Part shown: positions 1 to 20,000 of the stretch, piece after piece
Layout of the letters: each line of letters starts with the position of its first letter
Position numbering within the stretch: the stretch's first letter is position 1
IMG/VR virus record: IMGVR_UViG_3300025070_000011
Reading direction: 5' to 3' (one strand)
From: an uncultured virus (IMG/VR IMGVR_UViG_3300025070_000011)
Taxonomy: Duplodnaviria > Heunggongvirae > Uroviricota > Caudoviricetes
Length of the DNA: 20,000 nucleotides
Program-made: the position numbers and the translations under genes
Notes under the pieces: generated by a model
What the model was told of the DNA's origin: nothing
Databases searched by the model: none
Seen by the model: the letters and a program-made list of their open reading frames with translations, nothing else

Positions 1-317
1 CCCCACACGGGCAAGTGCCATCTCACGTTGACAATCCTGCGTATGGTAGAAGAACTGGAATTGTTTTTCCAATAACACCATACGACCCAGACAAGTGGGC
101 TCCCTGTAAGGTTGGAATACCGGAACCCGACACGGATTGTGAGTTTCATTCCTGCTATGCCTTCTCTACTGACGCCCGACATGAGGTTTACAACAATGAA
201 TATGTCCGCTCAATGGTGCAAATCTGGGTAGATTTAGACTGTTCAGAGGTCTATGACAGGTTCAAAACGGAAAAACTTTTTAAGCCATTGAATTCTAAGG
301 ATTTCTTTTTCGTTTAA
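1..317 (+). CDS. 3' part of a putative 2OG-Fe(II) oxygenase-like (double-stranded beta-helix) protein, truncated by the window start
   Basis: Frame is open from position 3 (PHGQVPSHVD...). HxD (HVD), a distal His (RHEV) and a downstream Arg (VRSMVQI) match the pattern of phage 2OG-Fe(II) oxygenases. Confidence 0.55.
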   Translation, partial: PHGQVPSHVDNPAYGRRTGIVFPITPYDPDKWAPCKVGIPEPDTDCEFHSCYAFSTDARHEVYNNEYVRSMVQIWVDLDCSEVYDRFKTEKLFKPLNSKDFFFV

Positions 318-376
318 AATCAATGACTTACAAAAAAATCAAATTTTTTTTATTCTCCTTATAAATCAACAACTTA
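281..376. promoter_or_regulatory. Cluster of IHF-type binding sites (WATCAANNNNTTR)
   Basis: Exact matches AATCAATGACTTA (318-330) and AATCAACAACTTA (364-376). One-mismatch site on the minus strand at 281-293 (ATTCAATGGCTTA). A/T tracts at 332-351. Confidence 0.65.
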
Positions 377-391
377 CAGACCCCACTAGAC

Positions 392-420
392 TTGACATCT
401 GCCCCGATAGCTGTCATAAT
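392..420 (+). promoter_or_regulatory. Sigma70-type early promoter
   Basis: TTGACA (392-397), 17 bp spacer, extended -10 TG-n-CATAAT (412-420). Confidence 0.85.
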
Positions 421-457
421 AGGTGTGTAAATTGAGTTGAGAGAGGTTTTTTGGTTA

Positions 458-853
458 ATGTTTCGATTGTTTCAGTTAGACATCCCCCGCGAAGAGTTCA
501 ACGCCGTCAATCGGTTGGGTTGGACCGAGGCGATGTCACAGTTTCCCCGCGTCGAGGCTCACATGGCATTGTCCACTGGTGGTTCCGATGCCTATGTGAC
601 CGAGTACGATCAGTACTTCAAACATGTTGCTGACATCGATGTGAATGACCCCGAAAAGGCATTCCTTGTTCACAACAATCCACATGGTCGCACCGATCTT
701 GAGTGGCTTGTTGTTCGATACGGACCCCAACATTCGATGTCAGTTGGTGACATTCTCGTTGGTGAGTATGGCGAAGTTCTCATGGTAGACAATTCTGGTT
801 TCACTCAGTTGATGTCTTCCTACGTTGGTGCTGATGTTGCGGAGGTTGCGTAA
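458..853 (+). CDS. YodL-like domain protein (early gene)
   Basis: C-terminal HSMSVGDILV...MVDNSGF resembles the YodL-like signature. ATG 458 is preferred over TTG 437 because GAGG lies at 443-446. Confidence 0.6.
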   Translation: MFRLFQLDIPREEFNAVNRLGWTEAMSQFPRVEAHMALSTGGSDAYVTEYDQYFKHVADIDVNDPEKAFLVHNNPHGRTDLEWLVVRYGPQHSMSVGDILVGEYGEVLMVDNSGFTQLMSSYVGADVAEVA

Positions 854-1008
854 TGGCTCAAGAATCTGAGTGTGTGTTGTGTGGTGAGAAGTTCAATGAG
901 TATGGCAACAATCCATACCCGTTGGCAGAAGAGGGTGAATGTTGCGACAGTTGCAACAATGATGTTATTTACGCTAGACTTGAGGAAATGATTCGTGACA
1001 CTAAGTAA
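853..1008 (+). CDS. Small Cys-rich, zinc-finger-like protein, 51 aa (not in the ORF track)
   Basis: MAQESECVLCGEKFNEYGNNPYPLAEEGECCDSCNNDVIYARLEEMIRDTK. CxxC...GNNPxP...CCxxC pattern; GGAGG upstream; TAATG overlap with the previous stop. Confidence 0.8.
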   Translation: MAQESECVLCGEKFNEYGNNPYPLAEEGECCDSCNNDVIYARLEEMIRDTK

Positions 1009-1141
1009 AGCAGGACGTATTATCAATGCCGAGGCTGAGTTCCTTGGCAAGACTTGGGATTGGGTGATGAATGCCATCGCCGCCAACCCAAACATGTTCC
1101 CCAATCGTGCTATTGAGGCACACAAGGTTTTGACATCATGA
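995..1141 (+). CDS. Hypothetical protein, 48 aa (not in the ORF track)
   Basis: GTG start with GAGG at 982-985. MTLSKAGRIINAEAEFLGKTWDWVMNAIAANPNMFPNRAIEAHKVLTS; ATGA overlap with the next gene; fills the gap exactly. Confidence 0.7.
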   Translation: MTLSKAGRIINAEAEFLGKTWDWVMNAIAANPNMFPNRAIEAHKVLTS

Positions 1142-1365
1142 AATTAGTATTCGCGTTGATCGTTCTGGTCAACAATTTACCCAACAACACCGATGGCATG
1201 TACTTTGTCAATGCCTCTGACTGTAACCAAATGGCTTTTGAGACCGAGACGGGTTATGCTGGTTCCGGCCCAGATGGTACTTCAAAGAGTTGGAAGTCCA
1301 ATGGTGTAAATATTCGTGCGTATTGCGAACCACGAATGGTAGAGAAAAATGCGAGGGCATTTTAA
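1138..1365 (+). CDS. Hypothetical protein with hydrophobic N-terminus and two Cys
   Basis: 75 aa ORF coupled to both neighbours (ATGA, TAATG); MKLVFALIVLV N-terminus. Confidence 0.7.
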   Translation: MKLVFALIVLVNNLPNNTDGMYFVNASDCNQMAFETETGYAGSGPDGTSKSWKSNGVNIRAYCEPRMVEKNARAF

Positions 1366-1655
1366 TGAAGTATTTTATTTGTGCATTTATGATGATGCCC
1401 ACAGTGGTATTTGCCCTGTCGCCAAAGATTCCGGTGCCTGAACCCGATCCAATTGTGATTTATTATCCAGATGGAAGCACTTATACTCTACGAGAAGGCG
1501 AAAACATCTTTGTGTCTGACTCAAATGTTCTCTTTGAAATCCTTGAAGAAGACGAAGACTTGCATCTCAAATCCAATCAGGTTTGGATGTATAGAGACTT
1601 TGATATGCATGTTGAAGAATGGATTCCAGAGCCCATATGGACTACAGGTGAATGA
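1365..1655 (+). CDS. Hypothetical exported protein
   Basis: Start at ATG 1365 (TAATG overlap, GAGGG upstream). Signal-peptide-like MKYFICAFMMMPTVVFA followed by an acidic body. Confidence 0.65.
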   Translation: MKYFICAFMMMPTVVFALSPKIPVPEPDPIVIYYPDGSTYTLREGENIFVSDSNVLFEILEEDEDLHLKSNQVWMYRDFDMHVEEWIPEPIWTTGE

Positions 1656-1849
1656 TGTCGCGTAGATACTTCAAAGAAATTACCAAGTGGGATAAGTGTG
1701 ATTATTCCGTCAAGAACCACACATATATATTTGAAGACTCAAAGTGTGTGGGATACATTAAGACTGGCACCAAAGAAGAAATTATATTTTCAAAATTCTC
1801 CCGCCAGTTCACGCGGAGTTATAGAAAATTTGTCGAGATTTACCCTTGA
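1652..1849 (+). CDS. Hypothetical phage protein
   Basis: 65 aa ORF with ATGA overlap; its TGA stop lies inside the next -35 box. Confidence 0.7.
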   Translation: MMSRRYFKEITKWDKCDYSVKNHTYIFEDSKCVGYIKTGTKEEIIFSKFSRQFTRSYRKFVEIYP

Positions 1850-1874
1850 CATTTTCTATCGTATTTGGTACTAT
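1846..1874 (+). promoter_or_regulatory. Sigma70-type promoter
   Basis: TTGACA (1846-1851), 17 bp, TG-n-TACTAT (1866-1874). Confidence 0.8.
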
Positions 1875-1894
1875 AAGTACTGATAGGAGAAACT

Positions 1895-2113
1895 ATGTCG
1901 CCATCTAGAGAACATTTGCAAAAAATTGCAGAGTTTATTAAGACCCTTCCCCCAGAACAGGTGGAAGTGGCACAAAACATATACGAAACGTACAGTTTTG
2001 TATCAAGACTGTTGGACCCAGAAGGGTTTGGTCTAGCAGTGTCCGCCGAAGTTAGGGATGAAGCAAGAAAGTGTCTTGGTATGCCAAAGGTAGAAACCAA
2101 GTTTTACCAATGA
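1895..2113 (+). CDS. Hypothetical phage protein
   Basis: 72 aa ORF with AGGAG Shine-Dalgarno, directly behind a promoter. Confidence 0.75.
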   Translation: MSPSREHLQKIAEFIKTLPPEQVEVAQNIYETYSFVSRLLDPEGFGLAVSAEVRDEARKCLGMPKVETKFYQ

Positions 2114-2118
2114 ATTTA

Positions 2119-2195
<77 letters not shown>

Positions 2196-2211
2196 ACATG
2201 AAAGGATAGTA

Positions 2212-2508
2212 ATGCCAACATACAAGTTTCATAATAAGAATACTGGAGATATGTGGGAAGACTTTATGGGTATATCCGCTGCGGATGAATACCTAAAAGA
2301 AAATCCTCATATTGAACGGATGGTTGCCGGTGCCCCAGGCTTAGTTGCTGGGCGCGGTGACCGCACCAAACCAGATGGAGGATTCAAGGAAGTCCTCTCA
2401 AAAATCGCAGAGTCTAATCCGACATCGGCTCTTGCAAATGATTATGGTAGAAAGGACGCCAAGTCGGTTGCAGTACGAAATATTACACAGAAATACCAAC
2501 CAAAATGA
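2212..2508 (+). CDS. FmdB-like small protein conserved in T4-like phages
   Basis: MPTYKF...TG...E.FMGIS...YLKENP N-terminus of FmdB-like phage proteins; the canonical Zn-binding Cys residues are absent. AAGGA SD. Confidence 0.6.
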   Translation: MPTYKFHNKNTGDMWEDFMGISAADEYLKENPHIERMVAGAPGLVAGRGDRTKPDGGFKEVLSKIAESNPTSALANDYGRKDAKSVAVRNITQKYQPK

Positions 2509-2518
2509 TATTTCTGTG

Positions 2519-2526
2519 TATAAATA
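2519..2526 (+). promoter_or_regulatory. T4-type late promoter
   Basis: Exact intergenic TATAAATA upstream of the 2564 gene. Confidence 0.8.
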
Positions 2527-2563
2527 ATTTTTGAACCCTGTGTTATTATTAGAGGAATTAAAT

Positions 2564-3460
2564 ATGAATAGGTTCATTACAGTCGCAACGCTTAGTCTAA
2601 TGGTTGCGTTTAACGTGGGGTGTGCTTCTGCCTCAGGAAGTGATTACTACGAAGCAATTCGCAAGACCGCAGAAGCTCAGGCTCTTGCATCCGAAGCGAA
2701 GTATCGTGCTCTTGCACAAGTCGCCGCAAGTGGTGATGGTCAGGCTGCATCCGCAGCTGTTATGGCTATCGCACTTTCTCAAGACAAAACTGTGACCCCG
2801 CAGTACGTTGAGTCTACCGCTCTGAAATGGGCGCAAGTTCTCACACCTACTGTTGGTACTCTCGGTCTTGGTTTGATTCAGGCCGGTGTTTCCAAAAATG
2901 CGTCTGACAACGCCTCCAAAGTCCAGATGGCAAGTATGGCTAGTAATGAAGCCATTCAACTTGGTCAACAGGGTATGGTCGGTGATTTGGTCGGTGATCT
3001 GAGTACTGGTTGGTCTACTAGTGCAGCTGCTGGTGGTGCCGCTACTGCTGAGATTGCAATTGCAGGATTCACTGCATTGAATACTGCGGGTGGCCAAACT
3101 GTTTCGTTGGGTGTTGCCGGTCTTGATGCTACGGAAAATGTCGCTACGGTTGGTATGAACAATATCACCCAGTTGGGTCAGGATGGTCTGACCACCGCCT
3201 CAACAATCGCCAATTTTGGCATGACAGGTATGCAAACGTTGGGTGTTGCCGGTATGGAGGGCATTGCAGATGTTTCCAATACTGGTATGACAAACCTTAC
3301 CACTCTTGGTGTAACGGGAATGGCTTTGGTTGACAGTCAAGGAAATAACTACGCTGATATCATTACTGATATGCAGAGTAGTATCGATTCCGCTATTGGT
3401 GAGTTGGCTACTCCAATCACTTGTAGTCCTGATGCAAATGGTGCGATGGTCTGTCAGTAA
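2564..3460 (+). CDS. Ala/Gly/Thr-rich putative lipoprotein with 11-residue repeats
   Basis: ATG 2564 with GAGGA SD. MNRFITVATLSLMVAFNVG-C is a lipoprotein-like signal; seven tandem 11-mers lie at 3092-3322; C-terminal Cys pair. Confidence 0.7.
   Translation: MNRFITVATLSLMVAFNVGCASASGSDYYEAIRKTAEAQALASEAKYRALAQVAASGDGQAASAAVMAIALSQDKTVTPQYVESTALKWAQVLTPTVGTLGLGLIQAGVSKNASDNASKVQMASMASNEAIQLGQQGMVGDLVGDLSTGWSTSAAAGGAATAEIAIAGFTALNTAGGQTVSLGVAGLDATENVATVGMNNITQLGQDGLTTASTIANFGMTGMQTLGVAGMEGIADVSNTGMTNLTTLGVTGMALVDSQGNNYADIITDMQSSIDSAIGELATPITCSPDANGAMVCQ
3092..3322 (+). repeat. Seven tandem 11-aa (33 nt) degenerate protein repeats ending in G[LM]
   Basis: GQTVSLGVAGL/DATENVATVGM/NNITQLGQDGL/TTASTIANFGM/TGMQTLGVAGM/EGIADVSNTGM/TNLTTLGVTGM. 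Confidence 0.8.
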
Positions 3461-3483
3461 TTACATCTAAAAGTGTGATAAAT

Positions 3484-3507
3484 AAGGGGGGTAACACCCC
3501 CTTTTTT
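3484..3507 (+). terminator. Rho-independent terminator
   Basis: AAGGGGG-GTAACA-CCCCCTT hairpin with a T6 tract, about 25 nt after the 3460 stop. Confidence 0.88.
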
Positions 3508-3535
3508 ATTGTGCCGACATATCATGGAGTAAATT

Positions 3536-4003
3536 ATGGCAAAAGAAGACAGTTTTGCAGGACACTATGCGTCCCTGTTTGACCCAAAAGAACTCAAACT
3601 TCTAGAAGATAAAGCTCAGAAGGAATTTCTCAAAGGTCAGGAATTATTTGAAACAAATATTGAAGAAGAAGAGGTCAAGGCCTTGTCCGAGGCATTGGCT
3701 ATTGACTACGCTGAAAAGTGGAAAGTCTATGCCCGCATGAAGGTTGCAGAAAGAAACTTTGAGCGGTCAGAGAATATTAGGGCAAGCCTTACTCAGAAGT
3801 TGATCCATGCAAATGCAAATCTTGAAGTTACACTCAAGACGTTGGAAGAAAAGAAGGTTGCAGTTGCATATGAATTGAGGGAGAAAGAGAAGGCCAAGAC
3901 ACTGGTAAGGGAACTGCGTGCCGAACTCAAGTCGCTGAAAAAACCTAAAGAGGTTTCAAAGCGTTCGGCCCCCGAAAAAAAGTCCGCGGCCAAAAACGCC
4001 TGA
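3536..4003 (+). CDS. Hypothetical coiled-coil protein
   Basis: 155 aa, GGAG SD, E/K/L-rich helical pattern, basic tail. Confidence 0.75.
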   Translation: MAKEDSFAGHYASLFDPKELKLLEDKAQKEFLKGQELFETNIEEEEVKALSEALAIDYAEKWKVYARMKVAERNFERSENIRASLTQKLIHANANLEVTLKTLEEKKVAVAYELREKEKAKTLVRELRAELKSLKKPKEVSKRSAPEKKSAAKNA

Positions 4004-4012
4004 GAGGTTTTT

Positions 4013-4020
4013 TATAAATA
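4013..4020 (+). promoter_or_regulatory. T4-type late promoter
   Basis: Exact TATAAATA; ATG follows after 5 nt. Confidence 0.85.
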
Positions 4021-4025
4021 ATGGT

Positions 4026-5285
4026 ATGTATAGTTTTTCATCATATTTAAAAGAAGATGCCCAAGGCAAGAATCTTCATCTAGAACACCTAGAAGACGAA
4101 ATCATTAATTTCGGAATAGGTGGGGCTAGAGGCGCAATTAACTTTTTACAGTCGTTGCGTGATATGCTTTCTGGTAGTTCTCGTTCATCTGTTCACATGA
4201 CTGTGAAATGGGATGGTGCGCCTGCGATATTCGCCGGCGTCGATCCTTCTGATGGAAAGTTCTTTGTCGCAAAGAAATCGGTATTCAATAAAACACCGTT
4301 ACTATACAAGACACGACAAGAAATTCAGTCTGACCCCAAACTTCCACAGGCACTCAAACCCACCTTTATTACTGCGCTTGATGAATTCAGTAAATTGGGT
4401 ATAAAGGGTGTCTTACAGGGTGATCTGATGTTTACTGGTAGCAGTCTAGAAACAGATACGATTGATGGCCAGCGATACACCACTTTTCAACCTAACACAA
4501 TCGTCTACGCAATTCCAAGTGGGTCTGAGTTGGATCGACAGATTCGTGCCGCGAAGATCGGCGTTGTGTGGCATACCACATATTCTGGTAACAGTCTACA
4601 AAATATGAGAGCGTCATTCGGTGCCAACATATCTGGATTGAAAAAAAGCAGAAGTGTGTGGATGGATGATGCCTCTTATAGAGACGAAAGTGGTACTGCT
4701 ACATTTACTAAATCAGAGACCGCATCTATAACTGCGAAACTTGCTGCGGCAGGTAGACTATTTCAAAACATTGACGCGGGACAACTAAAGACTTTTCTCC
4801 GCTTGCAATCTGCAATGGAGGGTTCTAGTCACACCGCTGGTGCTACACTCAAGACCTACAACAACTCAAAGGTTCGGGTCGGGAAAAAGGTTACCAATGT
4901 CCGACAACATGTGTCTGGATATGAAAAGTGGGTAGAAGAAAAATTCGATGCCGCAATCAACAAATTAAAAACGCCGGCGTCCAAAGATAAACTCGAAAAG
5001 AAAAAGAAAGAGACTATAAGAGAACTCAAAAAGTATGACAATCTGCTTATTAACGTGGTTGGTTTTCAAAACGAACTTGTCGAAGCAAAAATGCAGATCG
5101 TCACAAAACTAAACGGCATCAAACAGCTGATGAATACCTTTGTTCGCACCAAACAGGGATTCAAAGTAACTGCACCGGAAGGATATGTTGCGATTGACAG
5201 GGTTGGTGGCAACGCGGTGAAGTTGGTAGACCGCATGGAATTTAGTTACAACAACTTCACTGCGATAAAAAGTTGGGACAGATGA
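4026..5285 (+). CDS. Conserved T4-like phage protein (DUF6267-like) with ATP-dependent ligase/capping-type nucleotidyltransferase motifs
   Basis: HLEHLED N-terminus, TVKWDG (motif I KxDG, 4206-4217), LQGDLMF (motif III-like), PEGYVA (motif IV, EGYV at 5178-5189), VKLVDR (motif V-like). Confidence 0.7.
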   Translation: MYSFSSYLKEDAQGKNLHLEHLEDEIINFGIGGARGAINFLQSLRDMLSGSSRSSVHMTVKWDGAPAIFAGVDPSDGKFFVAKKSVFNKTPLLYKTRQEIQSDPKLPQALKPTFITALDEFSKLGIKGVLQGDLMFTGSSLETDTIDGQRYTTFQPNTIVYAIPSGSELDRQIRAAKIGVVWHTTYSGNSLQNMRASFGANISGLKKSRSVWMDDASYRDESGTATFTKSETASITAKLAAAGRLFQNIDAGQLKTFLRLQSAMEGSSHTAGATLKTYNNSKVRVGKKVTNVRQHVSGYEKWVEEKFDAAINKLKTPASKDKLEKKKKETIRELKKYDNLLINVVGFQNELVEAKMQIVTKLNGIKQLMNTFVRTKQGFKVTAPEGYVAIDRVGGNAVKLVDRMEFSYNNFTAIKSWDR

Positions 5286-5932
5286 GACTAAGAGAAGAAA
5301 AAGAAAAACATATGGTCTTTGCTTTCGGTAGGATGAATCCACCCACTGCCGGTCACAGTAAACTAGTGGATAAGGTTCACTCCCATGCAAAGTCTATTGG
5401 GGCTGACCACAGAGTTATCGTGAGCCACTCTCAAGATAAACACAAGAACCCTCTGACATCTGCACAGAAGACTCGTTATCTAAAGCACGTTCATCCGCAT
5501 GGGAAGTTTGAGGCATCCTCTAACTCGCAACCACATGTTTTTGCACACCTTGCAAAGATGCACAAAGAGGGACACACTCACGTTACTATGGTTGCCGGTT
5601 CTGACCGTGTACATGAATTTCACAAACTGATAAACAAGTACAACGGCAAGAAAGGTAGTCATGGATATTACAAATTCAAGAGTCTCAAAGTAGTCTCTGC
5701 TGGGGCCCGTGATCCAGACGCAACGGGTGTCGCCGGTATCAGTGGAACAAAGATGCGATCACACGCATCCAATAACGATTATAAATCCTTTAAGTCTGGT
5801 TTACATAAAAACACCTCACATGGCGAGGCAAAAAAACTATTCCATGCTACAAGAAAGGGAATGGGTCTCAAAGAGGGTCAAACTAGATTATCATTTGGAG
5901 CATTTTTAAATGAACAGAGAAGCAGTATTTGA
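5282..5932 (+). CDS. Cytidyltransferase-like (HxGH superfamily, NMNAT/CoaD-like) nucleotidyltransferase
   Basis: FAFGRMNPPTAGH (TxGH), KNPL, VAGSDR and ISGTKMR motifs; ATGA overlap with the upstream gene. Confidence 0.85.
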   Translation: MRLREEKEKHMVFAFGRMNPPTAGHSKLVDKVHSHAKSIGADHRVIVSHSQDKHKNPLTSAQKTRYLKHVHPHGKFEASSNSQPHVFAHLAKMHKEGHTHVTMVAGSDRVHEFHKLINKYNGKKGSHGYYKFKSLKVVSAGARDPDATGVAGISGTKMRSHASNNDYKSFKSGLHKNTSHGEAKKLFHATRKGMGLKEGQTRLSFGAFLNEQRSSI

Positions 5933-6353
5933 ACAACTAAAGATTGACGAGGGAGTAGAATACGAAATCTACCTCGACCATCTTGGATATCCTACCGTGG
6001 GTGTCGGCCACCTCATTTTAGAAGAAGATTACGAGTACGGAAAGGAAGTCGGTACTATGATTTCTGTTGAGAGATGTGAAGAGTTATTCTCACGCGATCT
6101 CGACACCTCTATCAGCGAATGTACTGCTTTGTATGGAGATGGATTTGGAGATTTTCCCGACGAGGTTCAACAGATATTGGTCAACATGATGTTCAATATG
6201 GGTAGAACCAGATTGTCCAAATTCAAAAACTTTAATGCTGCTATTGCTGAAGGAGATTGGAAAACTGCCGCAGTAGAGGGAAGAGATTCACTCTGGCATC
6301 GTCAGGTTACGAATAGGGCAGAAAGATTGATGGTGAGGATGGAAGAAGTATGA
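5910..6353 (+). CDS. T4-type lysozyme / endolysin (GH24)
   Basis: QLKIDEG...IYLDHLGYPTVGVGHL with catalytic E14-x8-D23-x5-T29; LVNMMFNMG and DSLWHRQVTNRAERL parallel T4 gpe. Confidence 0.93.
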   Translation: MNREAVFEQLKIDEGVEYEIYLDHLGYPTVGVGHLILEEDYEYGKEVGTMISVERCEELFSRDLDTSISECTALYGDGFGDFPDEVQQILVNMMFNMGRTRLSKFKNFNAAIAEGDWKTAAVEGRDSLWHRQVTNRAERLMVRMEEV

Positions 6354-6721
6354 GAGCCTTTTTAATTGGTGTTGTATTTTTGTCTATGGTAGGATGTTCT
6401 CAACTCACAGGATTTCTCCCCGACAAGTTTGACAGTACAGAATATGGTACATTGGTAGAACTCGCAATCGTATCAGAAAACACAAAAGACTGTGACCGAG
6501 ATGTGATGGAGTTTGCATGGGCAAAGAGTGCCTTCTTGCAAAAATATTCAGAACACACGATGAATGACAACAATGCGGCGATCTATACTCAAATCCATGA
6601 TCTAGTGAACGAACTGAAAATTAGACAGGAACCATCGCTTGGTTACTGTAGAATCAAGTGGGGAAACATTTCCTCTATTGTAGAAGAAGCATTAGTCATA
6701 TCTGGGAGTAGAATGAAATGA
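6350..6721 (+). CDS. Putative lipoprotein
   Basis: MRAFLIGVVFLSMVG-C lipobox; two further Cys; ATGA coupling to the lysozyme. Confidence 0.7.
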   Translation: MRAFLIGVVFLSMVGCSQLTGFLPDKFDSTEYGTLVELAIVSENTKDCDRDVMEFAWAKSAFLQKYSEHTMNDNNAAIYTQIHDLVNELKIRQEPSLGYCRIKWGNISSIVEEALVISGSRMK

Positions 6722-6933
6722 CAGAAGAACAACTCATAAAAAAATATTCCCAGAAAGTCCGTGAATTGAACGAACTCCTAGATACTGGAATGATATCTCA
6801 GGCAGAGTATGAAGAACTGGTGCAGGATTTTACTGATATCGAAACTATTCGTGATGACATTAAAGAAGAGGACATGAAAATTAAGGCGGCTAAAATCATA
6901 GACGCCATCTCCCATTTGATTAAAATATTATAA
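6718..6933 (+). CDS. Small SHOCT-like domain protein
   Basis: VRELNELLDTGMISQAEYEEL matches the SHOCT pattern LxxLxxxGxIsxxEy. Confidence 0.6.
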   Translation: MTEEQLIKKYSQKVRELNELLDTGMISQAEYEELVQDFTDIETIRDDIKEEDMKIKAAKIIDAISHLIKIL

Positions 6934-6936
6934 ATA
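6929..6936 (+). promoter_or_regulatory. T4-type late promoter
   Basis: Exact TATAAATA containing the upstream TAA stop; ATG 5 nt downstream. Confidence 0.85.
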
Positions 6937-6941
6937 GTCTT

Positions 6942-9278
6942 ATGGAAAAATCATTCAAAGACTTTGTACCACTTGAGGAGGGCGTAAACGATCCCGCCAT
7001 CTTCAAAGCGGTATTTTTAGCAGGTGGGCCAGGCAGCGGAAAATCTTTCGTTGTCGGTAAATCCGCACTGACCTCGTTTGGTCTAAAATTAGTAAACTCT
7101 GATACCGCATTTGAGGCTGCACTGAAGAAGGCAGGTCTTACAAAAACACCAGGCGATATTTTCTCCACGAAAGGTCAGTCTTTGCGTGATCGTGCCACGT
7201 TAATAACCAAGAAGAAACAAGAGGGTTACTTAAATGGTAGACTCGGTTTGGTTATCGATGGTACTGGAAAAGATTTTGAGAAAATCAGACAACAAAAAAT
7301 AGAGTTAGAAAAGTTGGGATATGAGACTGCAATGATTCTCGTAAACACTGACTTGGACACTGCTGTTGCCAGAGATAAGAAACGCGACAGAACTTTGGGT
7401 AAGACAAAAGTCGAACCAATGTGGAGATCGGTTCAAAACAACATTGGTAAATTCCAAAACCTATTTGGTAATCAGTTTATCGTTGTTGATAACACAGATG
7501 GTGCCAACTACGAAGGTGGTATCATGTCTGCTTTCAGAAAGATCGGTCAGTGGACAAGACAAACTCCAAACAACCACCTTGCTCAAAGATGGATTCGCGA
7601 CCAGAAACAACGGAGAGGTATGAAAGAAGAAAAAGAATTTAAACCTCACTATATGTTCAAGGATGGCAAAAAGGTTTTTGCGAAAAAAGAAAAAGATCAT
7701 ATAAAACTCATGAAACAGGGTTGGTCTCATGATGACCCCTCTACAAAAGAAATAGAAGAAGATTTACGCAAGTGGTTTGGCAAGGGGCCAAAAGGTGATT
7801 GGGTCCGTGTAGGTACAGACGGAAAGATCAAAGGTGACTGTGCTAGAGAGCCTGGAGAAGGCAAACCCAAGTGTATGCCCAGATCAAAGGCTCACAGCAT
7901 GTCCAAAGATGACAGGGCAACATCTGCTAGAAGAAAAAGAAGGAAAGACCCAGTTGCAGATCGTAGTGGTAAGGGCGGCAAACCAGTTATGGTAAAGACC
8001 GATGTCAAAGAGGCATCAATGTCAGCACAAGATCGTTTTGCAAAAAGACTTAAAGACAAACATGGTATGGACTTGGAAGCCAAGTTGAAGTACTATGAGG
8101 ACATGAAGAAAAAATTTCAACAGACATCAGCGAAAACAGTAAAATCAGAAGAGAAGATTGATGAAAAGTGTTGGAATGGATATAAAGAGAAAGGTCTGAA
8201 AAAGAAAGGCAATAGGGTTGTTCCGAATTGCGTCCCAGTATCAGAGACTCCGCAGTGGATGCAACCCGCACTGGCAAAGACTGTCTATAAAACTCAGTAC
8301 AAACACGCACACAAACTTCTGAAACAAATTGTAGACCGCAAGAAGAAAGAGGGTGGTGGCAAACTCCGACATGGTGTTGAGTACTATGCCGCAAAGGTTG
8401 CAGGACAGGTTTCGGATAAGGTTGATCCCAGAACTCTTGCTGGTATGTATGAAGATGTGCAGATTAGTAAGTACGAGTGGGGTAGACCAGAAGGAACTGC
8501 GTATTTGAAGGCAGTAACACCTGGCGAGCCAGGAGAAACCACAAAGAAAAACAAGACTACTAATAAGTACCACTACAAGGCAAAGGTACAAGAGAACTGC
8601 GGTTGCGGTCAAGACCCCTGCATCACATACGGTAAGCAAGCAGTGAAAGAACACTGTGGTTGTGAAGAAGATGCCGATTATGATGTTTTGGAAATGGACC
8701 ACCATGTATTCAGTGAGAGAGAAATCGAAGAGATGGAAACTCAGATTGATGGCATGAATTTCGATGACCTAATTGATCTTGGAATGTATGACGAAGAAGA
8801 AGTTGAAGAATTAGATGCTGCGGCAGAGGAAGATGAGGATATTCACGATAACATTGATATCCTTGAAAATCTGTCAATTCAAGGTAGAATGAAACGTCGA
8901 TTCAACGCTCGTCGTAACAAACAAAAACTGAAGGTTGCTCGTATGAGGGCATCCAGAAGAGCCGCCGACCCCGCAAGAATTAAGAGAAGGGCATCTCGCG
9001 GTGCAAGAAACATGATTAAAGGTCGCATTGCGAGAGGTAGAGATATCAAGTCTTTGCCACCCGCAGAGAAGGCAAGAATTGAAGCGATGGCCAAACGTTT
9101 TGGTGGTCTGGTTTCTAGACTCGCACAGAGAATGGTCCCGATAATCAGAAAGAACGAACTGAAGAGACTTACTTCAAGAAGAAGTAAACCACAGAAGGCT
9201 AAGAAATATAATCCAGCACAGGCGAAGTCACAGGCGTCTAAACAGAAGGCTAAGAAGTTTAAGGTGAAGAAGAAATGA
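6942..9278 (+). CDS. Modular protein: N-terminal P-loop kinase (zeta-toxin/PNK-like) plus multiple short basic modules; putative internal-head polyprotein
   Basis: AGGPGSGKS Walker A, VNSD, LVIDGTG and ARDKKRDR lid in about aa 14-225. Then modules DLRKWF..KPKCMP, KCWNGY..VPNCVP, YEWGRPEG, CGCGQDPC and an Arg-rich tail, separated by x-x-E(E) linkers. Confidence 0.75.
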   Translation: MEKSFKDFVPLEEGVNDPAIFKAVFLAGGPGSGKSFVVGKSALTSFGLKLVNSDTAFEAALKKAGLTKTPGDIFSTKGQSLRDRATLITKKKQEGYLNGRLGLVIDGTGKDFEKIRQQKIELEKLGYETAMILVNTDLDTAVARDKKRDRTLGKTKVEPMWRSVQNNIGKFQNLFGNQFIVVDNTDGANYEGGIMSAFRKIGQWTRQTPNNHLAQRWIRDQKQRRGMKEEKEFKPHYMFKDGKKVFAKKEKDHIKLMKQGWSHDDPSTKEIEEDLRKWFGKGPKGDWVRVGTDGKIKGDCAREPGEGKPKCMPRSKAHSMSKDDRATSARRKRRKDPVADRSGKGGKPVMVKTDVKEASMSAQDRFAKRLKDKHGMDLEAKLKYYEDMKKKFQQTSAKTVKSEEKIDEKCWNGYKEKGLKKKGNRVVPNCVPVSETPQWMQPALAKTVYKTQYKHAHKLLKQIVDRKKKEGGGKLRHGVEYYAAKVAGQVSDKVDPRTLAGMYEDVQISKYEWGRPEGTAYLKAVTPGEPGETTKKNKTTNKYHYKAKVQENCGCGQDPCITYGKQAVKEHCGCEEDADYDVLEMDHHVFSEREIEEMETQIDGMNFDDLIDLGMYDEEEVEELDAAAEEDEDIHDNIDILENLSIQGRMKRRFNARRNKQKLKVARMRASRRAADPARIKRRASRGARNMIKGRIARGRDIKSLPPAEKARIEAMAKRFGGLVSRLAQRMVPIIRKNELKRLTSRRSKPQKAKKYNPAQAKSQASKQKAKKFKVKKK

Positions 9279-9541
9279 AGACTTTTTTGGAGTTTGTCAC
9301 AGAAGAAGGTATTAAGTCTGGACACAAACGGCCCACTGATAAAGGTGCTGGTCTGACACAGAAGGGCGTAGATGCAGAGAACCGCAGAACCGGCGGCAAT
9401 CTACAGACTGCTGTTACTACGCCTCCTAGTAAACTAAAGAAAGGTAGCAAAGCGGCTAATAGAAGAAAATCCTTCTGTGCCCGATCACGCGGTTGGACGG
9501 GTGAAAGAGGTAAGGCTGCAAGAAGAAGATGGAACTGCTAA
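9275..9541 (+). CDS. Small basic protein (DUF6321-like) with a capsid-targeting-like leader
   Basis: MKTFLEFVTEE leader; GLTQKGV..NRRTGGNL...RRKSFCAR...ARRRWNC motifs. Confidence 0.75.
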   Translation: MKTFLEFVTEEGIKSGHKRPTDKGAGLTQKGVDAENRRTGGNLQTAVTTPPSKLKKGSKAANRRKSFCARSRGWTGERGKAARRRWNC

Positions 9542-9556
9542 GAGTTTAATTTCGTT

Positions 9557-10513
9557 ATGACAATTGATGATATTCTGAAGTACACAAGACAGTACTTGGG
9601 TAAAGGTCTTTCTTGGGAAAACAGTGTGTGTCTCCCACAAGAAAATCTGCCAACAATCCGAAAGTGCCTCGGTGGTATCAATCTTGCTTTATGTGATTCA
9701 ATAGACTCGTGGAAAGAAAACAGAACACATAATTTGTTTTGGATTGACCCAGACACACAAGAAACCTTTAACGAACACAAGAATGACCCCCAGACCCGAA
9801 AGTGTCTGGAACAGTTTAACTGGATAAGAACTGACGGGTCGCAAAACGCCGTTTCAGTCCAGTACCTCCTCAACGACCAAGGATACCGAATAGACCACGG
9901 TTATGATGAAGACGGAATTATTTTCTATGGATGCAGTTTTACATTCGGTATCGGTCTAGACAAGGAACATACCTTCACTGAGATAGTATCAAAAGAACTG
10001 GGTCTTGCAAATTTTAATTTCGGTATCCCTGGCGTTGGACTTGATGCAAGCGTAATTCATGCTTTGTTCTTACTCAAACACACTGTCAAGAAACCAAAAG
10101 CGATGGTTGTTTTTACACCACCACCAAGAAGGTGGAACTACTTTAACGGATCTCAGATTGTAACCACCTCTTCTCAACAGATTTCAAAATACAGGAAAAT
10201 TACAGAAGAGTATGTAATGTCAATGGAGTATCAATGTGTCACGGATGACATGAATAACCTTATTCAGACAACCAAGAACATCATGGTGTTGCGAGATATC
10301 GCAAAAGAACTGGATATCCCTTTCGTTTTGGCTGACTATTCAAAGGACTTTGACAGAGAGTTTAAAGCTTATCATTATTGGAAACACTGTGCTCAACGTG
10401 GAGATGAATCTTTTGATGGGGTTTCTATGGCCAGAGACCTCATACACCCAGGCGAAGAAACAAATGCAAAGTGGGCAGAAATAATCATAAAACTAATCAA
10501 AGAAAAACTATAA
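9557..10513 (+). CDS. SGNH/GDSL-like hydrolase or acyltransferase domain protein
   Basis: FYGCSFTFG (block I), NFGIPG (block II), ARDLIHPG (DxxH, block V). Confidence 0.7.
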   Translation: MTIDDILKYTRQYLGKGLSWENSVCLPQENLPTIRKCLGGINLALCDSIDSWKENRTHNLFWIDPDTQETFNEHKNDPQTRKCLEQFNWIRTDGSQNAVSVQYLLNDQGYRIDHGYDEDGIIFYGCSFTFGIGLDKEHTFTEIVSKELGLANFNFGIPGVGLDASVIHALFLLKHTVKKPKAMVVFTPPPRRWNYFNGSQIVTTSSQQISKYRKITEEYVMSMEYQCVTDDMNNLIQTTKNIMVLRDIAKELDIPFVLADYSKDFDREFKAYHYWKHCAQRGDESFDGVSMARDLIHPGEETNAKWAEIIIKLIKEKL

Positions 10514-10516
10514 ATA
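10509..10516 (+). promoter_or_regulatory. T4-type late promoter
   Basis: Exact TATAAATA containing the upstream TAA stop; ATG 6 nt downstream. Confidence 0.8.
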
Positions 10517-10522
10517 CTGTTT

Positions 10523-10771
10523 ATGAGATGGTTAATAGAAAAAATTAAAGAGTGGTTGAAGGAAGAATATCAACTTACTGTTTACTACCCAGGCGAAACT
10601 ACTGTTCTGCCTGATGGTACTCGCATAGAGACGTTTAGTCCAAAAACTTATCATGCTAAAAAAATCTTAAAACTAAAACAAAACCACATTATTTTTATTG
10701 GTACTGATAAAAAGAGACATGAAATAAGAGTTGTAAATCCAGTTGGATTTGATTTGAAAAAAATATATTGA
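10523..10771 (+). CDS. Hypothetical phage protein
   Basis: 82 aa ORF with an amphipathic N-terminal helix, directly behind a late promoter. Confidence 0.75.
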   Translation: MRWLIEKIKEWLKEEYQLTVYYPGETTVLPDGTRIETFSPKTYHAKKILKLKQNHIIFIGTDKKRHEIRVVNPVGFDLKKIY

Positions 10772-10784
10772 TGATGGAGACAAC

Positions 10785-12389
10785 ATGGATTACGTTGACG
10801 TACTATTATTTACGGGACTAGGTTCGTATTCACACGGCGTACAGGCTGCAACAGAAGAACCTAGTTACGAAACCAGAAGTCGAACTTCTGGCACCTACCG
10901 AATTGCCACATACCTAAGAGATGAATTCGACTTTAACGTAGAAGTTGTCGATTTTATGTTTTCTTGGCGGTATGAAGAACTCGTTGAAATTGTAGATAGC
11001 AGGGTCGGACCAGACACTAAGATGGTGGGTGTGGGTGGGCTCTTCTTTCTTGCAGCCCCGAACATTGTTAATATATTCAAATACGTTAAAACCAATTATC
11101 CCAATGTGACCACTTGTGCTGGAAGTCAGGACATCTGGTCACTTATGAAAATACCAAACATCGATTATTACTGTATTGGTTATGGTGAACTCGGCATGAA
11201 GGCCATAATACAGGGTAATCCAGAAGTAAAACAATTTACGCCCTTTGAAGGCGGACCTACATTTCCAGTAGTAGATTGTTGGGAAAACTCAAAGTATCAT
11301 GCGTACCCTTGGTCTGAATTGCCAATCCGATACGAGAAAAGAGACTTTATTAAACCCTACGAAGTTTTGTCTATGGAAACTTCTAGAGGATGTCGATTCG
11401 CCTGTTCCTATTGCAACTTCCCGATTCTGGGTGTGAAGGGTGACTATACTCGTTCACAAGATTGTTTTGAGAGAAACATAAAAGAAAACTATGACCTTTG
11501 GGGAACAACAGAGTACATCATTACTGATGATACTTTCAATGACTACATTCCAAAAATTAAAAAGTATGGTGATGTTGTTCAGTCATGTGATTTTAAACCA
11601 AACTTTACTGGGTACATTCGCGCAGACTTGATGACTCAACGCAAGGGTGACCTAGAAGAACTTGCTAGAATGAGATTCAATAGTCATCTCTATGGGATCG
11701 AATCAACAAATCATGCAAGTGCCAAATCAATGGGAAAGGGTGGTGACCCAAAGAAGATTCTAGATGGCATTCTAAAAGCTAAAGAATATTTCTTAAAAGA
11801 GAATGGGTTTTATCGGGGGGAGATAAGTTTGATTTGGGGGTTGCCGTACGAGACTCCAGAAACTCTAGACTGGACCTTCAAGTGGTTGGATGATAATTGG
11901 CAGTCTCAGGCAGTATCGATGTTCCCTCTACATATTATGAGAGACAATGGAATGACGCGACCCAGTGATCTTACCTCTAAGAAAGACAAGTGGTACAAGA
12001 CCCCGCAACCAATGGAAATCGAACCAGTAGGCGACAGACTAGATCACATCTACGCCGATCCAAATGTCGATGATTATTTCAAGAGAAGAATCAAACTCCT
12101 TGAACCAGATTTGAATAGTCCACACTGGCACCATTTGACATATATGTGGAAAAACGAACACTATGATGCGGTCAGTGCATATATTGGTGTGCAGAACATG
12201 TTATTTGGTCATGATAGATATTGGGATAGGGGTGTACCCATTTTTAACCAATCAAACTGGCAAGGAGTGGGGTTTAGTAAGGCCGATATGTTGAAAAATT
12301 TCAGAGAATTGCCTAGTATGATGAATCCACCCGAAGAAATGGTAAAATCAGCTATAGAAGAGTACAAACAGAATAAGTTATCTTTATAA
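10785..12389 (+). CDS. Radical SAM enzyme with a B12-binding-like N-terminal domain
   Basis: ETSRGCRFACSYC (CxxxCxxC), ITDDTFN, YIRADL, YGIES and LIWGLPYET. N-terminal IATYLR...VEVVD...GYGE is typical of cobalamin-dependent radical SAM proteins. GGAG SD. Confidence 0.88.
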   Translation: MDYVDVLLFTGLGSYSHGVQAATEEPSYETRSRTSGTYRIATYLRDEFDFNVEVVDFMFSWRYEELVEIVDSRVGPDTKMVGVGGLFFLAAPNIVNIFKYVKTNYPNVTTCAGSQDIWSLMKIPNIDYYCIGYGELGMKAIIQGNPEVKQFTPFEGGPTFPVVDCWENSKYHAYPWSELPIRYEKRDFIKPYEVLSMETSRGCRFACSYCNFPILGVKGDYTRSQDCFERNIKENYDLWGTTEYIITDDTFNDYIPKIKKYGDVVQSCDFKPNFTGYIRADLMTQRKGDLEELARMRFNSHLYGIESTNHASAKSMGKGGDPKKILDGILKAKEYFLKENGFYRGEISLIWGLPYETPETLDWTFKWLDDNWQSQAVSMFPLHIMRDNGMTRPSDLTSKKDKWYKTPQPMEIEPVGDRLDHIYADPNVDDYFKRRIKLLEPDLNSPHWHHLTYMWKNEHYDAVSAYIGVQNMLFGHDRYWDRGVPIFNQSNWQGVGFSKADMLKNFRELPSMMNPPEEMVKSAIEEYKQNKLSL

Positions 12390-12392
12390 ATA
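12385..12392 (+). promoter_or_regulatory. T4-type late promoter
   Basis: Exact TATAAATA containing the upstream TAA stop. Confidence 0.8.
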
Positions 12393-12427
12393 TATTGAAA
12401 CGTCAGATTTATTTTGGAGTATACACA

Positions 12428-14377
12428 ATGCCGGTAGAAAGAAACATCCGTGACATATTACAGTCTGGAGAATCTACCCTATTAGAAGCTGATATGTCAA
12501 GAAGACTTGATATGCTGGTTCGACAGGGTATGTTGCCAGTTGCAAAACTGCCACTGTTAAAACGTGGTCTTGAAAAAATGAAATCTGGTAAAGTGGGTAC
12601 TCCGCAAGAAAGAGATGCTGTTAGTGGTGTTCTTGACCAAATGATGTATATCATACTTGGTGACGATACAGTATTCCAGAAAGCACGACAACACACTCAA
12701 AAGAATCGCTATCAGACCGAAGAGAGTGAGATCGAAACGGCCGAAGAGAGTGATGATGTAACCTTGAATGAATGGGAAGAACTGTTGTTGGACATTCAGA
12801 CTCTTGAAGAGAAGAATGTCCCAACAAACCCGAAGTTGTGGTCAAAGTACAAGTCACAGGCGAAGGCAAAATTCGATGTGTATCCTTCTGCTTATGCCAA
12901 TGGTTGGGCTGCCAAGATGTATAAAAAAGCCGGTGGAAGTTGGAAATCAGTTAGTGAAGATGTAGAACAGGTTGATGAAGTATCATCTAAAATGTTGGCA
13001 AGTTACCAACAAAAGAACGAGACTGATCGTGAAAAGGCGGTTGGTACTCAGGATGTAGATAAGATTAAAAAACGTGTGAAGGGTGACCGTCTTGCAAGTA
13101 AGAAGAGATATTCATCCGTTTACAAGAAGTATGGTTTATCTACTGCCAAGGTTCCTGCTACTAACGAAGAAACGGACCTAGAAGAAAAGGTTGAAGACAT
13201 GGAAATGGGTGAAGTCATCAAGGACTTCCAAAAGTCTGATGCACCCCAATTTAAGGGCAAGTCTAAAGAAAAGAAGAGAGAGATGGCCATCGCTGCTAAA
13301 CTCTCCAAAGAAGAGACCGAAGAGGAAATTACCGTGGACATGAACAATCCGTTTGCCGCCGCTAAGAAATCAAAACTCGACGAGTACAAAGTTAAGAATC
13401 CTGGCTCAGACGCAGAAGATTCTCGACAACGCGCCAAGAAGGCCGCCGAGAGACTTTCTCGCAAAGTTTCAAAGACTGAGAGGGAAACTGATCCGGGCCT
13501 TGACGAAGTTAAAAAGGTTGATTGTCCAGAGTGTAAGGGTAAAGGTTGTTCCGAATGCGATGACAAGGGATATCAACTCAAAGAGTATATCACTGGTAAA
13601 CAAGTTAAGATGGCGAAGGGTATTGCAAATGACCCCCGTCACAAGGGTGGTGACATGACGGGTGCCGCAAAGAAGATGGAAAAGATTAAGAAAGGTCTTT
13701 CTAATCACCCAGGCGCTCAGAAGGCTCTCCGCACTGCAAACGAAGGTATGTTCGATGACTACTCCGATGAAGAGTTGGATGAGTTGATCGAAATGGAATT
13801 CAAGGCAAAGTTTCAGGCGATGCTGAAGAAATCAGGTAAGTCTCTTGGTTCTATGTCCCCAGAAGAGAAAAAGAAATTCTTCAACAGTGTAGATGCCGCA
13901 CACAACGCAAAGAATGAAAACTACACCATGAAGAATGATTATGCAAAGTCTTCTGGTGCTATGTCAAAGGACAAGGCAAGTCACAACACTGGTGGGATGC
14001 GTATCTCAAATAAAGATGCTGGTGCTGCCAAGGCAAGACTCATGAAGAAGAAGGGTATCACTGAAGATGCCGCTGCGGATGCAAAGAGAGACTATGATGC
14101 GGATGATAAGAAAGGTCTTGCTCCTACTAAGTCGGACAAACCCGCAAAGGTCAGTGACGCATCAAACGCAAAAGAAATCGAACACATTGTACCTCAGATG
14201 CGAAAAGCAATTACCGTTGGTAAAGAGGTTCAATTCCAAGATGGGAAGACGCACAAGATCAGTAAAGGACACGCTGCAAAGTTCTTGAATAAGTACATGA
14301 ACAGCAAACCCGCTGACAAACAAGCAATGCAAACGTCTGCCCACAAGAGCCACGATCATTTTAAGAAGCACGTATAA
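12428..14377 (+). CDS. Modular K/E-rich protein; putative internal-head polyprotein with a DUF5872-like module and a CxxCxGxG zinc finger
   Basis: ATG 12428 with GGAG SD. Modules KNVPTNPKLW..VYPSAYANGW..YKKAGG, DFQKSDAPQFKGKSKE, CPECKGKGCSECDDKG, GIANDPRHKGG and SMSPEEKKKFFN, separated by LEE/VDE/LDE/LKE/LIE/ITE linkers. Confidence 0.75.
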   Translation: MPVERNIRDILQSGESTLLEADMSRRLDMLVRQGMLPVAKLPLLKRGLEKMKSGKVGTPQERDAVSGVLDQMMYIILGDDTVFQKARQHTQKNRYQTEESEIETAEESDDVTLNEWEELLLDIQTLEEKNVPTNPKLWSKYKSQAKAKFDVYPSAYANGWAAKMYKKAGGSWKSVSEDVEQVDEVSSKMLASYQQKNETDREKAVGTQDVDKIKKRVKGDRLASKKRYSSVYKKYGLSTAKVPATNEETDLEEKVEDMEMGEVIKDFQKSDAPQFKGKSKEKKREMAIAAKLSKEETEEEITVDMNNPFAAAKKSKLDEYKVKNPGSDAEDSRQRAKKAAERLSRKVSKTERETDPGLDEVKKVDCPECKGKGCSECDDKGYQLKEYITGKQVKMAKGIANDPRHKGGDMTGAAKKMEKIKKGLSNHPGAQKALRTANEGMFDDYSDEELDELIEMEFKAKFQAMLKKSGKSLGSMSPEEKKKFFNSVDAAHNAKNENYTMKNDYAKSSGAMSKDKASHNTGGMRISNKDAGAAKARLMKKKGITEDAAADAKRDYDADDKKGLAPTKSDKPAKVSDASNAKEIEHIVPQMRKAITVGKEVQFQDGKTHKISKGHAAKFLNKYMNSKPADKQAMQTSAHKSHDHFKKHV

Positions 14378-14380
14378 ATA
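14373..14380 (+). promoter_or_regulatory. T4-type late promoter
   Basis: Exact TATAAATA containing the upstream TAA stop; AAGGAG SD follows. Confidence 0.85.
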
Positions 14381-14408
14381 AAATAATAGACCCAAGGAGA
14401 AAGTCACA

Positions 14409-14810
14409 ATGAGCGCATGGTCAAAATCCAATAAGCCAGTAATTACTGGGATTCCTGCATCTGAAATCTTTATGGTTGACGAAGCGGAAGTCGCTGCTAC
14501 TGCTGGTATTACACAGCCCGGTTGGGTACGGAGAACTACTGTCGGTTCGCGCAAGAAGTATGAAACTCTTGTTGCTATGGCATCCGCATCTACTGACGCA
14601 GTATACGAGGCGGCTGTAGGTGTTGTCGCTACTGCTCTTGCCGCCGCAACTGAGTACAAAATTCTTACCACTGGAACTACCGACTTCACCGCAGTTGGTG
14701 CCGCTGACTCTAACCCAGGCACAGTATTCACCGCTTCTGGCGCTGGTACTGGAACGGGTACTGCTGTCGCTACTGCCGATGATGACGATACTGAATTCCC
14801 CGACTCATAA
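14409..14810 (+). CDS. Putative virion structural/decoration protein
   Basis: Late promoter and strong SD; A/T/G-rich; PGWVRR...YETLVAM...DDDTEFPD motifs recalled from T4-like marine phages. Confidence 0.6.
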   Translation: MSAWSKSNKPVITGIPASEIFMVDEAEVAATAGITQPGWVRRTTVGSRKKYETLVAMASASTDAVYEAAVGVVATALAAATEYKILTTGTTDFTAVGAADSNPGTVFTASGAGTGTGTAVATADDDDTEFPDS

Positions 14811-14820
14811 GGTTTAACTG

Positions 14821-15264
14821 ATGTCTGATTCAAAACTATCAGAACTCACTGCGGCCACCTCGGTGGCCGCTGATGATACCCACTACCTTGTACAAGGTGG
14901 TTCCAGTAAGAAAGTTAGTACTGCAAACATATTTGGACAGATTTCTACTCCAACATTGTTCGCAGACAAGGTTTCTATTGGAGATCATATAAATGTTACA
15001 AGTGCTGGTGTATTGTCAAATGATTACAACGTACATCTGATTGTTGATCCTGCTGTTGGTGGTACTCTTACCCTCACTGGTGGAACTACGGGTCAGTTAA
15101 AAACTATCATCATGACTTCTAATGCTAGTGCCGTGACCCTTTTGCTGGATGACAGCGATCTGGGACATGACACTATTACCTTTGACAGTGCTGGTGACAC
15201 CGCCCTTCTGATTTATGCAGGATCGAAGTGGTGGATGGTTGGGGGTTCTGCTGCGGTAACCTAA
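14821..15264 (+). CDS. Putative virion structural (fibre-like) protein
   Basis: MSDSKLSELTAATS...LVQGGSSKKVS N-terminus is typical of fibre-associated modules; T/G/S-rich beta pattern ending KWWMVG. Confidence 0.6.
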   Translation: MSDSKLSELTAATSVAADDTHYLVQGGSSKKVSTANIFGQISTPTLFADKVSIGDHINVTSAGVLSNDYNVHLIVDPAVGGTLTLTGGTTGQLKTIIMTSNASAVTLLLDDSDLGHDTITFDSAGDTALLIYAGSKWWMVGGSAAVT

Positions 15265-15271
15265 TAATAAT

Positions 15272-15649
15272 ATGATTGAATTGAATGAAAGTAATTATCT
15301 TGTTTATGCTATAAAACATTACAACAGTCCAGAGTGTTCGGGGATCGAAGACTTTGAGGAAGATGTAAAAAGATTCAAGTATCTGAAGAGGCTGTTTAGA
15401 AGATATGAAAGATCGGGTCAATTAAATGACAGACTCATCTTGAATCACCTTATAGTATTATACAACGTGTTTGATAGACATGCTACTCCAATGTTGTTTT
15501 ACAAGATTGATAAACAACATTGGTCAATACTAAAAACTTTTTTGGTATTCCTAAACCGGATGCCTTTGGAGTCAATAATTACTGGTGGTGTTCGCGGTGA
15601 TGATATACCACTGGACTTTAAAATTATTAACATACTTAGGAATATCTGA
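15272..15649 (+). CDS. Conserved T4-like phage hypothetical protein (DUF7207-like)
   Basis: ELNESNY..YAIKHYNSPEC...DFEEDVKRFKYLKRL...RLILNHLIVLYNVF, recalled as a conserved marine T4-like gene. Confidence 0.7.
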   Translation: MIELNESNYLVYAIKHYNSPECSGIEDFEEDVKRFKYLKRLFRRYERSGQLNDRLILNHLIVLYNVFDRHATPMLFYKIDKQHWSILKTFLVFLNRMPLESIITGGVRGDDIPLDFKIINILRNI

Positions 15650-16197
15650 TGTCAAGAACTGTAGTTGATAGTCTCGTAGCGATAAGACTTCTCAGGTTGT
15701 TTAGTACACCCTACGAGAAGCATCCAGCTTTTGAGATGGGTATCATCGACAATAAAGGCAACAAAATTAAAGACCCTCGCACCTCCGAAGAACGAAACGC
15801 ATACACCTTTTTAGATAGACTCGGATTCAAAATTCGTAGAGCATTGACCACCTCATCAAATGCAGCTGCCAGAAGATTATTAGTATTTGCTTCTGCTATT
15901 GCCATGATAAGAGAAAACAATGACATCGAAAATATGTCAGATGATGAATTTCAAGTTTTACTTGATATGTATTCACAAGATGAAAATGTAATCACTGAGG
16001 CTAAAATTCTAGAAGCTGGTAATGTCCCATTCAAATATTTCATGATGGGAGAAGAAATCGCTAATGTTGCAGGACCAATGACGGGTGGTAAAATCGCTGG
16101 TCTGGGAACTGACGCGCAAGGTGAACCAGGCCGAAAATCCATAGCAATGCCTCTTCAACGTAGAAAGAAGAAGAGGAAGTTTCCAAATGTCAACTGA
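15649..16197 (+). CDS. Conserved T4-like hypothetical protein found upstream of primase (gp61.1-type, tentative)
   Basis: RLLRLFSTPYEKHPAFEMGIIDNKG..IK.P.T.EE..AYT core; C-terminal EEIANV..IAGLG..EPG..RRKKKRK tail. Confidence 0.6.
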   Translation: MSRTVVDSLVAIRLLRLFSTPYEKHPAFEMGIIDNKGNKIKDPRTSEERNAYTFLDRLGFKIRRALTTSSNAAARRLLVFASAIAMIRENNDIENMSDDEFQVLLDMYSQDENVITEAKILEAGNVPFKYFMMGEEIANVAGPMTGGKIAGLGTDAQGEPGRKSIAMPLQRRKKKRKFPNVN

Positions 16198-16624
16198 GAC
16201 CAGAATCGCCGTACTGGAAGCTGATACCAGAAAAATGGAAGGATTTTTTAGTCGTCTTGACACTTCCATAGAAAAAATTGCAGAACTAAACGTATCCATA
16301 CGAGAAGTATTATCTTCTCACGAAACTAGAATTAACGCTACGGAAATCGAATTGGAGACGCAATTTTCTATGTTTGACCAGAGGTATGAACAACTTCACT
16401 CTAGGATCACTACGGTTCATAGAGAATTATCTGAAGAGATGAAAGAAGAGACTAAAAGTCTCATGGATTCTATAGCAGATTTGAAGGATGCAATGTTGGA
16501 TCAACAACGCATAGAAGAAGAACGACTCCGCAATGTAGAAAAGAGACAGTGGATGATTATGGGTGCTGCTGCAGTACTTGGATTTATTGCTGGTAACGCG
16601 AGTCTTATGAACTTATTGGGTTGA
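16187..16624 (+). CDS. Coiled-coil protein with a C-terminal transmembrane helix (XhlA/holin-like architecture)
   Basis: Heptad-rich body then RLRNVEKRQWMIMGAAAVLGFIAG. Confidence 0.6.
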   Translation: MSTETRIAVLEADTRKMEGFFSRLDTSIEKIAELNVSIREVLSSHETRINATEIELETQFSMFDQRYEQLHSRITTVHRELSEEMKEETKSLMDSIADLKDAMLDQQRIEEERLRNVEKRQWMIMGAAAVLGFIAGNASLMNLLG

Positions 16625-16649
16625 CATTTGGCCACATTGGTGGTACTAT
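16621..16649 (+). promoter_or_regulatory. Sigma70-type promoter
   Basis: TTGACA (16621-16626), 17 bp, TG-n-TACTAT (16641-16649). Confidence 0.85.
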
Positions 16650-16655
16650 TATGTA

Positions 16656-17609
16656 ATGATTGTAATCAACGATAACCAAACCAAAGACTCTCTACTGCGT
16701 GGACGATACCACAACGAAGATGTTTTGTTTTACAATTCCAATGAAGTAGAAATTGTACCTGATTACGATTACAACAACCGACCCCTAAAAGTCAAAAGTT
16801 ACACAGAAATCACTGGTAACTTACATCCAAAACAATACCCCGAAAACAACACAAAATTTATTAGTTGGCCGTACTTCTGGTTAATTGATACGGTGAATGC
16901 CTGTTGGGATATCGTAAACAGCGGCGTAGACCCAGAACAATACTGGCAAACATCCCGCCTACCCTGCCAATTGTATACATGTATGTTGGGTCAGAAGAGA
17001 CCCCACAGAGAGATGATTTATGACCTGTTACTGTCACAGAGGTGTATTGGTCAGTATGTCACCTTTGTCGGCAAAGGCATCTATAGGGATGTTGTAGAAC
17101 ACTACAGAGAAGATGTCGATAGATGTGTATGGAAAGGTGATAACCAACAAAAGACTCACAGATTCCCGCCTTGGTATGATCTGTGTCTCATTGACTTGGT
17201 GGTAGAGACACATGAAGATCACACGTTCTATACAGAAAAAACTTGGAAACCGATGCTTGGCATGAGACTACCTCTGATTTTTGGCAACAAAAATATGATG
17301 GACCCACTCATGGAATGGGGATTTCATTTCCCACACCAAATAATCAACTACGAGTATGACATGGAACCAAATCCATATCTCAGGGCAAGAGGGTTGGTTA
17401 GAGAACTCAAACGACTGCGAGAAGAATACACACTACCAGAATTGCATGAAGAAACTTTGGAGTGCCGAAAACACAACCAAAAAAGATGTTTTGAAATCTT
17501 GGAAGAGATTCAACTACCTACCGAAGTACCCCGACTTGCAGATGACGTATCTAGACTAGAAAAATCTTTGAAAATCAAAAAAGACCTTGACTTATACATG
17601 GGTTTCTAG
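16656..17609 (+). CDS. Putative glycosyltransferase-like protein (GT-B / GT10-like C-terminal motif)
   Basis: KRPHR and IDLVVET....FYTEKTWKPMLG..PLIFG...LMEWGF....INYEYD resemble the fucosyltransferase-like E..YxTEK motif. Confidence 0.55.
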   Translation: MIVINDNQTKDSLLRGRYHNEDVLFYNSNEVEIVPDYDYNNRPLKVKSYTEITGNLHPKQYPENNTKFISWPYFWLIDTVNACWDIVNSGVDPEQYWQTSRLPCQLYTCMLGQKRPHREMIYDLLLSQRCIGQYVTFVGKGIYRDVVEHYREDVDRCVWKGDNQQKTHRFPPWYDLCLIDLVVETHEDHTFYTEKTWKPMLGMRLPLIFGNKNMMDPLMEWGFHFPHQIINYEYDMEPNPYLRARGLVRELKRLREEYTLPELHEETLECRKHNQKRCFEILEEIQLPTEVPRLADDVSRLEKSLKIKKDLDLYMGF

Positions 17610-17615
17610 TACTAT
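17587..17615 (+). promoter_or_regulatory. Sigma70-type promoter for primase
   Basis: TTGACT (17587-17592), 17 bp, TACTAT (17610-17615). Confidence 0.75.
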
Positions 17616-17621
17616 AGACTG

Positions 17622-18659
17622 ATGCTATATGTTGACGTAAAATACCTAAACTTCATTTCCTATCGTTTTGAGAAATTCAAGCGCAAGAATGACTATCTCT
17701 TTAATGTGAGATGTCCCTTCTGTGGAGACTCCAAACGCAAACTGAACAAGATGCGTGGATACTTCTTCCGCAAAGAAAACAACATGATCTACAAGTGTCA
17801 CAAATGTGGATACGGAGCTAGTTTTGGGAATGTTTTGAAACAACTTGACCCATTATCATACAAGGAATATTGTTTAGAGAAGTACACCGAGGGAGAAAGA
17901 AAACAGTGGCAACCAACGGGGTCCAATTGGACACCCAACGGACACACCCTCTTTGACAAAAACGAAGAACCAGAACAGCCAAAAGTAAAGACTCTTATAG
18001 ATAATATAATGGACAAGGTAAGCACATTACCATATGACCATGAGGTTGTCGAATATGTGGAGAGTCGAGATATCCCCAAGAAAGTTTGGGACAGACTTTA
18101 CTATATTGACAACATAAAAAATGTTGTACAACTGAATGAGAAGTATGCGGCGAGTATTATTACGGAGGAACCCAGACTAGCAATTCCATTCTTTGACAAA
18201 CACGGTAGATTGACTGCCGTTTCTTTGCGAGCCATGCGTGGTGAGACACTGAGATACATCCTTGTCAAAGTTAGGGAAGATGCTCCTACTGTATTTGGAT
18301 TGGAACAGGTGGATAACACAAAGATGGCCACTGTTGTTGAGGGTCCACTGGATTCTCTGTTTCTTGACAACTGCATTGCGTGTGCCGGAACATCTTTCAA
18401 TAAGATAGATAGTCTAGGTTTTGATCCAGAAAAAATTCGCATCGTTTTTGATAATCAACCGAAGAACAAGGATGTTTGTAAGTTGATGTCAAAGTACGTC
18501 GATCAGAATTACAATGTCGTTATTTGGCCTGAGAGCATATCTCAGAAAGATATAAATGATATGGTAACAAGTGGTTTGAACGTACAAGATATAGTAGACA
18601 ACAACACATACCGTGGACTGTCTGCTCAATTTAACTTTAACCAATGGAAAAAATGTTAG
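17622..18659 (+). CDS. gp61: T4-like DNA primase
   Basis: Zn ribbon RCPFCGDS...YKCHKCG; PRLAIPFF; TOPRIM motifs VVEGPLDSLF, VFDNQP and KDINDM. Confidence 0.96.
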   Translation: MLYVDVKYLNFISYRFEKFKRKNDYLFNVRCPFCGDSKRKLNKMRGYFFRKENNMIYKCHKCGYGASFGNVLKQLDPLSYKEYCLEKYTEGERKQWQPTGSNWTPNGHTLFDKNEEPEQPKVKTLIDNIMDKVSTLPYDHEVVEYVESRDIPKKVWDRLYYIDNIKNVVQLNEKYAASIITEEPRLAIPFFDKHGRLTAVSLRAMRGETLRYILVKVREDAPTVFGLEQVDNTKMATVVEGPLDSLFLDNCIACAGTSFNKIDSLGFDPEKIRIVFDNQPKNKDVCKLMSKYVDQNYNVVIWPESISQKDINDMVTSGLNVQDIVDNNTYRGLSAQFNFNQWKKC

Positions 18660-18662
18660 GAG

Positions 18663-18980
18663 ATGGTAATGGAATTTTTAATTCTTGCCGGTGTCGCAGT
18701 ATTGTTTGTTTGGGGTTTTTGGACTTTCATGTTTAAACCCAAAGCTGAAAAGGCGATTGACAACGCTACTGGAGCATCAAAATCGCTGACACCGGAACAG
18801 GTAGAAGCAAACTATGACGTAGGTCTCGCATCACTCGGACTACCTTCTTATGAAGAGTTGATGAAGTTGACCAAAAAGCAACTAGATGCACAAGCTGCAA
18901 AGCAGGGTATCAAGTTGGACGCTCGTCAAACAAAGAAGAAGATGGTATCCGCGTATCAGGATGGATTGAAGTCTAAGTAA
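18663..18980 (+). CDS. Membrane-anchored protein with a C-terminal HeH/Rho-N-like motif
   Basis: N-terminal TM helix FLILAGVAVLFVWGFWTFMF; LMKLTKKQL..QA...GIKL...QTKKKMV. Confidence 0.6.
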   Translation: MVMEFLILAGVAVLFVWGFWTFMFKPKAEKAIDNATGASKSLTPEQVEANYDVGLASLGLPSYEELMKLTKKQLDAQAAKQGIKLDARQTKKKMVSAYQDGLKSK

Positions 18981-19004
18981 GTTTAAGTTGTAAAGGAATA
19001 TATA

Positions 19005-19700
19005 ATGAGTGAAGTGAATTTGATTAGTGTATCAAAACCTTCTGCTATCACAGGATGTGGCACTGCGGGAGAGTTGGTTTCATATGTTGCTAGGGTGAGT
19101 AACCCCGACAACCAGAATAATAACGAAACCTCTCCCAGACTTTTGCGGTACTTAGCAAAAAATAATCACTGGTCTCCATTTGAAATGGTACACATGACAA
19201 TGGAGATTAAGACTACGCGAGATATCGCCAGACAAATCTTGAGACATCGAAGTTTTAGTTTTCAAGAGTTTAGTCAACGGTATGCAGTCAGTGAAAACTT
19301 TGTTACTCGCCAAGCAAGACTACAAGACCCCAAAAACAGGCAGAATAGTATTGATATTGATATCGATCATCGTGTCCGTAAAGACGGTCTTTCCACCCCA
19401 GAAGGTCGTTTGTCTGAAGAATGGAATATGAAACAGAACCAACATATCCATGAGACAAAAAAGATTTACCAGTGGGCTCTGGACAATGGAATCGCAAAGG
19501 AACAAGCAAGAGCAGTACTACCAGAAGGACTTACAGAATCAACACTGTACATGGCTGGTACATTGCGATCTTGGATTCATTATTGCGATCTACGCCGTGC
19601 AAACGGTACACAAAAAGAACATATGAAAATTGCAGACAAATGTTGGGATATCGTTAAAATTCATTTCCCAGAAATCGCAGACGCATTAGACGAAGAATAA
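19005..19700 (+). CDS. thyX: Flavin-dependent thymidylate synthase
   Basis: HWSPFE, RQILRHRSFSFQEFSQRY (RHRx7S), AKEQARAVLP, RSWIHY, TQKEH. Confidence 0.97.
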   Translation: MSEVNLISVSKPSAITGCGTAGELVSYVARVSNPDNQNNNETSPRLLRYLAKNNHWSPFEMVHMTMEIKTTRDIARQILRHRSFSFQEFSQRYAVSENFVTRQARLQDPKNRQNSIDIDIDHRVRKDGLSTPEGRLSEEWNMKQNQHIHETKKIYQWALDNGIAKEQARAVLPEGLTESTLYMAGTLRSWIHYCDLRRANGTQKEHMKIADKCWDIVKIHFPEIADALDEE

Positions 19701-19709
19701 GGTAAAATA

Positions 19710-20000
19710 ATGGCTAGACAAGATTATTTGGGTATTCAGATTGATACCTCGCGTGACGATTTATTTGATAAGTTGGGTCTGCAAAGACTGAAAGAAAGTT
19801 ACATGACGGATGAGGAAACGACTCCGCAACAAAGATTTGCTTTCGTCAGTAAGGCGTTTGGTTCTAATCCAGAACACGCTCAACGATTGTACGAGTATTC
19901 CAGTAAACATTGGTTGTCATACTCAACCCCGATTCTATCTTACGGTAGATCGAAACGTGGTATGCCTATTTCTTGTTTTCTAAATTATATCAACGACACC
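19710..20000 (+). CDS. nrdA: Class I ribonucleotide reductase alpha subunit, 5' part (runs off the window)
   Basis: MARQDYLGIQIDTSRDDLFDKLGLQRLKESYM...PQQRFA...AQRLYEYSSKHWLSYSTPILSYGRSKRGMPISCFL; contains the STP and ISC motifs; no ATP-cone. Confidence 0.92.
   Translation, partial: MARQDYLGIQIDTSRDDLFDKLGLQRLKESYMTDEETTPQQRFAFVSKAFGSNPEHAQRLYEYSSKHWLSYSTPILSYGRSKRGMPISCFLNYINDT

Follow-up and report, generated by a model that had tools for sequence, protein, structure and literature searches.

The 20,000-nucleotide window, the whole stretch of DNA analysed here, comes from a marine T4-like phage and contains a locus that we read, with a probability of roughly 60%, as late-expressed cargo of a T4-like head, namely three enzymes plus one small basic protein (Table 1). 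The module proteins partly carry the T4 head-loading tag and are therefore probably delivered with the DNA. In this scheme, the leader tag would dock its bearers on the prohead core and be cut after Glu10 by the prohead protease, and the mature basic proteins would lie with the DNA and be ejected along with it into the cell. Should the tags act as they do in T4, this would show that entire enzyme pathways, beyond small inhibitors, can be delivered by the head, and the repeated appearance of "NMNAT-like" proteins within virions of cyanophages would be explained. In addition, reading DUF6267 as a ligase-type enzyme linked to an adenylyltransferase and a kinase provides a testable function for a core set of genes in ocean phages. 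The sequence observations of the first-pass annotation of this DNA were confirmed, and its interpretation was partly supported.

Table 1 Features of the locus, in window coordinates.
Feature	Position	Strand	Details
TATAAATA, T4-type late-promoter motif	4013..4020	+	6 bases upstream of the DUF6267 start
DUF6267 leader MYSFSSYLKE, 10 residues	4026..4055	+	Candidate capsid-targeting and cleavage tag
DUF6267 gene	4026..5285	+	419 aa; Pfam PF19782, E 5e-102; AF2 pLDDT 92.9; top VIA-align matches are ligases
HxGH (TAGH) and ISGTKMR nucleotidyltransferase gene	5282..5932	+	216 aa; no leader in the present phage
TATAAATA, T4-type late-promoter motif	6929..6936	+	Directly upstream of the kinase gene (6942)
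P-loop kinase domain, residues 1-230	6942..7631	+	GGPGSGKS; Pfam AAA_33 and Zeta_toxin; T4 Pnkp by hhalign; PDB profile search
C-terminal 548 residues of the 778-aa kinase protein	7632..9278	+	Composition and charge
88-aa very basic protein, DUF6321, pI 11.2	9275..9541	+	Leader MKTFLEFVTE; candidate small internal protein

Late-promoter motifs and N-terminal leaders

The ORFs at 4026-9278 lie where the first-pass annotation placed them. The late-promoter motif TATAAATA occurs six times on the plus strand, versus 0.67 expected (six or more in 0/200 shuffles), and each match sits just upstream of a start codon. The ATGA coupling previously described between the ligase-like gene and a TxGH nucleotidyltransferase was seen at 5282-5285, where the DUF6267 stop TGA (5283-5285) shares bases with the transferase ATG at 5282. 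The GGPGSGKS/IDGT kinase said to start the next late unit was also found, with TATAAATA upstream: in translation, the 6942-9278 ORF opens with G28GPGSGKS35 and also contains IDGTG.

Section 2.6 of a T4 review assigns targeting to residues 4 and 7 and processing to residues 8 and 10 (PMC9026906). The leaders of DUF6267 and of the 88-aa protein resemble those of T4 IPI, IPII and IPIII: each is ten residues long, positions 4 and 7 are aromatic, position 8 is aliphatic (Leu in DUF6267) and position 10 is Glu. With a PSSM built from other family members, the DUF6267 leader scored 11.5 bits, versus 4.4 bits at the 99.9th percentile of internal Met sites. Across the family alignment, F or Y occupies position 4 and F, Y or W occupies position 7 in 66/84 non-gap rows each, while position 8 holds L, I or V in 92/95 and position 10 holds E in 62/72; the predicted leader keeps precisely the positions critical for the T4 CTS, 4, 7, 8 and 10. 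Leaderless members number 16/106. A PSSM derived from 33 marine leaders gave 15.2 bits to T4 IPII/III (leader MKTYQEFIAE, read from NC_000866) and 10.5 to IPI, versus a background 99.9th percentile of 4.4.

The best tag in the locus, missed by the first-pass annotation, is that of the 88-aa ORF at 9275 (16.2 bits), and the transferase start, MRLREEKEKH, scored −19.6 bits and has no leader. Capsid-targeting-like leaders had been attributed to both the ligase-like and the kinase genes; the former attribution stands, whereas the kinase leader, MEKSFKDFVPLEE, fails the fixed-register PSSM (−24) and is therefore CTS-like in a loose sense only. The PSSM passes only 51/85 DUF6267 ORFs, 24/67 transferase ORFs and 1/19 kinase ORFs, shortfalls that tell against the head-cargo reading.

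The locus is also like that of the T4 internal proteins in combining the late-promoter motif, basic proteins (pI 9.6-11.2 for all module proteins) and variable tagged genes clustered in one place. In T4 the cargo is small proteins of the inhibitor type, whereas here it would be predicted enzymes of 419 and 778 aa; the present transferase and cyanophage DUF6267 bear no tag, and packaging and cleavage are putative in this phage.

DUF6267 and the ligase superfamily

Pfam lists DUF6267 as unknown, and no paper naming it was found in the literature searched. The family is very abundant, with more than 8000 cluster representatives among the matches listed and 459 phage records, including most T4-like cyanophages. 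The series KWDG, QGDL, EGYV and VKL previously noted in 4026-5285 is present as K61-W-D63-G64, Q131-G-D133-L, E385-G-Y-V and V398-K399-L, with K61xD63G64, D133, E385G386 and K399 occupying, in order, the places of ligase motifs I, III, IV and V. In 111 homologues, 35-57% identical to the present protein, K61, D63, G64, D133, E385, G386 and K399 account for 7 of the 16 invariant columns, in a family with a mean column identity of 34%. Because so many invariant columns are motif residues, the motif order is not due to chance, and K61, D133, E385 and K399 are the candidate catalytic residues.

In a local profile match, PEGYVAIDRVGGNAVKL of DUF6267 pairs with IEGYVAVMK-DGSHFKI of T4 Rnl1 (residues 223-241; motifs IV-V), including the EGYVA...K spacing. 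Membership of the T4 Rnl1 family (PF09511) was considered and rejected: 4/111 DUF6267 members gave matches, all below the model threshold (best E 6e-4), and hhalign against a 39-sequence T4 Rnl1 profile was not significant (probability <1%, E 0.1). Sequence searches of the PDB with DUF6267 found no ligase.

The AlphaFold (AF2) model of DUF6267 (pLDDT 92.9, pTM 0.90) consists of a ligase-type core (~57-215 and 370-412) and a helical insertion (229-363), with residues 1-12 disordered. A PDB-wide VIA-align search placed Naegleria RNA ligase first (Z 8.1 over 185 aa), with further scores of 7.5 for Trl1, 7.3 for T4 Rnl2, 6.8 for T4 Rnl1, 6.7 for REL1 and 6.5 for Rnl3. In a second structural alignment, 48 of the 50 best PDB entries were RNA or DNA ligases (Z 8.5-5.6; best match, Z 8.5, rmsd 3.7 over 183 aa); all of these Z values, at 8.5 or below, are middling and in a range that the tool warns can be non-specific. 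Foldseek gave no match at E≤0.001, and its weak top rows were ligases and capping enzymes. The ligase fold that had been anticipated from the motifs was thus recovered, with ligase adenylyltransferase domains leading at Z ≤8.5.

We compared DUF6267 with the ATP-dependent RNA ligases Naegleria NgrRnl (Rnl5; 5cot, 6vt1), Trl1 LIG (6n0t, 8rbj), T4 Rnl2 (2hvq, 1s68) and T4 Rnl1 (9do4). Of all structures, their adenylyltransferase-domain fold matches it best (Z 8.5-6.8 across 178-205 residues), and it has KxDG, an acidic motif III, the EG of motif IV and the motif V lysine in the same order. Unlike these enzymes, DUF6267 has a 135-residue helical bundle between the N-terminal core and motifs IV-V, a single lysine in motif V, and a conserved N-terminal NxHxEHxED segment with the CTS-like leader, while significant sequence or profile similarity to them and their OB, Rnl1 C-terminal or Rnl2 C-terminal domains are absent. 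No other known ligase accessory domain was found in it. The OB domain and motif VI of DNA ligases and capping enzymes were also rejected, as the protein ends 20 residues after K399 with only a short helix (403-412). Taken together, the modelled fold and the motif series predict that DUF6267 belongs, as a member not recognised before, to the superfamily of covalent (lysine) nucleotidyltransferases formed by RNA/DNA ligases.

Partner enzymes and their possible pathway

The transferase has the motifs T22-A-G-H25 and G-I-S154-G-T-K-M-R159 and exceeds the PF01467 cut-off (22.1 bits vs 21). Foldseek returned 69 matches in the PDB at E≤0.001, with NadD and PPAT at the top, and identity to any solved enzyme is 10-18%. 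In agreement with the NMNAT/CoaD-like fold foreseen in the first-pass annotation, it shares (T/H)xGH, ISxxxxR and a Rossmann-like fold with NadD/NMNAT and PPAT (CoaD) (Foldseek E 7e-6 to 1e-4), and by motifs and model it is a predicted HxGH adenylyltransferase-type enzyme with a NadD/PPAT-like fold. The best match is NadD (8aih, E 7e-6), and since PPAT ties with it (5ts2, E 2.5e-5), the fold search does not call the substrate.

The kinase family alignment contains the P-loop GGPGSGKS, an invariant D54 and invariant R144/R148/R150. By hhalign, the kinase matched residues 3-148 of T4 Pnkp (probability 93.8%, pairwise E 1.7e-7), with D54 opposite T4 Asp35, which we take to be the catalytic base of the T4 enzyme. 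The phage protein thus resembles the T4 5'-kinase domain in its GxPGSGKS P-loop and aligned aspartate. Unlike T4 Pnkp, it has no HAD phosphatase domain in a Pfam scan, and when its profile was searched against the whole PDB, adenylate kinases (E 1.5e-4), PSTK and zeta toxin all ranked above T4 Pnkp (E 0.026). The Pnk/zeta-like fold expected earlier is supported as far as a P-loop kinase, with T4 Pnkp no nearer than adenylate kinases, PSTK and zeta toxin. Its 548-residue tail, which sets it apart from all four, is basic overall and comprises a basic Cys-containing part, an acidic part and a strongly basic 621-778 (pI 11.6). These features suggest a P-loop kinase, probably of the hydroxyl-kinase type, joined to a polybasic tail that probably binds DNA.

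Among relatives, the genes for DUF6267, transferase and kinase are neighbours or fused in every pairing, bearing out the co-occurrence on which the earlier proposal of a module depended. Of 32 viral loci that extend 5 kb or more downstream, 31 carry the transferase (within 2.5 kb in 25) and 11 the kinase. The 26 long representatives include six DUF6267-transferase fusions and one kinase-DUF6267 fusion. The association of DUF6267 with a P-loop kinase is like that in fungal Trl1 LIG-KIN and in T4 Pnkp plus Rnl1; its linkage to the transferase has no counterpart in NadD, PPAT or NadR, none of which is linked to a ligase-fold protein.

As a working model, which we hold at a little short of even odds, DUF6267 would self-adenylylate on K61 and join or modify 5'-phosphate polynucleotide ends, the kinase would supply the 5'-phosphates, and the transferase would make a nucleotide cofactor (NAD-like) or adenylylate a phosphate substrate. 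The more specific version, a capsid-borne kit for end healing and sealing that acts before phage expression and consists of a new RNA-ligase-like family, a Pnkp-like kinase and an adenylyltransferase supplying or regenerating the nucleotide cofactor, is rather unlikely. Such a kit, ejected with the DNA, could counter anticodon nucleases or NAD-depleting defences, or treat incoming genome ends. The heal-and-seal RNA repair advanced in the first-pass annotation was unsupported: no 3'-end-healing phosphoesterase domain was found in the module and the kinase is as near to the other P-loop kinases as to T4 Pnkp.

Alternatively, the module may be an injected salvage system for NAD+ or another dinucleotide cofactor, with an NMNAT and a nucleoside (nicotinamide riboside) kinase as in NadR. 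DUF6267 would then either use the product or be served by it, acting for instance as an NAD+-dependent ligase. Consistent with this, transferase-kinase fusions, which make up 10/20 kinase ORFs, have the NadR domain order (transferase N-terminal), NadD is the top Foldseek match, weak NadR/NMNAT sequence matches exist, the authors of cyanophage proteomes call the homologue NMNAT (PMC9602691), and tagged NT5C-type nucleotidases are 3/19 of the other leader-bearing ORFs tested. However, PPAT is level with NadD, the transferase scored 15.8 bits against a cut-off of 341 with the curated NMNAT/NadR model (TIGR01526, nadR_NMN_Atrans, NCBIfam), five records contained no NAD-ligase Ia domain or PF01653 match, and the kinase profile does not fix a substrate. 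We consider NAD salvage unlikely, and the analysis gave no support to NAD+ rebuilding, which the first-pass annotation had raised.

Virion proteomes and alternatives to head delivery

In keeping with head delivery, transferase homologues were detected in virions of S-SZBM1 (Table 1 of PMC9146016), S-CREM2 (PMC10665884) and S-SCSM1/S-CBWM1 (section 13 of PMC9602691), and the S-SZBM1 protein carries the tag MRFRQFIIEA. DUF6267, which is untagged in S-SZBM1, is not listed in the virion proteome of that phage, the sole proteome checked for it (PMC9146016). This favors a reading in which the enzymes act late in the infected cell, DUF6267 being a DNA ligase that seals nicks before packaging in place of a missing gp30, and the leader having another role. 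The distribution of ligases points the same way: PF01068 (gp30 type) is found in T4 and in 0/4 Kyanoviridae genomes and PF01653 in 0/5 records, whereas DUF6267 is in all four Kyanoviridae genomes and absent from T4. In a gp30-like tblastn search, the ten names with the most records (63 or more each) do not include Synechococcus phages, while DUF6267 matches 361 of these phages, and the DUF6267 gene lies beside replication genes in relatives. The complementary pattern is broken, however, because phage DLP6 carries both DUF6267 (AAY80_066) and a gp30-type ligase (AAY80_192; PMC5349666). The exact conservation of the CTS-critical positions, the virion-detected proteins among the co-tagged partners and the lack of an OB or DNA-binding domain of the kind DNA ligases usually have also argue against a purely intracellular role, which we regard as distinctly improbable beside head delivery.

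Finally, a structural or scaffold-like role for DUF6267, as an internal protein keeping a ligase-like fold and no catalysis, which its large helical insertion, basic pI and lack of a significant sequence relation to any ligase family might suggest, is very improbable, since in so divergent a family the invariant residues are those expected for nucleotide binding and lysine adenylylation, and its linkage or fusion to two other nucleotide-handling enzymes persists.

Fold assignment of the three enzymes

The ligase motifs that the first-pass annotation had read in the DUF6267 protein, KWDG (K61), QGDL (D133), EGYV (E385) and VKL (K399), are all present. Of the columns in an alignment of 111 homologues (identity to the window protein, 35-57%), just 16 are invariant, and since seven of these few (K61, D63, G64, D133, E385, G386 and K399) are motif residues, the motifs are not a chance occurrence. 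Pfam assigns the product to DUF6267 (E = 5e-102), a very large family: one search gave at least 8000 matches, and a second, at 50% identity, gave 2630 representatives. PDB sequence searches with the single protein and with the family profile returned no ligase.

The AlphaFold model of this protein (pLDDT 92.9, pTM 0.90) has disordered residues 1-12, a beta-rich core with a helical insertion (229-363), and C-terminal strands that bear E385/G386 and K399. Foldseek against the PDB found nothing at E ≤ 0.001, and its weak rows (best E 0.07) were DNA ligases, T4 Rnl2 and capping enzymes. In a Foldseek-independent structure search covering 48,161 chains, RNA ligases were among the top rows, mixed with small helical bundles matching the insertion: Naegleria RNA ligase (Z 8.1 over 185 residues), fungal Trl1 (Z 7.5), T4 Rnl2 (Z 7.3), T4 Rnl1 (Z 6.8), REL1 (Z 6.7) and archaeal Rnl3 (Z 6.5). 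A second-look alignment matched the expected ligase-type adenylation fold, with RNA/DNA ligases as 48 of the 50 best entries (best entry: Z 8.5, rmsd 3.7, 183 residues). The Z values are middling, and therefore the fold call is based on the uniformity of the hits and on the invariant motif residues.

At the profile level, the sole similarity between the T4 Rnl1 family and DUF6267 lies in motifs IV-V (PEGYVAIDRVGGNAVKL versus IEGYVAVMK-DGSHFKI) and is not significant; hhalign comparisons with T4 Rnl1 were also not significant when the single sequence, a 39-sequence profile or the split N- and C-terminal parts were used. The Rnl1 family model PF09511 matched four of the 111 members, all below threshold, and the protein has no OB domain. 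Because of the ligase-like folds and motifs, the non-significant Rnl1 match and the absent OB domain, we filed DUF6267, on the strength of the predicted structure, as a putative new family of the ligase/capping superfamily and not as a member of Rnl1.

The ATGA coupling claimed for the next gene, an HxGH nucleotidyltransferase (hereafter the transferase), was found as described: the TGA stop of the DUF6267 gene overlaps the ATG at 5282. The product carries the HxGH-type motif as TAGH, together with ISGTKMR. It passes PF01467 narrowly (22.1 bits versus a cut-off of 21), matches phage 'cytidyltransferase' PHROGs, and scores far under the cut-off of the NadR/NMNAT model. Its structural model (pLDDT 90.9) is NMNAT/CoaD-like, as anticipated, with NadD and PPAT fitting equally well (E 7e-6 and 2.5e-5).

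The kinase protein opens with the GGPGSGKS P-loop and carries IDGTG, again as annotated, and its kinase domain passes the AAA_33 and Zeta_toxin models. Compared with T4 Pnkp alone, the domain aligned over 145 columns (probability 93.8%, pairwise E 1.7e-7), with its invariant D54 opposite T4 Asp35, and T4 dNMP kinase matched at the P-loop only. When the profile was searched against the whole PDB, however, Pnkp (E 0.026) came behind adenylate kinases (E 1.5e-4), PSTK and zeta toxin. The invariant Asp suggests that the enzyme may phosphorylate hydroxyls. In the ESM Atlas, the domain retrieved no clusters other than its own viral Zeta_toxin/AAA_33 ones. Beyond the kinase domain, the protein has a basic region that contains Cys, an acidic region and a strongly basic tail (pI 11.6). 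In relatives, too, there are long basic tails that bear short modules with Cys (DUF5824, DUF6321, phrog_727); depending on the phage they are joined to the kinase or to the transferase, in the manner of a mobile DNA-binding module.

Genomic setting and linkage

The window is part of a T4-like marine myovirus, with all ORFs on the plus strand and genes for a primase, ThyX, a ribonucleotide reductase fragment, a radical-SAM protein, a lysozyme and DUF7207/DUF7201 proteins. The closest phage matches of the DUF6267 protein were in Methylophilales phage Melnitz (63% identity), followed by Pelagibacter phage HTVC008M and cyanomyoviruses; 361 of the 459 phage records matched are named Synechococcus phages. 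The phage collection contained no DNA near-identical to the window; the nearest record was a fragment of 18 kb. The T4 late-promoter word TATAAATA occurs six times on the plus strand (0.67 expected), every copy a few bases 5' of a start codon, and judged by this motif the module would be expressed late. A lysis-type cassette lies between the transferase and the kinase.

Coordinates of features in the window and in related loci
Feature	Location	Strand	Remarks
TATAAATA motif and the Ala/Gly/Thr-rich protein after it	2519-3460	+	protein of ~300 aa; lipoprotein-type signal (…VAFNVGCASA); no family match
TATAAATA copies	4013, 6929	+	
DUF6267 (ligase-like) protein	4026-5285	+	419 aa
Transferase	5282-5932	+	
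Lysis-type cassette	5910-6933	+	
T4-e/gp5-like lysozyme	5910-6353	+	overlaps transferase 3' end
Lipoprotein-like ORF	6350-6721	+	contains MRAFLIGVVFLSMVGC
Acidic ORF	6718-6933	+	71 aa; subthreshold SHOCT match, 23.6 bits versus cut-off of 27
Kinase protein	6942-9278	+	778 aa; basic-tail region 7632-9278
Small basic protein	from 9275	+	88 aa
Region of three TATAAATA copies	10509-14380	+	further TATAAATA at 10509, 12385, 14373; one ORF behind each
Radical-SAM/B12-binding-like protein	10785-12389	+	534 aa; in region of three TATAAATA copies
Protein without assigned family	12395-14377	+	660 aa; in region of three TATAAATA copies
S-PM2 DUF6267 frame in two pieces	L003:5992-7771		p141/p142; second piece joined to transferase
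CTS-like-tagged enzymes of relatives	L035:3424-4785, L041:4924-5517, L032:10490-10864, L001:14997-15509		RimK-type ATP-grasp fused to Zn_protease domain, and NT5C-type 5'-nucleotidases

The three domains are adjacent or fused in relatives. Linkage was counted in 80 viral-contig loci with DUF6267, graded by the downstream sequence present. Among the 32 loci with at least 5 kb, the transferase was found anywhere in 31 and within 2.5 kb in 25, and the kinase in 11; the corresponding numbers for the 18 loci with at least 7.9 kb are 17, 13 and 8. In cultured relatives, the gene order is DUF6267, a 170-aa gene, a Zeta/AAA_33 kinase and a transferase-DUF5824 protein in HTVC008M; DUF6267, a 130-aa gene and a transferase-DUF5824 protein in Melnitz; and DUF6267, a small gene and a 722-aa transferase protein in DLP_6. 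S-PM2 has a DUF6267-transferase fusion, and its split DUF6267 frame may reflect a frameshift or a sequencing error, or may be genuine. Half of the kinase ORFs (10/20) are transferase-kinase fusions with the transferase N-terminal. Among 26 long DUF6267 representatives, six carry a transferase domain before or after DUF6267 (in one case under the Pfam cut-off), one has an N-terminal kinase and 19 have no other Pfam domain. Every pairwise fusion therefore occurs, an argument for a single pathway or complex, and this pattern of gene order and fusion argues for a functional link between the ligase-like protein, the transferase and the kinase.

Across prokaryotes, scanned at one genome per species, 56 loci emerged, mostly on MAG contigs, and no cellular (non-phage) context was found among them; the single annotated locus, from an isolate genome, is on a phage contig. 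This 188-kb contig of the Nonlabens xiamenensis assembly (L138, NZ_RMVE01000006.1) carries T4-like phage genes (family B DNA polymerase, UvsX, gp41, MazG, DUF6267, transferase, DUF7207 and DUF7201) and is probably a co-assembled phage genome.

Capsid-targeting-like leaders and virion proteomes

The T4 capsid-targeting leaders (NC_000866) are MKTYQEFIAE in IPII and IPIII and MKTFKEFTST in IPI; in the window, the DUF6267 protein starts with MYSFSSYLKE and the small basic protein with MKTFLEFVTE. In the DUF6267 family alignment, position 4 is F/Y in 66/84 non-gap rows, position 7 is F/Y/W in 66/84, position 8 is L/I/V in 92/95 and position 10 is E in 62/72, with positions 2, 3, 5, 6 and 9 variable. 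According to the part consulted of a T4 head-assembly review (PMC9026906), residues 4 and 7 of the T4 IPIII leader mainly govern targeting, and 8 and 10 processing. We trained a PSSM on 33 marine DUF6267 leaders, with the T4 leaders outside the training set and 5893 internal Met sites as background (99.9th percentile, 4.4 bits). The IPII/III leader scored 15.2 bits and the IPI leader 10.5 bits; the T4 Alt leader fails the PSSM, and 16 of 106 DUF6267 family members are leaderless. When ORFs whose first start scored above the 99th percentile were counted as tagged, 51/85 DUF6267, 24/67 transferase and 1/19 kinase ORFs were tagged, together with 54/640 other plus-strand and 7/297 minus-strand ORFs. 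An earlier regular expression, tuned on DUF6267, had found 8/68 transferase and 4/20 kinase leaders. These leader sequences are convincing for a T4-type head tag on DUF6267 and the small basic protein at least. The first-pass annotation had assigned such leaders to both the ligase-like and the kinase genes; the former assignment stands, and the latter holds only loosely: the kinase leader MEKSFKDFVPLEE has in common with the tag just an F-x-x-F-V core and, further on, L-E-E.

The transferases of the window and its three closest relatives are without a leader. Complex prediction asked whether the untagged transferase could enter the head bound to the ligase-like protein, and its score of 0.00, obtained without controls, reads neither way. 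Taken together, every sequence item listed in the first-pass annotation is present and its interpretation is partly supported: the enzyme identities at the fold level, the functional linkage and the DUF6267 tag hold, and the window transferase is untagged. A repair or NAD function of the module stands as a proposal.

Table 1 of PMC9146016 lists 30 virion proteins of S-SZBM1, including S-SZBM1_140 (cytidylyltransferase), _139 and _136; S-SZBM1_141, the DUF6267 gene according to the genome record, is missing from that table. S-SZBM1_140 is tagged (MRFRQFIIEA) and detected, and S-SZBM1_141 is untagged (MAKNTHLEHLED) and unlisted; therefore, as far as this table goes, tag and detection coincide, with one protein each way. 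The portions of two further papers that we consulted report the cytidylyltransferase ORF154 and neighbouring ORFs 155 and 156 in S-CREM2 virions (PMC10665884), and an 'NMNAT' in S-SCSM1 and S-CBWM1 virions, with the remark that NMNAT-type proteins are often detected in virions (PMC9602691). Our literature search returned no paper naming DUF6267 and none using 'cytitidyltransferase'; for capsid targeting combined with cyanophage it returned only the T4 review PMC9026906, where, in the part consulted, cyanophage appears just in a reference title. The tag marks a varied set of enzymes, with NT5C-type nucleotidases as 3 of the 19 other tagged ORFs tested in the loci and a RimK-type ATP-grasp protein also tagged.

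Relation to the replicative ligase

DUF6267 might simply replace the replicative DNA ligase (gp30) in T4-like cyanophages. PF01068, the gp30 family, matches T4 but none of Melnitz, HTVC008M, S-PM2 and S-SZBM1 (0/4), the reverse of the DUF6267 pattern; PF01653, the NAD-dependent ligase family, matched none of five records; and a review table in PMC2993671, consulted in part, places gp30 among several T4 replication genes that at least one marine cyanophage lacks. However, DLP6 carries a gp30-type ligase, according to the part of PMC5349666 consulted, as well as DUF6267, and the DUF6267 gene has a late-promoter motif and a tag; simple replacement of the replicative ligase is therefore less likely.
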